Source: an uncultured Actinomycetes bacterium (GTDB lineage Bacteria > Actinomycetota > Thermoleophilia > Solirubrobacterales > 70-9). Taken from it: a stretch of 64,000 bases of DNA. Shown here one piece after another: positions 1 to 64,000 of this stretch (the first letter of the stretch is position 1; each line of letters begins with the position of its first letter). The stretch lies in assembly GCA_963824485.1 (NCBI GenBank), contig CAWGPH010000006.1, forward strand, positions 5,491 through 69,490, read 5' to 3'. The notes under the pieces were generated by a model, which was not told the origin of the DNA, searched no databases, and worked only from the letters and a program-made list of their open reading frames with translations. A program made the translations under genes and the position numbers.

Positions 1-1409
1 TCGGCACCCCGCCGGTCATCTATGGCGGCCTGCTGACGATCGGCATGGTCCGCTCCAAGCTCGACGAGCACAAGCTCGGAGAGAAAGCACCGCTGGAGGA
101 GCTGCCGGCGGGAGAGAAGGTGCGGCGTGGGCCGTTCGAGCTCGAGCTCGTCCACCTCGCCCACTCGATCCCCGATATGCGCGGTGTCCTGATCACCACC
201 GAGCTCGGCTCGATGCTGATGACCGGCGACTACAAGTTCGACCAGACCCCGGTCGACGGCCGCCCCGCCGACATCTCGCGGCTGGCCGAGATCGGCCGCG
301 AGGGCCTGTTGCTGCTCTGCGGCGACTCGACCAACGCCGACCGGCCGGGTGTCGCGCCCTCCGAGTCGAGCGTCGGCCCGGCCCTGCTGCAGCAGTTCGC
401 GCGCTGCGAGGGGCGGATCATCGTCACCTCGTTCGCCTCCAACATCCACCGCGTGCAGCAGGTGGTCGACGCCGCCGCCCAACTCGACCGCAAGGTCGCG
501 CTGGTTGGTCGTTCGATGCGCAAGAACTACAACATCGCCTCCAACTTGGGGATCGCCAAAGCGCCGCAGGGGGTATTCATCCAGCCGCGCGAGATCGAGA
601 ACTTCCCCGACGAGAAAGTCGTCGTGATCTCGACCGGCAGCCAGGGCGAGCCGCTCTCGGCGCTGCGTCGCATGGCGAACAACGACCACCGCGACGTGAC
701 CCTCCACAAAGGCGACACGGTCGTCTTCTCGGCCAGCCCCGTGCCCGGCAACGAGCGCGCGGTCAACGAGACGATCGACCGGATCTACGAGATCGGCGCC
801 ACCGTGGTCACCGCCCAGGACGCGCCGATCCACGCCTCCGGCCACGGTTACCGCGAGGAGCTGAAACTGATGCTCAACCTGACCAAACCGCGGTACGTGA
901 TGCCGGTCCACGGCGACTACAAGCGGATCCGCCTGCACTCCGACCTGGCCGAGTCGGTCGGGATCGACCGCAAGGACATCTTCCAGGGTCGTAACGGGGT
1001 GCCACTCGAGATCGATGCCAAGGGCGCCCGCTTCGGCGAGGACCTGCACGTCGGCACGATGTTCGTCGACGGCGTCAACATCGGCGATCCCGACGACGCC
1101 GCCCTGCGCGACCGCCGCGACATCTCCGCCGACGGCATCTTCATCGTCGTCGTCACCGTTTCTTCGGACGACGGCGCGATCGTCGCCGATCCGGAGGTAC
1201 TCTTCCGTGGCGTCGCCTTCCTCGACGAAGCCGACAAGCTGGTCGAGGAGCTGAAGGACATGGTCGAAGACTCGCTCGAAGACGCCGCCGAGGCGGGCAC
1301 CCGCGAGTCCGACCTGATCCAGGAGGACCTGCACGAAACGATCGGCAAGTTCGTCTGGCAGCGTCTACGCCGCCGCCCGATGATCCTGCCCGTCGTGATT
1401 CAGGTCTAG
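1..1409 (+). CDS. rnj: Ribonuclease J (metallo-beta-lactamase/beta-CASP), N-terminus upstream of window
   Basis: The frame is open to the window edge (GTPPVIYGGLLTIGMVRSKL). It carries beta-CASP-type motifs IHASGHG and VMPVHGDYKR and a typical RNase J C-terminal domain. Confidence 0.85.
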   Translation, partial: GTPPVIYGGLLTIGMVRSKLDEHKLGEKAPLEELPAGEKVRRGPFELELVHLAHSIPDMRGVLITTELGSMLMTGDYKFDQTPVDGRPADISRLAEIGREGLLLLCGDSTNADRPGVAPSESSVGPALLQQFARCEGRIIVTSFASNIHRVQQVVDAAAQLDRKVALVGRSMRKNYNIASNLGIAKAPQGVFIQPREIENFPDEKVVVISTGSQGEPLSALRRMANNDHRDVTLHKGDTVVFSASPVPGNERAVNETIDRIYEIGATVVTAQDAPIHASGHGYREELKLMLNLTKPRYVMPVHGDYKRIRLHSDLAESVGIDRKDIFQGRNGVPLEIDAKGARFGEDLHVGTMFVDGVNIGDPDDAALRDRRDISADGIFIVVVTVSSDDGAIVADPEVLFRGVAFLDEADKLVEELKDMVEDSLEDAAEAGTRESDLIQEDLHETIGKFVWQRLRRRPMILPVVIQV

Positions 1410-1540
1410 CCACGGCCCTTTGGGGCGAGGCGGGCCAGCCTCGCAAGGACGCAGGGAAATGAGCCGAGGGGAGCGCACTAACAAGTGCGTGACCCGAGGC
1501 GAATGACCGAGGACACCGCGAGGCGCCCCCGCATCGCCCC

Positions 1541-1588
1541 AAAGAAAAAGCCCGCCGGGACAGTGTCTGGGGAGAATCCCGGCGGGCT
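1541..1588 (-). terminator. Rho-independent terminator downstream of the histidine kinase gene
   Basis: 12-bp GC-rich stem (AGCCCGCCGGGA / TCCCGGCGGGCT). On the minus strand it is followed by TTTTTCTTT, 47 nt after the kinase stop. Confidence 0.6.
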
Positions 1589-1634
1589 AGTGTCTCGTCC
1601 ACGGGCAAATTTAGGACTGGGTTCTAAAGCGCCC

Positions 1635-3101
1635 CTAAAAGATCGAACTTGAATGTTTCTCCGCCGTGCGGTCGGCCTGGACGATCGGGATTCGGGCCCG
1701 GAAGAGGGCTCCGCCGGAGGCCGATTCGGTCGCCTCGACGCTGCCGTTGTGGGAGTTGGCGACGGCGCTGACGATCGCCAGGCCGAGGCCGGTGCCGGTC
1801 CCGCGGGCGGTGTCGGCGGGACCTTGGCCGCGGACGAAGCGATCGAAGATCTGGGTGCGCATCGCGGCCGGGATGCCGGGCCCGTCGTCGGCGACTTCGA
1901 TCACCGCGAAGGCGCCCTCCTGGGAGAGCCTCAGTTCGATCGTCGCCCCCTCGGGGGTGTGGCGGGTCGCGTTGTCGAGCAAGTTGAGGACCATGCGGTG
2001 GAGCTCGTCGGGGCTTCCTTCGACCCGCAGCGGCCGGTCGTTGTCGATCACGAAGTGGCGCTCGCCCATCAGCGGCGCCGCCTCGGCGGCCGCGTCGCCG
2101 GCGATTTCGGCGAGATCACAGCGGCGGTGGGCGGCGAGCCGGCCGGCGTCGGCGCGGGCCAGCAGCAAGAGGTCCGAGACCAAGCGGCTCATCCGCCGCG
2201 ATGAGCGCAGCGCCGAGTCGACGACCTCGCGATCTTCGGCCTGGTCGGCGCCGCCCAGCGAGGCCTGCAGCAGCTCCAGGTTGGCGAGCACGCTGGTCAA
2301 CGGCGTGCGCAGCTCGTGCGAGGCGTCGGCGACGAACTCGCGCTGCTGCTGCAGCGCCTGCTCGCGCTCGGAGCGGGCGGCGTCGAGCGAACGCAGCATC
2401 TGCTCGAGCGTATGGGCGAGTTCGCCGACCTCGTCTTCGACCGGCGGAGCGGGCATATGCCGGGAGGTATCGCGGGTCTCGGAGATCTCCTTGGCACTCG
2501 CGGTCAGCGCCGCGATCGGCCGCATCGCGCGACTGGAAATCGCCACCCCGGCGAGGCTGGCGAGCAGGGTGCCACCGAGGATCCCGGCGAAGATCAGCAG
2601 CCAGATGCGGGTGATCGTGTCGTCGACGTGCTCGGTGCTGCGGCCGTACTGAACGTAGCCGGTGATGATGCCGGTGCTGTCGCGGATGACCGCGGTTTCC
2701 ACCCGCAGCCCGTTTTCTTCGGTGACGCCCGGATGCGGTTCACCGAGGCGCGCGACGTGTTTGCTGTGCCCGATCTCTTCGCCTGCTCGGTCGAAGACGC
2801 GCAGCGAGGCGTCTTCGGTGAGGACGCTGAGCTGGTGCGGCACCGGCTGGGGCCGGCCGACCAGCGGGATTTCGATGTGGAGTTCCCGCTGCAGCGATTC
2901 CACCGCGTCGTGGACCTCGCCGTTGAAGTCGTCGCGGATGCGGGAAGTGGCGATCTGGCCGATCGTGCCGCCGAAAACGAGCAGGATCGCCAGGGTCAGA
3001 CCGGAGGAGACCGCCGCCAGGCGCCAGCGGACCGGCCAGGCCCGAGGATGCACCACCCGCCGCAGCCAGGCCACGGTGTTGCTGCGGGCGGCGGCGACCA
3101 T
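1635..3101 (-). CDS. Two-component sensor histidine kinase (MprB/HAMP-type)
   Basis: H-box ADASHELRTPLTSV, N box LLDNATRHTP, G boxes DDGPGI and GTGLGLAI, plus N-terminal TM helices. The ATG at 3101 overlaps the regulator stop (TGATG). The upstream part of the 729-aa track ORF is Arg/Pro-rich read-through. Confidence 0.85.
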   Translation of the reverse strand: MVAAARSNTVAWLRRVVHPRAWPVRWRLAAVSSGLTLAILLVFGGTIGQIATSRIRDDFNGEVHDAVESLQRELHIEIPLVGRPQPVPHQLSVLTEDASLRVFDRAGEEIGHSKHVARLGEPHPGVTEENGLRVETAVIRDSTGIITGYVQYGRSTEHVDDTITRIWLLIFAGILGGTLLASLAGVAISSRAMRPIAALTASAKEISETRDTSRHMPAPPVEDEVGELAHTLEQMLRSLDAARSEREQALQQQREFVADASHELRTPLTSVLANLELLQASLGGADQAEDREVVDSALRSSRRMSRLVSDLLLLARADAGRLAAHRRCDLAEIAGDAAAEAAPLMGERHFVIDNDRPLRVEGSPDELHRMVLNLLDNATRHTPEGATIELRLSQEGAFAVIEVADDGPGIPAAMRTQIFDRFVRGQGPADTARGTGTGLGLAIVSAVANSHNGSVEATESASGGALFRARIPIVQADRTAEKHSSSIF

Positions 3102-3799
3102 CAGTCTTTGAGGACGTACCCCGCGCCGCGTTTGGTGTGGAGGAGACGCGGCTCGCCGCCCGCCTCGAGCTTGCGTCGCAGGTTGGAGATGAAGACGTCG
3201 ATCGTGTTCGTCGCCGCCATCGGGTCGTAGCCCCAGACTTCGTCGAGCAGGCGCTCGCGCGAGACGACGAGGCGCTCGTTGCGCATCAGGAACTCGAGCA
3301 GCTCGAACTCGCGGTTGGTCAGCTCGATTTCGCGCTCGCCGCGGTGGACCTCGCGGGTGTCGGGGTTCAGCTGCAGGTCGCCGACCTCGAGCGAGGCGGC
3401 GCCGCGCGGCGGCCGACGGCGCAGCAGGGCGCGGATCCGTGCCAGCAGCTCTTTGCGCTCGAACGGCTTGACCAGGTAGTCGTCGGCACCGCTGTCGAGG
3501 CCGGTGACCCGGTCCTCGGTCTCGGCGCGGGCGGTCAGCATCAGGATCGGCACGTCGCCCTCCATGCGGAGTCGGCGGCAGACCTCGATCCCGTCGAGCC
3601 CGGGCAGGCCGAGGTCGAGCACGACCAGGTCGGGGACGAACCCGACCGCCATGTCGAGCGCCTCGACCCCGTCGGCCGAAGTCCTCACCTCGTAGCCCTC
3701 GTTGCGGAGGGAGCGGCGCAGGACGTCGGCGATATCGGTGTCGTCCTCGACGACGAGGACACGACCGCCTTGCTGGACCTCGGGATCGGGGCTGAGCAT
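3101..3799 (-). CDS. OmpR-family response regulator
   Basis: Receiver domain (VLVVEDD, DLVVLDLGLPGLDG, MLTA) followed by a winged-helix C-terminus (LTNREFELLEFL, RGAGYVLKD). Confidence 0.9.
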   Translation of the reverse strand: MLSPDPEVQQGGRVLVVEDDTDIADVLRRSLRNEGYEVRTSADGVEALDMAVGFVPDLVVLDLGLPGLDGIEVCRRLRMEGDVPILMLTARAETEDRVTGLDSGADDYLVKPFERKELLARIRALLRRRPPRGAASLEVGDLQLNPDTREVHRGEREIELTNREFELLEFLMRNERLVVSRERLLDEVWGYDPMAATNTIDVFISNLRRKLEAGGEPRLLHTKRGAGYVLKD

Positions 3800-3842
3800 G
3801 CAGCGATGTTAAACGGCCTTTCACGCGCTATGCGGTGGTTTT

Positions 3843-6152
3843 ATGCCGAATTTAGTGCGGGTTCGCGGTACTGGCGTCCGCCGCGACAGGGGATGGGGGA
3901 CCGACGTCGAAACGGGACGCGTGTTCGTTCGACAGAAGCGCTCCCCTGCCCGTAAACCCAAAGGCAAAGCCAAACGAGGCAAAGCCGCCAAATCCCGCGG
4001 TGGATTCCGCCTGGTCGAGGGCATCGAGCAGCGGCATCTCGACCTGATCGGCCTGTTCCTCGTCGCGGTCGGGATCTACCTGTTGTTCGTGCTCTTCTTC
4101 GGGTGGGAAGGGGGCAAGGTCGGCTATGGGATCGAAACCGGCCTGATCTACCTGTTCGGGGGCGTCGGCGCGCGGATCTTCACGCTCCTGATGCTGGTCG
4201 CGGGCGGGATGCTTTTGACCGGCACTTCGGTCTCGGCGCTCGCCCGGGGGATCGGCCACGGCCTCCGCGTCGTCTTCTTCGGCGGTGTCCGCGGCGGCGA
4301 GGCGACGGCGCGCACCGTCGCCAAGGGCCAGGACCAGTGGCGCCAGCGCCGCGGCGACCGGACCGCCGAGACCAGGGCGGCGGCAACGGATGTGATGAGC
4401 GACTACCCGGAGGACGACGAGGACTTCGAGCCGACGGTGGCGCTGGCCGATGACGACGAGGACATCTTCGCGCCGGGATTGTTCGACGTCGAAACCCAGG
4501 CCGATTTTGCCGACGACGGCCCGGCCAAAGACGAGCCGGAGCCGGAGCTTCCCGAGCCCGAGCCGGTGCGGCAGGTTCTGCCCGAACCCGTGACCGAAGA
4601 GATCTCCAAACCGACCCCCATGGGCAACCTGCGCGGCGTCACCACCTCGGAGGAGATCGACTACAAGGTGCCGTCGCCGCGCGTGCTGGAGCGCGGCAAA
4701 GGCGACAAAGGCCCGGATCCGCGCGACCAGCAGATCACCGGCCGCAAGCTGATCGAGGCGCTCGGCCACTTCGGGGTCGAGGCGAAGATCGTCGGCGTGG
4801 TCAGCGGTCCGCACGTCTCCTTGTACGAACTGCGCCTCGCGCCCGGCATCAAAGTCAAGAAAGTCACCGAGCTGGCGAACGACCTCGCCTACGCGCTGGC
4901 CTCCACCGACATCCGCATCCTCGCCCCGATCCCCGGCAAACAGGCGGTCGGGGTCGAGATCCCGAACGCCAAACGCCGCATGGTCCGCCTCGGCGACATC
5001 TACGCGGGCCGTCCGGCCAAGACCTCGCCGCTGGTCGCCTGGCTCGGCAAGGGGATCGACGGCAACGCGGTCTGGACCGACCTGGCGAAGATGCCGCACG
5101 TGCTCGTCGCCGGCACCACCGGCTCGGGCAAGAGCGCCTGCGTCAACGCGATCCTCTCCTCGATCCTGATGGCCTCCTCGCCGAACGAGGTGCGCCTGGT
5201 GCTGGTCGACCCGAAGCAGGTCGAGCTCAACCACTACGAGCACGTCCCGCACCTGCTGACCCCGGTGGTGACCTCGCCGCGCCTCGCCGCCAACGTCCTC
5301 TCCAACCTGATCACCGAGATGGAGACGCGCTACGGCGTCATGTCCCAGGCCCGCGCCCGCAACCTCGAGGAGCTGAACCGACTCCGCCGCAAGGCCGGCG
5401 AGGCGCCGCTGCCGCACATCCTCTGCGTGATCGACGAGCTCGCGGACCTGATGATGGTCGCCCCGGCCGAAGTCGAGGACTCGATCATCAGGCTCGCCCA
5501 GAAGTCGCGCGCCACCGGCATCCATCTGGTGCTGGCGACGCAGCGCCCGTCGACCGACATCATCACCGGCACGATCAAGGTCAACATCCCGAGCCGGATC
5601 GCCTTCGCGGTGTCCTCGCAGACCGACTCGCGGGTGATTCTCGACCAGGGCGGCGCCGAGTCGCTGCTGGGACAGGGCGACATGCTCTTCCGCGGTGCCG
5701 GCTCCTCGAAGCTGCAGCGGGTCCAGGGCGCCTTCATCACCGAGGGAGAGATCGCCAAGATCACCGGCCACTGGGCCAAGCAGGGCGAACCGGACTTCGA
5801 GGAGGAGCTGCTGGAGGCGCCCGAGGAGGCCGCCGACGAGGGGCGCGGGGAGGACGACTTCGATCCCGACTCCGACGACCTGCTGGACGAGGCGATCCGC
5901 CTGGTCGTGCAGACCGAAACCGCCTCGGTATCGATGATCCAGCGCCGTCTGCGGGTCGGCTACACGCGGGCCGGGCGCCTGATCGACATGCTCGAGCGAC
6001 GCGGCGTGATCTCCGGCTACGAGGGCTCGAAACCGCGCCAGGTGCTGATCACGCAGGCCGATCTGGCCCGGGTGGTCGACGGACCGGGATCGGGCGGTGG
6101 CGGTGGGGCGCCTTCCCCGGTCGGGGTCGACGCCGACAGCGACGTTTCCTGA
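3843..6152 (+). CDS. ftsK: DNA translocase FtsK/SpoIIIE
   Basis: N-terminal TM segments, an acidic linker, Walker A GTTGSGKS, Walker [12 protein letters not shown] and a gamma domain ([24 protein letters not shown]). The exact start is uncertain. Confidence 0.9.
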
Positions 6153-6183
6153 CCACCTCGGTCCGGTAGTTTCGGTCCCGCCG

Positions 6184-7509
6184 ATGGAGGGATCGAGAGT
6201 CGTCCGCGCGGGGATCGTGGTCACCGGGACCGAGGTGATCACCGGCCGCATCTCCGACGCCAACGGTCCTTGGGTCAGCGAACGGCTGGCCGAGCTGGGG
6301 GTCGAGGTCGCCCACATCATCGTCGTCGCCGACCGCCCCGACGACCTCGAGGACGCTCTCCGTTTCCTCGCCGCCGAGAGCATGGACCTGATCGTCACCA
6401 GCGGCGGCCTCGGGCCGACCGCGGACGACCTGACGGCCGAGATCGTCGGCCGCTTCGCCGGCCGGCCGATGGTCTTGGACGAGGAGATGGAGGAGAAGAT
6501 CGCGGCGATCCTGCGGCGGTTCGCGGCGCGACGCAACTTCAAGATCGACGAAGCGGCGGTGATGGACGCCAACCGCAAGCAGGCGATGGTGCCGGAAGGG
6601 GCGGAGGCGCTCGACCCGGTCGGGACCGCGCCGGGGCTGGTCGTGCCGGCCGGGGAGAGCGTCGTGATCGTCCTGCCCGGGCCGCCGCGCGAGCTGCGGC
6701 CGATGTGGCCGGTGGCGATGAAGACCGACGCGGTGCGGGCCGTGCTGGCCCGGGCGACGCCGCTGCACGGCCTGACGATGCGCATGTTCGGCGTCCCCGA
6801 GTCGGAAATCGCCAAGAGCCTGCGGGAGATCGAGGACGACGACGGGGTCGATGTCGGGGCGGTCGAGGTGACCACCTGCCTGCGGCGCGGCGAGATCGAG
6901 ATCGACGTGCGCTGGCGCGAGCAGACCGAGGCGGTGGCGATGGCGGTCCGCGACGGGCTGGCGCGGCGGCACTCGCGGGAAACGTTCAGCCTCGATGGCG
7001 AGACGATCGACGAACAGGTCGCGAAGCTGCTGAGCGGGCACCGGCTGGGGCTGGCCGAGTCATGCAGCGGCGGGCTGCTCGCGGCGCGGATCACCAACGT
7101 GCCGGGCGCCTCGGACTACCTGGCGGGGAGCGTCGTCGCCTACTCCTACGGGGCCAAAGAAGAGCTGCTGGGGGTGCCGAAGGACCTGCTGGAGACCCAG
7201 GGCGCGGTGTCGCCCGAGGTGGCCGAGGCGATGGCGCAGGGGGCGTTGGAGCGCTTCGGCGCCGACGTCGCGGTCTCGATCACCGGGATCGCCGGGCCCG
7301 TGGGAGGGACCGAGGGGAAGCCGGTCGGCTACGTCTGCTTCAACGCGCGGCTCGCCGACGGGACCCAGGTCGCCCGCGATCCGGTCATCCCCGGCGACCG
7401 CCACGACATCCGCGAACGCTCGGCGCTGGTCGCGATGCACCTGCTGCGGAACCTGCTCGGCGGCGATGCGGCGGCGCCGATCGCGTCCGAGACGGATACG
7501 AGCGCCTAA
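6184..7509 (+). CDS. cinA: CinA family protein (MoCF-binding domain + nicotinamide-nucleotide amidase domain)
   Basis: N-domain [21 protein letters not shown] and [14 protein letters not shown]; C-domain [21 protein letters not shown]. The ATG at 6184 is preferred over the track start at 6097, which overlaps ftsK. Confidence 0.85.
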
Positions 7510-7570
7510 ATTCACGAAGAAGTTGCGAAGCGGCGTTGAGCCGCGCGGATTTCCGCCCTAGCTTGGCCGT

Positions 7571-8161
7571 ATGGCGAGTCAGGGCGAGCGAGAGGGGCGG
7601 CAGCGGGTCTTCGTGGCCCTGGACCTGCCCGAGGCGGTGAGGGAGGGGCTGGTGGCCTGGGGCGCGCGCGAGCTGGTCGATCCGGAGCTGCGCCCGGTGC
7701 GGCCCGAGTCGCTGCACGTCACGCTCGCCTTCCTCGGCCACCGCGAGGTGGAGGAGGTGGAGGCGATCGCCGCCGTGGTGCGGCGCGCCGGGGCGCCGGC
7801 GCCGTTGCTGAAGCTCGAGGATCCGATCCCGCTGCCGCGGGGGCGACGGCGGGCCGCGCTCTTCGCCCTGCCGGCGCCCTCTCCGGCCGCCTCCGACCTC
7901 CGCGAGGGGTTGGTAGGGCGATTGGTCGCGGCGGACCTCCACGAGCCCGAGGAGCGCGATTTCTGGCCCCATGTGACGGTCGCCAGGGTGCGCGCCGAGG
8001 GGCGCGGCTCACGTCGTCCCGCCGCGGTCGCGAGGCGGCCCGGAGACCTTCCCGACGGGCTCAAAGAGCCCTTTTTAGGCGTCCGGATGACGCTCTACCG
8101 TTCTGAACTCCAGCCGGGGGGCGCCCGATACGCCCCGCTGGCCCAAGTCGAGCTGTCCTGA
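7571..8161 (+). CDS. thpR: RNA 2',3'-cyclic phosphodiesterase (2H family, LigT/ThpR)
   Basis: Two H-x-T-x motifs (LHVTLAFLG and PHVTVARV), about 196 aa, in the cinA-thpR-recA gene order. Confidence 0.75.
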   Translation: MASQGEREGRQRVFVALDLPEAVREGLVAWGARELVDPELRPVRPESLHVTLAFLGHREVEEVEAIAAVVRRAGAPAPLLKLEDPIPLPRGRRRAALFALPAPSPAASDLREGLVGRLVAADLHEPEERDFWPHVTVARVRAEGRGSRRPAAVARRPGDLPDGLKEPFLGVRMTLYRSELQPGGARYAPLAQVELS

Positions 8162-8190
8162 AGCGGGCGGCAGTGAGGTGATGATCTGAG

Positions 8191-9282
8191 ATGGCGGACA
8201 ACAAAGTGAACTTGAAGGGCCTCACGGCGAAGGAGGCCAAAGCTAAGGACTCGGCCCTCGAGGCGGCCGTCACCCAGATCGAGCGCGACTTCGGCGAGGG
8301 CTCCCTGATGCGCCTCGGCGACAAAGGCACGGTCAAGGTCGCGGCGATCCCGACCGGGTCGTTGGCACTCGACCTGGCGCTGGGGATCGGCGGCGTGCCG
8401 CGTGGCCGGATCGTCGAGATCTTCGGCCCGGAGTCCTCGGGAAAGACGACGCTGGTCAACCACATCATCGCCGAGGCCCAGGCGCTCGGCGGCGTCTGCG
8501 CCTTCATCGACACCGAGCACTCGATCGACCCGGTCTACTCGCGGGCGATCGGCGTCGACACCGACGAGCTGTTGGTCTCGCAGCCCGACTACGGCGAGCA
8601 GGCCCTGCAGATCGCCGACCGCCTGATCGCCTCGGGCGCGGTCGACGTGGTCGCGATCGACTCGGTCGCGGCGCTGACCCCGAAAGCCGAGCTCGACGGG
8701 CAGATCGGCGACACCACGGTCGGCCTGCAGGCGCGGCTGATGTCGCAGGCGCTGCGGAAACTCGCCGGCAACCTCAACCGGACCAACACGGTCTGCCTCT
8801 TCACCAATCAGATCCGCGAAAAAGTCGGCGTCCAGTTCGGCTCGCCGGAGACCCAGCCGGGTGGCCGCGCGCTCAAGTTCTACTCGTCACAGCGCCTCGA
8901 CATCCGCCGCATCGAGACCCTCAAAGAAGGCACCGAGGCGGTCGGCAACCGGGTCCGCGTGAAAGTCGTCAAGAACAAGGTCGCGTCGCCGTTCCGCCAG
9001 GCCGAGTTCGACATCGAGTACGGAGTCGGCATCTCGCGCGAGGGCGGGCTCATCGACTTCGGCATCGAGCAGGATCTGGTCCAGAAATCCGGTTCGTTCT
9101 TCTCCTACGGCGAGATCCGCCTCGGACAGGGCCGCAACAACGCGAAACAGTTCCTGGCCGACAACCCGGAGCTCGCCATGGAGATCGAAGCCAAGGTCCG
9201 GACGGCGCTCGGAATCGGCGCTACGGAGCCTGATGCGGCCATCGAGCCGGCCGATCCGATCGCGGAGGCGCAGGCCGCCTAG
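8191..9282 (+). CDS. recA: Recombinase RecA
   Basis: Unmistakable RecA sequence: Walker [20 protein letters not shown], and the L1/L2 loop regions. Confidence 0.97.
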
Positions 9283-9344
9283 CGCGGCCTCGCCTCGGTC
9301 TGCAAGCACCGGGTCCCACGCACCAATAGGATTCCGGCCGCCCG

Positions 9345-10046
9345 ATGCACGAAACGCTCTTCTTCATCTGCGGCGGCATCCTCGCCGCCTCGGCCATCGT
9401 CGTCAGCCTGTTCGGGCTGAAAAACGACAACTTCCCAGGCAAATGGATGCCGCTGATCATCGTCTGGTTCGCGGTCTTCGCGATCGGCGCCGGCACCTTC
9501 GCCGTCCTGCACGGCAAGGACGAGTCGAAGGACCACGACGCCGAGTACGCGAAGGCGAGCGAAGAGATCCAGAAACGGGAGACCACCGGCCCGTTCGAAG
9601 AAGCGGAAAAAGAAGCCGCCGAAGCGGAAGAAGCCGAAAACGGCGAATCGTCCGCGGGGGCGGAATCCGGAAAAGGCTCCGAATCCGGCGAAAGCTCCGA
9701 AGAAGAAGTCGAAAAAGCCCCTGAAGAAGGCGGCGCCAAGCAGGAAGGCGCGGCGGGCGAAGAGATGGAAGGCAAAGCCGGCGCGACCACGGCAGGTGGC
9801 GACCCCGAATCGGGCGCCGTCGTCTTCTCCGAAAACTGCTCGACCTGCCACGGCGCCACCGGTCACGGCGGCAACGGCGGTCCTGATCTGCGGACGATGC
9901 CGTTGGCCCAGTCCGAAGAAGGCGCGATCCAGCAGGTCACCAACGGCGGCGGTGGCATGCCGTCCTTCTCGGGCGTCCTGTCCGAAGAAGAAATCGAAAA
10001 CGTCGCCGCCTACGTCGCGCAGGACATCACCGAAGGCGAAAAGTAG
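9345..10046 (+). CDS. Membrane-anchored class I c-type cytochrome
   Basis: Two N-terminal TM helices, a Glu-rich linker, the haem motif CSTCH and a distal GGMPSF (Met ligand). Confidence 0.75.
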   Translation: MHETLFFICGGILAASAIVVSLFGLKNDNFPGKWMPLIIVWFAVFAIGAGTFAVLHGKDESKDHDAEYAKASEEIQKRETTGPFEEAEKEAAEAEEAENGESSAGAESGKGSESGESSEEEVEKAPEEGGAKQEGAAGEEMEGKAGATTAGGDPESGAVVFSENCSTCHGATGHGGNGGPDLRTMPLAQSEEGAIQQVTNGGGGMPSFSGVLSEEEIENVAAYVAQDITEGEK

Positions 10047-10085
10047 CTTCCGCGCCGAGCGCCCGGCCCTCGGTACCCTGAGCGC

Positions 10086-11412
10086 GTGAAGCGCTTCCAC
10101 GTCACCACCTTCGGGTGCCAGATGAACGTCCACGATTCCGAGCGGATGCGCGGCATGCTCACCTCGCTCGGCTACGAGGAGGTGGCCGAGCGAGGCGAGG
10201 CCGACCTGATCCTCTTCAACACCTGCTCGATCCGCGAGTCGGCTGACAGCCGCTTCATCGCGCATCTCGGCGAGGCGAAGCGGCTGAAGAGCGAAGACCC
10301 GGGCCGCACGGTCGGGGTCGGCGGCTGCTGGGCCCAGTCGGTCAAGGACGAGGTCTTCGAGCGCTTCCCGTTCGTCGACGTCGCCTTCGGCCCGGGCCAG
10401 ATCCACAAGCTGGCCGAGTTCCTCAACTCCGACTCGCTGACCGCCCAGGGCTACTTCGAGTTCGAGGACTTCTCCGGCCACTTGCCGGCCCGGCGCGAGC
10501 GCGAGTTCCAGGGCTGGCTGCAGATCTCCCAGGGCTGCAACTGCGTCTGCTCCTACTGCATCGTGCCCTCGACCCGCGGCCGCGAGGTCAGCCGCGACCC
10601 GGCCGAGCTGATCGCCGAGGCCGAGGCGCTGGCCGCCGACGGGGTGCGCGAGGTGACGCTGCTCGGCCAGAACGTCAACAGCTACGGCCGCGACCTGCCG
10701 CGCGAGCGCCGGCTCAGCTTCGCCGAGCTGCTCGCCCGGGTCGACGCGGTGCCCGGCATCGACCGCATCCGCTACACCAGTCCGCATCCGAAGGACATGA
10801 AGGAGGACGTGATCCGCGCCCACGCCGAGCTGCCGGCGCTCTGCGAGCAGATCCACCTGCCGCTGCAGTCGGGCTCGAGCGCGGTGCTGAAACGGATGCG
10901 GCGGACCTATGACCGCGCCCGCTACATGGACCGCGTCGCGCTGATCCGCGAGCACGTCCCCGACTGCGCGATCACCACCGACATCATCGTCGGCTTCCCG
11001 GGAGAGACCGAAGCCGACTTCGCCCAGACGCTCGAGGTCGCCGAGGAGGTCGGCTACGACGGCGCCTTCACCTTCGTCTTCAGCCCGCGCCGCGAAACCG
11101 AGGCGGCGGACGATGGACGACCAACTGCCGCACGCGGTCAAGGTCGAGCGGATGGAAAGGCTCCTCGAGGTGGTGCAGAGGCGCGCGGCGGAGCGGGCGC
11201 AGCGCTTCGTCGGGCGGACGATGGAGGTGCTAGTCGAGGGGCCGAGCCGTACCGACCCGACCAGGTTGCGGGGGCGAACGCGGCACAACAAGGCCGTCAA
11301 CTTCGAAGGGGTGGCGAGTCCGGGCGAGTTTGTCGATGTGGAGATCGAAAATGCGACTTCTCAGACGTTGGCAGGGGTGTCCGTGAGGCCCCTCTCTCAA
11401 CTTTTTCGGTGA
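10086..11412 (+). pseudogene. miaB: tRNA methylthiotransferase MiaB, reading frame broken by one extra nucleotide near 11105-11113 (true frameshift or sequence error)
   Basis: N-terminal Cys triad (FGCQMN, NTCSIRE, GGCWAQ) and the radical-SAM motif GCNCVCSYC lie in frame 0 up to FSPRRETEAA. The TRAM domain (MDDQLPHAVKVERMERL...VDVEIENAT) continues in the next frame as track ORF 11113..11412. Confidence 0.8.
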
Positions 11413-11481
11413 GGCGGATGAGGACGCACGAGGTGCGGGCAACGAAAAAGTACAAGCCGTTCGGGGCCTCACGGACACCCC
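11374..11481. repeat. Long imperfect palindrome spanning the miaB 3' end and the miaB-miaA spacer
   Basis: Perfect 19-bp arms GGGGTGTCCGTGAGGCCCC (11374-11392) and GGGGCCTCACGGACACCCC (11463-11481). A nested 9-bp pair ACTTTTTCG / CGAAAAAGT lies inside. Confidence 0.5.
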
Positions 11482-11485
11482 TGTA

Positions 11486-12211
11486 ATGGTTCTGGCCGTG
11501 TTCGGTCCCACGGGCGTGGGCAAGACCGGGGCCGCCGTATCTCTGGCTGAATTGCTGCGCGAGCGGGGCGAGGAGCCGGTGGCGATCAACTGCGATGCGC
11601 TGCAGGTGTACGAAGGGATCGACGTGCTTACCGGGGCGGCTACGGCGGCTGAGCAAGCCGTGTTGCCGCATGAGCTGCTGGGGATCGTGCCGGTGACGAG
11701 TGACTTCTCGATCGGGGACTACATGCCGCTCGCGCACGACGCGATCGATCGGGCGCTGGAGGCGGGGCGGACGCCGATCGTGGTGGGGGGGACCGGGCTC
11801 TATCTGCGGGCTGCGCTGGCTGATCTGTCGCTGAAGAAAGTGCCGGCGTTCTCGGGAGAGTCGGAGCTCTGGTCGGGGGAGACGCGGCACCCGACGCGGA
11901 TCTTCGGGCTCGATATGGACCGGGCGCGGCTCTACGAGCGGATCGACGCGCGGGTCGACGCGATCGTCGCCGGGGGCGGGGAGGAGGAGGCGCGGCGGGC
12001 CGCCGCGCTCGGAGCCGGTCGCACCGCGCGCAAAGCGCTCGGCCTGAACGAAATCCTCGCCGGCGACCTGGAGACGATGAAGCGCCGCTCCCGCAACTAC
12101 GCCCGCCGCCAGCTCACCTGGATGCGCAAAATCCCCGACTTGATCACGATCGACCGCACCGATCTCACCGACGCCGAGGTCGCAATCCGCATCCTCGACT
12201 CACTCCGTTGA
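11486..12211 (+). CDS. miaA: tRNA dimethylallyltransferase MiaA
   Basis: P-loop GPTGVGKT, DALQVYEGIDVLTGA and YARRQLTWMR, immediately downstream of miaB. Confidence 0.85.
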   Translation: MVLAVFGPTGVGKTGAAVSLAELLRERGEEPVAINCDALQVYEGIDVLTGAATAAEQAVLPHELLGIVPVTSDFSIGDYMPLAHDAIDRALEAGRTPIVVGGTGLYLRAALADLSLKKVPAFSGESELWSGETRHPTRIFGLDMDRARLYERIDARVDAIVAGGGEEEARRAAALGAGRTARKALGLNEILAGDLETMKRRSRNYARRQLTWMRKIPDLITIDRTDLTDAEVAIRILDSLR

Positions 12212-12222
12212 CACACCCCCGC

Positions 12223-12267
12223 CGATGGGCCGAAAACCGGACAGATGGTCCGGTTTTCGGCCCATCG
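12223..12267. repeat. Palindromic repeat family 2, copy 1
   Basis: Perfect 20-bp stem CGATGGGCCGAAAACCGGAC / GTCCGGTTTTCGGCCCATCG with a 5-nt loop. A near-identical copy lies at 54781-54825. Confidence 0.6.
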
Positions 12268-12310
12268 ACCGCACGCCGTTGCGGGACCGCCACGCAATAG
12301 GGTCCGGGCT

Positions 12311-13156
12311 GTGAAATTTGAGAAGTGGCAGGCGCTCGGGAACGACTATCTGATCCTCGAGGGGGCGGAGCTTCCCTGGGATTTGAACTCGCAGCGGGTC
12401 GAGTGGCTGTGCGACCCGCACTTCGGGATCGGGGCGGACGGGATCCTGCTGTTGGCGCCGAGCGAGGACCCGGAGTTCGTCGCCGAGCTGCGGATCTTCA
12501 ACCCGGACGGCTCGGAGGCCGAGCTGTCCGGCAACGGCGCCCGTGAGGCGATCCTTTACCTGCGCCGCCACGGCTGGACCGACGCCGACGAGTTCGCGAT
12601 CTCGACCGTCGCCGGGCCGATCCGGCCGACGATCACCGGCGAGCTGACCTGCTCGGTCGACATGGGCAACGCCTCGACGACGTCCAAGGACTTCCCCTCC
12701 GGCGGCCCCGACGGCCGCGGCACGGTCTGCTCGGCGGGCCGCGCCTGGGAGTTCCAGCACGTCTCGATCGGCAACCCGCAGTGCGCGATCGTCGTCGACG
12801 CCGACGAGCTGGCCGACCTCGACCTGGAGGAGATCGGGCCGGAGATCGAAGCCTCAGACCTCTTCCCGAACCGCACCAACGTCTCCTTCCTCGCGGTCGA
12901 CGGCTCGACCGTCCGCGCCCGCATCTTCGAGCGCGGCGTGGGGGAGACGCTCTCCTCCGGCACCGGCGCCTCGGGCGCCGCGGTGACCGCTTTCCTCCGC
13001 GGCGCGGCCAGTCCGCTCACGGTGGAGCTCGACGGCGGCGAGCTCGCGGTCGAGATCGGCGAGGACCTGGCGGTCCGCCTCGACGGCTGGGCCGAGCCGG
13101 TCTATGCGGGCGAGGCGTCACCCGAGCTGCTCGCGGCGCTGTCCGAGCAAGACTGA
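12311..13156 (+). CDS. dapF: Diaminopimelate epimerase homologue (DapF fold) with Ser at both catalytic Cys positions
   Basis: FEKWQALGNDYLIL, FNPDGSEAELSGNGAR and FERGVGETLSSGTGA align to the DapF motifs FNADGSEVAQCGNGAR and YERGAGETQACGSGA. A GTG start at 12311 is assumed. Confidence 0.8.
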   Translation: MKFEKWQALGNDYLILEGAELPWDLNSQRVEWLCDPHFGIGADGILLLAPSEDPEFVAELRIFNPDGSEAELSGNGAREAILYLRRHGWTDADEFAISTVAGPIRPTITGELTCSVDMGNASTTSKDFPSGGPDGRGTVCSAGRAWEFQHVSIGNPQCAIVVDADELADLDLEEIGPEIEASDLFPNRTNVSFLAVDGSTVRARIFERGVGETLSSGTGASGAAVTAFLRGAASPLTVELDGGELAVEIGEDLAVRLDGWAEPVYAGEASPELLAALSEQD

Positions 13157-14358
13157 TGGGCCTGGCTTCCAATAATCTCTCCGCGCCCATGGGCATCGCC
13201 GAGCCATCGAAGCGCCTGCAGGCGATCCCGCCCTACATGTTTCAGGAACTGGAGCGCCGGATCGCCGAGAAGCGGGCTGCCGGCATCGACGTGATCAGCC
13301 TCGGGATCGGCGATCCCGACCAGCCGACCTACCCTTACATCGTCGAGGCGATGCAGGCGGCGGTCGCCGATCCGGCCACCCACCAGTACCCCTCGAACCG
13401 CGGCCGTGAGGACTTCCGCGAGGAGTTCGCGAACTTCTACGACCGGCGCTTCGGGGTCGAGATCGACCCGGCGAACGAGGTGATCCCGGCGATCGGCGCC
13501 AAGGAGTGCGTCTACAACCTCTGCAACGCCTTCCTCGACCCGGGCGACGTGGCGCTCGCCTCCGACCCCGGCTACCCGGTCTACACCGGCGGCCCGCTGC
13601 TGCACGGTGCCACCGCCGAGCTGCTGCCGCTGCTCCCGGAGAAGGGCTTCGCGCCCGACCTGGGCGCCGTCTCCGCCGAGGCCGCCGCCAAGGCTCGCCT
13701 GATGTTCATCAACTACCCGAACAACCCGACCGGCGCGGTCGTCCCCGACGGGTTCTTCGCCGAAGTCGTCGACTTCGCCCGCGAGCACGAGATCCTCGTC
13801 GTCCACGACAACGCCTACTCGGAGACGACCTACGATGGCTACGTCGCGCCCAGCTTCCTCGCGACGCCGGGCGCCAAGGAGGTCGGGGTCGAGGTCTTCT
13901 CGCTCTCCAAGGGCTACAACATGACCGGCTGGCGGGTCGGCGCGATCCTCGGCCACCCCGACGCGATCCAGTCCTACTGGCGGCTCAAGACCAACGTCGA
14001 CTCCGGCCTCTTCGAGGCGATCCAGATTGCCGCCGTGGCGGCGCTGCAGGGCCCGCCCGAGCCGCTCGCCGAGCAGAACGCCACCTACCTTCGCCGCCGC
14101 GACCTGGTCGTCTCGGCGCTCAGTGCGATCGGCGTCGAGGTCACCCCACCGAAGGGCACGATCTACGTCTGGGCTCCGGTCCCGAGCGGCCACACCTCAA
14201 CCTCCTTCGCCGAGACCGTCCTCGAAGAGGCAGCGGTGGTCGTCTCACCCGGCTCGATGTACGGGCCGAGCGGCGAGGGCTTTTTCCGCATCTCGCTGAC
14301 CGCCCCCGACGACCGGATCGAAGAGGCCGTCGAGCGGATGCGCGAGCACCTCGCCTAG
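13156..14358 (+). CDS. Class I PLP-dependent aminotransferase, probably LL-diaminopimelate aminotransferase
   Basis: AIPPYMFQELERR, INYPNNPTG and the PLP-lysine motif SLSKGYNMTGWRVG. The start overlaps the dapF stop (TGATG). Confidence 0.8.
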   Translation: MGLASNNLSAPMGIAEPSKRLQAIPPYMFQELERRIAEKRAAGIDVISLGIGDPDQPTYPYIVEAMQAAVADPATHQYPSNRGREDFREEFANFYDRRFGVEIDPANEVIPAIGAKECVYNLCNAFLDPGDVALASDPGYPVYTGGPLLHGATAELLPLLPEKGFAPDLGAVSAEAAAKARLMFINYPNNPTGAVVPDGFFAEVVDFAREHEILVVHDNAYSETTYDGYVAPSFLATPGAKEVGVEVFSLSKGYNMTGWRVGAILGHPDAIQSYWRLKTNVDSGLFEAIQIAAVAALQGPPEPLAEQNATYLRRRDLVVSALSAIGVEVTPPKGTIYVWAPVPSGHTSTSFAETVLEEAAVVVSPGSMYGPSGEGFFRISLTAPDDRIEEAVERMREHLA

Positions 14359-14367
14359 CGCCTCCGC

Positions 14368-14406
14368 GTTCGCACTTATCGTCGGATAGCGACGATAAGT
14401 GCGAAC
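14368..14406. repeat. 39-bp hairpin repeat family 1, copy A (loop GATAG, inverted orientation)
   Basis: GTTCGCACTTATCGTCG-GATAG-CGACGATAAGTGCGAAC with a perfect 17-bp stem, between convergent genes. Confidence 0.8.
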
Positions 14407-14418
14407 TCACCGCGGGCG

Positions 14419-15256
14419 CTAGGTCTCGCGCTCGGCTTTCTTGCGCCAGTAGCGGTCGAGGCCGGCCCACTGGTAGGCGGTCGGCACGGCCTGGAACATC
14501 TCCGCCGCCGTCTCCGGGTCGAGCTGGGCGGCGATCCGCCGCTGCAGGTCGGCCTCGTAGGTCTCCTCGTCCATACCGCGGGCCAGCTCGGCCTCCTCGC
14601 GGAGGCGGCGCCTCGCCGCGGCGAGGTGGGCGGCGAGGGTCGTCGACGGGGCCGAAGTGGGTGAGGGCGAGCCGCTCGGGCGCCCAGGCCTCGACCGTGG
14701 AGATCGACTCTTCCCAGAGCTCGACGTCGATGTCGGGGGGCGGGGTCGGCGGGATCACCAGGTCGGTCGGCGGGATGCGGCAGGCGGCGACGTCGCCGAC
14801 GAAGGCGGTGCCGGTCTCCTCGTGGAGGTAGCAGACGTGGTGCGAGGCGTGGCCGGGGGTGTAGGCGACGCGCATGCCGCGGACGATCTCGCCGCCCGCC
14901 AGCGTCGTCACGTTCGCCTCGGGGACCGGCTGGATCCTGCCCCAGAGGTACTCGAGTTTGTCGCCGTAGAGGCGCTCGGCGCTGGCCAGCAGGCGCGAGG
15001 AGTCGATCAGGTGCGGGGCGCCGCGCTCGTGGACGTAGACCGGCAGGTCGGGCCAGCGGGCGACCATCGCGCCGGTCGCGGCGGCGTGGTCGAGGTGGAT
15101 ATGGGTGAGCAGGATCGCCTCGGGCCGCTCGTCCCCGAGCTTCGCCAGCAGGGTGGGGAGGGAGGACTCGGGCCCGGGATCGACCAGCAGCCCGTCTACC
15201 TCCCAACAGCCGATCACGTGCGGACGGCCGAGGTGCTCGACATCGATCACTCGCAT
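14419..15256 (-). pseudogene. MBL-fold hydrolase, frame broken by one extra nucleotide near 14636-14641 (true frameshift or sequence error)
   Basis: LLTHIHLDHAAATG and TPGHASHH lie in one frame up to THFGPVDD. The plausible C-terminus (LAAHLAAARRRLREEAELARGMDEETYEADLQ...YQWAGLDRYWRKKAERET) is in the adjacent frame and ends at TAG 14419-14421. Confidence 0.7.
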
Positions 15257-15266
15257 CGAGCGGAGC

Positions 15267-16265
15267 CTATGCAGCGGCGGTGCCGGCCGGCAGCCTGCCT
15301 TCGGCCTCGAGCAGTGCGCGCAGGCCCTCTTCGAGGCCACGCGGCTGGTAGCCGAGCTCCCGGGTCGCCTTGTCGTGGCTCGCCCAGAGGGTGACGCCGT
15401 CGGCGGAGGAGATCAGCTCGCGCAGGTTGGGCGGCTGACCCATCAATTTGCCGACCAGCGGGCCGATCGGGATCATCGCCTTCATCAGCCCGGTCGGCAG
15501 CGCGTGTTTCGGCGCCTTCTTGCCGGTCTCGGCGGCGACCACGCCGATCGCCTCGCGCACGGTCGTCACCGGGCCGCTGATGATGTAGGCCTCGCCGACC
15601 TTGCCTTTGTCGAGCGCGAGGATGATCCCGGCGGCGATGTCCTCGACGTGGCTGAGGCAGATGCCCAGCTCGGGGAAGGGCATCAGCGGCATCTTGCCGC
15701 TCAGAAACTGGTCGAGGAGGACGCCGATCGAGGAGGTGTCGCCGGGCCCGTAGACGCCGCCCGGCTGGACGATCACGCAGGGGAGCCCTTCGCCGATCAG
15801 CTTCTTCGCCACCTGATGGGCTTCCCACTTCGTCTTCTCGTACTCAGAGGTGAAGCTGTCGGCGGGGTGCTCGTAGCTCTCGTCGACGACCTGGCCATGG
15901 GTGTTGCCGAAGGCGCCGACGGTCGAGACGTAGACGACCTTGGCGATTTTCGCCTCCAGCGCCGCGCCGAGCACCCGTTCGGTGCCACCGACGTTCGCTT
16001 CGCGCATCGACTGCCGCTCGCTCGCCGGGATCCCGACCTCGTAGACGGCCGCGGCGTGGATCACCGCGTCGCATCCCCCCATGCCGGCGCGGATCGCCCG
16101 TTCGTCGTTCAGGTCGCCAGGGACCAGGGTGCAGCCGAGATCCTCCAGTGGCGCGGCTTTGGCGGGGGTGCGCACCAGCGCCACGACATCGTCACCACGG
16201 GCGCGCAGCTGGCGCACCACGGCACCGCCGATGAAACCCGTCCCTCCGGTGACGAAGACCTTCAC
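15267..16265 (-). CDS. NAD-dependent epimerase/dehydratase (extended SDR)
   Basis: VKVFVTGGTGFIGG Rossmann motif and YEKTK (YxxxK). A GTG start at 16265 is assumed. Confidence 0.8.
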   Translation of the reverse strand: MKVFVTGGTGFIGGAVVRQLRARGDDVVALVRTPAKAAPLEDLGCTLVPGDLNDERAIRAGMGGCDAVIHAAAVYEVGIPASERQSMREANVGGTERVLGAALEAKIAKVVYVSTVGAFGNTHGQVVDESYEHPADSFTSEYEKTKWEAHQVAKKLIGEGLPCVIVQPGGVYGPGDTSSIGVLLDQFLSGKMPLMPFPELGICLSHVEDIAAGIILALDKGKVGEAYIISGPVTTVREAIGVVAAETGKKAPKHALPTGLMKAMIPIGPLVGKLMGQPPNLRELISSADGVTLWASHDKATRELGYQPRGLEEGLRALLEAEGRLPAGTAAA

Positions 16266-16311
16266 GGAGACCACCCTAGACGGCCGAGGCGGCGCCGTAC
16301 AATGGATCGAA

Positions 16312-17646
16312 GTGAGTGGATCGAGGACCGGCCGCGTCACCGAGACGCGGTACACGGCAGAAAACGGCAATGGCGCCGGGGTGGTCAACCGCCGGGCGCG
16401 CCAGCGCGCGCTCGCGATCGGCATCGTCGACGGGCGCGAGGACGGCGAGCCGCTCGCCGAGCTGAAGGAGCTGCTGCGCACGGCGGGCGTCGCGACCGCG
16501 GGCGTCGCCACCCAGCAGCGGCCCAAACCAGATCCCGACCGCTACTTCGGCCGCGGCCGGATCGACGAACTTAAGGCGGATATCAAGGCCGCCGACGCTA
16601 ACCTCGTCGCCTGCGACGACGAGCTGCTGCCGCGCCAGGAGCGCAACCTCGAATCGGCGCTCGAGGTGCCGGTGATCGACCGCACCGCGGTGATCCTCGA
16701 CATCTTCGCCGACCACGCCCACTCGGCCGAGGGCAAGCTGCAGGTCGAGCTCGCCCAGCTCGAATACAACATGGCCCGCATGCGAGGCCTCTGGACCCAC
16801 CTCGAGCGGCTCGGCGCCGGCCGCATCGACGGCGGCATCGGCACCAGGGGTCCGGGCGAGAGCCAGATCGAGACCGACCGCCGACTCGCCCGCGACCGGA
16901 TCTCGGCACTCCGCCGCCGGCTGCGGGAGACCGAAAAGAACCGCGGCGTGATGCGCGCCCAGCGCGCGGCCGCCTCGATCCCCAGCGTCGCCCTCGCCGG
17001 CTACACCAACGCCGGCAAGTCGACCCTGCTGAACGCCCTGACCGGCGCCGAGGTCGGCGTCGCCAACCGCCTCTTCGAGACGCTCGACCCGACCACGCGG
17101 AACTTCGAGCTCTCCGGCCGCGACTACCTGTTGACCGACACGGTCGGCTTCATCGAGAAGCTGCCCCACCAGCTCGTCGAGGCGTTCAAGGCGACCCTCG
17201 AGGAGACGACGCTGGCCGATCTGATCGTCCACGTCGTCGACGCCTCCGAGGCCGAAGAGCGCCGGATCACCGACATGCGCGCGGTCGACGAGGTGCTGGA
17301 GGAGATCGGCGCGGGGGAGAAGCCGCGCCTCCTCGTCCTCAACAAGGCCGACCTGCTGAGTGAGGACGAGCGTCAGGAGGTGGCGCTCGGCCACCCGACC
17401 GCGGTGCTGGTCTCGGCGCTCGCCGGGGAAGGGCTGGACGCACTGCGCGAGCGGATCGAGGCGGCCTTCGTCGAGACCCTGACCGAGGTCGAGCTGCTGA
17501 TCCCCTACAGCCAGGGGGCCCGCCTGCACGAGCTGCACGAGCTCGCCGGCGAGCTGGAGCGGACCGACGGTCCCGACGGCGTCCTCGTCACAGCTCGCGT
17601 CCCGTCCGCGGAGCTACACCGCTTCGACGACCTGGCTGTGGTCTGA
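16312..17646 (+). CDS. hflX: GTPase HflX
   Basis: HflX N-domain (PRQERNLESALEVPVIDRTAVILDIFADHA, GKLQVELAQLEY), G1 GYTNAGKST, DTVGFI and NKAD. Confidence 0.85.
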   Translation: MSGSRTGRVTETRYTAENGNGAGVVNRRARQRALAIGIVDGREDGEPLAELKELLRTAGVATAGVATQQRPKPDPDRYFGRGRIDELKADIKAADANLVACDDELLPRQERNLESALEVPVIDRTAVILDIFADHAHSAEGKLQVELAQLEYNMARMRGLWTHLERLGAGRIDGGIGTRGPGESQIETDRRLARDRISALRRRLRETEKNRGVMRAQRAAASIPSVALAGYTNAGKSTLLNALTGAEVGVANRLFETLDPTTRNFELSGRDYLLTDTVGFIEKLPHQLVEAFKATLEETTLADLIVHVVDASEAEERRITDMRAVDEVLEEIGAGEKPRLLVLNKADLLSEDERQEVALGHPTAVLVSALAGEGLDALRERIEAAFVETLTEVELLIPYSQGARLHELHELAGELERTDGPDGVLVTARVPSAELHRFDDLAVV

Positions 17647-17675
17647 GCAAGGCGAAAGTCTCTACGCTGCGCGGC

Positions 17676-18107
17676 ATGGATCTGCCGGTCATCAAGCTGA
17701 ACGCCGCAGCCGCACTGCCGTCCCGGGCGCACCTAGGCGACGCCGGGCTCGACCTCTACTCGACCGAGGTCGCCCACATCGGCCCTGGCGAGCGCTGGGG
17801 CGTCGGAACCGGGATCGCGATCGAGATCCCCGAGGGCCATGCCGGGCTCGTCCTGCCGCGCTCCGGGCTCGCCCGCGAGCACGGGCTCACGCTGGTCAAC
17901 AGCCCCGGGCTGATCGACGCCGGCTACCGCGGCGAAGTGCGGGTGCTGCTGCTGAACACCGACCCGGCCGAGACCGTGCGGATCGAGGCGGGCGCCCGGA
18001 TCGCCCAGCTGGTGGTGACGCCGGTGACGAACGCCGAGCCGGTCGAGGCGACCGCCCTCAGCGAGTCGGCGCGCGGCGACGGCGGCTTCGGCTCGACCGG
18101 GCGCTGA
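17676..18107 (+). CDS. dut: dUTP diphosphatase
   Basis: AGLDLYS, PRSGLA, GLIDAGYRGEV and C-terminal GFGSTG motifs. Confidence 0.9.
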   Translation: MDLPVIKLNAAAALPSRAHLGDAGLDLYSTEVAHIGPGERWGVGTGIAIEIPEGHAGLVLPRSGLAREHGLTLVNSPGLIDAGYRGEVRVLLLNTDPAETVRIEAGARIAQLVVTPVTNAEPVEATALSESARGDGGFGSTGR

Positions 18108-18121
18108 CTGTACGAGGGCGG

Positions 18122-18571
18122 CTAGATGTCGGAGTCGGCGAGCCGGCCGAGGATCTCGATGGCACGCTCGATCGTGTCGCGGTCGGCCTCGGGCAGCTGT
18201 TCGAGCGCCTTCACCAGCCAGCCCTCGCGGGCGCGGCGGTCGGCTTCGATCCGCGCCCTGCCGGCGGCGGTCAGGCTGACCAGGGCGCGGCGGCGGTCGT
18301 CGGGGTCGGGGCTGCGCGTGACCAGCACGTCGGCCTCGAGGTCGCCAACCGTTTGCGCCATCGACTGTGGCCGCACCCGCTCCGCCATGGCGAGGTCGGA
18401 GACGCTGCACGGGCCTTCGCGGTCGAGCCGGCCGAGCACCGAAGCCTGGTTCAGCGGGAAGAGGTTCTGCTCGGAGCGCAGCCGGCGGATCAGCTGCCCG
18501 ACCACGACCCGCAGGTCGGCGGCGAGAGGTGCGATGTCGGTCTGCGTCGGCACCCACCAACCATAGCGCAA
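18122..18571 (-). CDS. MarR-family transcriptional regulator
   Basis: Winged-HTH MarR pattern (LGRLDREGPCSVSDLAMAERVRPQSMAQTVGDLE...DPDDRR), divergent from an MFS pump. Confidence 0.8.
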   Translation of the reverse strand: MRYGWWVPTQTDIAPLAADLRVVVGQLIRRLRSEQNLFPLNQASVLGRLDREGPCSVSDLAMAERVRPQSMAQTVGDLEADVLVTRSPDPDDRRRALVSLTAAGRARIEADRRAREGWLVKALEQLPEADRDTIERAIEILGRLADSDI

Positions 18572-18587
18572 TTCGACAGGCGAACTG

Positions 18588-18602
18588 CACAGGCTACCTG
18601 TG
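18588..18602. promoter_or_regulatory. Candidate MarR operator palindrome
   Basis: CACAGG-CTA-CCTGTG in the marR/MFS divergent spacer, directly followed by TATTAT (18603-18608). Confidence 0.4.
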
Positions 18603-18614
18603 TATTATGTTGCC

Positions 18615-20375
18615 ATGGTCTCCGCCGCAACCGCGAACGGCAACGGCGCGTCCCACGACGACAGGTACAAGTGGATCGCGCTCTCGAACACGACGCTGGC
18701 GATCCTGCTGGCGACGCTCGACGCCTCGATCACCCTGATCGCGATGCCGGACATCTTCCGCGGCATCCACCTCGACCCGCTGCTGCCCTCGAACAGCTTC
18801 TACCTGCTCTGGATGATCCTCGGCTACCTGGTCGTGACCAGCGTGCTGATCGTCAGCCTCGGTCGGCTGGGGGACATGTACGGGCGGGTGAAGATCTACA
18901 ACCTCGGCTTCGTCATCTACACGGTCGCCTCGCTGATGCTGGCGATCGACTGGATGACCGGCACCGACGGCGCCCTCTTCCTGGTCGGCTTCCGGATCGT
19001 GCAGGGGATCGGCGGCGCCTGCCTGCTCGCCAACTCGGCCGCGATCCTCACCGACGCCTTCCCCGCCAACCAGCGCGGCATGGCGCTCGGGATCAACAAC
19101 ATCGTCGGGGTCAGCGGGATGTTCGTCGGGCTGATCCTGGGGGGGCTGCTGGCGCCGATCGACTGGCGGCTGGTCTTCCTGATCTCGGTCCCGGTCGGGC
19201 TCTTCGGCACGGTCTGGGCCTACGTGAAGCTGAAAGAGTTGAGTACGCCGCACCCCGGCAAGATCGACTGGTGGGGCAACGTCACCTTCGCCCTCGGCCT
19301 GATTCTCGCGATGGTCGCCGTCACCTACGGGATCCGCCCTTACGGCGGTTCGCCGACCGGATGGGGGAGCCCGCGCTGCCTGTTGCTGTTGGCCGGCGCG
19401 ATCGTCTCGCTGATCGCCTTCGTGGTCATCGAGAAGCGGGTCAAGGAACCGATGTTCAGGTTGCCGCTGTTCCGCATCCGCGCCTTCACCTTCGGCACGC
19501 TCTCGACCTTCCTCGCCGCGGTCGCCCGCGGCGGCCTGATGTTCATGCTGATCATCTGGCTGCAGGGCATCTGGCTGCCGCTGCACGGCTACGACTACAC
19601 CGAAGCACCGCTGCTGGCGGGGATCTACATGCTGCCGCTGACGATCGGGATGCTGATCGCCGGGCCGACCTCGGGCTACCTGTCGGACCGCTTCGGCGCG
19701 CGCGGCTTCGCCACCGGTGGGATGGTCGCCGCCGCCGCCAGCTTCGCCGCGCTGACCTTCCTGCCGGTCGACTTCTCCTATCCCGTCTTCGCCGCGATCC
19801 TCGCCTTCAACGGGATCTCGATGGGGATGTTCGCCTCGCCCAACCGGGCGGCGGTGATGAACAGCCTGCCGCCGGGCGACCGCGGCGCGGGCGGCGGCAT
19901 GAACCAGACCTTCCAGAACTCGGCCCAGGTGATCTCGATGGGGATCTTCTTCACCTTGTTGATCATCGGCCTCGCCTCGACCCTGCCGCACGCGCTGTCG
20001 AGCGGGCTCGAAGCGCATGGGGTCGCCGCCGCCAAAGCCCACGAAGTCGGGCAGACGCCGCCGATCTCGGTCCTCTTCGCCGCCTTCCTCGGCTACAACC
20101 CGATCGAACACCTGATCGGCACCCAGGCGCTGCACGAACTGCCGCGGCACGCCCAGACGGTGCTGACCGGCCACAGCTTCTTCCCGAGCCTGATCTCGCA
20201 GCCGTTCAGCAACGGCCTCGACACGGCCTTCGGCTTCGCGATCGTCGCCTGTCTGATCGCCGCCGCCGCGTCGCTGATGCGGGGCGGCCGCTACACCCAC
20301 ACCGAGCCGAGCGAGGCGCAGGCGCCCGTAGCGGCTCCACCGATCCGCGAACTGGAGGAGAGTCATGCGAGTTGA
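18615..20375 (+). CDS. MFS transporter, DHA2/EmrB-like (about 14 TMS)
   Basis: Many TM helices and GRLGDMYGR (MFS motif A-like). The track start at 18600 is an alternative. Confidence 0.85.
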   Translation: MVSAATANGNGASHDDRYKWIALSNTTLAILLATLDASITLIAMPDIFRGIHLDPLLPSNSFYLLWMILGYLVVTSVLIVSLGRLGDMYGRVKIYNLGFVIYTVASLMLAIDWMTGTDGALFLVGFRIVQGIGGACLLANSAAILTDAFPANQRGMALGINNIVGVSGMFVGLILGGLLAPIDWRLVFLISVPVGLFGTVWAYVKLKELSTPHPGKIDWWGNVTFALGLILAMVAVTYGIRPYGGSPTGWGSPRCLLLLAGAIVSLIAFVVIEKRVKEPMFRLPLFRIRAFTFGTLSTFLAAVARGGLMFMLIIWLQGIWLPLHGYDYTEAPLLAGIYMLPLTIGMLIAGPTSGYLSDRFGARGFATGGMVAAAASFAALTFLPVDFSYPVFAAILAFNGISMGMFASPNRAAVMNSLPPGDRGAGGGMNQTFQNSAQVISMGIFFTLLIIGLASTLPHALSSGLEAHGVAAAKAHEVGQTPPISVLFAAFLGYNPIEHLIGTQALHELPRHAQTVLTGHSFFPSLISQPFSNGLDTAFGFAIVACLIAAAASLMRGGRYTHTEPSEAQAPVAAPPIRELEESHAS

Positions 20376-21036
20376 TTGGCACGGGCAGTCGGCATTCACC
20401 TTGGACGGCGACGACGCGACGGTCTTCATCGACCCCTGGGGTGACATGTCGGCGGCCGCGTCGCGCGGGATCGAGTGGGGGTACCCGGCGATCGAGGCAC
20501 CCGCCGCGGTCGACCTGCTGATCGTCACCCACGAGCACGCCGACCACAACGGCGTCGAGATCATCGACGGCGAGCCGACCCTGGTCCGCTCGGTGGCGGG
20601 GACGCACGCCGGGCCGATCGGTGACGTCGTCGCGATCGCCTCCGAGCACGACGGGGTGGCGGGGACCGAGCGTGGCCCGAACACGATCGTCGTCTTCGAC
20701 CTCGACGGGATCCGCGTCGCCCATTTCGGCGACTTCGGCCAGCCCGCACTGCGGCCGGAGCAACGGGCGCACCTCGACGGGATCGACCTGCTCTTCCTGC
20801 CGGTCGGCGGCGGCCCGACGATCGACGGCGCCACCGCGGCGGAGATCGCGATCGACCTCGGCGCTTCCTGGGTGGTGCCGATGCACTACAAGACCGCGAA
20901 GATCAACTTCCTCGAGACCGAGGAGTCGTTCGTCGAGGCGATGCCCGCCGCGCGGCGCCTCGATTCGCCCTCCTTCGACACGGCGGACCTGGAGCGGGGC
21001 TCCGGCCCGACCGCGATCGTCCCGGCCGCGCCCTAG
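20365..21036 (+). CDS. MBL-fold metal-dependent hydrolase (UPF0173-like)
   Basis: VDLLIVTHEHADHNG motif, about 223 aa. Confidence 0.75.
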   Translation: MRVDWHGQSAFTLDGDDATVFIDPWGDMSAAASRGIEWGYPAIEAPAAVDLLIVTHEHADHNGVEIIDGEPTLVRSVAGTHAGPIGDVVAIASEHDGVAGTERGPNTIVVFDLDGIRVAHFGDFGQPALRPEQRAHLDGIDLLFLPVGGGPTIDGATAAEIAIDLGASWVVPMHYKTAKINFLETEESFVEAMPAARRLDSPSFDTADLERGSGPTAIVPAAP

Positions 21037-21767
21037 ACGCCGGCGGCGGCGCGGGCGCTCGCGTGGGCGGCGCGCTCGAGGTCGTCGGGGAGCGGCTCGA
21101 GCCCGGGACGCTCGCCGTAGCGACGCTCCAGCGCCAGTTCGATCAGGTGGTCGGCGAGCCAGGCATTCTTCGGCAGGAGGGGTCCGTGCAGGTAGGTGCC
21201 GACCATGTTGTCGCGCCAGACGCCCTCCAGGCCGTCGCCGCCGTTGTTGCCATGACCTTTGAGGACCCGGCCGAGCGGCCGTGCGCCCGACCCGAGATAG
21301 GTGCGCCCGCCGTGGTTCTCGAATCCCGCCAGCAGTCGCTTCTCTCCGCCCAGCCCGGTCTCGATCGCGACGTTACCGATCAGCCGCAGCCCCTCCTCGC
21401 GGACCGTGCGCAGGTCGGCGAGGCCGAGCCCGGGCAGCGTCTCCTCACCGAGCTGGTAGCTCTCGCCGAGCAGTTGGTAGCCGCCGCAGACCGCGAGCAG
21501 GACGGCGCCGTCGTCGACCGCCTCGGCCAGCGCGGCCCGCTTGGTGTCGACCATGTCGGCGGCGACGACCCGCTGGTCGCGGTCCTGGCCGCCGCCGATG
21601 TAGAAAAGATCATGCTCGGCCGGGTCGACCGACTCGCCCGGGCCGGCGCCGCCCCAGACGAAGGCGATCTGCCGCCATTCGCAGCGCCGCTGCAGGAAGA
21701 GGATGTTGCCGCGGTCGGCGTAGATGTTCATCTGCTCGGGATAGAGGCTGAGGACGCGGAGCTCCAT
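21033..21767 (-). CDS. gatD: Lipid II isoglutaminyl synthase, glutaminase subunit GatD (CobQ/GATase-like)
   Basis: LSLYPEQMNIYADRGN, nucleophile LAVCGGYQLLG and GTYLHGPLLPKN, in an operon with murT. Confidence 0.8.
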   Translation of the reverse strand: MELRVLSLYPEQMNIYADRGNILFLQRRCEWRQIAFVWGGAGPGESVDPAEHDLFYIGGGQDRDQRVVAADMVDTKRAALAEAVDDGAVLLAVCGGYQLLGESYQLGEETLPGLGLADLRTVREEGLRLIGNVAIETGLGGEKRLLAGFENHGGRTYLGSGARPLGRVLKGHGNNGGDGLEGVWRDNMVGTYLHGPLLPKNAWLADHLIELALERRYGERPGLEPLPDDLERAAHASARAAAGV

Positions 21768-21768
21768 C

Positions 21769-22503
21769 TCAGCTTGCCTCGCCGAGGACGACGACGGTCG
21801 AGCCGACGTGGTCGTCGGTCGGGTCGATGTGGAGGCGTTCGATCGGGACCAGGCCGACCACGGCGGCCTCGGCCTCGAGCCGGTCGGCGGTCAGCGTGCA
21901 GATCGTCACCTGGTCGGGGATGTCGGTCAGCGCACCGGTCGGCGAGACCTTCTGGCGCAGCCGGTGGACGACGATCCGCTCCGGCCCGACCACCGCCTCC
22001 AGCGGCAGGCTCGAGTAGATCCAACCGTCGACCTCGCGCACGTCGGGGAGCAGCGGCTCGCCCTCTTCCGGCTCCGGCATCCCCTCGACGATCGCCGCCG
22101 CGACGCGGCCGCCGGGGAGCAGCTGGGCGGCGATCGAGTCGAGGCAGGAGAGCCGCTCGGCCCGGTTGGCGAGCATCTGCAGGAGCTGCATCGGGGCCAG
22201 CGCCAGGGCGACCGGCTCGGGCAGCTCGAAGCCGCGCGCGTCGGCGAGCAGCGGCGTCACCGGCAGGCCGGCGGCGCGCTCACGCTGGGCGGCGATCATC
22301 TCCTCGTCGGAGTCGAGGCCGATCACCCGGTGGCCGCGCCGGGCGAGGTGGATCGCGAGCCGGCCGGTGCCCGCGCCGAGCTCCAGGATCGGGTCGCCGC
22401 AGCGGTCGGCGAGGTCGGCCCAGACGCCCAGGTCGGCGGCGTAGGCGCCGCACTCGACGTCGTGCCAGATCGCGGCCTCCGAGGTCGAGGAGGACATGCT
22501 CAT
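21769..22503 (-). CDS. Class I SAM-dependent methyltransferase
   Basis: ILELGAGTGRLAIHLARRGHRVIGLDSD motif I. The ATG at 22503 overlaps the murT stop (ATGA). Confidence 0.75.
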   Translation of the reverse strand: MSMSSSTSEAAIWHDVECGAYAADLGVWADLADRCGDPILELGAGTGRLAIHLARRGHRVIGLDSDEEMIAAQRERAAGLPVTPLLADARGFELPEPVALALAPMQLLQMLANRAERLSCLDSIAAQLLPGGRVAAAIVEGMPEPEEGEPLLPDVREVDGWIYSSLPLEAVVGPERIVVHRLRQKVSPTGALTDIPDQVTICTLTADRLEAEAAVVGLVPIERLHIDPTDDHVGSTVVVLGEAS

Positions 22504-23993
22504 CGCCAGAACTCCTCGGCGAGGCCGCGGTCGGCGAGCAGCTTGCGAAGTTCGAGCAGCGCGGTGTAGGTGGGGAGGGCGAAGAGGCGGCCCCGCGAGG
22601 CGGCGACCGCGGAATCGAGCGAGGCCGCGATCTCGGCCTCGGCCACGATCGACTCCTCCGGCCAACCCGCGTACTTCAGCCGTAGCGCCATCTCCGGGGC
22701 GCGGGTGCCGGCGCAGGTGACGCGGCGCACGGCGCCGGCGAGCACCTCGAAGTCGGCGTCCCAGACCCAGGAGACGTCGCGCCCGTCAGCGATCCGATCG
22801 TTCAGCGCGATCCACAGATCGATCCCGTCCCCGCCGCCGTCCCCGCCGGTGCGTTCGCAGTTCTCGTCGCTATCCGACGAGAACTGCGAACGCACCCTGG
22901 GGGGCGTTCGCTCGGCCTCGAGTTTCAGCGTACGCAGGACCTCGTTTGCTCCCGCCGGGTTCTTGATCAGCAGGATCGCCAAGCGGGCGCCCTCATCGTT
23001 CATATCGATCGTCTCGACCCGGCCGAAGGCCGCCCGCATCCCGCGCAGCGCCGCCGCGATCCGGTCCGGCTCGATCCCGAGCCGCAGCGCCGCCGCGGTC
23101 GCCGCCAGCGCGTTGTAGACGTTGTAGAGGCCGGGGAGGGGGAGCGTCACCTCGATCTCACCGCCGGGGACCCGCACGGTCGCCGCCGAGCCCTCCATGC
23201 CGCGCAGCTCGATCCGCGTCGCGGCGACGTCGGGCCGCGGCCGCTGCGCGCCGCAGTTCGGGCACGAGTAGTGACCGAGGTGTCCGACGAAGGCGACCTC
23301 GTAGGCGTAGGGATGCCCGCAGCGCCGGCAGTGCTTGGCGTCGAAGGCGTGCTGCAGCTCCGGCAGCGCCTGCGAGTGGTCCTCGATACCGAAGTAGAGG
23401 ACGCCCTCGCGCGGCCGCTCGGTGTCGGGGTCGCGGCCGAGGTCGGCGATCAACGGGTCGTCGGCGTTCAGCGCCAGCCCGGTCCCGGCGGGCGCGGCGG
23501 CGACCGCCTTCGCCCACTCCTCGGCCAGCGCCTCCATCTCGCCGTAGCGGTCGAGCTGGTCGCGGAAGAGATTGCCGAGCACGATCAGGCGAGGGTTCAA
23601 CTGCTGGGCGACGCGCGGCAGCCAGGCCTCGTCGACCTCGAAGAGCCCCTCGGCGCCACGCTGCTCGAGCAGCGCCGTGGCGACGCCCCAGGTCATGTTC
23701 GAGCCCGCCCGGTTGTGAACCGGCGGCCGCCCCTCGGCAGCGAGGATCGCGGCGATCATCCCGGCCGTCGTCGTCTTGCCGTTGGTCGCCGAGACGATCG
23801 TCACACCGCCCGTCAGCCCGGCGCCGAGCCGCGCGATCGCCTCTGGCTCCATCCGCAACAGCACCCGTCCCGGCAGCGTCGTGCCGCCGCCGCGGCCGCT
23901 GTGCCTGCTGGCCGCGCCGATCGCCCGCGCCAGCGCCCGCTTGGCGCCGAAGGCCGGGCCACCGCCCCCTCGGGCCGACACGCCCGCGCTCAA
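22500..23993 (-). CDS. murT: Lipid II isoglutaminyl synthase, Mur-ligase subunit MurT, carrying an in-frame repeat insertion
   Basis: P-loop ATNGKTTT, C4 zinc ribbon CRRCG...CPNCG, and the C-terminal domain ALNDRIADGRDVSWVWDADFE. Hairpin repeat copy B encodes RSQFSSDSDENCE inside the CDS. Confidence 0.85.
   Translation of the reverse strand: MSAGVSARGGGGPAFGAKRALARAIGAASRHSGRGGGTTLPGRVLLRMEPEAIARLGAGLTGGVTIVSATNGKTTTAGMIAAILAAEGRPPVHNRAGSNMTWGVATALLEQRGAEGLFEVDEAWLPRVAQQLNPRLIVLGNLFRDQLDRYGEMEALAEEWAKAVAAAPAGTGLALNADDPLIADLGRDPDTERPREGVLYFGIEDHSQALPELQHAFDAKHCRRCGHPYAYEVAFVGHLGHYSCPNCGAQRPRPDVAATRIELRGMEGSAATVRVPGGEIEVTLPLPGLYNVYNALAATAAALRLGIEPDRIAAALRGMRAAFGRVETIDMNDEGARLAILLIKNPAGANEVLRTLKLEAERTPPRVRSQFSSDSDENCERTGGDGGGDGIDLWIALNDRIADGRDVSWVWDADFEVLAGAVRRVTCAGTRAPEMALRLKYAGWPEESIVAEAEIAASLDSAVAASRGRLFALPTYTALLELRKLLADRGLAEEFWR
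22853..22891. repeat. 39-bp hairpin repeat family 1, copy B (inside murT CDS)
   Basis: GTTCGCAGTTCTCGTCG-CTATC-CGACGAGAACTGCGAAC with a perfect 17-bp stem. 39 nt equals 13 codons and there is no stop in the murT frame. Confidence 0.85.
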
Positions 23994-24871
23994 GCCGCGG
24001 CCGGCGGGACGAGCACCCGCAGGGCGCCGGGGATCACGCGCAGGTCGGCGGGCAGGTCGGTGAGGTGCTCGCCGTCGGCGTAGACCGCGAAGGGTCGGCT
24101 GGCGCTGAGGCCGAGCCGGGAGGCGCGGATGACGGTGACCTCGTCGATGTGGACGTGGGTGCCCTTGAACACCTTGGTCAGGTTATAGAGCGCCCGGAGC
24201 TTGCCCATGTCGGAAATCGTCACCACGTCGAACTTGCCGTCGTCGAGCTCCGCGTCGGGCGCGATGTACATGCCGCCGCCGTAGGCCTTGTTGTTGGCGA
24301 CGACCACGTCATAGCCCTCCATGCGCGTGCGCTCCTCACCGATCACGATCGTGAAGCGGGCCGACTTCCAGGTCGCCATCGTGCGCAGCGCGGCGTAGAG
24401 ATAGACGAGGGTGCCGCGCACGAAGCGGGTCTCGTTGGCGCGACGGTTGGCGTCGGAGTCGAAGCCGACGCTGGCGATGCCGAGGAAGGGTTTGCCGTTG
24501 GCCTCGCCGACGTCGATCGGGCGGCTGTGGTCGGCGAGGACGACCTCGATCGCCTCCTCCGGCTCGGTCGGGATGCCGAGCACCCGCGCCAGGTCGTTGC
24601 CGCGGCCGCCGGGGACGATGCCGAGTGGCGTCTCCTCGCCCGCCATCGCGCCGCCGATCGCGCCGACCATGCCGTCGCCGCTGATCACCACCGGCAGCTC
24701 GCCGCCCTCGATCGCCCGCAGCGCTTTCGCCACGGCGTGGTCGAGGCTCTTGGTGCGGACGACACGGAAGGGGACGCGGCGGGCGTCGAGCACCGCCTCG
24801 ACCCGGGGGAGGGCCTTCAGCGCCCGGCCCCCGCCGGACGAAGGGTTGACGAGCAGGACCAGGGGATTCAT
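23990..24871 (-). CDS. Diacylglycerol/lipid kinase family protein (YegS/DagK-like)
   Basis: LLVNPSSGGGRA, VVISGDGMVG and PGGRGNDLAR motifs. Start and stop overlap the neighbouring genes by 4 nt. Confidence 0.8.
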   Translation of the reverse strand: MNPLVLLVNPSSGGGRALKALPRVEAVLDARRVPFRVVRTKSLDHAVAKALRAIEGGELPVVISGDGMVGAIGGAMAGEETPLGIVPGGRGNDLARVLGIPTEPEEAIEVVLADHSRPIDVGEANGKPFLGIASVGFDSDANRRANETRFVRGTLVYLYAALRTMATWKSARFTIVIGEERTRMEGYDVVVANNKAYGGGMYIAPDAELDDGKFDVVTISDMGKLRALYNLTKVFKGTHVHIDEVTVIRASRLGLSASRPFAVYADGEHLTDLPADLRVIPGALRVLVPPAAA

Positions 24872-25356
24872 CCGCTCACCCTATGGGCGACGAGGAAGCT
24901 GCCGGCGCCGGCGGGCTCCTCGGCGACCGTCTCGAAGCCGCGAGCACGCAGAGCGCGGGTCAGGAGCCAGGCGGAGAAGCCGCTCCCGGCCGCGGCGCCA
25001 CGGGTCGCGGCGAGGGCCAGGTAGCCGCTGGGCCGCAGGACCCGGGCGAGCTCCGTCGCCGCGGGTCGCGCGTCGACCACCGCGACCAGGTCGAAATGGT
25101 CGTCCGGATAGGGGATGCGGCGCGGCCCGCCGACCTTGAAGGCGACCCGTCCCTCGGGATCGAGCCCGACCCGCCGGCTCGCCGCGGCGACCGCCCCGGC
25201 GTCGGCGTCGATGCCGCGCACCCGCGCCGTGGGGAACTCGCGGGCGAGGAAGAGCGTCGCCTCGCCGTCGCCGCAGGCGACCTGCAGGACCCGCTCCGGC
25301 CTGCCGACATGGAGCACCGCGGCGGCCAGTGGCGTCAGCGGCGGCGGGCTCGACAT
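24868..25356 (-). CDS. Small class I SAM-dependent methyltransferase
   Basis: VLQVACGDGEATLFLA motif I. The internal ATG at 25356 is chosen because the upstream part of the track ORF looks like non-coding read-through. Confidence 0.65.
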   Translation of the reverse strand: MSSPPPLTPLAAAVLHVGRPERVLQVACGDGEATLFLAREFPTARVRGIDADAGAVAAASRRVGLDPEGRVAFKVGGPRRIPYPDDHFDLVAVVDARPAATELARVLRPSGYLALAATRGAAAGSGFSAWLLTRALRARGFETVAEEPAGAGSFLVAHRVSG

Positions 25357-25390
25357 CGGGTCGATCGTAATTGCTCTACTCTCCTGGGCC

Positions 25391-26110
25391 GTGGCGGGGG
25401 AACAGTTCGACAGGCGCTGGTTCATCCTGGGCGGTTTCGCGGCCCTGGCGGTCGTGATCGTCGGGGTCATCCTGATCTCGCGCGGCGGCGGCAGCAGCGA
25501 CAAGTCCGGCTCGAGCACCACCGCGAGCAAGGAAAAGGGCGCGAGCGAAAAGGGCGCCAACGGCTGCAAGGAAGTCGAACAGCCGGAACCGCGCGAAGAG
25601 AGCCTGCCGAAGCCGAAGATGACGACCAAGAAGGGCGAAAAGGTCACCGCGGTGGTGGAAACCAACTGCGGCACCTTCGATATCGAACTCGCTACCACCG
25701 AAGCGCCGACGATCGCCAACTCCTTTGCCTACCTCGCCGAAGAAGGCTTCTACAACGAACTGACCTTCCACCGGATCGTCCCTGAATTCGTGATCCAGGG
25801 CGGCGACCCGACCGGCACCGGCAGCGGTGGCCCCGGCTACGAAGTCGTCGAAGCCCCGCCGAAGAACCTCAAATACACGCTCGGCACGGTGGCGATGGCA
25901 AAGACCTCCGAAGCCCCGTCCGGCACGGCCGGCAGCCAGTTCTACGTGGTCAGCGGCCCGCAGGGCGAAACGCTGCCGCCCGAATACGCTTTGGCCGGCC
26001 ACGTCACCAAGGGCCTCGACGTGGTCGAACGGATCGGCGAACTGGGCGGTCCGGAAGAAAAACCGACCGAGCCCGTCGTGATCGAAAAGATGTCGATCGA
26101 ACGCGGGTAG
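25391..26110 (+). CDS. Membrane-anchored cyclophilin-type peptidyl-prolyl isomerase
   Basis: TM helix (WFILGGFAALAVVIVGVILI), a Ser/Lys linker, then a cyclophilin core (FHRIVPEFVIQGGDPTGTGSGGPGY, GTVAMAKT, SQFYV). The start is uncertain (GTG at 25391). Confidence 0.8.
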   Translation: MAGEQFDRRWFILGGFAALAVVIVGVILISRGGGSSDKSGSSTTASKEKGASEKGANGCKEVEQPEPREESLPKPKMTTKKGEKVTAVVETNCGTFDIELATTEAPTIANSFAYLAEEGFYNELTFHRIVPEFVIQGGDPTGTGSGGPGYEVVEAPPKNLKYTLGTVAMAKTSEAPSGTAGSQFYVVSGPQGETLPPEYALAGHVTKGLDVVERIGELGGPEEKPTEPVVIEKMSIERG

Positions 26111-26133
26111 GACCCGCTCCGTAAGCTCGGACA

Positions 26134-26586
26134 GTGGCCAAGGTCGACGTAGGAGACGCGGCACCGCAGTTCGAACTCCCCGGGACGGGAGGGCGGACCT
26201 ACCGCCTGTCCGATTACCGCGCCAAAAAGCTGGTCATCGCCTTCTACCCGGGCGACTTCACGGCGGTCTGCACCAAACAGTTCTGCTCCTACCGCGACGA
26301 AGGCGAGCGGCTCGACCAGCTCGGCGCCGACGTGGTCGGGATCTCGCCGCAGTCGGTCGACTCGCACGAGCGCTTCACCGAGGAGAAGCGGCTGAACGTG
26401 CCGTTGCTGGCCGACGAGGACAAGGCCGTCGCCAAGGCCTACGGCGTCGTCGCCGGGCCGCTGGTGCGGCGGGCGATCTTCGTCGTCGATGAGAAAGGCG
26501 TGATCGGCTTCCGCAAGGTGACCCTGGCCGGACTCACCTACGAGTCGGTCGGCGATCTGGAGCGCGCGGTCGCGGGGGTCGGCTGA
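26134..26586 (+). CDS. bcp: Peroxiredoxin (Bcp/AhpC-TSA family)
   Basis: [15 protein letters not shown] peroxidatic Cys motif, about 150 aa. Confidence 0.85.
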
Positions 26587-27440
26587 TGCCGGCGGCGCCG
26601 GCCGGTGCCGATTTCGAGGTCGGCCCGGCACCGGTGCTGCGCGGCAGCGCCGCGGGGGAGGGGACGCCGATCGTCCTTTGCCACGGGCTGACGGCGAGCC
26701 GCCGTTACGTGATCCACGGCTCGCGGGCGTTGGAGCGGGCCGGGCACCGCGTCATCACCTACGACGCCCGCGGCCACGGCGAATCGGACCCGGCGCCGGC
26801 CGGGCAGAGTTATGGATACCCGGAGCTGATCGCCGACCTGGCGCGGGTGGTCGAGGCGGAGGTCGGCGAGGAGCGCTTCCTGCTCGGCGGCCACTCGATG
26901 GGGGCCCACACGGCGGTCGGCTACGCGCTGGCGCACCCGGAGCGGCTGAGCGGTTTGGTGATCATCGGGCCGACCTACACGGGAGCCAAGCTGGCGGCCG
27001 AGACGCTCGCCTACTGGGACGGGCTGGCGGCGGCGCTGGAAGGGGAGGGGATCGACGGCTTCGTCGACTACCTGACCCGCGAAGGGTCGACCGCCGATGC
27101 CTGGCGCGACTCGGTGGCACGGATAAGCCGCGTGCGGATGGAGCTGCACCGCGACCCGCGCGAGCTGGCGCGGGCGCTGCGCGAGACGCCCGCGTCGCGG
27201 CCGTTCGGGTCGCTCGAGGACCTGGCCGGGCTCGACGTCCCGGCGCTGGTCGTCGCCTCCCACGACGAGGCCGACCCTGGTCATCTCTATGCGGTCGCCG
27301 CCGCTTACGCGGCGGCGTTGCCGCATGCCCGCCTGATCAGCGAGGATGAGGGCCAGTCGCCGCTGGCCTGGCAGGGCGGGCGCCTCTCGCGCGAGATCGC
27401 CTTATTCGCGGTTGAACCTGACGTGGCACTATCCAAGTAG
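26586..27440 (+). CDS. Alpha/beta-fold hydrolase
   Basis: HGLTASRRY oxyanion region and the nucleophile elbow GGHSMGA. Confidence 0.75.
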   Translation: MPAAPAGADFEVGPAPVLRGSAAGEGTPIVLCHGLTASRRYVIHGSRALERAGHRVITYDARGHGESDPAPAGQSYGYPELIADLARVVEAEVGEERFLLGGHSMGAHTAVGYALAHPERLSGLVIIGPTYTGAKLAAETLAYWDGLAAALEGEGIDGFVDYLTREGSTADAWRDSVARISRVRMELHRDPRELARALRETPASRPFGSLEDLAGLDVPALVVASHDEADPGHLYAVAAAYAAALPHARLISEDEGQSPLAWQGGRLSREIALFAVEPDVALSK

Positions 27441-27443
27441 GGA

Positions 27444-27941
27444 TTGGATATGAAACTTCCGAGTGAAAAAATCCTCCGGATCGCGATCGCCTTCGTCGGC
27501 GTCCTCGGGGTCTGCGTCGCGACCTACATCCTGATCTCCGACTCGACCTCGGGGGCGCCGGCCTGCCTGGCGGGCGGTACCGGCTGCGAGACGGTCGCCA
27601 AGAGCTCCTACTCGCACATCCTCGGGGTCAACGTCGCCGTCTTCGGCATCATCGGCTGGATCCTGGTCCTCGGCACGGTCCTCTTCGGCAACGACTACGC
27701 GCGGCTGGGGGGGTTCGTCTTCACGCTCGGCGGCTTCGGCTTCAGCATCTACCTGACTTACCTGGAGATCTGGAAGATCGAAGCGATCTGCCAGTGGTGC
27801 GTGACCAACGCGGTCCTGATGACGATCTGCTTCCTGCTCAACGTGACGCGGCTGCTCGGCTACGTCGGCACGCCCGACGGCGGCACCGTGTTCCGCGGTG
27901 GCGGCGGAGGAACCGCACGCCCCGTCGCCGAAGAAAGCTGA
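27444..27941 (+). CDS. Vitamin K epoxide reductase (VKOR) family protein
   Basis: Loop cysteines CLAGGTGC, the CQWC redox motif and 4-5 TM helices. Confidence 0.8.
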   Translation: MDMKLPSEKILRIAIAFVGVLGVCVATYILISDSTSGAPACLAGGTGCETVAKSSYSHILGVNVAVFGIIGWILVLGTVLFGNDYARLGGFVFTLGGFGFSIYLTYLEIWKIEAICQWCVTNAVLMTICFLLNVTRLLGYVGTPDGGTVFRGGGGGTARPVAEES

Positions 27942-28011
27942 GTGGCCGGGACGAATACAGTCGCGGTCGCAGGGCAGAACCGATTTCCCACGTAAACGAC
28001 ACGGAGGACCG

Positions 28012-35733: not shown

Positions 35734-36346
35734 GAGGCATCACCTGCCGATAGATCAGGTAACCGACGAACGCCCCGGCGGCGACGCCGATCAGGTACCA
35801 GAGCGCGGAGCGCTCGGATTCGCCGGCGGCGTCAACGGCTTCGGAGATCTGCGCCGTGCCTTCGGCGGTTTCACCGGCCGCGGCGTCTTCGACCGGAAGA
35901 CTGCCACCGGACCAGGCGACGACCTCCGTGTCGAGCGTGCCGCCGAGCCTTTCGGCGATCGGTTCGAGACGGCCAAGCAGCGCGTCACCTTCGGCCGAGC
36001 GTTCGAGCTGGGCGACGCCCTGGACGTGCTCGCGCAGCTGCTCGCTCACAATCCACCAGAGACGTTCGGACAGGGCTTCGAGGCGCTGCGACCAGACCCT
36101 GCAGGTTTCGTCGGCTTCGATACGGGAGTCCCGCTGTTCGACCACAGAGGGATCTGCCCCTTCAGCGGCCGGTTCAGGCAGGACCGGGCAAACTGGCCGT
36201 TCCGCCGCCGGGGCCGGTTCCAGAAATTCGGATTCATCGGGGACGTAGGGGACCGGTTCAGAAGCTGAAGCCAGGGCAGAGAAGGCCGAGGAGCCGACGA
36301 GCAGCCCCACGACCAAGAACAGCACCCCGAACCGGACCCGCGCCAA
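35726..36346 (-). CDS. Secreted/membrane-anchored hypothetical protein (206 aa)
   Basis: N-terminal signal/TM sequence MARVRFGVLFLVVGLLVGSSAFSALASA and a C-terminal TM helix LWYLIGVAAGAFVGYLIY. Confidence 0.55.
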   Translation of the reverse strand: MARVRFGVLFLVVGLLVGSSAFSALASASEPVPYVPDESEFLEPAPAAERPVCPVLPEPAAEGADPSVVEQRDSRIEADETCRVWSQRLEALSERLWWIVSEQLREHVQGVAQLERSAEGDALLGRLEPIAERLGGTLDTEVVAWSGGSLPVEDAAAGETAEGTAQISEAVDAAGESERSALWYLIGVAAGAFVGYLIYRQVMPRA

Positions 36347-36361
36347 CGTGGAAGCCCACGC

Positions 36362-36676
36362 CTACGCGGCTTTAGCGGCGAGCTTGACCGAGGTCGGGCG
36401 GAAGCTGCCCGGACGGCCATCGCCGATCGCCACGTCACCGAGGACCGCGACCGGAGCGAACTTCGGCGCCTTGGCGACATCGAAGTCGGCGGCCTCGTCG
36501 AGGGCGCGGAGCGCGCAGCGGACGGTCTGCGTCAGGCCGTCCGAGTTCTCGAAGGTGATCTCGTAGGCATCGCCGTACTCGATCTTCTCGCCGGTGGTGC
36601 GATCGACGAACTCACCGCCCTCCCTACTTTTGCCTAGGAGGTTGCCGGTGAACTGAACTGGGAATGAAGTACGCAT
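36362..36676 (-). CDS. Small soluble protein (104 aa), first gene of the element; ssDNA-binding (gV-like) role proposed from position only
   Basis: A GGGAGG RBS lies 5 nt upstream of the ATG. Size and position, just downstream of the non-coding region and upstream of the coat genes, mirror gV. No motif was recognised. Confidence 0.5.
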   Translation of the reverse strand: MRTSFPVQFTGNLLGKSREGGEFVDRTTGEKIEYGDAYEITFENSDGLTQTVRCALRALDEAADFDVAKAPKFAPVAVLGDVAIGDGRPGSFRPTSVKLAAKAA

Positions 36677-36782
36677 ATGCGCCTCCCGAAGTTATGGCGA
36701 GGGACACAGCAGGGCAGACAGAAAGCCGGAAACCGTACCCTCGCCAGGTGGTCTTAAGGACGCCGAAAACGTACCCGACCAG

Positions 36783-36810
36783 GAGGACCGCAAGAAATGT
36801 TATCGTGCGT
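36783..36810. other. Degenerate dif-like site (right junction of the prophage)
   Basis: GAGGACCGCAA-GAAATG-TTATCGTGCGT. The central hexamer and XerC-side arm match the left site (14 identical nt, AAGAAATGTTATCG), while the XerD-side arm matches in only 3/11 positions. Confidence 0.6.
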
Positions 36811-36877
36811 TAGATCTGAGCCTGGGACTCCGGGAGGTGGCTGGCGGCACCGGCCTGTCACGCCCAAGGTCGCTGGC

Positions 36878-37237
36878 TCAGTGGACGAACGCACGCAGCG
36901 CCACCGCGACCTCCGCCGCACTGAGCGGCCCGAAACGCAGGGTCCACGCGTCCCCGAGCTCTTGCACGAGGCTGAACCGGATACTCGCCGCCGCCAGTGC
37001 CGCCTCATGGATCTCCATCCGTTTGTAACCGCTGCGGCCCTGAAAGCTCGCGTCGAGCCCGTACTGACCCGAGTCGAGCGGCCAGATGCTCAGCTTGTCG
37101 GCAACTGGGCCCGTCGGGAGTGATGGAAGCGTCTCCACACCGGCAGTCTTCGGCTCACTTGCGGTCATCCTTGAGTCATCAATCCACCCAGGCACCTTGA
37201 AGTCGACATATCGACATAACTCTCGTAGCCGCTCCAT
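36878..37237 (-). CDS. Hypothetical protein (119 aa), outside the right junction
   Basis: ORF with non-artefactual composition and somewhat lower GC. No motif recognised. Confidence 0.4.
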   Translation of the reverse strand: MERLRELCRYVDFKVPGWIDDSRMTASEPKTAGVETLPSLPTGPVADKLSIWPLDSGQYGLDASFQGRSGYKRMEIHEAALAAASIRFSLVQELGDAWTLRFGPLSAAEVAVALRAFVH

Positions 37238-37256
37238 GAGGGCCGGCCCTCGATGA

Positions 37257-37295
37257 GTTCGCAGTTATCTCCGCTATGCGGAGATAACTGCGAAC
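37257..37295. repeat. 39-bp hairpin repeat family 1, copy C
   Basis: GTTCGCAGTTATCTCCG-CTATG-CGGAGATAACTGCGAAC. The stem is perfect, with an inner-stem sequence different from copies A and B. Confidence 0.8.
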
Positions 37296-37367
37296 GCCGG
37301 CCGGGCGGCCAGCGCGGCGCGCCGCGGGAACTCGCGGCGGCGGCTCATGAATTCATCTCCACCCTTC

Positions 37368-38045
37368 CTACCCGGCGAGCACCGCGCTACCCCTGATCAG
37401 CGGCCGGGCGATCGGCATCGCCTTCGGTAGCTTGCCGTGCTCGACCGCCTCGATCTCGAGGGCGGATGCGCCCAGCATCGCCTCGGTGTCGCGGTTGCAG
37501 TAGCAGCCGTCGGCCATGAAGCGCCACGGCTTCTCGAGTCGGTCCTGCCAGCGGGCGCGGCCGGGATCGTCGGAGCGGACGTGCTCGATGAAGAGGAGCC
37601 GGCCGCCCGGCTTCAGCACCCGGGCGAGCTCCGCCACCGCGGCGGCGGGGTCGGGGACCGTGCAGAGGACGAGCGTGGCGACTCCGGTGTCGAAGCTGTC
37701 GTCGGCGAAGGGGAGCGCTTCGGCGGGCGCTTCGACCAGGCGGCGAGGCACCGCGCCCCGGCCCTCTCCCAGCCGCTCGCGCAGGCGCGCCGCCATGTGC
37801 GCGTCGGGCTCGACCAGGGTCAGGTCCTCGATCCCGTCGTAGAGGTCCACGTTCACCCCGGTCCCGGCGCCGATCTCCACCACCCGGCCGCTCGCGCCGG
37901 CCAGCAGCGCCGCGCGCATCGCCCCCAGCCCGTTCTCCTCGCTCGCCTTCAGCGCGCGGTCGTAGAACCGCGCGAACGCCCGTCCCCAGGTCGCGTCGTA
38001 TGCCTTTCCCAGCGCTCCGGCCGCCATCTGCTCATTTGACCACAC
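37368..38045 (-). CDS. Class I SAM-dependent methyltransferase (Methyltransf_11-like)
   Basis: VVEIGAGTGVN motif I, FDTGVATLVLC and LKPGGRLLFIEH. Confidence 0.8.
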   Translation of the reverse strand: MWSNEQMAAGALGKAYDATWGRAFARFYDRALKASEENGLGAMRAALLAGASGRVVEIGAGTGVNVDLYDGIEDLTLVEPDAHMAARLRERLGEGRGAVPRRLVEAPAEALPFADDSFDTGVATLVLCTVPDPAAAVAELARVLKPGGRLLFIEHVRSDDPGRARWQDRLEKPWRFMADGCYCNRDTEAMLGASALEIEAVEHGKLPKAMPIARPLIRGSAVLAG

Positions 38046-38070
38046 CAGGGTGGGGTTGATGCGGCAAACG

Positions 38071-38925
38071 TCAGTTGATGGCGCGGTCCGCGGCGCTCTT
38101 CCGCGCCCGCTCCTCGTAGGCGGCGCGCGCCCCGTGGTCGACCTCGGTCATCAGCTTGTCGGTCCCCATCGCCCGCCCGATCCACTCGGCCGTGGCGCGC
38201 GGCAGCAACGCCGTGGTGCGGATCAGGGCGCCGTTCGACTTCGGCACGTAGACATCGAAGCGAGGCACCTCGAGGGCATCCACGATCGCCTCGGCGACGT
38301 CGGTCGCCTCTACCGGTTTCACCCGTTTCTGGCCGACGCCAGCGGTCAGTTCGGTGTTGACCACGGTCGGCATCACGCAGGAGACCTCGATATCGCGACC
38401 GTGCAGCTCCGCCCGCACCGACTCGCTCAGGCCGACCACGGCGTGCTTGGTCGCCGTGTAGGTGACGATCCCGGGCGCCGAAACCTTGCCCGCCAGCGAG
38501 GCGATGTTGACGATGTGGCCGCAGTTGCGGGGGATCATCCGCCGCATCGCCAGCTGGGTGCCGTGGATGACACCGATCAGGTTGATCTCGATCTGGCGCC
38601 GGAACGAGTCCTCCGACTCCTCGACGAACGGCGTCACCGGCATGATCCCGGCGTTGTTGATCACCACGTCGAGTGGGCCGAGCTGGCGCTCCGCCCCGTC
38701 GAGGAACTCCTCGAAGGAGCCGCGGTCGGAGACGTCGAGCGCCAGCGCCACGCTGCCACCGCCGAGCGCCGCCGCCGTCTGTTCGGCCAGTGCCAGGTCG
38801 ACGTCGCCGATCGCCACCCGGCAACCGCGCCGCACCAGCGCTTCCGCCGTCGCCTTGCCGATGCCCCGCGCGCCGCCGGTGATCGCCACCACCTTGCCGT
38901 TCAGAGACCGCCGCTGCTTCGCCAT
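38071..38925 (-). CDS. Short-chain dehydrogenase/reductase (classical SDR)
   Basis: TGGARGIG, NNAG and the catalytic YTATKHAV. Confidence 0.85.
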   Translation of the reverse strand: MAKQRRSLNGKVVAITGGARGIGKATAEALVRRGCRVAIGDVDLALAEQTAAALGGGSVALALDVSDRGSFEEFLDGAERQLGPLDVVINNAGIMPVTPFVEESEDSFRRQIEINLIGVIHGTQLAMRRMIPRNCGHIVNIASLAGKVSAPGIVTYTATKHAVVGLSESVRAELHGRDIEVSCVMPTVVNTELTAGVGQKRVKPVEATDVAEAIVDALEVPRFDVYVPKSNGALIRTTALLPRATAEWIGRAMGTDKLMTEVDHGARAAYEERARKSAADRAIN

Positions 38926-38944
38926 GAAGAACTCCTCCTCCCGG

Positions 38945-40138
38945 CTACCCGGCCGGTTTGTAGACGGTGACCACGGCGGCGCCGCCGAGGCCGATGTTGT
39001 GTTGCAGGGCGATCTTCGCCCCCTCCACCTGGCGCTTGCCCGCTTCCCCTCGCAGCTGCCAGGTCAATTCCGAGCACTGGGCCAGCCCGGTCGCGCCGAG
39101 CGGGTGCCCCTTCGAGATCAGCCCGCCCGAGGGGTTGACCACCACCTGGCCGCCGAAGGTCGTCGCCTCCGCCTCGACCAGCTTGTGCGCCTCGCCCTCC
39201 TCGGCGAACCCGAGCGCTTCGTAGGTGATGAGCTCGTTGGCGCTGAAGCAGTCGTGGAGCTCGCAGACGTCGACCTCGTGGGCGGCCACCTCGGCCTCCT
39301 CGTAGGCGGCACGCGCCGCGGTCCGCGACATCTCCGAGCCGACGATCGTCATGCAGTCGGCGTCCTCGTCGAAGGTCGAGGAGAGGTCGGTGACCATCGA
39401 CTGGCCGGCGATCTCCACCGCCTTGTCCCAGAGATCGTGGGCGTCGACGTAACGCTCGGAGGCGACGATCGCGCAGGCGGCGCCGTCCGAGGTCGGCGAG
39501 CACTGCAGCTTGGTCAGCGGGTCGTGGATCATCTTCGCCGCCTTGATGTCCGCCAGCGTGTACTCGTCCTGGAACTGGGCGTAGGGGTTGTTGACCGAGT
39601 GCTTGTGGTTCTTCCAGCCGATCCAGGCGAAGTGGTCTGGGGTCGAGCCGTATTTCTCCATGTGGTCGCGGCCGGCGTTGCCGAACATCTGCGGGGCAGG
39701 CGGCGAGGCCTCGGGGTCGCGGATTTCGAACATCCGCATCGCGTGTTTGTCGAGCGCGTTGGTGCGGTCGGTGTACTTGACGCCGAGGCTGCCCGGCTCC
39801 ATCTTCTCGAAGCCGACCGCGAGCGCGCAGTCGACGAGGCCGCCCTTGACCGCCTGACGGGCGAGGAAGAGCGCCGAGGAGCCGGTCGAGCAGTTGTTGT
39901 TGACGTTGACGACGGGGATCCCGGTCAGGCCGAGGCCGTAGAGGGCGCGCTGGCCGTAGGTCGAGTCGCCGTAGCAGTAGCCCGCGTAGGCCTGCTCGAC
40001 GTCCTCATAAGGGACGCCGGCGTCGGCGAGCGCCTTCTCCCCCGCCTCGACCGCCCAGTCCGGGTAGTCGCCCTCCTTCGTCCCGGGCTTCTCGAACTTG
40101 GTCATCCCGACCCCGATCACGAACGTGCGATTGCTCAA
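38945..40138 (-). CDS. Thiolase-fold lipid-transfer/SCP2-type thiolase
   Basis: Thiolase-like sequence with [11 protein letters not shown] (active Cys) and C-terminal GHPLGATG ... [10 protein letters not shown]. Confidence 0.85.
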
Positions 40139-40221
40139 CTCTCGGCTCCTCCCGGCGGCCGCCGCCCCACGGCGACCTGTTTGGCTGGCTGGCCAGTAAG
40201 TTAGCGGACCCCGCCCGGCGC

Positions 40222-40260
40222 GTTCGCACTTTGCTTCGCTATCCGACGATTTCTGCGAAC
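40222..40260. repeat. 39-bp hairpin repeat family 1, copy D (degenerate stem)
   Basis: GTTCGCACTTTGCTTCG-CTATC-CGACGATTTCTGCGAAC. The termini and loop are conserved but the inner stem is mismatched. Confidence 0.7.
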
Positions 40261-40264
40261 GCGT

Positions 40265-41347
40265 TCAGGGCGATTCGGTGGGGCCGGGATAGATGCGGAA
40301 GGCGAGCCAGGCGATCGCGATCCCGATCGCCGTCCCCAGCGCCCGCTGCGCGTCGGCGTGCAGGGCGGTCTCGCCGAGGGTGTCGGTGAGCAGGACGACG
40401 TAGGTGGTGATCGCCGCCGTGAACAGCGCGTACTGGACGGTCAACAGGCCGAAGGTGAGCGCGGCGGAGACGCTGAGCGCGATCACGACCCACGGCTCGA
40501 CCCCGGAGAAGGCGGCGGCGAGACCGGTGGCGATCCCGAGGCCGAGCGCGGTCCCGACCGCGCGCAGGATGAGGCGGTGGTCGGTCTCGTCGCGTTCGGG
40601 GCGTAGGACGAAGAGCAGGGTCAGTGGGATCCAGTAGCCGTGCTCATGCAGTTCCAGCACCCGGTAGAGGGCGACGCCGACCGCGAGCGCGGTGCCGAAG
40701 CGGAGCGCGTGGCGGGCCGCCTGCGATTCGAGGGTGAAGTTGGAGCGCAGGCGCGCCTTGGTGCGCCGCCAGTCCCAGCCGCTGTCGTTGTCGGGGCTGC
40801 GATCGTGGACGAGCCAGACGCACCCCGCCCAGGCCGCCTGCAGCAGCCCGCCGAGCGTGCCGTAGAGGAAGGCGGGAAGCACGTCGGAGGCAGGCAGGAA
40901 GAAGCCCTGGCTGAGCACCAGCGCGACCGCCGCGCCGAAGCCGACGAAGGCGAGCCGGAGGGTGTCGGCGAAGCAGTAGCCGGAGGCGGCGGCGATCAGG
41001 CCCATCGCGAGCACGGCGGCGGGCGCCGACTGGCTGGAGAGGATGCCGAGCGCCGCTCCCGCCCCGACCAGCGGCGCGGCGCCCGCCTGCCAGAGCGCGC
41101 GCGGGCCGGCGGGCGCGTCGAGCGCCGTGAAGCCGCAGACGAAGGCAGCGGCGGCGATCGCCCCGCGCGAGGGCCAGTCGAAGGAGAACTCGAAGATCAG
41201 CGCGAGCGCGATCGGCACCGCGACCAGGGCGCCGCGGCGCAGCGCCGGGCCGGGCGCGGCGGGGCCGATCGAGAAGAGCGGCGAGGCGCGCAGGCGCTCC
41301 ATCTCGCCCGAGGCGTCGTAGAGCCGGGGCCTGGTCGGGGTGGGCAT
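40265..41347 (-). CDS. Integral membrane protein, FUSC-like
   Basis: Multi-TM protein with YWIPLTLLFVLRPE, which resembles the FUSC family. The ATG at 41347 is chosen because the upstream part of the track ORF is Arg/Gly-rich. Confidence 0.6.
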   Translation of the reverse strand: MPTPTRPRLYDASGEMERLRASPLFSIGPAAPGPALRRGALVAVPIALALIFEFSFDWPSRGAIAAAAFVCGFTALDAPAGPRALWQAGAAPLVGAGAALGILSSQSAPAAVLAMGLIAAASGYCFADTLRLAFVGFGAAVALVLSQGFFLPASDVLPAFLYGTLGGLLQAAWAGCVWLVHDRSPDNDSGWDWRRTKARLRSNFTLESQAARHALRFGTALAVGVALYRVLELHEHGYWIPLTLLFVLRPERDETDHRLILRAVGTALGLGIATGLAAAFSGVEPWVVIALSVSAALTFGLLTVQYALFTAAITTYVVLLTDTLGETALHADAQRALGTAIGIAIAWLAFRIYPGPTESP

Positions 41348-41371
41348 CGCGGCGAAGTATCCTGGGGGGCC

Positions 41372-42121
41372 GTGACGCTTGCCGACATCAGCGGCGACCC
41401 CGCGGCCGGGGTAGGAATCCTCGCGGCGCTCGCGGCGGGGCTCGTCTCCTTCCTCTCCCCCTGCGTGCTGCCGCTCGTTCCCGGCTACCTCTCGGCGGTC
41501 ACCGGGGTGTCGGCGGCGGAGCTCGAGGACGCCGACTGGCGCCGCGTGCTCGGCCCCAGCCTGATCTTCGTCGCCAGCTTCTCGTCGATCTTCATCCTGC
41601 TCGGGCTGACCGCGACCGGGCTCGGCTCCTTCCTCTCCTCGAACAAGCCGCTGCTGACCCAGATCTCGGGGTGGCTGATCATCGCGATGGGCGCCCTCTT
41701 CGTCGGTTCCCTCTTCATCACCCGGCTGAACCGTGAGTGGCATGTCGACGCGTTGCTCTCACGGGCCGGGAAAGGGGGCCCGATCGTCGCCGGCGCCGCC
41801 TTCGCGATCGCCTGGTCACCCTGCATCGGGCCGACCCTCGGCGCGATCCTCTCGGCCGCGGCGGCCTCCGGCTCGGCGGCCCGCGGCGGCTTCCTGCTGG
41901 CGGTCTACTCGGCGGGCCTGGCGATCCCCTTCCTCGTCACCGCCCTCGCCTTCTCGCGGATGACCACCGCCTTCGCCGTGATCAAGCGCCACTACCAGGT
42001 GATCGTCGCGGTCGGCGGGCTGATCCTGATCGTGATGGGGATCCTGATCGTCAGCGGGGAATTCAAGCAACTGAACATCGAAGCCCAGAACTGGTCCTCC
42101 AACCTGGGCCTGGAACGCTGA
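41372..42121 (+). CDS. ccdA: Cytochrome c biogenesis thiol-disulfide transporter CcdA/DsbD-core family
   Basis: FLSPCVLPLVPGYL and AWSPCIGPTLGAIL, the two conserved Cys motifs, and 6 TM helices. A GTG start at 41372 is assumed. Confidence 0.8.
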   Translation: MTLADISGDPAAGVGILAALAAGLVSFLSPCVLPLVPGYLSAVTGVSAAELEDADWRRVLGPSLIFVASFSSIFILLGLTATGLGSFLSSNKPLLTQISGWLIIAMGALFVGSLFITRLNREWHVDALLSRAGKGGPIVAGAAFAIAWSPCIGPTLGAILSAAAASGSAARGGFLLAVYSAGLAIPFLVTALAFSRMTTAFAVIKRHYQVIVAVGGLILIVMGILIVSGEFKQLNIEAQNWSSNLGLER

Positions 42122-42144
42122 GCCGGGCGGCCGAGCGGAGTCCA

Positions 42145-42181
42145 ATCGTTCCTGTGTCCGCATAGCGGATACAGGAACGAT
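42145..42181. repeat. Hairpin repeat related to family 1 (variant)
   Basis: ATCGTTCCTGTGTCCG-CATAG-CGGATACAGGAACGAT. It shares the CCG-C(A/T)ATG-CGG apex with copy C and has one stem mismatch. Confidence 0.55.
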
Positions 42182-42228
42182 CAGCGTCTGCAATTCATCG
42201 CCCCAGACGGTCAAACGCGGAGGCTCAG

Positions 42229-42510
42229 TTAATTCCGCGTCGCCGGGACGGCCGTCTCGAGCTCCTGGCCGATCGCCTCGGTGATCTCGAGCCCTTCGTC
42301 TTCCATGTCGCGCGAACAGACGATGCGGAAGCGGCCGGTGCCGATCTCGGCGTCGGGGACGACGGGGAGGCCGCGGATGTGGTCCCAGCCGAGGCGTTCG
42401 GCCTCGAAGGGGTTCATCCTCACCTCGGCCGCCGGGAAGGGGCAGTTCGCGTTGTGCTGGTCGATCGCCCGGGAGATCGCCTCGAGGTTCTTCGCCTCAG
42501 GGGAAGCCAT
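42229..42510 (-). CDS. Hypothetical protein (93 aa)
   Basis: Plausible composition from the ATG at 42510 (MASPEAKNLEAISRAIDQH...). No motif recognised. Confidence 0.45.
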   Translation of the reverse strand: MASPEAKNLEAISRAIDQHNANCPFPAAEVRMNPFEAERLGWDHIRGLPVVPDAEIGTGRFRIVCSRDMEDEGLEITEAIGQELETAVPATRN

Positions 42511-42532
42511 CGCCAAAGGATAGGGAGCGAGG

Positions 42533-43237
42533 TCAGTTCCCGGTCGGCGCGACGTCCGCGGCGAGGAGGTCGACGGCATCGACGCCGCGCCAACTCCCCC
42601 GTGCCGCCTCGACCGCGAAGCGGGCGAACCAGGACTCGGAGAACCAGCCGCCGTCACGCTGCGACTTGACCGCCTCCTGGTGGATGCCGGGCGCGTAGGC
42701 GAAGGCGGTCGCGGCACCGGTGTCGCGCCAGAAGGAGAGCGTGCCGGTGTCGAGTCGCACCGGGTCGTCGATGAAGCCGTCGGACCAGAGTCGGCCCTCG
42801 GCGCGCTCCAGCGCGCGGACCACGGGGCGGTCGGCGACCAGGAAGCGGGTCATCCTGGCGGGGCGGGTGCGCGAGTGGGTGATCAGGACGGCCGGGCCGG
42901 GGCGCGGCTCGGAGCGCTCCCCGGCGAGTGGGTCGCCGCCGAGCCAGGAGCCGAAGCTCTGGACCGGGCGCAGGGTGAGGGCGAGGTGCTCGCGAGCACT
43001 GTCCCAGCGCCGCGGCGGGCCGGCGCGAAAGCGTTCGAGCGCCGCCTCGTCCCGCCACAGCGCGAAGTAGTAGGCGATCGTCGATTGCGGCACCGGCAGG
43101 GGCATCGAGCGCAACCGCATCGGCAGCAGCAGCCGGGCGAAGGCGGCATCGCTCCGACGGCCCGCCCGGCGCGCCGCCAACGCCTCCCACTCCGCGATGC
43201 CGAGCGGGAACCGGACGAGATCGAGCGAGGCGATCAC
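42533..43237 (-). CDS. Hypothetical protein (234 aa)
   Basis: Non-artefactual composition. No family is confidently recognised. Confidence 0.5.
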   Translation of the reverse strand: MIASLDLVRFPLGIAEWEALAARRAGRRSDAAFARLLLPMRLRSMPLPVPQSTIAYYFALWRDEAALERFRAGPPRRWDSAREHLALTLRPVQSFGSWLGGDPLAGERSEPRPGPAVLITHSRTRPARMTRFLVADRPVVRALERAEGRLWSDGFIDDPVRLDTGTLSFWRDTGAATAFAYAPGIHQEAVKSQRDGGWFSESWFARFAVEAARGSWRGVDAVDLLAADVAPTGN

Positions 43238-43260
43238 GACCAGACGCCGCCGTTGGGCAT

Positions 43261-44196
43261 CTAGCCCGCGAAGCGGCCGGCCAGCCAGGACTCGATGTCC
43301 TCGTTGGCGGCCGCCGCCATCGCGATCGGGAACGAGAGGAAGCCGTGGAGGGACTCGGGGTAGACCTTCAGGTCCACCTCCCCACCGGCCGTCGAGAGCC
43401 GCATCGCCATCGCCAGGCTGTCCTCGAGCACGAGGTCCTCGGTCCCGACCGAGAGCAGGGCCGGCGGCAGGCCGCGAAGGTCACCGAAGATCGGTGAGAT
43501 GTCGGGGTTCGTGCGGTCGTCGACGTCGCCGACGTAGGCGTCGATGAAGAACTCGTTGGCGTGCGGGCGACCGCCCGGCGTCTGGCCACTGAGGTCGAAG
43601 GCGCCGTACTGGAGGGCCGCGGCGACGAAGGGCCTATGGAGGCCCTTGTCGCGGAGCCGCAGCAGGGTCGTCATCGCCAGGTTGGCGCCCGCCGAGCCGC
43701 CGCCGATCGCCAGGCGCGAGGTGCCGAACCGGGTCGCGGACGCCTCGAGGAGCCAGAGAGCGGCGGTCTCGCAGTCGTCGGGCGCGGCGGGCCAGGGATG
43801 CTCCGGGGCGAGCCGGTAGTCGACGCTGACCACGGCGACACCGAGCGCGTCGGCCATCCGGCGATTGCGGAAGTCGCTGCGCGCCGCTCGGCTCATATAG
43901 AAGCCGCCACCGTGGATCTCGAGGAGGACCCCTCGCGGCGGGGCGCCCTGAGGCTCGGTGACCCGCACCGGAACCCGCCGTCCGCCGGCCACGGCCACCA
44001 TCGCGATCGCCGGGGGTCCCTCCGGGTCGGGTCGCTTCGACAGCCCGGTCCGATGCGCTTCGAGCCCGTCCGGCGTGCTCGGATCGATTTCGGTGTGCGG
44101 GTTGGCCGCCACCTCCGCCGCGGTGTTGAACTCCCGCGCCTCCTCGACGAATGCGGCAAGCCTGCCGTCGATCAGGTTGTCCATTCCGACCCGCAT
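43261..44196 (-). CDS. Alpha/beta hydrolase, esterase/lipase (HSL-like)
   Basis: HGGGF oxyanion motif (LLEIHGGGFYM) and GGSAGAN nucleophile elbow. The start is chosen at an internal ATG to avoid overlap with the divergent gene; 44208 and 44274 are alternatives. Confidence 0.75.
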   Translation of the reverse strand: MRVGMDNLIDGRLAAFVEEAREFNTAAEVAANPHTEIDPSTPDGLEAHRTGLSKRPDPEGPPAIAMVAVAGGRRVPVRVTEPQGAPPRGVLLEIHGGGFYMSRAARSDFRNRRMADALGVAVVSVDYRLAPEHPWPAAPDDCETAALWLLEASATRFGTSRLAIGGGSAGANLAMTTLLRLRDKGLHRPFVAAALQYGAFDLSGQTPGGRPHANEFFIDAYVGDVDDRTNPDISPIFGDLRGLPPALLSVGTEDLVLEDSLAMAMRLSTAGGEVDLKVYPESLHGFLSFPIAMAAAANEDIESWLAGRFAG

Positions 44197-44267
44197 CTTC
44201 CCTTCCATTTCTACCGGGGCGGCCCTCGCGGCGTAGCCGAGTGCGGGAAGATGTCGGAGTGGATGCG

Positions 44268-45134
44268 ATGTCACTCGCGGACTGGTGGCAGTCAGGGTCC
44301 CGGGAAGCGGTCGTGCTCTCCGGCGCCGCGCGCCAGATCTTCGTCATGCAAGTCGGCTCCGGTCCCGACGTGACGCTGCTGCACGGTTTCCCGAGCTCCT
44401 CTCACGACTGGGCCAAGGTGGCGCCCGCCCTCGCCGATGGCCACGCCGTGCTCGCACCCGATTTCCTCGGCTTCGGCGCCTCGGAGAAGCCGCGCGAGCA
44501 CGAGTACTCACTGTCGGAGCAGGCCGACCTGATCGAGTCGTTGTGGGGGCAGGCGGGGATCGACTCGACCGCGATCGTCGCCCACGACTACGGCGTCTCG
44601 GTCGCCCAGGAGTTGCTCGCCCGTCGCGCCGAAGGGGCGCTGCGAGTCGACATCACCGCGGTCGCCTTCCTCAACGGCGGGATCTACCCGGGCCTCCATC
44701 GACCCGAGCCCTCGCAGCTGGCGCTGCTCGACCCTGAGCGCGGACCGGCCATCTCGGCGGCGATCGACGAGGCAGTCTTCTCGATGGCCCTCGCCCCCAC
44801 CTTCGCCGAAGATTTCGACGCCGCCGAAGACACCGCCACGATCTGGCAATCGATCTCTCGTGACGATGGTCAACGGATCATGCACATGCTCATCCACTAT
44901 ATGCCCGATCGCGAACGCCACGCCGAGCGCTGGACCGGCGCCCTTGAGCAAACCGACGTCCCCCGCTCATTCGTCTGGGGGATGCTCGACCCCGTCTCCG
45001 GCGCCCACATGGCCGAGCGGATCCGCGAGCGCCTTCCCGGCGCCCCGATCCTGGCCCTCGAAGACGTCGGGCACTGGCCGCAACTCGAAGCACCTGAGCC
45101 GGTCGCGGCAGCGCTGCTCGACTCGCTTCCCTAG
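44268..45134 (+). CDS. Alpha/beta-fold hydrolase
   Basis: LLHGFPSSSHDW and VAHDYG (nucleophile elbow with Asp) with a C-terminal GHWPQLE, giving an epoxide hydrolase/haloalkane dehalogenase-like pattern. Confidence 0.75.
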   Translation: MSLADWWQSGSREAVVLSGAARQIFVMQVGSGPDVTLLHGFPSSSHDWAKVAPALADGHAVLAPDFLGFGASEKPREHEYSLSEQADLIESLWGQAGIDSTAIVAHDYGVSVAQELLARRAEGALRVDITAVAFLNGGIYPGLHRPEPSQLALLDPERGPAISAAIDEAVFSMALAPTFAEDFDAAEDTATIWQSISRDDGQRIMHMLIHYMPDRERHAERWTGALEQTDVPRSFVWGMLDPVSGAHMAERIRERLPGAPILALEDVGHWPQLEAPEPVAAALLDSLP

Positions 45135-46204
45135 TGGCGTCCATGCCGCGAACAATTCGCACGTTTTTTCTACGGCGTCGCATCCGGGAGAAGTCGCGGA
45201 GCTACTCGACGACGGTCACCCTCGCTTCCTGGTCAGCTGGAAGTCGCGGTGTACTTCTAGCCCTTGCTTGCTTAGGCCTATTTTCTTTCTCGGCTATCGC
45301 GGTCGTGCGGAATGCCGCGGCGAGCACCAGAAACTCCAAGCCCGTCCCACAGCTTGCCCGCTTCTTTCTCAGCGGAACCAATGGATACAAAGTCATCGTC
45401 CTGGCCTCGGTCGAAGGGGCGGAATCCCCGGTACGCGTCGTTGTCGAAGACCATCGAGGCGGTGCCGAATACCAGGTGCTCGGAACCGTCACCGCGACCA
45501 AGATCAACGCCTCCTTCGGTCAGTTCGGCGATATCTCGCTTCGCTTCCACCCCTCCGGGCGGGTTCTTCATAGCCTCGTCTACGGGGATAAGGAATGCCC
45601 TCGGGGAGGGGCCCGCCTTGGAGACTTCACCGGCGTCTTCAGCTTCCGTGGCGAGGGCAACTACACGACGGTCTCCGCGCATCGGATACCCGGCGGTGTC
45701 GGTGCTCCTACCGCCCCGATCGACCAACACGAAGAACTCTCCCTCGGTTGCCCAGATCCCAACCGGCGCTCATATATCGTGCCGCCGGGTCAGGTTCCCC
45801 GGTCCGTTCACGAAAACCCATCCGGCTCCCGAGAATTGAGTGCGGTTGCCGCCACTCCCGACGAAACGATCGCCTTCGGGGCAGTGACCTTTTCGCTTCG
45901 CCATCCCGAAGCGCCTGGGGCGAAGCCTGATTCGTGTCTGTTTGTGGCGCTTGCCGAGGAAGTGCGAGAACCGGTTCAGATTGCTCGTGTCGTCTTTGGG
46001 GGCGGGCCCGCGAGCGAGTGCCCGCTCGCTGGATCGCCTGACCCGGTGACCGTTACGCCGCCATCCCCCTTTAGCGGCACCGGAACTTTGCAGCGCAACG
46101 CCGACGGCTCGACCAGCTGGACTGGTTTCCTCAGCGTCCCGATGCTCGGCCGGGGGCCCGTGGCTCTGGCCGGACCAGCCTTCAAGGCCGAACTGTCGAA
46201 GTAG
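45134..46204 (+). CDS. Hypothetical secreted/anchored protein in a lower-GC islet
   Basis: N-terminal basic region plus TM helix (VLLALACLGLFSFSAIAVV). No motif recognised. G+C is visibly lower than in the flanks. Confidence 0.55.
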   Translation: MASMPRTIRTFFLRRRIREKSRSYSTTVTLASWSAGSRGVLLALACLGLFSFSAIAVVRNAAASTRNSKPVPQLARFFLSGTNGYKVIVLASVEGAESPVRVVVEDHRGGAEYQVLGTVTATKINASFGQFGDISLRFHPSGRVLHSLVYGDKECPRGGARLGDFTGVFSFRGEGNYTTVSAHRIPGGVGAPTAPIDQHEELSLGCPDPNRRSYIVPPGQVPRSVHENPSGSRELSAVAATPDETIAFGAVTFSLRHPEAPGAKPDSCLFVALAEEVREPVQIARVVFGGGPASECPLAGSPDPVTVTPPSPFSGTGTLQRNADGSTSWTGFLSVPMLGRGPVALAGPAFKAELSK

Positions 46205-46289
46205 CCGTGCCCAGGAAGTCCAAGCCCACGCGCCATGGGCCGATCCTCACCTCGCTCTCTTCACGTGATCCTGGAACCGTGAGGAAACT

Positions 46290-46406
46290 TTGACTCGCCA
46301 AGTAATCAAGTGGGTGCTTATTGTTGCCGCGGCGATGATGGCTTTCGCGTCCATCATCACCCTCATCCTGGCATTCGTCGCGCAGAAGATCATCAGCGGG
46401 CACTGA
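46290..46406 (+). CDS. Candidate 38-aa single-TM peptide (below track cutoff)
   Basis: A TTG start is preceded by GAGGAAAC. My translation is LTRQVIKWVLIVAAAMMAFASIITLILAFVAQKIISGH. Speculative. Confidence 0.25.
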   Translation: MTRQVIKWVLIVAAAMMAFASIITLILAFVAQKIISGH

Positions 46407-46563
46407 AATCCGCGTCGAGACAGGTGATCCAGGGGCCGACCCGTCGTCCAGCGGGCACGAACACCTGTTCGCTCCGCGACATCTGGGGAGGCGAGAACTC
46501 GCTAAGGGTCGCGTCGGAGCGCAGCAATGTCCCGTCGAGGTCGCAGATGTAGAGCGCGGCCAA
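46393..46563 (-). pseudogene. Truncated N-terminal fragment of a Cof/HAD-IIB-type phosphatase
   Basis: My translation is LAALYICDLDGTLLRSDATLSEFS...VFVPAGRR: HAD motif I DxDGT and a motif-II-like region, then termination after 56 codons at the edge of the lower-GC islet. Confidence 0.5.
46458..46471. promoter_or_regulatory. Orphan LexA-box-like palindrome (twin of the dinB box)
   Basis: CGAACACCTGTTCG. The extended context GGCACGAAC-N4-GTTCGCTCCGC is identical to the site at 47969-47982. Confidence 0.35.
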
Positions 46564-46565
46564 TG

Positions 46566-47249
46566 TCAGATGATCGCCTGACGCGCCGCGCCGGCCAGGA
46601 GTTTCCTCACGCTCGCTGCAAGCTCGGCCGGCACATCGACAATGGACTCCGCACCCGCCTTTCGCAACTCCTCGGCGCTGCCGATGCCCCAGGTGACGCC
46701 GATCGACGGCAGCGAGTTGGCATCGGCGCCGGCGATGTCATGCGAGCGGTCGCCGACCATGACGGCCCGCTTCGGCCGCCCAAGCATCTTCAGGGCGGCT
46801 GCGATGGTGCACGCCTTGCTCTCCCCCTGCACGCTCAGGTCGGGACCGGCGACCGCAGTGAAGAAGGACCGTAGCCCGAGGCTCCCCAGCAGCGGCTGCG
46901 CGAAGGCTAGCGGCTTCGACGTTGCGACCGCCAGCCGATATCGCCGTCCCAGCTCGTCCAGCGCGATCTCGATGCCTGGCATGACGACCGTCTCCCGCAA
47001 CGAAGCCTCGGCATAGCGGCCGCGATAACTGCCGAGGCACGACGCGACGAGCGCCGAGTCCGGCGGGTGTCCGGTGAGATCCGCGAAGGCGTCTGCGAGC
47101 GAGGGGCCGATGAAGCGGTGAAGGGCATCCGCCGGCCGAGCGGGAAGATCGTGCTCAAGAAGAGCATGATTGATGCAGCCGGTGATCGCCGCCCGCGAGT
47201 CCACCAGGACCCCGTCGAGGTCGAAGAGGACGGCGTCATGGTCTGTCAT
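46566..47249 (-). CDS. HAD-IA family hydrolase (phosphoglycolate phosphatase-like)
   Basis: Motif I LFDLDGVLVDS, motif II VATSK and motif IV MVGDRSHDI. Confidence 0.8.
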   Translation of the reverse strand: MTDHDAVLFDLDGVLVDSRAAITGCINHALLEHDLPARPADALHRFIGPSLADAFADLTGHPPDSALVASCLGSYRGRYAEASLRETVVMPGIEIALDELGRRYRLAVATSKPLAFAQPLLGSLGLRSFFTAVAGPDLSVQGESKACTIAAALKMLGRPKRAVMVGDRSHDIAGADANSLPSIGVTWGIGSAEELRKAGAESIVDVPAELAASVRKLLAGAARQAII

Positions 47250-47335
47250 GAGGCAAGCCTATGGTTCACATCGGAGCCGACCCTTCCTGCGGTCCGTAAG
47301 CTGCGCGAATACGCGCGCCCCGTCGCAACGTCGAG

Positions 47336-47836
47336 TTGAAAGCCAGGGACCGACACCCGGCGCGTTCGCTTGCCGCCTGTGCGTCCCTCGGAGCCGAGGA
47401 TCACGGCATCCTCGGACAGCGGGACACCTATTTCCACGCAAGCCACGGGCGACTGAAGCTCCGCGAGCAGGACGGGGACAGACCGCACCTGATCGCCTAC
47501 GAGCGCCCCGATCAGACGGATGAGCGAACGAGCAACTACCGGATCGTCGAGGTCGAACCCGCCGAGGAGTTGAAACGTGCCCTGGCGGCAACCCTCGGCA
47601 TCCGGGCCATCGTCGTCAAAGAGCGCCACCTCTTCCTCTGGGAATCGGTCCGCATCCACCTTGACACGGTCGAGAACCTCGGCAGTTTCATCGAGTTCGA
47701 GGCAGTGGCGCCGCCCGAGTCGGACCTTTCGAAGGAGAAGGAGCGGGTCGCGTTCCTGCGGGAGACATTCCAGATCGCCGAGGATGACCTGGTCGCCACG
47801 AGCTACGGCGACATGGCCCTCGATGAGGACCGATAA
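47336..47836 (+). CDS. CYTH-domain protein (class IV adenylate cyclase/CyaB-like)
   Basis: QRDTYF, RLKLRE, KERHLFLWESVRIHLDTVENLGSFIEFE. The only in-frame start is a TTG that falls inside the expected N-terminal ExExK strand (upstream in-frame codons read RNVELK), so the N-terminus is atypical. Confidence 0.7.
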   Translation: MKARDRHPARSLAACASLGAEDHGILGQRDTYFHASHGRLKLREQDGDRPHLIAYERPDQTDERTSNYRIVEVEPAEELKRALAATLGIRAIVVKERHLFLWESVRIHLDTVENLGSFIEFEAVAPPESDLSKEKERVAFLRETFQIAEDDLVATSYGDMALDEDR

Positions 47837-47968
47837 GTCGGCGGGTTCAGGCTCAGGGATAGCGGCCGTTGAGGCGTTTGTGGGCGCGTTCGTAGACGGT
47901 CCGGGTCGCCGGGTTGTCGGGGTGGCCTGGCGCAACTTCGAGGCAGGCCACTCGACGGCATGGAGGCA

Positions 47969-47982
47969 CGAACCTGTGTTCG
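47969..47982. promoter_or_regulatory. LexA (SOS) box upstream of dinB
   Basis: CGAACCTGTGTTCG fits the Gram-positive/actinobacterial consensus CGAAC-N4-GTTCG and lies 31 nt upstream of the proposed dinB GTG. Confidence 0.6.
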
Positions 47983-48012
47983 CTCCGCCGCTTGTGCCGC
48001 TACCGTCTTCCC

Positions 48013-49107
48013 GTGTCGTCGATTGCCGACTGGCCCCGCGTGGTCGCAATTGTTGACATGGACGCGTTCTATGCGTCCGTCGAGCTGCGGCGGCATCCGG
48101 AGCTGAAAGGGAAGCCGGTGGTGGTCTGCGGATCAGGGCCGCGGGCGGTGGTGACGACGGCGAGCTACGAGGCGCGGAAGCTGGCCGGGATCCGCTCGGC
48201 GATGCCGGCCTCGGTGGCGCGGCGGAGGCTGCCGAACGCGGCCTACATCAAGCCGGACTTCCCCGCCTACCGGGAGGCGTCGGCGCTGGTGATGGACGTG
48301 CTGCGCTCGAACGTCGAGGTGGTCGAGGTCGTCGGCCTCGACGAGGCGTATCTCGACCTCACCGGGATCTTCTCGCCGAAGGCGACGATGCGCCGGATCA
48401 AGGCGGAGATCCGCGAGGTGACCGGGCTGACCTGCTCGGTCGGGATCTCGGAGAGCCGCATGCTGGCCAAGATGACCAGTGAGCTGGGCAAGCCGAACGG
48501 GCTCGTCGTGATCTCCCGCGAGGAGGCGCTCGCCCGCTTCGGCGCCGGGCCGCCCGGCGTCGTCCCCGGGATCGGGCCGAAGACCGCCGAACGGCTGGAA
48601 AAGCTCGGCATCGCCACCCTCGGCGCACTCGGCGAGTGGGACCGGGGTGACCTCGAAGCGCGTTTCGGGCCCCGCTCCGGCGCCTGGCTCCACGCCCGCG
48701 GCAACCTCCGCGACGAAACCCTGATCACGATCACGCGCGAGACGAAATCGCAGTCGGTGGAGACGACCTTCGACGTCGACGTCGCCGAGCTCGCGGCGCT
48801 CGAGCGGACGCTCCGCGACCAAGCCGAGGAGCTCTGCCGCCGGCTCGCCAAGAAGGAGCTGGAGGGGCGCTCGATCGGGATCAAGGTCCGCCTCGACGAC
48901 TGGACCAACATCACCCGCTCACAATCCGTCGAGACACCGACCAACGACCCGGAGGTCGTCTGGCCGATCGCGCTCGACCTGCTGCGGGCCTACGACCCGC
49001 CGCGGCCGGTCCGCCTGCTCGGCGTCCGCCTCGCCTCGTTCGAGAACGAGGCCGACGACGACGCCGGGGAGGACGAGCCGCAACTCCGGCTCACCCTCCC
49101 CGGCTGA
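48013..49107 (+). CDS. dinB: DNA polymerase IV (Y-family)
   Basis: VAIVDMDAFYASVE, SYEARK, LDEAYLD, SVGIS and GIGPKTAERL. A GTG start at 48013, downstream of the LexA box, is assumed. Confidence 0.9.
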   Translation: MSSIADWPRVVAIVDMDAFYASVELRRHPELKGKPVVVCGSGPRAVVTTASYEARKLAGIRSAMPASVARRRLPNAAYIKPDFPAYREASALVMDVLRSNVEVVEVVGLDEAYLDLTGIFSPKATMRRIKAEIREVTGLTCSVGISESRMLAKMTSELGKPNGLVVISREEALARFGAGPPGVVPGIGPKTAERLEKLGIATLGALGEWDRGDLEARFGPRSGAWLHARGNLRDETLITITRETKSQSVETTFDVDVAELAALERTLRDQAEELCRRLAKKELEGRSIGIKVRLDDWTNITRSQSVETPTNDPEVVWPIALDLLRAYDPPRPVRLLGVRLASFENEADDDAGEDEPQLRLTLPG

Positions 49108-49120
49108 CAACGGCCGGCGC

Positions 49121-49159
49121 GTTCGCAGTTCTCTGCGCTATCCGACGATAAGTGCGAAC
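49121..49159. repeat. 39-bp hairpin repeat family 1, copy E (hybrid arms)
   Basis: GTTCGCAGTTCTCTGCG-CTATC-CGACGATAAGTGCGAAC. The left arm resembles copy B and the right arm resembles copy A, so the stem is imperfect. Confidence 0.75.
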
Positions 49160-49177
49160 GCGGTCGGCGCGGCGCGG

Positions 49178-49837
49178 CTAGTGGTTGGCTTCGATGTCGC
49201 CGACGCCCGGGAAACCGAGCGCGTCCTTGGTCGCTTCGGTCAGGTCGTATTCCCGACCGGCGACGTAGGGACCGCGGTCGATCACGGGAACGGTGACCTG
49301 GCGGCCGTGATAGCGCAGCTTCACCTTGGTGCCGCAGGGCAGCGTCTTGTTGGCGACGCCGAGTGTCCCCGGCTCCAGGGTGCCGCCGCAGGCGACGCCG
49401 TTGCCGTAGAGCCCGGGCCCGTAGTAGGAGGCACCGGCCAGCCGGTAAGCGGTCACGTGGCGGGCGGGGCTGTGGGAGCCGCGCACCCGGGCATCGTGCA
49501 CGCCGTAGGCGGTGACGTCGTAGTTGCCGACCTCCCCCGCGTCCCACTTCACCCGGAAGGTGCCGTCGGACTTGGTGCGGAGGGCGAGGATCTTATGGTC
49601 GGGGCCGCTGAAGACGACCTTGACCAGGTGGGCGCCGCCGGGGCGCACCTTGCCTCGAAGGGCCACGCTGTCGCCGCTGAGCACCGAGTGCCCGGAGACG
49701 TGCAGCGCGACGTGTGACTTGACCCGCTTGGGCGCCTCGTGGTGATGCCGATGCCGCTGTTGGTGCTGGGCGGCGGCCGGGGACGCGCCGATCGAGAGCG
49801 CCATGGCGGCGCCGATCACGGGCAGGATGAATCGCAT
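49178..49837 (-). CDS. Secreted RlpA-like double-psi beta-barrel (DPBB) cell-wall protein
   Basis: Signal peptide MRFILPVIGAAMALSIGASPAAA and a C-terminal DPBB region ASYYGPGLYGNGVACGG...LPCGTKVKLRYHGRQVTVPVIDRGPY. Confidence 0.8.
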   Translation of the reverse strand: MRFILPVIGAAMALSIGASPAAAQHQQRHRHHHEAPKRVKSHVALHVSGHSVLSGDSVALRGKVRPGGAHLVKVVFSGPDHKILALRTKSDGTFRVKWDAGEVGNYDVTAYGVHDARVRGSHSPARHVTAYRLAGASYYGPGLYGNGVACGGTLEPGTLGVANKTLPCGTKVKLRYHGRQVTVPVIDRGPYVAGREYDLTEATKDALGFPGVGDIEANH

Positions 49838-49855
49838 CGTGTTTGACTCGCTTTC

Positions 49856-50012
49856 TGCTGCCTACGGGGTTAGCTGACGGGCTCGCGGACCCCGGCGCTG
49901 CGGCCGATGTCCGTTACAGGCGGCAAGCCGCCCGATTCGCCCCAGACACCGCGGCCTGGTGGTCGCCGCGGCAATTGGTTCCCCCGCTCCCCGTCGCGCT
50001 TCGGCGAGGGGA
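49856..50012 (-). promoter_or_regulatory. ydaO/yuaA-type cyclic-di-AMP riboswitch in the 5' leader of the RlpA-like gene
   Basis: The minus-strand RNA contains GAGCGGGGGAACCAAU, GGGGCGAAUC and GCCCGUCAGCUAACCCCGUAGGC. These closely match, as I recall them, the B. subtilis ydaO segments GAGCGGGGGACCCAAU, GGGGUGAAUC and ACCCGUCAGCUAACCUCGUAAGC. The element ends about 20 nt before the ATG. Confidence 0.8.
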
Positions 50013-50193
50013 CTCGGCAGATGGGTTCTTTCCTTTGTGCCCGGAACACGCTATGGAGCGGCCGGGTGCGTCCGTGTGACCGGCCTCACAGACGTGACGA
50101 ACGGCACGAAAGCGTGCAAAGGCGCCCAAATGGCGCTGCAAAGCCAAAGAATCGCCGTCACACGGCCGGAACGCCGTATGCGAAGATGGACCG

Positions 50194-51645
50194 GTGGGTA
50201 ACTCCGACCGGCTATCCGGGCTCGATGCGTCGTTCCTTCACATGGAGCGCGAGGGTGCCCACATGCACGTCGCCTCGACCATCATCTTCGAAGGGCCGGC
50301 CCCGACGCACGAGGAATTCCGCGACCACATCGCCTCGCGCCTCCACCTTGTGCCGCGCTTCCGCCAGAAGCTGCGCTCGGTGCCGTTCGGCCAGGGCCGG
50401 CCGGTCTGGGTCGACGACCCACACCTGAACCTCGACTACCACGTCCGCCAGACCGCCCTCCCCGTCCCCGGCTCGGACGAGCAGCTGCGCAACCTGGCGG
50501 CGCGGATCTTCTCCCAGCAGCTCGACCGCTCGAAGCCGCTCTGGGAGCTGTGGCTGGTCGAGGGCATGGCCGACGGCCGCTTTGCCGTGATCGGCAAGAG
50601 CCATCACGCGCTGGTCGACGGCGTCTCCGGGGTCGACATCACCACCGTTCTCTACGACCTCGACCGCGAGCCGAAGGGCCCGCCGTCCACCCCGCCCCCC
50701 TGGCTCGCCCGGCCCGAGCCGACCGACACCCAGCTGCTCAGCGAAGCGTTGAAGGAACGGCTGACCAGCCCGCGCGAGATCGTCCGCGGCGTCCGCCACG
50801 CGCTGCGCGGCCCGCGCCAGGTGGTTCACGGCGTCGCCGCGACGACGAAGATGGTCGGCGCCGGCCTCAGCGCCCCGCCCACGCCGTTCAACGTCGAGAT
50901 CGGCCCGCACCGCCGCTTCGCGATGACGCAGACCGACCTCGCCGATCTGAAACGGGTCAAGGATGCCCACGGCGGCACCGTCAACGACGTCATCCTCTCG
51001 GTCGTCTCCGGCGCGATAGGCAACTATTTGCGCGCCCGCGGCCACGACACCGAGGGCCTCGAGCTGCGCGCGCTGGTCCCGGTCTCGATCCGCGAGGCCG
51101 AGGAGCACGGTGCGCTCGGCAACCGGATCAGCGCGATGATGGCGCCGCTGCCGGTCTGGTGCGAAGACCCGATCGAGCGCCTCCACGTCGTCACCGAATC
51201 GATGGGCGACCTGAAGGCCTCCGGCCAGGCGGTCGGCGCCGAGATCCTCACCCGCCTCACCGACTTCGCGCCGACCACGATCGTCTCCCAGGCGGCCCGC
51301 CTGCAGCCCGCCCAGCGCTTCTTCAACCTGGTCGTCACCAACGTTCCCGGGCCGCAGTTTCCGCTCTACGTGCTGGGACGGCAGATGGAGTCGATCTTCC
51401 CGATGGTCCCGCTGGCCCAGCGCCAGGCGCTCTGTATCGGGATCATGTCCTATAACGGGCAGGTCAACTTCGGCCTGATCGGCGATTACGACGCGATGGC
51501 CGATCTCGACAGCTTCGCGCTCGACCTGGAGGCAGAGATCGCCGCGGCCATCGCCACCGCGCCGCCGGCGGTCAAGCCGCCGAAGCTGAAGGCGGCGACC
51601 TCGCGCAACGGCGCCGGCGCGGCCGGCGCGCGCTCCGGAACCTGA
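50194..51645 (+). CDS. Wax ester synthase/diacylglycerol acyltransferase (WS/DGAT)
   Basis: Active-site motif HHALVDGVSG and the typical N-terminus LSGLDASFLHME. Confidence 0.85.
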   Translation: MGNSDRLSGLDASFLHMEREGAHMHVASTIIFEGPAPTHEEFRDHIASRLHLVPRFRQKLRSVPFGQGRPVWVDDPHLNLDYHVRQTALPVPGSDEQLRNLAARIFSQQLDRSKPLWELWLVEGMADGRFAVIGKSHHALVDGVSGVDITTVLYDLDREPKGPPSTPPPWLARPEPTDTQLLSEALKERLTSPREIVRGVRHALRGPRQVVHGVAATTKMVGAGLSAPPTPFNVEIGPHRRFAMTQTDLADLKRVKDAHGGTVNDVILSVVSGAIGNYLRARGHDTEGLELRALVPVSIREAEEHGALGNRISAMMAPLPVWCEDPIERLHVVTESMGDLKASGQAVGAEILTRLTDFAPTTIVSQAARLQPAQRFFNLVVTNVPGPQFPLYVLGRQMESIFPMVPLAQRQALCIGIMSYNGQVNFGLIGDYDAMADLDSFALDLEAEIAAAIATAPPAVKPPKLKAATSRNGAGAAGARSGT

Positions 51646-51647
51646 GT

Positions 51648-53042
51648 TCAGCGCACGATCCGCCCGCTGACCCGGAACGGGGTTTCTTCGGTCAGGTAGC
51701 GCCAGTCGAGGCGGCGCGCGCTGAACCCGGCGGCGCGCGCGTCGGCGTTGACGACGACCGCGGTGATCCGCTGGAAGCGGCCCGGCTTGGGGAGGGTCGC
51801 GTGCAACACCCCACCCGTTTCGGCGTAGTCGATCGCCCGCACGGTGCGGCCGTGGCGTTCGGAGCCGATCCGCCCGACCAGCGCCACCCCGGCGTCCACC
51901 CCTTCCGGCGCTTCCACCTTCACTTCGACCGCACGGCCGCTGTGGGCGTGGACGCGGATCAGGCTAAAGGTGGTGTGGTTGAGCCGGCGGATCGCGGGCG
52001 GCGCGCCGAGCACCAGCGTCCCCTGCCGCGGCATGTCGGGATAGAGGTAGCTCTCGCGGAAGCCGATCCCGGTGCGCCACTCGGCGACATCGGCGGCGAA
52101 ACGGGTGAGGTCGCGGCCGAAGGTCGACTGGCCGGCGGCGCGGATCGCCCGTTCGTAGGCGCCGACCGCGAAGCCGTCGGGATGGACGCGGTCGGCCCCG
52201 GCCCAGGCTTCGCGGATGATCGCGCGGCCGTAGCGGCGGGCCAGCCACTGATTCCAGACCGCCGTCCCGTACTCTTTGATCGAGTTCGCGGTCAGCGGCG
52301 TTTCCCACAGCTTCACCCAGCTGCGCACGTAGCGCAGGTAGTCGTTGATGCCGTTGTAGACCTGGTCCTCCATCCAGACCGCGGTCGACTCGGCGAACCA
52401 GGAGTCCTCGTAGGCGTCGTAGCCGAACTGCAGGATGTGGTTGTACTCGTGGGCGAGGGTGACCTTGAGGTCGTGGCCCGGTTCGGTGTGGGGGAACTCG
52501 AAGACGTTGTAGTCGTTGTCGAGCACGAGGTAGCCGTGCAGGTGTCGCGGCTGCCGGCCGTCGACGGCCTGGCCGCGGTCGGGTGCCGCGTAGCCGAACA
52601 GCTCGGGGCCGATCTCGGAGAGGTAGATGTCGGTCTTGCCGTGGCCGCCGCCGAGCGTCCCGTCGGAGAGCGGCTCGCGCCAGCCGAGCTTTTCGTTCTC
52701 GACATGGTGGACGTGTTGGGCGACGGCGAGGACCCGTTCGACGTAGTCGGGGATGCCGTCGCCGTCGGTGTCCTTCAGGTTCGGCGCGTCGAGGCCCTGG
52801 TCGACCCAGTGTACGCAGAAGTTGACATCGCAGGCGGGCGACGCGGGCGCTTCGGGGACGGTGTAGGAGTCGCGGCTCGGGGTGATCCCTTCGCCGGGCC
52901 GTTCGAGCGCTTCGGTCGGGCGGGGACGGGGCTTGACGAAGGGTTCGGCGGCGGCGGAGGCGAGGCCGGGGAGCGTCGCCGAGGCGGCGGCGAGCGCAGC
53001 GACGGCCGCGACGACGACGGTGGCTCGGCGGCGCGCGCTCAT
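51648..53042 (-). CDS. Secreted zinc-metalloprotease-like protein
   Basis: Signal peptide (ATVVVAAVAALAAASATLPGLASA) and an HExxH motif (TLAHEYNHILQ). The ATG at 53042 is chosen because the rest of the 883-aa track ORF is antisense to nadE. Confidence 0.65.
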   Translation of the reverse strand: MSARRRATVVVAAVAALAAASATLPGLASAAAEPFVKPRPRPTEALERPGEGITPSRDSYTVPEAPASPACDVNFCVHWVDQGLDAPNLKDTDGDGIPDYVERVLAVAQHVHHVENEKLGWREPLSDGTLGGGHGKTDIYLSEIGPELFGYAAPDRGQAVDGRQPRHLHGYLVLDNDYNVFEFPHTEPGHDLKVTLAHEYNHILQFGYDAYEDSWFAESTAVWMEDQVYNGINDYLRYVRSWVKLWETPLTANSIKEYGTAVWNQWLARRYGRAIIREAWAGADRVHPDGFAVGAYERAIRAAGQSTFGRDLTRFAADVAEWRTGIGFRESYLYPDMPRQGTLVLGAPPAIRRLNHTTFSLIRVHAHSGRAVEVKVEAPEGVDAGVALVGRIGSERHGRTVRAIDYAETGGVLHATLPKPGRFQRITAVVVNADARAAGFSARRLDWRYLTEETPFRVSGRIVR

Positions 53043-53090
53043 CCGGATGACCCTAGATGACCTCGGCCGGGATACTTGTAGGTCTTCCCT

Positions 53091-54761
53091 ATGCGCGTGG
53101 CCCTCGCCCAGATCAACCCGACCGTCGGTGACGTCGACGGCAACAAGGCGAAGGTCGCCGCCTGGATCGACCGGGCCCGCGCGGCCGGCGCCGACCTCGC
53201 GATCTTCCCCGAGCTCTGCGTCCCCGGCTACCCGGCCGAGGACCTCTACCTGAAGCCACACTTCCTCGCCGCCAACGTGAAGGCCGTCGAGGCGCTGGCG
53301 GCCGAGCTCGAGCCCGGGATCACGGTGATGGTCGGCTTCGCCGAGCCGGTCCCCGGCGGCGGCGACTACCGCCACGCCCACAACTCGCTCGCCGTCCTCG
53401 CCGACGGCGCCGTGCAGGCCGTCTACCGCAAGAACCGCCTCCCCAACTACGCCGTCTTCGACGAGCAGCGCTACTTCGTCCCGGGCCGCGACGGGGACAT
53501 GATCGAGGTCGGCGACACCAGCGTCGGCCTGACCATCTGCGAGGACACCTGGGTGCCCGGACCGCCCGGCCAGGCCGAGGCCGACTCCGGCGCGGCGCTG
53601 ATCGCCAACCCCTCCGGCTCGCCCTACCACCGCGGCAAGGGCCCCGAACGCGAAGCGATGTTCGGCGAGCGGGCGCGCGAGTACGGCGCGTACTTCGCCT
53701 TCGTCAATCTGGTCGGCGGCCAGGACGAGCTGGTCTTCGACGGCCAGAGCCTGCTGCTCGGACCCGACGGCGAGGTGCTGGCCCGGGCGGCCCAGTTCGA
53801 GGAGGAGCTCCTGCTCGCTGAGGTCCCCCCCGCGCCCGGCGCCCCGGCGCCCCTCGCCGCGCCCCTCGCCGACCTCGACGAGGTCTACGCGGCGCTCGTC
53901 CTCGGCCTCCGCGACTACGTCGAGAAGAACGGCTTCGGTCACGTCGGGCTGGGGATCTCGGGCGGCATCGACTCGGCCCTGGTCGCGATGCTCGCGGTCG
54001 ACGCGCTCGGGGCCGAGCGGGTCACGCTGGTCGTCATGCCCTCGCCGCATTCCAGTGATGAAACCCAGGAGGACGCCCGCCAGATCGCCCGCAACCTGGG
54101 GACCGAGCTGGTCGAGATCGGGATCGCGCCGATGATGGAGGGCTACCGCGAGGCGCTCGACGTCCACCTGCGGCCCGACGCCGAGGACGCGGGCAACTCC
54201 CCAACCGACCCGACCCGGCCCTCCGAGCCCGACCTCGCCGCCGAGAACATCCAGGCGCGGATCCGCGGCAACCTGATGATGGCGCTGTCCAACCGGCACG
54301 GCTGGCTGGTCCTCACCACCGGCAACAAGAGCGAGATGTCGGTCGGCTACGCGACCCTCTACGGCGACATGGCGGGCGGCTTCGCGGTGATCAAGGACGT
54401 GCCGAAGACGCTCGTCTACCAGTTGGTCGAACGGCGCAACGAACGGGCCGGACGCGAGCTGGTGCCCGCCGCGGTGATCGAGCGGCCGCCCTCGGCCGAG
54501 CTCCGCCCCGATCAGCTCGACAGCGACTCGCTGCCCGACTACGACCTGCTCGACCGCGTCCTCGAGGCCTACGTCGAGCAGGACAAGGGCCGCGACGAGA
54601 TGGTCGCCGCCGGTCTGCCCGGCGAGATCGTCGACGAGGTGATCCGTCTGGTCGACCGCGCCGAGTACAAGCGCCGCCAGGCCGCCCCCGGCATCCGCAT
54701 CACCCCGCGAGCCTTCGGCAGGGACCGTCGCTTGCCAATAACGAACCGCTTCGGCGGCTGA
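53091..54761 (+). CDS. nadE: Glutamine-dependent NAD+ synthetase
   Basis: N-terminal C-N hydrolase domain (FPELCVPGYP, ICEDTW) and a C-terminal synthetase domain (SGGIDSALV P-loop). Confidence 0.9.
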   Translation: MRVALAQINPTVGDVDGNKAKVAAWIDRARAAGADLAIFPELCVPGYPAEDLYLKPHFLAANVKAVEALAAELEPGITVMVGFAEPVPGGGDYRHAHNSLAVLADGAVQAVYRKNRLPNYAVFDEQRYFVPGRDGDMIEVGDTSVGLTICEDTWVPGPPGQAEADSGAALIANPSGSPYHRGKGPEREAMFGERAREYGAYFAFVNLVGGQDELVFDGQSLLLGPDGEVLARAAQFEEELLLAEVPPAPGAPAPLAAPLADLDEVYAALVLGLRDYVEKNGFGHVGLGISGGIDSALVAMLAVDALGAERVTLVVMPSPHSSDETQEDARQIARNLGTELVEIGIAPMMEGYREALDVHLRPDAEDAGNSPTDPTRPSEPDLAAENIQARIRGNLMMALSNRHGWLVLTTGNKSEMSVGYATLYGDMAGGFAVIKDVPKTLVYQLVERRNERAGRELVPAAVIERPPSAELRPDQLDSDSLPDYDLLDRVLEAYVEQDKGRDEMVAAGLPGEIVDEVIRLVDRAEYKRRQAAPGIRITPRAFGRDRRLPITNRFGG

Positions 54762-54780
54762 TCCGTCACACCGCCGCCGC

Positions 54781-54825
54781 CGATGGGCCGAAAACCGGAC
54801 CCATAGGCAGGTTTTCGGCCCATCG
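54781..54825. repeat. Palindromic repeat family 2, copy 2
   Basis: CGATGGGCCGAAAACC...GGTTTTCGGCCCATCG has the same arms and flanks as 12223-12267 and a longer apex. It lies between convergent genes. Confidence 0.6.
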
Positions 54826-54861
54826 ACCCAGGGGGTCCGACAAAGGGTCCGCGCCTCGGTG

Positions 54862-55266
54862 TCAGGACTGTGGCGCGGGGCGCACTGCCATGGTCATCTT
54901 GGCAACCGCGCAGAGGCGCTCGTCGTCGTCGACGATCTCGACCTGCCAGACCCAGGTGCTGCGGCCGCGGTGGCGGGCGACGGCGCGGGCTTCGGCGTGA
55001 CCGCTGGTCACCGGACGGATGAAGCTGACCTCGATCGCCTGCCCCATCGCGATCATCCCGTCCGGGTAGACCGCCGCCGCGGTGGAGTAGGAGCAGAGGC
55101 TCTCGATCAGGGTCGAGTAGACGCCACCGTGGAGGAGGCCATAAGGCTGGCGCAGCTCGTCGCGGAACTCGACGCGGGCGCGGGCGTCGTCGGGGTCGAG
55201 CTGGATCCACTCGGTCCCGACGTGGAGGTCGAAATTGGATTGACTCTTAATCGGATCCTCGCTCAC
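54862..55266 (-). CDS. PaaI-family hotdog-fold thioesterase
   Basis: LHGGVYSTLIES motif, about 134 aa. Confidence 0.75.
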   Translation of the reverse strand: MSEDPIKSQSNFDLHVGTEWIQLDPDDARARVEFRDELRQPYGLLHGGVYSTLIESLCSYSTAAAVYPDGMIAMGQAIEVSFIRPVTSGHAEARAVARHRGRSTWVWQVEIVDDDERLCAVAKMTMAVRPAPQS

Positions 55267-55297
55267 GTCGCCGCGGACCCTATTAGGGTTTCGCGCG

Positions 55298-56338
55298 GTG
55301 GCGCTGAGCGACGAGCAGAATGCGATGCTGCGCCTGTTGGCCCAGGGCGAGCAGAGCTACGCGGACATCGCGGCCCTCCTGGGGCAGAGCGAGGACGAGG
55401 TGCGGGCCAAGGTGGTCGGCGCGCTCGCTCAGCTGCAGGCCGAAGGCAAGCCCGCGCCGGACATCCCGCCGCCGATCGCCGGCGGGGCGAAACCGGCGGC
55501 CGAAGTCGCGCCGCCCGAGCCGGAGCCGATTCCCGCGCCGCCGCCCGCGAAAGAGGAGCCGGCCGAGCCGGTGGTCGCCGACACGGTCGCGCCGCGGGCC
55601 GCCGCGCCGACGCCGCCGAAACCGGCCGCCGCGCCGCCCGCGTCCCCTCCCTCTTCCGGGCCGCCGCCGTCCGGCGGGCGCACGATCACGCTTCCCTCGG
55701 GCCGAAACGCCTGGATCCTCGGCGGTGGCATCCTCGCCGCGATCGTGGTGATCGTCGTCGTCATCCTGGTCGCCTCGGGCGGCGGCGGAGGCGGCTCCTC
55801 GACCACCTCGACCGAAGGGGGCTCGACCACCGCCGAAGAAGGCGCCGCCGAAAACACCGCCGCCTCGAAAGAAGCGACTCAGGCCAAACTGAGTGCCGTC
55901 GATGGCAGCGAAGCGGTCGGGATGGCGACCTTCGGCCGAGTCAAGAACAAGCTGGCGCTGCAGGTCGAAGCCACCGGGCTCGAACCGACCACCGAAGGCA
56001 CCAACGCCTACACGATCTGGCTCGCCCAGTCGCCGCGGAAGATGCTGCCGCTGGCCTCGACCGCGGTGAAATCGAGCGGTAAGGGCGCCGAAGAGATCGC
56101 CGCCGAGTTCGAAGTGCCGGTCGAAGTCCTCGCCTACCTGGCCGACGGCACGTTCGACCAGATCGCGATCACGCGGACCGAAACCGCACGGCTGACGGCC
56201 TCGATCAAAGCCGCGAAGAACAAGAAGACCACGCCCGCCTACACCGGGGAAGCGGTCCTGCGCGGGACGATCACCGGCCCGATCGTCGGCGTCGCCAAGC
56301 GCGAAGAAGAAAAGAAGGCCGAAGAAAAGGGCGAATAG
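55298..56338 (+). CDS. Membrane protein with N-terminal HTH-like segment, Pro/Ala-rich linker, one TM helix and an extracytoplasmic domain
   Basis: LSDEQNAMLRLLAQGEQSYADIAALLGQSEDEV (sigma region-4/LuxR-like helix pair) and a TM helix ILGGGILAAIVVIVVVILV. Function unknown. Confidence 0.55.
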   Translation: MALSDEQNAMLRLLAQGEQSYADIAALLGQSEDEVRAKVVGALAQLQAEGKPAPDIPPPIAGGAKPAAEVAPPEPEPIPAPPPAKEEPAEPVVADTVAPRAAAPTPPKPAAAPPASPPSSGPPPSGGRTITLPSGRNAWILGGGILAAIVVIVVVILVASGGGGGGSSTTSTEGGSTTAEEGAAENTAASKEATQAKLSAVDGSEAVGMATFGRVKNKLALQVEATGLEPTTEGTNAYTIWLAQSPRKMLPLASTAVKSSGKGAEEIAAEFEVPVEVLAYLADGTFDQIAITRTETARLTASIKAAKNKKTTPAYTGEAVLRGTITGPIVGVAKREEEKKAEEKGE

Positions 56339-56354
56339 CCCGCCGGCGGACTGC

Positions 56355-56393
56355 GTTCGCAGTTTCCTGCGCTATCCGAGGATAACTGCGAAC
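56355..56393. repeat. 39-bp hairpin repeat family 1, copy F
   Basis: GTTCGCAGTTTCCTGCG-CTATC-CGAGGATAACTGCGAAC. The stem is imperfect, and the copy lies between convergent genes. Confidence 0.75.
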
Positions 56394-56400
56394 TCGCCGG

Positions 56401-58026
56401 TCAGGGCAGCAGCTTGCCGGGGTTCATGATCCCGGTCGGGTCGAGCCGCTCCTTCACCGCCCGCAGCACCTCGAGCCCTGTCTCCCCCACCTCCGCCGCC
56501 ATGTAAGGCTCATGGTCGCGGCCGACCGCGTGGTGGTGGGTGATCGTCGCACCGTTGGCGACGATCGCCTCGCTCGCCGCCAGCTTGACCGCCTTCCACT
56601 GTTCGAGCTCGGCGCCCCGCTTCGCCCGCGAGATGAAGGTGAAGTAGAGCGAGGCGCCGTCGGCGTAGGCGTGGGAGAGGTGGCAGAAGACGAGGCCGGG
56701 CGTGCCCTGGCCCGCCAGCGTGCCGGAGATCGCCGAGCCGACCGCCCGGTGGAGCTCGCCGAGCCGGGTCCAGGTGTGAGAGGTCTCGAGCGTCTCGGCC
56801 ATCACCCCCATCCCCATCAGCAGGTCGCGCTGGTAGGGCCCACCGTAGCGCCCGTGCTCCCAGGAGCGGCCGGCGGCCCGGCCCAGGTAGACGGCGCCGC
56901 CGCCGCGCAGCGCCCGCACCGCGAGGGCGCGCCGCCGCGTCACCGTCTCCTCGTCGCCCTCGAAGCCGAGGATCATCAGCGCCCCGTCCTCGCGCCGCCG
57001 CGCCCGCAGGTAGGCGCCGAAGGCCTTCCCGGCCGTCCCGCGCGGGCCGGAGAGGGCGAGCGAGCCTACCGTCTCCTCCTCGTCGGAGACGCGGATCACG
57101 GTCGGCAGGCCGGGGCCCTGGGCGAGGGCGCGGACGATCTCCGTCCCCGCCTCGAAGCTCTCCGCCATCCAGGCCTCGTAGCGCCGCTGCGGCGGCGCCG
57201 GCCGCACCCGCACGGTGACGTCGGGGATCACGCCGAGCACACCCTCGGAGCCGATCACGACCTCGCGCAGCGCCGGGCCGGCGGCGGTGTGCGGGGTTTC
57301 CAGCGTGCTCAGGTTCCCGGCCGGGGCCAGCAGCCGGACCGAGCTGACCAGCGAGTCGAAGCGCCCGTAGCCGCTCGACGCCTGCCCGGCCGAGCGGGTC
57401 GCCGCGAAGCCGCCGATCGTCGCGTACTCGAAGGACTGCGGGAAGTGGCCGAGAGTGAGGCCCTGGGCGCCGAGCGCCGCCTCCGCCTCGGGGCCGCGCA
57501 GGCCGGCGCCGAGCCGCGCGGTCAGCGAGGTGTCGTCGACGACGACCTCGCGCAGCGCGGTCAGGTCGAGGCTGATCAGCGCCTCATGGGAGCCGCGCAG
57601 CGGCTCGACCCCGCCGACCACGCTGGTGCCGCCGCCGAACGGCACCACGGCGACCCCGTGCGCCGCGCAGGCGTCGATCAGCCGCCCCACCGCCGCCGCG
57701 TCGGCCGGGACGAGGACCGCGTCCGGCGCGTCCTCCAGCCGCCCCGAGCGCAGCCGCGCCAGGTCGACGTAGCCGCTCCCGTGGGCGTGACGCAGCCGGT
57801 CCTCCTTCGAGTCGAAGACGGCCGCCGCGCCGACCGCGTCGAGCACCGCCTGCGGCAGCGGCCGCGCCGCCGGGAGCTGGAACTTGTCGATCTGCGCCGC
57901 GAGCGGCCACGGCTCGAGCTCCCCGATCCGTTCCCGCAGCACCCCGAGCGCGGTGTCGTCGAGCTCGGCCTGGCGCGCCGGGTCGCCCCAGCCCCACCAA
58001 TTGGTGTCGCGGCGCGGCGCGGTCAC
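56401..58026 (-). CDS. FAD-linked oxidase (alkyldihydroxyacetonephosphate synthase/GlcD-like)
   Basis: NWWGWGDP N-terminus, an FAD-binding PCMH domain (VVPFGGGTSVVGG) and a C-terminal ITHHHAVGRDH. The GTG at 58026 overlaps the upstream stop (GTGA). Confidence 0.8.
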   Translation of the reverse strand: MTAPRRDTNWWGWGDPARQAELDDTALGVLRERIGELEPWPLAAQIDKFQLPAARPLPQAVLDAVGAAAVFDSKEDRLRHAHGSGYVDLARLRSGRLEDAPDAVLVPADAAAVGRLIDACAAHGVAVVPFGGGTSVVGGVEPLRGSHEALISLDLTALREVVVDDTSLTARLGAGLRGPEAEAALGAQGLTLGHFPQSFEYATIGGFAATRSAGQASSGYGRFDSLVSSVRLLAPAGNLSTLETPHTAAGPALREVVIGSEGVLGVIPDVTVRVRPAPPQRRYEAWMAESFEAGTEIVRALAQGPGLPTVIRVSDEEETVGSLALSGPRGTAGKAFGAYLRARRREDGALMILGFEGDEETVTRRRALAVRALRGGGAVYLGRAAGRSWEHGRYGGPYQRDLLMGMGVMAETLETSHTWTRLGELHRAVGSAISGTLAGQGTPGLVFCHLSHAYADGASLYFTFISRAKRGAELEQWKAVKLAASEAIVANGATITHHHAVGRDHEPYMAAEVGETGLEVLRAVKERLDPTGIMNPGKLLP

Positions 58027-58478
58027 GCCAGCGCTTCCTCGATCCCGTCCAGCGCCGCATCGAGGATGTCGCGCTGGCCTTTGCGCATCAGCCAACCGCC
58101 GAGCCGCGACATCCCGCGCATCGTCTGCGAGGAGGTCATCACCACCCGCGTCTCCCCCTCGCCGGCGCCGTGCAGCTCGATCTCCACCCGCGAGTCCTTG
58201 ATGTGCTTGGCGAACGGCGAGTCCTCCAGCTGCTGCTCCCAGACGTAGCGTTCCGGCTCGGCCGCCGAGACGCAGCGATAGTCGGCCCGCACGCCGCGCC
58301 CGTGCTGGGTCTCGAGCACCTTGGTCCATTGGCTGCGGCGACCGCCGGAGCGGGCGTCGACGTCCTCGACCCGCGAGACCCGCGGCCACCAGCGGGGCAG
58401 CGCGTAGGGATCGGAGACGAGCTTCCAGACCTCGGGGACGGCGGCCTCGACCGTCCGCCTGCGGGTCACCCGCGGCAA
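58023..58478 (-). CDS. SRPBCC (START/polyketide cyclase-like) family protein
   Basis: VWKLVSDPYALPRWWP pattern, about 151 aa. Confidence 0.7.
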   Translation of the reverse strand: MPRVTRRRTVEAAVPEVWKLVSDPYALPRWWPRVSRVEDVDARSGGRRSQWTKVLETQHGRGVRADYRCVSAAEPERYVWEQQLEDSPFAKHIKDSRVEIELHGAGEGETRVVMTSSQTMRGMSRLGGWLMRKGQRDILDAALDGIEEALA

Positions 58479-58487
58479 GGCGCCGCC

Positions 58488-59237
58488 TCAGTCGCCGGCG
58501 AGGCGGCGCAGGTCGCGGACCAGCAGCAGGTGCTTGAAGTGGCTGACGGTCGCGGCGAGGCTTTCGAGGCTCTGCAGGGCCTCCTTGCGGCGCTCCGGGT
58601 TGCGGGAGCGCAGCGACGGTCCCAGCAGCGCTTCGAGGAGCTGCGCCTCACGGTCGGCGGAGGAACGAAAGACGCGCAGGTTGCGCGCCCCGACCCCGAC
58701 CCGTGACAGTTCGTTGGCGGCGCGGACGATCTCGCGGTCGGTCTCGTCGTAGACGATCCGCCCCTCGCGTTTCTCCGGCTGGACGATCCCGTAGCCCTCC
58801 AGCTCGGAGACGAGCTCCTCGCGCGCGCCGGTCTCCTCCAGGATGTCTTCGAGGCCCAGGTAGGTCCGCGAGGTGTCGACCAGGATCGCCCGCCGCACCG
58901 CGCCGGAGGCCGGTTTGCGGTCGCCGTCGCCAAGGACGCCGAGGTCGTTGCCGGCGGCGAGCTCCTGGCGGATCACCCGCAGTGGCAGGAACTCGTCGCG
59001 CTGCAGGCGCAGGATCGTGCGCAGCCGCTCGACGTCGGACTGGCTGTAGAGGCGGTAGCCGCCCGAGGTCCGCCGCGGGCTGAGCAGCTTCTGGTCCTCG
59101 AGGTAGCGGATCTTCGAGATCGAGACGTCGTCGAACTCACTCTGCAGGATCTTGCAGACGGCGCCGATCGTCAGCGCCTTGCGGGGACGGGAAGCGGAAT
59201 CCGGCGTGCGCCGGGTAGGTTCGGAGACGGACGCCAT
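58488..59237 (-). CDS. MerR-family transcriptional regulator (FtsR-like, two MerR-type segments)
   Basis: LTIGAVCKILQ...ISKIRYLEDQKLLSPRRTSGGYRLYSQSDVERL, in conserved synteny with an FHA protein. Confidence 0.85.
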   Translation of the reverse strand: MASVSEPTRRTPDSASRPRKALTIGAVCKILQSEFDDVSISKIRYLEDQKLLSPRRTSGGYRLYSQSDVERLRTILRLQRDEFLPLRVIRQELAAGNDLGVLGDGDRKPASGAVRRAILVDTSRTYLGLEDILEETGAREELVSELEGYGIVQPEKREGRIVYDETDREIVRAANELSRVGVGARNLRVFRSSADREAQLLEALLGPSLRSRNPERRKEALQSLESLAATVSHFKHLLLVRDLRRLAGD

Positions 59238-59728
59238 CAGCGCTCCAGGTAGCTGAGCTTGTACTTGCCGACCTGGATCTCGTCGCCCTCGGCGAGCCGG
59301 TGCGACTCGATCCGCCGGCGGTTCACGTAGGTGCCGTTGAGCGAGCCGAGGTCGTCGATGTAGAGGCCGTCGCGGCGGCGGACCAGCAGCGCGTGATTGC
59401 GCGAGACGGTGACATCGTCGAGGAAGACGCCCGCGTCGGGGCTGCGGCCGATCGAGGTGCGGTCCTCGTCGATCGAGAAGCTCTCGCCGGCGCGGCCGCC
59501 GCCGGCCCGGATCACCAGCGCCGCGCCCGAGGCCTCGACCACCTCGTCGATGTCGACCGGCTGCATATCGCCGGTCTCGTCGACCCGGTAGGTCATCGTC
59601 GTCGGATCCTCACCGCCCTCGCCGGCACCGCTCTCCGCCGGGCCGCCCAGGTAGGCGCCGCATTTCTGGCAGTAGTTGGCGCCCTCGGGGTTCGCGAATC
59701 CGCACTCGGGGCAGTGGACGGCGGCCAT
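59237..59728 (-). CDS. FHA-domain protein with N-terminal zinc ribbon (GarA/OdhI-like)
   Basis: CPECG...CQKCG followed by an FHA core (SIGRSPDAGVFLDDVTVSRNHALL...SLNGTYVN). Confidence 0.85.
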   Translation of the reverse strand: MAAVHCPECGFANPEGANYCQKCGAYLGGPAESGAGEGGEDPTTMTYRVDETGDMQPVDIDEVVEASGAALVIRAGGGRAGESFSIDEDRTSIGRSPDAGVFLDDVTVSRNHALLVRRRDGLYIDDLGSLNGTYVNRRRIESHRLAEGDEIQVGKYKLSYLER

Positions 59729-59743
59729 CCGGACTCCTTGGCC

Positions 59744-60004
59744 CTAGGCGGCCGGGTCCTCGCCCTGGGCCTTGCCCGCGAGGATTCGGGTCAGCTGCTC
59801 GACGTCGTCGCCGGAGATCAGCGAATCGCCGCGCTCGCGTTTCTGGCGCAGGCGATTGACGAGCTCGGCGCGCAAGATATCGATTTTGCCGTGCAGAACG
59901 CGCCGTTTGTAGGAGATCTCGTTCTCCTCCGCGGTCAGGTTGTCGATCAGGTCCTTCAGCTCCTTGTCGCTGAGCGAACCGAGATCGGGAAAGGTGTCCT
60001 CCAT
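59744..60004 (-). CDS. Small coiled-coil protein (86 aa), possible single-motif RsiG-like protein
   Basis: LSDKELKDLIDNLTAEENEISYKRRVLHGKIDILRAEL contains E-x3-S-x2-R-x3-H-x3-D, one residue off the RsiG c-di-GMP motif as I recall it. The ATG at 60004 is chosen. Confidence 0.55.
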   Translation of the reverse strand: MEDTFPDLGSLSDKELKDLIDNLTAEENEISYKRRVLHGKIDILRAELVNRLRQKRERGDSLISGDDVEQLTRILAGKAQGEDPAA

Positions 60005-60163
60005 CGTGCTCCTTAGAGAGAGTTGCGCCGGCCCGCCTTCACGACGGCGGGAGCGCAGTATAGATCGGTCGACCAAAAGGTTCAACCGCAGGTTGAAGGT
60101 TCCCGAGGAGCGCGCGGCCGATCGGCGCCCGAGGCGATTTCAACCCTCACCCCCACCCCGAGC

Positions 60164-60202
60164 GTTCGCACTTATCGTCGCATACCGACGAGAAGTGCGA
60201 AC
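60164..60202. repeat. 39-bp hairpin repeat family 1, copy G
   Basis: GTTCGCACTTATCGTCG-CATAC-CGACGAGAAGTGCGAAC, with one stem mismatch and a variant loop. Confidence 0.75.
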
Positions 60203-60212
60203 TCACCGGTGG

Positions 60213-60851
60213 TCAGGCCCCTACCTTGGTTGCGCGGACGGCGAGGATGCCGGTGCGGGCGTAGAGGACGGTGGCGATGATCGCCATGAACAGGCCGAAG
60301 AGCAGGAGCGCGGTCGGCACCCAGCCGGCGAAGACCATCGCGAAGAAGATCCCGGCCATGATCCAGAAGACCGCGATCCGCCCCGGCCAGTTGATCGCGA
60401 TGTCGACACCGTGGCGGAGCCCGTACTCGGCGAGACAGAGCATCACCAGCTCGCGCAGGGCGAGGACGATCAGCGCCCAGCGCGGCAGCAGCTCGAAGCT
60501 CCAGCAGACGAGCGCCCCGGAGATCACCGTGAGCCGGTCGACGAAGGGGTCGAGCAGTGCTCCCATGCGGCTGTATTGACCGGTGGCGCGGGCGAGGAAG
60601 CCGTCGAGGTAGTCGCCTGCGGCGATCAGCCAGAAGAGCGTCGCGGCGGCGGCCGAGCGCCCGTCCGCCGAGGAGTAGGCGAGGATCAGGAAGACCGGGA
60701 TGCCGGCCAGCCGGATGTAGCCGACCGCGTTCGGGATCGTCCACGGGTTGAGCGGCTCGCCTTTGCGCGTCTGCCGCGGTTTGGGACCGCTGCGGTCGAG
60801 CCCGAAGAGGCGGCGGACCCGGCCGCGCCCGAACGGATCGACGTCAGTCAT
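60213..60851 (-). CDS. pgsA: CDP-alcohol phosphatidyltransferase (PgsA-type)
   Basis: DYLDGFLARATGQYSRMGALLDPFVDRL equals the D-x2-DG-x2-AR...G-x3-D-x3-D signature. Confidence 0.85.
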   Translation of the reverse strand: MTDVDPFGRGRVRRLFGLDRSGPKPRQTRKGEPLNPWTIPNAVGYIRLAGIPVFLILAYSSADGRSAAAATLFWLIAAGDYLDGFLARATGQYSRMGALLDPFVDRLTVISGALVCWSFELLPRWALIVLALRELVMLCLAEYGLRHGVDIAINWPGRIAVFWIMAGIFFAMVFAGWVPTALLLFGLFMAIIATVLYARTGILAVRATKVGA

Positions 60852-60900
60852 GGAGCAAATCTATACGGCCTCCTGAAGGTCGAGAACCGGGTATCGACCC

Positions 60901-62154
60901 TCAGGCCCGGGTGAAGCGGCGGCCAGCGGTAGGTGACGCGTCCTCGGAGAGCAGCACCTTGTCCGCCTCGCCTTTTTCGACCGCTTCCTTCTCCATCGCG
61001 GCGATCTTCTCCGGGGTGAGTTCGCCCGCGTTCTCCTCCTCGATCTTCGCCAGCCAGGCGGCGCCCTCCTGAGCCTCGGCCTCGTCGACCTCGACCTTGC
61101 CACGGTCGAGCGACTTGTCGATCTCCTCGAAGAGCGTGTCGACCAGCTGCGCCTGCGGGACCTTGCGCAGCGGTTTGCCGCCGGCGAAGATCAGGCCCTC
61201 GTTCTTGGCCCCGGCGATGCCGAAGTCGGCGTGGCTCGCCTCGCCGATCCCGTTCACCGCGCAGCCGAGCACGGCCACCTCGACCGGCTCCTCGTAGCCT
61301 TCCAGCCGCTGCTCGATCTCGGCGACCACCGAGTCCATGTCGAACTGCAGCCGGCCGCAGGTCGGGCAAGCGATCAGGACCGGGCCGCGCTCGCGCAGCC
61401 CGAGCGCCTTGAGGATCTCCCAGGCGACCTTGACCTCCTCCTCGGCGTGGAAGGTCGAGAGGCTGACCCGGATCGTGTCGCCGACCCCGTCGGCGAGCAG
61501 CGTCCCCAGCCCGACCGCCGATTTCAGCGCGCCGGACCATTTCGTCCCGGCCTCGGTGATGCCGAGGTGGAGCGGATAGGGGATTTTCTCCGACAGCTGG
61601 CGGTTGGCGGCGATCGTGTAGGGCACGTTGGTCGACTTGATCGAGACCTTGAAGTTGGTGAAGTCGAGCCCCTCCATCAGTTCGACGAACTCGATCGCGG
61701 CGGCGACCAGCGCCTCGACCGGGGCTTCGCGCTCGAGCGCGTGGAGGTGTTTGGGCAGCGAGCCCGAGTTGACCCCGATCCGCATCGGCACGTTCTTGCG
61801 GTTGGCGACCTCGGCGACCTCGGCGACTTTGTCGCGGCCGCCGATGTTGCCCGGGTTGAGGCGGATGCAGTGGGCGCCCGCTTCGATCGCTTTCAGCGCC
61901 AGGGTGTGGTTGAAGTGGATGTCGGCGATGACCGGGATCGGCGATTCGGCGACGATCGTCCGCAGCGCCTCGGCGTCCTGCTCGCGCGGCACCGCGCAGC
62001 GCACGACGTCAGCGCCCGCGTCGGCGACCTTGCGGATCTGTTCCATCGTCGCGGTCAGATTCGCCGTCTCGGTCTTGGTCATCGTCTGGACCACGACCGG
62101 CGCCCCGCCGCCGATCGGCACGCGCCCGACGAAGATTTGCCGTTTGGAAGCCAT
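60901..62154 (-). CDS. ispG: 4-hydroxy-3-methylbut-2-en-1-yl diphosphate synthase with an acidic C-terminal extension
   Basis: VGRVPIGGGAPVVVQTMT, RINPGNIG-like LNPGNIGG, and the cluster ligands ACPTCGR ... GCAVNGIGE. Confidence 0.9.
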   Translation of the reverse strand: MASKRQIFVGRVPIGGGAPVVVQTMTKTETANLTATMEQIRKVADAGADVVRCAVPREQDAEALRTIVAESPIPVIADIHFNHTLALKAIEAGAHCIRLNPGNIGGRDKVAEVAEVANRKNVPMRIGVNSGSLPKHLHALEREAPVEALVAAAIEFVELMEGLDFTNFKVSIKSTNVPYTIAANRQLSEKIPYPLHLGITEAGTKWSGALKSAVGLGTLLADGVGDTIRVSLSTFHAEEEVKVAWEILKALGLRERGPVLIACPTCGRLQFDMDSVVAEIEQRLEGYEEPVEVAVLGCAVNGIGEASHADFGIAGAKNEGLIFAGGKPLRKVPQAQLVDTLFEEIDKSLDRGKVEVDEAEAQEGAAWLAKIEEENAGELTPEKIAAMEKEAVEKGEADKVLLSEDASPTAGRRFTRA

Positions 62155-62218
62155 GTATGAAGGTTATCCGGGACGGTCCCCCGGCCCGGTCAACGCCCTG
62201 TGTCCGGGCGGCGCGGCC

Positions 62219-64000: not shown

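Follow-up and report, generated by a model that had tools for sequence, protein, structure and literature searches.

Serine at both catalytic cysteine positions of a diaminopimelate epimerase in Solirubrobacterales

The canonical diaminopimelate epimerases (DapF, EC 5.1.1.7), for which structures from E. coli (4ijz), H. influenzae (1gqz/2gke), Anabaena (9mro) and A. thaliana (3ejx) are available, carry two catalytic cysteines, Cys73 and Cys217. Exchange of cysteine for serine in these enzymes and in related epimerases hinders catalysis and favours the open form (PMC12039745). Natural DapFs with serine at both positions (Ser/Ser) have also been published. According to Lamer et al. (2025, J Mol Biol 437:169375, PMID 40774471), whose work is related in a 2026 P. 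aeruginosa DapF paper (PMC13728532), Ser/Ser DapFs are active epimerases with the same fold, and the Ser/Ser DapF of Anabaena sp. YBS01 is inactivated when serine is replaced by cysteine. In the account of the citing paper, this strain possesses a DapF of each type, Cys/Cys and Ser/Ser, possibly against oxidative stress (PMC13728532). The Ser/Ser DapF is thus a known kind of enzyme, with bench work from 2025 according to that account, and the gene described here is another member. The likeness to the enzymes of Lamer et al., in the DapF fold and the Ser/Ser pair, is drawn from the description in PMC13728532. In Anabaena, as described there, the Ser/Ser enzyme stands beside a Cys/Cys DapF, whereas in the genome studied here it is the only DapF found.

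The window analysed is a stretch of 64,000 nucleotides from an uncultured Actinomycetes bacterium (GenBank assembly GCA_963824485.1, contig CAWGPH010000006.1). Close homologues carry names that assign the organism to the order Solirubrobacterales of the class Thermoleophilia. Its open reading frames include an intact dapF frame of 281 amino acids at positions 12311-13156 on the forward strand, initiated by GTG at 12311 and terminated by TGA. Support for the GTG start comes from the Conexibacter woesei protein WP_012934725.1, which begins with MKFEKWQ at the equivalent position, exactly as had been predicted beforehand. A longer, ATG-initiated frame from 12245 was considered as well and is improbable as the true gene; homologues start at the equivalent M/V-K/R-F-E-K-W. 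The product reaches 188.6 bits against the DapF equivalog model TIGR00652 (cut-off 114.65), with residues 1-269 of 281 covered, and Pfam returns PF01678 alone, matching in two stretches (E 1.7e-40), with no match to the proline racemase-like family PF05544. Judged by the TIGR00652 match and the PF01678 repeats, the protein is a full-length member of the DapF family, and the clear alignment with diaminopimelate epimerase that an earlier note on this DNA had claimed is borne out.

In place of the canonical thiol/thiolate cysteine pair, the protein has Ser73 (TCC, 12527-12529, forward strand) and Ser216 (TCC, 12956-12958, forward strand), within the motifs FNPDGSEAEL-S-GNGAR and ERGVGETLS-S-GTGA. 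HMMER alignments with the solved DapFs 9mro, 5ha4 and 3ejx set Ser73 opposite the cysteine of EMCGNG, the first catalytic position (Cys73 of E. coli and H. influenzae), and Ser216 opposite the cysteine of LACGTG, the second (Cys217). Both serines are invariant in an alignment of 46 Ser/Ser sequences. The same two replacements, with these motifs, codons and coordinates, had been read in the earlier note, and proper alignment with the solved enzymes agrees with that reading. The enzyme of the window therefore falls outside the canonical thiol subclass. The single mutants C73S (2q9h) and C217S (2q9j) of H. influenzae DapF likewise have a serine at a catalytic position within the same fold. They are, however, single engineered changes, whereas the protein of the window combines serines at both positions with further co-substitutions and is under purifying selection.

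Could the serines stem from an error in sequencing or assembly, or from a decaying pseudogene? Two apparent single-base frameshifts elsewhere in the window suggest that the assembly contains some errors, but at the catalytic positions there are two substitutions and no indels, the reading frame is unbroken and the motifs do not vary. A survey of relatives, which the earlier note had proposed, found Ser/Ser in the best 120 of 120 database homologues, carrying NPDGSEAELSGNG and ERGVGETLSSGTG, and in all 129 loci that were read. Of these loci, 110 are from Solirubrobacterales (30 from whole-genome searches of the order, covering six families, and 80 from named MAG records), seven are from the class families f9 and f13, and 12 are further loci of Solirubrobacteraceae. 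Altogether, the same state occurs in more than 240 genomes of many projects. Five different serine codons are used: across 121 loci, position 73 is encoded by TCC (68), TCG (49), TCT (3) or TCA (1), and position 216 by TCC (69), TCG (44), AGC (5) or TCT (3). This variety of codons points to a long-fixed residue under purifying selection and not to error, in line with the doubt that the earlier note had cast on a sequencing error. We therefore give the artefact reading a negligible probability and regard it as already refuted by the comparative data. On the loci read, the Ser/Ser state is to be considered genuine and fixed throughout the order Solirubrobacterales.

The predicted structure agrees with the family assignment. 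An AlphaFold2 model built on the 46-sequence alignment has a mean pLDDT of 91.9, and its predicted helices 74-86 and 217-229 start directly after Ser73 and Ser216, so that in the model both serines lie at the N-terminal ends of helices, as the catalytic cysteines of DapF do. Foldseek aligned the model with the solved DapFs 9mro, 8qzy, 4ijz and 5ha4 at TM scores of 0.85-0.88. PhzF and the proline-racemase-like proteins are distant in the same search, the hydroxyproline epimerase/3-hydroxyproline dehydratase type showing 12-18% identity and a TM score of about 0.7. The model thus displays the pseudo-symmetric two-domain alpha/beta fold of DapF. Residues N11, N64, G74, N75, N155, N190, E207, R208 and G217 do not vary within the 46-sequence Ser/Ser alignment, and the window protein also has T218. 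We take the corresponding DAP-binding set, known from H. influenzae complexes, to be N11, N64, G74, N75, N157, N190, E208, R209, G218 and S/T219 in E. coli numbering. A search of the PDB with either Ser/Ser type as query found no structure of a natural Ser/Ser DapF.

Compared with the canonical Cys/Cys enzymes named above, the window protein has 29-35% full-length identity and its model a TM score of 0.8-0.88, and the substrate-binding residues and the position in the pathway are the same. The differences lie in and around the active site. Apart from the two serines for Cys73 and Cys217, the histidine of the GNPH motif is replaced by glutamine, Glu192 by serine, WERG by FERG, Ala215 by serine and Ala222 by glycine.

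The dapF gene is embedded in a conserved neighbourhood. Its stop overlaps the start of dapL in a TGATG junction at 13154-13158, and the product of dapL (13156-14358, forward strand) matches PF00155 and the LL-diaminopimelate aminotransferase model NF006756 with 534.8 bits (cut-off 507); the coupling of dapF to a DapL-type aminotransferase had been described in the same way in the earlier note. Upstream lies miaA (tRNA isopentenyltransferase, PF01715; 11486-12211, forward strand). Among 121 related loci, dapL is found directly downstream of dapF in 109, miaA upstream on the same strand in 100, and the full order miaA-dapF-dapL in 91. The frame of miaB (10086-11486, forward strand) becomes Arg/Gly-rich after about residue 340, with a break around 11100-11115, and a 99-aa ORF in another frame (11113-11412) holds a protein-like C-terminal tail of miaB, which is consistent with a single-base frame break in the sequence. 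The ORF of an MBL-fold hydrolase (14141-15340, reverse strand) ends Arg/Pro/Gly-rich and may represent a second assembly error of the indel type.

The genome from which the window derives (3.02 Mb in 10 contigs, 92.4% complete) encodes LysA (426 bits) and MurE (502 bits), the latter with a DNPR motif, which we take to be typical of DAP-adding enzymes. The genes dapB and dapA are located just upstream of the window, which starts at C6:5491. They are present twice, at C6:3600-5163 and C5:16343-17906; the two dapA copies score the same and the dapB pieces match, which points to duplication of a contig end or to redundancy in the assembly and not to true paralogues. Profile scans with TIGR00652 and PF01678 found no second DapF in the 92.4%-complete genome, but a single match and two 13-bit matches that we consider noise.

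Three ways in which the organism might dispense with an epimerase of this type were considered and rejected. A bypass through meso-DAP dehydrogenase (Ddh) was ruled out; the enzyme was found neither in the window's genome nor in five cultured relatives, the best score being 22.9 bits (cut-off 180.6). A bypass through a PLP-type DapF2/Alr2-like racemase, such as the DapF2 described in PMC13759103, was likewise rejected: the PF01168 search of the window's genome yielded three proteins (Alr, a YggS-family protein and a D-threonine-aldolase-like protein), none of which is a candidate. Finally, a cell wall built with LL-DAP, which would need no epimerase, is at odds with the meso-DAP chemotaxonomy of the order, the DNPR motif of MurE and the need of LysA for meso-DAP. 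According to its gene content, dapF would be the only recognisable route in this genome between the LL-DAP formed by DapL and meso-DAP.

The relatives present the same picture. In the genome paper of C. woesei, meso-DAP is given as the diagnostic diamino acid at position 3 for all Solirubrobacterales (PMC3035278), and it has also been found in Solirubrobacter (PMC10722151). Ser/Ser is the state of the only DapF in Conexibacter woesei, Solirubrobacter pauli, S. soli, Patulibacter minatonensis, Baekduia alba and Capillimicrobium parvum, and in the five of these genomes that were searched, those of all but Capillimicrobium parvum, LysA was found and Ddh was not. In the closed chromosome of C. woesei (6,359,369 bp), WP_012934725.1 is the sole DapF at the level of the HMM search. 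A sole DapF of the Ser/Ser type together with meso-DAP walls means that such organisms demonstrably make meso-DAP.

A conventional Cys/Cys DapF might nevertheless lie on the unassembled part of the genome, about 8%, in which case the Ser/Ser gene would be an accessory paralogue, a situation like that of Anabaena sp. YBS01. Besides the incompleteness of the genome, this reading can draw on Anabaena itself, which has both types by the account in PMC13728532, and on family f4 of the same order, which has an extra divergent Cys/Cys paralogue. We consider it very unlikely all the same. Every one of the 138 Solirubrobacteraceae genomes examined (at least 95% complete), including the closed C. woesei chromosome, has a DapF match, scoring about 150-210 bits in 136 of them. 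The matches fall in one place in 133, the other five having split or duplicated contigs, and among the matches listed for these 138 genomes there is none of a second type. Of the 24 other genomes searched from the genus of the window organism, 23 contain a single match and one contains none. The Ser/Ser gene, moreover, occupies the conserved miaA-dapF-dapL position. In family f4, the second DapF homologue (about 130 bits against TIGR00652) occurs beside the Ser/Ser gene; copies were seen at G032:C1:250631-251383 (L130) and G027:C3:87020-87772 (L129), and L130 keeps both cysteines (EMCGNG, LGCATG). This two-gene state mirrors that of Anabaena sp. YBS01, with one Cys/Cys and one Ser/Ser DapF.

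Another reading is that the protein has changed its function and acts as a dehydratase or eliminase, after the model of the hydroxyproline dehydratases among the proline-racemase-like enzymes, in which cysteine is replaced by threonine or serine, or as a non-catalytic DAP-binding or moonlighting protein, with meso-DAP being supplied by an unrecognised enzyme. The hindered catalysis of Cys-to-Ser variants of canonical DapF and related epimerases (PMC12039745) speaks for such a change, as do the loss of the GNPH histidine in the Solirubrobacterales clade and a TIGR00652 score, about 185 bits, below that of the Cys/Cys DapFs of Thermoleophilia (204-279 bits). We find this reading quite unlikely, however. 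The DAP-binding residues are all invariant, the coupling to dapL is tight and conserved, and PF05544 gives no match. Neither Ddh nor a second DapF nor a DapF2-like racemase was found, yet the relatives possess LysA, a MurE of the DNPR type and walls with meso-DAP. Natural Ser/Ser DapFs, furthermore, have been published as active, as related in PMC13728532.

The earlier note had left three options for the gene, namely a serine-based chemistry, a different activity, or a canonical dapF elsewhere in the genome. The first gains support from the characterised Ser/Ser DapFs described in PMC13728532. The second is unlikely in view of the invariant DAP-binding residues, the dapL coupling in 109 of 121 loci, the requirement for meso-DAP and the lack of Ddh in the genomes searched, and the third does not agree with the single TIGR00652/PF01678 match in the genome, nor with the matches listed for the 138 Solirubrobacteraceae genomes.

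We therefore posit that dapF of the window very probably encodes a working housekeeping LL/meso-DAP epimerase that uses a Ser/Ser pair. We infer its catalytic competence from the logic of the pathway, the presence of meso-DAP in the walls of cultured relatives and the activity published for other natural Ser/Ser DapFs. DapL, co-translated with DapF, would make LL-DAP; DapF would interconvert LL-DAP and meso-DAP, and LysA and MurE would consume the latter. The enzyme would operate by the usual two-base 1,1-proton-transfer mechanism within the usual fold, the acid/base pair being formed by Ser73 and Ser216. Activity is carried over from the published Ser/Ser enzymes by inference, because the Solirubrobacterales clade is without the GNPH histidine that the other Ser/Ser groups keep.

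This loss is one of the residue changes that mark the clade. Gln157 (CAG, 12779-12781, forward strand), which turns GNPH into GNPQC, is a clade-specific co-substitution present in 19 of 19 Solirubrobacterales-type sequences and in none of 32 Cys/Cys sequences; histidine is found in all 32 of the latter and in the other Ser/Ser groups. The histidine is His159 in E. coli numbering. Further changes separating the clade from the sampled Cys/Cys enzymes are Glu192 to Ser, Trp206 to Phe (WERG to FERG), Ala215 to Ser and Ala222 to Gly; position 192 is Gln in family f9 and in the multi-phylum Ser/Ser group described below. One may speculate that Gln157 and Ser192, in place of His and Glu, retune the electrostatics of the active site or a proton relay for alkoxide chemistry. 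Equally speculative is a benefit of the Ser/Ser pair through immunity to the disulfide formation between the two cysteines that inactivates canonical DapFs.

The Ser/Ser state is not a property of the entire class. A reading in which all Thermoleophilia are Ser/Ser was rejected, with families f7, f8, f10, f11 and f12 being Cys/Cys (TIGR00652 204-279 bits), and Ser/Ser being confined among the families sampled to those of Solirubrobacterales and to f9 and f13. A Gaiellales cluster (MAG proteins P0215 and P0302) has a mixed Ser/Cys pair (VSGNG … QACGSG) and may represent an intermediate stage of evolution or a variant that works in one direction.

Outside the class, a profile-free search of 1.8 billion representatives retrieved another large Ser/Ser group, which is marked by the motifs EAEKSGNGL … GNPHC … WERGAGYTLASGSS. 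Its members bear the names of Methylomirabilota, Planctomycetes, Verrucomicrobia, KSB1 and Deltaproteobacteria, and the best 120 of 120 matches to a profile of this group have the Lys-Ser … Ser pattern. Like the window protein, with which they share about 40% identity, these proteins are Ser/Ser and annotated as DapF; unlike it, they have a lysine before the first serine, keep the GNPH histidine and have Gln and not Ser at position 192. Domains of the EKSGNG type were also seen as the C-terminal part of longer proteins (P0190, 757 aa; P0234 and P0241, 453 aa), which could be fusions or run-ons of the gene calls.

A quick maximum-likelihood tree of 85 sequences was calculated, with the catalytic columns kept in and with no root other than the midpoint. 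It unites the Solirubrobacterales-type enzymes in a starred clade (99*) and the multi-phylum Ser/Ser group in a second one (100*), which is sister to a Cys/Cys clade, with a support of 91 that is not starred. From the starred branches it follows that the state changed at least twice between Cys/Cys and Ser/Ser. It is conceivable, though we advance this only tentatively and at somewhat less than even odds, that the Ser/Ser DapF of Solirubrobacterales represents an independent second thiol-free origin that does not descend from the multi-phylum or published type, and that it serves with a distinct active site as the sole essential epimerase throughout an order whose walls contain meso-DAP. If true, serine-based carbon-acid chemistry would have arisen on one scaffold in at least two different ways.

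As a discovery the finding is slight, with natural Ser/Ser DapFs already published together with their biochemistry, according to the account in PMC13728532. What it may add to the known kind is a Ser/Ser enzyme that is the single DapF throughout an order whose walls contain meso-DAP, and possibly an independent origin with a distinct active site in which Gln replaces His. For annotation, the genes in Solirubrobacterales and some other Thermoleophilia are better called functional dapF than pseudogenes or neo-functionalised genes. Inhibitors directed at the cysteines of DapF, such as aziridino-DAP and thiol reagents, would not be expected to act on Ser/Ser DapFs. With its sole gene copy, meso-DAP walls and His-to-Gln co-substitution, the clade provides natural material for studying, by comparison, the retuning of an active site from thiolate to alkoxide. 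We may further speculate that the Ser/Ser pair has a bearing on resistance to oxidative disulfide inactivation in these aerobic, desiccation-exposed soil bacteria, similar to the idea put forward for Anabaena in the account of PMC13728532.

Follow-up and report, generated by a model that had tools for sequence, protein, structure and literature searches.

The window analysed here, a 64,000-nt stretch from the genome of an uncultured soil member of the Solirubrobacterales (Thermoleophilia, Actinomycetota), contains a coding sequence for a cell-wall enzyme that is interrupted in frame by a long hairpin. The locus raises the question of how such a palindrome came to lie within a working gene and whether it serves the gene that carries it. 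The identity of the host gene and of its partner was established from the following features:

22500 to 23993, minus strand: murT coding sequence (Pfam, sequence matches in the PDB, invariant alignment columns, AlphaFold2 model, and Foldseek)
21033 to 21767, minus strand: gatD, encoding the partner glutaminase (Pfam GATase_3, E 1e-32), downstream of murT in the same operon

The murT product comprises 497 aa when counted from a TTG start. Pfam assigned Mur_ligase_M and MurT_C to the open reading frame, and the sequence matches in the PDB (6fqb, 9sq9, 6gs2; E 1e-55 to 1e-60) corresponded to MurT chains whose structures are solved from S. pneumoniae, S. pyogenes, and S. aureus. The P-loop, the Cys4 zinc ribbon, and the catalytic-triad Asp406 were all intact, with K73, C222, C225, C244, C247, and D406 forming invariant columns of the MurT alignment. 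The features by which MurT is recognized, namely a Mur ligase middle domain joined to MurT_C, a Cys4 zinc ribbon, a triad Asp within the motif ND..ADG.D.SW, and a nearby gatD, were present together, a gene encoding a SAM-methyltransferase being situated between murT and gatD. The locus therefore resembles the MurT/GatD lipid II amidotransferase (6fqb, 6gs2, 7q8e, 9sq9) both in its full MurT, with P-loop, zinc ribbon, C-terminal domain, and triad Asp, and in the gatD of its operon. The catalytic-triad Asp is D349 in S. aureus (PMC6113224) and D355 in S. pneumoniae (PMC6085368), with which D406 of our protein can be equated. Among the genomes of the clade that bears the insert, murT showed dN/dS values of 0.12-0.23 at dS of 0.28-0.41; the gene is under purifying selection and still working. 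The placement of the hairpin within a murT coding sequence, proposed in a first-pass annotation made from the sequence alone, was thus borne out. Within this gene, the following elements were delimited:

22838 to 22906, no strand assigned: palindromic element composed of a C-rich flank, a 41-nt conserved core GNGTTCGCA...TGCGAACNC, and a G-rich flank (inverted repeat with 32-nt arms, 88% complementary; consensus of 168 copies)
22848 to 22869, no strand assigned: left arm of the perfect 22-bp stem (direct sequence and fold)
22870 to 22874, no strand assigned: loop CTATC (GAUAG in the mRNA), source of the TAG stop in the single closed frame
22875 to 22896, no strand assigned: right arm of the perfect 22-bp stem (direct sequence and fold)
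22825 to 22848, no strand assigned: exact 12-nt tandem duplication, CCGTCCCCGCCG x2, encoding GGDG-GGDG (read from the sequence)
22827 to 22910, minus strand: inserted coding segment, residues 362-389 (RTPPRVRSQFSSDSDENCERTGGDGGGD), delimited by alignments and absent from ~105 relatives

The first-pass annotation had described a 39-nt unit with a perfect 17-bp stem lying between two conserved segments of murT. Its position between NPAGANEVLRTL and ALNDRIADGRDVSWVWD was upheld and the stem is indeed perfect, but the stem extends over 22 bp, and the inserted unit amounts to ~69 nt plus the 12-nt duplication, the element of this family measuring ~65-69 nt with its semi-conserved C-rich and G-rich flanks. 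The strong intragenic secondary structure that had been anticipated was also recovered: an 86-nt stretch around the stem folded, as RNA, at -63.9 kcal/mol (z = -8.8), a stability reached by 0 of 200 shuffles. Direct reading agreed with the earlier statement that the murT frame is free of stops (...PPRVRSQFSSDSDENCERTGGDGGGDG...) and that TAG occurs in another frame, since two of the three frames through the hairpin are open, both of them being in use in other genes, and the remaining frame is closed by TAG in the loop. The length and phase of the element keep the frame open, so that ribosomes would translate it. Translation of the murT insert, with a predicted product that includes the peptide SQFSSDSDENCER, is also indicated by spacings in multiples of three. 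The 12-nt duplication accounts for four additional residues, and its second unit is absent from the sister copies at loci L031 and L032.

The repeat family suspected in the first pass proved to be real, being represented by 7 copies within the window and by 168 across the whole genome. Its core, GTTCGCA-N25-TGCGAAC, is symmetric, and the pattern TTCGC-N27-GCGAA occurred 168 times in the 3.0-Mb genome, compared with 2-18 times at adjacent spacings; an nhmmer search retrieved 172 loci. The consensus of the 168 copies, ccccccggtGcGTTCGCAgTT.TCgTCGCat.GCGAcGA.AAcTGCGAACgCacc.gggg.gg, comprises the 41-nt core and semi-conserved C-rich and G-rich flanks, with a total length of ~65-69 nt. Five inner stem positions were paired in only 38-69% of the copies. 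When the hairpins were ranked by stability, the murT copy was 5th of 168 and 1st among the intragenic copies, a position that would be unexpected if strong hairpins in coding sequence were costly and that leaves room for a function. According to a simple self-trained gene caller, 138 of the 168 copies (~82%) were intergenic, 12 were situated at gene ends, and 18 lay within open reading frames, the genic share being ~8-10%. Convergent gaps were enriched, holding 40 of 136 intergenic copies compared with 265 of the 1554 intergenic gaps longer than 40 nt, while divergent gaps were avoided (19 of 136 copies, 417 of 1554 gaps). Twelve tandem pairs were found, with spacings of 61-72 nt. The motif GTTCGC-N27-GCGAAC was also abundant in four related genomes, with 69, 237, 196, and 250 copies, whereas reversed-pattern controls in related genomes gave 0-1. 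Genome G043 held only 3 copies, and this genome, in which the family is nearly lost, retains only scars.

Alignment of MurT orthologues, proposed in the first pass as a check for a lineage-specific insertion, supported the existence of one. The segment between RTL and LND spans 40 residues in our protein compared with 12-22 (mode 14) at the loci of ~105 relatives, and the same gap measures 6 residues in the solved MurT structures. A segment of equal length, which would have argued against an insertion, was looked for among the ~105 relatives and was not seen. The extra ~26-28 aa correspond to the ~69-nt element together with the exact 12-nt tandem duplication. A real, lineage-specific event, in which a mobile palindromic repeat entered a tolerant MurT loop in frame, is well supported.

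The place of the insert in the protein was examined with an AlphaFold2 model built on 48 homologues (mean pLDDT 84.1, pTM 0.87), for which the best Foldseek matches were MurT/GatD structures with target-normalised TM-scores up to 0.82-0.83. The only stretches of low confidence were the N-terminus and residues 365-388 (pLDDT <50), which fall between a helix at 346-362 and a strand at 391-397. The insert is thus modelled as disordered in an otherwise confident fold, in agreement with the permissive loop that the first pass had proposed. The insert lies 16 residues ahead of the catalytic-triad Asp, and the strand that follows it runs to ND..ADG.D, whose last Asp is D406. Judging from the order of secondary structure elements, the insert and Asp406 would occupy opposite ends of the same strand, with the insert at the N-terminal end, away from the catalytic loop and probably exposed on the surface away from GatD. 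A location in the inter-domain hinge was considered and rejected: in S. pneumoniae MurT this hinge is Gly303-Arg304, within the FGR motif (PMC6085368), which corresponds here to residues 323-325, ~40 residues upstream of the insert. The insertion accordingly lies inside the C-terminal domain, in a helix-to-strand loop. The MurT C-terminal domain contacts GatD (PMC6113224).

Comparison with related genomes provided information on the age of the insertion. The closest metagenome-assembled genomes, represented by L031 (89% identity) and L032 (87%), carried the element at an identical codon, with orientation and frame also unchanged, and with insert peptides reading SSLKSSDSDENCER and SSQKSPDSGDNCER, respectively. 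The flanks around the element were homologous between L001 (the murT locus of the window) and L031, and the L032 element was devoid of the C-rich left flank; in both relatives the hairpin contained internal loops, making the pairing imperfect. L002 had a longer and very different insert with a decayed copy at the same N27 spacing, while in L033 a 31-residue segment retained the G-rich flank motif and no hairpin, representing a scar. The insert was absent from L034 and all remaining relatives, so that the uninterrupted allele sought in the clade was found in L034, and L033 offered a scar only. Across the genomes that bear it, the segment ranged from 27 to 45 aa. An assembly or consensus artefact of the metagenome-assembled genome might be invoked, as palindromic repeats are able to mislead assemblers. 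However, L031 and L032 were assembled independently in other studies and share the insert at the identical codon, the reading frame is unbroken, and each of the two halves of murT aligns co-linearly with the orthologues. The insert being common to independent assemblies, we regard an artefact as excluded for practical purposes, with next to no probability left to it.

In a tree of codon-aligned murT DNA from which the insert had been removed, L001, L031, L032, and L033 formed one clade (support 100/98), and these four together with L034 and L002 formed a six-genome clade (support 100/100). A constraint grouping all five insert-bearing rows was not rejected (p-AU 0.19). The sequence record places the murT insertion before the window genome itself and makes it common to the four-genome clade. 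Since the insert is shared and murT is under purifying selection, a working gene has retained it across several speciation events. The nesting of L034, which has no insert, within the six-genome clade implies a precise loss, a second gain, or a weakly supported branch that is wrong.

Mobility of the family was assessed at intergenic sites. In addition to the murT copy, the window contained the following copies:

14366 to 14412, no strand assigned: family copy (window repeat search)
37255 to 37301, no strand assigned: family copy (window repeat search)
40220 to 40266, no strand assigned: family copy (window repeat search)
49119 to 49165, no strand assigned: family copy specific to the window genome (G000); empty in G041, G042, and G044, with another palindrome in G043
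56353 to 56399, no strand assigned: family copy specific to G000; no family copy in five relatives, with other palindromic sequences in G041 and G001
60162 to 60208, no strand assigned: old family copy; orthologous copy with a different inner stem in G044, left-flank remnant ending GAGCGTT in G041 and G043

For three of these intergenic copies, the syntenic regions were inspected in five relatives. At the 49119 copy, a clean empty site was found in G041, G042, and G044 (CCCGGCTGA[CT]|GCG...), lacking the C-rich and G-rich flanks; the flanks thus arrive with the element, and their interpretation as target DNA was rejected. No clear target-site duplication was observed at the filled and empty sites compared. 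Judging by clean empty sites in sister genomes, intergenic copies have been recently mobile. The initial proposal of a mobile hairpin that was retained after inserting into a permissive surface loop is supported by these G000-specific copies with empty sites, by the lineage-specific insertion, by the disordered loop, and by the purifying selection on murT.

The inner stem of the repeat differed among genomes, with the following numbers of copies per type:

inner stem TCGTCG/CGACGA: G000 69, G041 16, G042 1, G044 1, G001 0
inner stem TCCCCG/CGGGGA: G000 1, G041 0, G042 70, G044 0, G001 0
inner stem TCACCG/CGGTGA: G000 0, G041 0, G042 6, G044 0, G001 0

The murT copy had an inner stem of the TCGTCG type in G000 and G041 and of the TCACCG type in G042, and the murC copy of G042 was of the TCCCCG type. 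In G000, the murT core was identical at 39 of 39 positions to a copy on another contig and one base off at least 5 other copies. Genic copies therefore match the inner stem of their host genome, which simple drift does not explain, and they would have been converted or replaced; for murT and murC, possession of the variant of their own genome suggests conversion or replacement in situ, and for the murT copy conversion is the mechanism we would assume. This co-variation of genic copies with the family of their own genome is the sole feature that goes beyond the textbook picture. As a tentative extension, which we hold to be possible and somewhat doubtful, copies could be rewritten in place even within essential genes by a repeat-specific homogenising or re-targeting machinery, neither RAYT nor DUF559, as opposed to undergoing passive decay.

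Insertion within genes was not restricted to murT. We identified 13 copies in frame within 11 Pfam-verified genes, murT included, a number that represents a lower bound. Single copies were found in ispE, a FadH-like reductase, a GNAT gene, nnr, hydantoinase B, an AddA-like helicase-nuclease, murT, a tandem rhodanese, and a gene encoding an Acetyltransf_6 protein, while prmC and murC carried two copies each. In these genes, the Pfam domains either flank the repeat on both sides or span it. Apart from one copy in a membrane protein lacking Pfam verification, genic copies were confined to the two open frames and encoded peptides resembling S(S/R)(Q/H)(F/L/K)SS.SDENCER or RVRS..RI....AN(A/S). The spacing of tandem genic pairs was 63 and 72 nt, both multiples of 3, compared with mostly 61-62 nt between genes. 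For these copies, excision or translational bypass of the kind known from byp elements and T4 gene 60 was rejected: none of them contains a stop, and their tandem spacings are divisible by 3, in keeping with ordinary translation and selection for the frame. A single murC site was occupied in G000 (by two copies), G041, G001, G042, and G044, and G043 had a repeat-free segment there.

The inner-stem variants also bear on whether the murT loop is a hot spot that was hit independently several times, in each lineage by its own variant. Such repeated insertion would account for the lineage-specific inner stem of each genome's copy, for the L032 element without its C-rich left flank, for the longer and very different insert of L002, and for the nesting of the insert-free L034 within the clade, and the family is still mobile. 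Nevertheless, site, orientation (loop GAUAG), and phase coincide in L001, L031, and L032, the L001 and L031 flanks are homologous, and the four insert-bearing genomes form the clade described above, with a single origin for all five not rejected. Moreover, murC, occupied at one site in five genomes, and the old intergenic copy repeat the pattern, so that many coincident re-hits would be needed. We consequently judge independent hits to be unlikely, albeit with an appreciable chance, and prefer a single ancestral insertion followed by renewal of the copy.

A further possibility is that the hairpin was kept as an RNA element of the murT-methyltransferase-gatD transcript, acting as an RNase III site or a translational pause that influences the MurT:GatD ratio or co-translational assembly. 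The stem is perfect and highly stable, its 22 bp being about the minimal length of an RNase III substrate, and an RNase III gene is present in the genome; among intragenic hairpins the murT copy ranks first in stability, and a hairpin has been kept at the site in three genomes. Against this role, the L031 and L032 hairpins have internal loops, the L002 copy is decayed, and the L033 hairpin is lost; the orthologous hairpins being imperfect, decayed, or lost, pairing is not conserved. In addition, this element occupies 138 intergenic positions and is found in frame within at least 11 unrelated genes, and the five inner stem positions noted earlier pair in only the fraction of family copies given above. 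A scan of 20900-25000 revealed no U-tract, terminator, or promoter, and Rfam returned no family at the hairpin, only sub-threshold microRNA-precursor noise that is typical of long hairpins. The single gathering-level Rfam match in the window, a c-di-AMP riboswitch, was located elsewhere. Retention of the hairpin as an RNA element of this transcript appears improbable, and a dedicated regulatory role is given a slim chance at most.

The inserted peptide could alternatively be an adaptive addition to MurT, such as a new interaction surface or a regulatory loop. Its retention over a dS of ~0.3-0.4 in three genomes and its location within the domain that contacts GatD (PMC6113224) would agree with this. 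By contrast, its length and sequence vary freely (27-45 aa, with a scar in L033 and absence in L034), the segment is disordered in the AlphaFold2 model, and its peptide motifs recur in unrelated enzymes; an adaptive origin is therefore considered very improbable.

We hold it very likely that the murT hairpin derives from an ancestral insertion of a REP/MITE-like element that is translated as a disordered loop, persists as a near-neutral passenger, and is renewed from its own family. In the proposed sequence of events, a genus-level palindromic element (~65-69 nt, ~170-250 copies per genome) would have inserted into murT in the ancestor of a small Solirubrobacterales clade, landing in the MurT C-terminal domain, where a loop joins its first helix to the next strand. 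Translation would then yield a loop of 23-24 hydrophilic, disordered residues, which a 12-nt slippage duplication would have extended to 28 here. The enzyme would tolerate this loop, the insert probably being close to neutral, and the murT copy may be renewed by gene conversion from, or replacement by, other copies.

Candidates for the enzyme that moves the element were sought among RAYTs, DUF559 nucleases, and genes bracketed by repeats, and no transposase or other mobilising enzyme was found among them. RAYT genes, which encode Y1 HUH transposases (PF01797, Y1_Tnp) and usually have REPs on either side, had no match in G000, which is 92% complete, while the controls matched in 6 of 14 genomes. 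The DUF559 nucleases were rejected, since for 12 paralogues, with a single exception, the nearest repeats lay kilobases away. Small genes with a repeat on each side were likewise discarded; judged by their sequences they resembled ordinary housekeeping genes (glutaredoxin-like, cupin, Crp, TetR, Nudix, CrcB, and similar), and none had the look of a nuclease or transposase. MITEs carry terminal inverted repeats and a target-site duplication and derive from an autonomous insertion sequence; here the element is an inverted repeat throughout, and no parent insertion sequence was found.

The related genomes span filled, converted, decayed, scarred, and empty states, together with near-loss of the family in one lineage, and could therefore serve as a natural system for following the spread, homogenisation, and death of REP-like elements and for finding the enzyme that moves them. 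The MurT loop tolerates 13-31 extra residues, which would be useful for tagging or engineering MurT/GatD, a proposed drug target in pathogens (PMC6113224, PMC6085368). For genome annotation, these observations serve as a warning that odd low-complexity segments of Solirubrobacterales proteins can be translated repeats.

When compared to known repeat systems, the family shows the features by which REPs are recognized (PMC12306157), namely shortness, palindromy, high copy number, a common consensus, and a location mainly outside coding sequence and close to gene ends, with 168 copies, a 41-nt palindromic core, 82% of copies between genes, and enrichment in convergent gaps. Within the library searched, no paper joined Solirubrobacterales with repetitive extragenic palindromes. 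GTAG/CGTC REPs, described by Di Nocera, De Gregorio and Rocco in 2013, are found mostly downstream of genes, in gaps between convergent or tandem ones, with an intragenic minority that encodes 20-30 residues, and are often dimers (PMC3733652). CGTC repeats were surveyed in Proteobacteria, Chlorobi, Bacteroidetes, Spirochaetes, and Thermotogae, Actinobacteria being unnamed in the main text of that paper (PMC3733652). Our family is similar in being composed of short palindromes that lie mostly outside genes, with an intragenic minority and dimers, but it has no terminal tag, its ends GNGTTCGCA...TGCGAACNC are symmetric, and CGTC is confined to the variable inner stem of G000-type copies. REPINs are mobilised by RAYTs, inherited vertically, and organized as close pairs around a lineage-specific 'master' sequence (PMC3116915, PMC3337134); the high copy number and the populations differing between related genomes are shared with our family, which differs in the absence of a RAYT and in pairs that are tandem units at 61-72 nt. 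With neither a GTAG/CGTC tag nor a RAYT, the family is REP-like in behaviour and is not shown to belong to those families.

The closest parallel for the copies within genes is offered by the Rickettsia palindromic elements (RPEs; Ogata et al. 2000 Science, 2002), dispersed palindromes that, according to a review (PMC10969869), often lie in frame in unrelated housekeeping genes and are translated as an extra, fold-compatible peptide, most copies being described there as having no evidence of function. The likeness resides in the 13 copies in frame in 11 unrelated genes and in the disordered murT insert within a confident fold. The element described here is nevertheless ~65-69 nt long compared with ~100-150 bp for RPEs, and probably unrelated to them in sequence, the likeness being one of behaviour; its host is a free-living member of the Actinomycetota (Solirubrobacterales) with 70% GC; its genic share is ~8-10%, whereas RPEs are far more often genic; and its genic copies track the family variants of their lineage. 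Length and GC being greatly different, the murT case may be described as an RPE-like coding palindrome in behaviour, with no membership of that family claimed. [quoted passage not shown]

Besides the copy in murT, the palindromic hairpin repeat (GTTCGCA-N25-TGCGAAC) of the uncultured Solirubrobacterales genome (G000) also entered a second Mur ligase gene, murC, located outside the window at contig C3:247615-250059. This gene carried two tandem copies, both in frame, spaced by 63 nt and situated within the Mur ligase middle domain, and the same site held a single copy in G041, G001, G042, and G044 and a scar in G043 (loci of the relatives, L111-L115). The murC open frame in G000 extended into murB, giving 814 aa with MurC and MurB domains; it may represent a genuine fusion, or it may be a mere read-through by the ORF caller used.

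G043 (locus L117 and the genome as a whole) belongs to the clade with the insert-bearing murT; its genome contained only 3 copies of the repeat, compared with 170-250 in its relatives, and scars without the repeat were found at three sites, namely murT, murC, and the old intergenic copy at 60162-60208 of the window. This near-loss, together with the repeat-free scars, makes G043 a natural contrast in the search for the mobilising gene. As for the genes of G000 itself, 12 loci encoded paralogues no longer than about 300 aa bearing a DUF559 (Vsr-like endonuclease) domain at the C-terminal end, a large set for a genome of 3 Mb; they were not adjacent to copies of the hairpin repeat. These and other features are exemplified as follows.

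Examples of DUF559 paralogues (contigs of G000) and features of the window
C9:2709-3560, DUF559 paralogue
C10:261142-261963, DUF559 paralogue
C3:224470-225339, DUF559 paralogue
21769-22503, minus strand, SAM-dependent methyltransferase gene between murT and gatD, its start overlapping the murT stop
49844-50016, minus strand, c-di-AMP (ydaO/yuaA) riboswitch (Rfam, gathering level, 46.3 bits)
12223-12272 and 54776-54825, two copies of a second palindromic repeat, GATGGGCCGAAAACCGG...CCGGTTTTCGGCCCATC, unrelated to the murT-type repeat

The methyltransferase is an unusual partner within the murT-gatD amidation operon.

At window positions 49100-49170 and 56340-56400, G000 carried the hairpin repeat, and other palindromic sequences occupied these intergenic sites in G043, G041, and G001 (loci L117, L118, and L121); it thus appears that several hairpin repeats have landed time and again in these gaps at gene ends. 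On contig C1 of the sister genome G041, the murT-type repeat formed arrays of 3-4 units with a period of 61-63 nt (e.g., 63914-64076 and 128322-128547), whose units were of differing inner-stem subtypes, a mosaic organization that is BIME-like.
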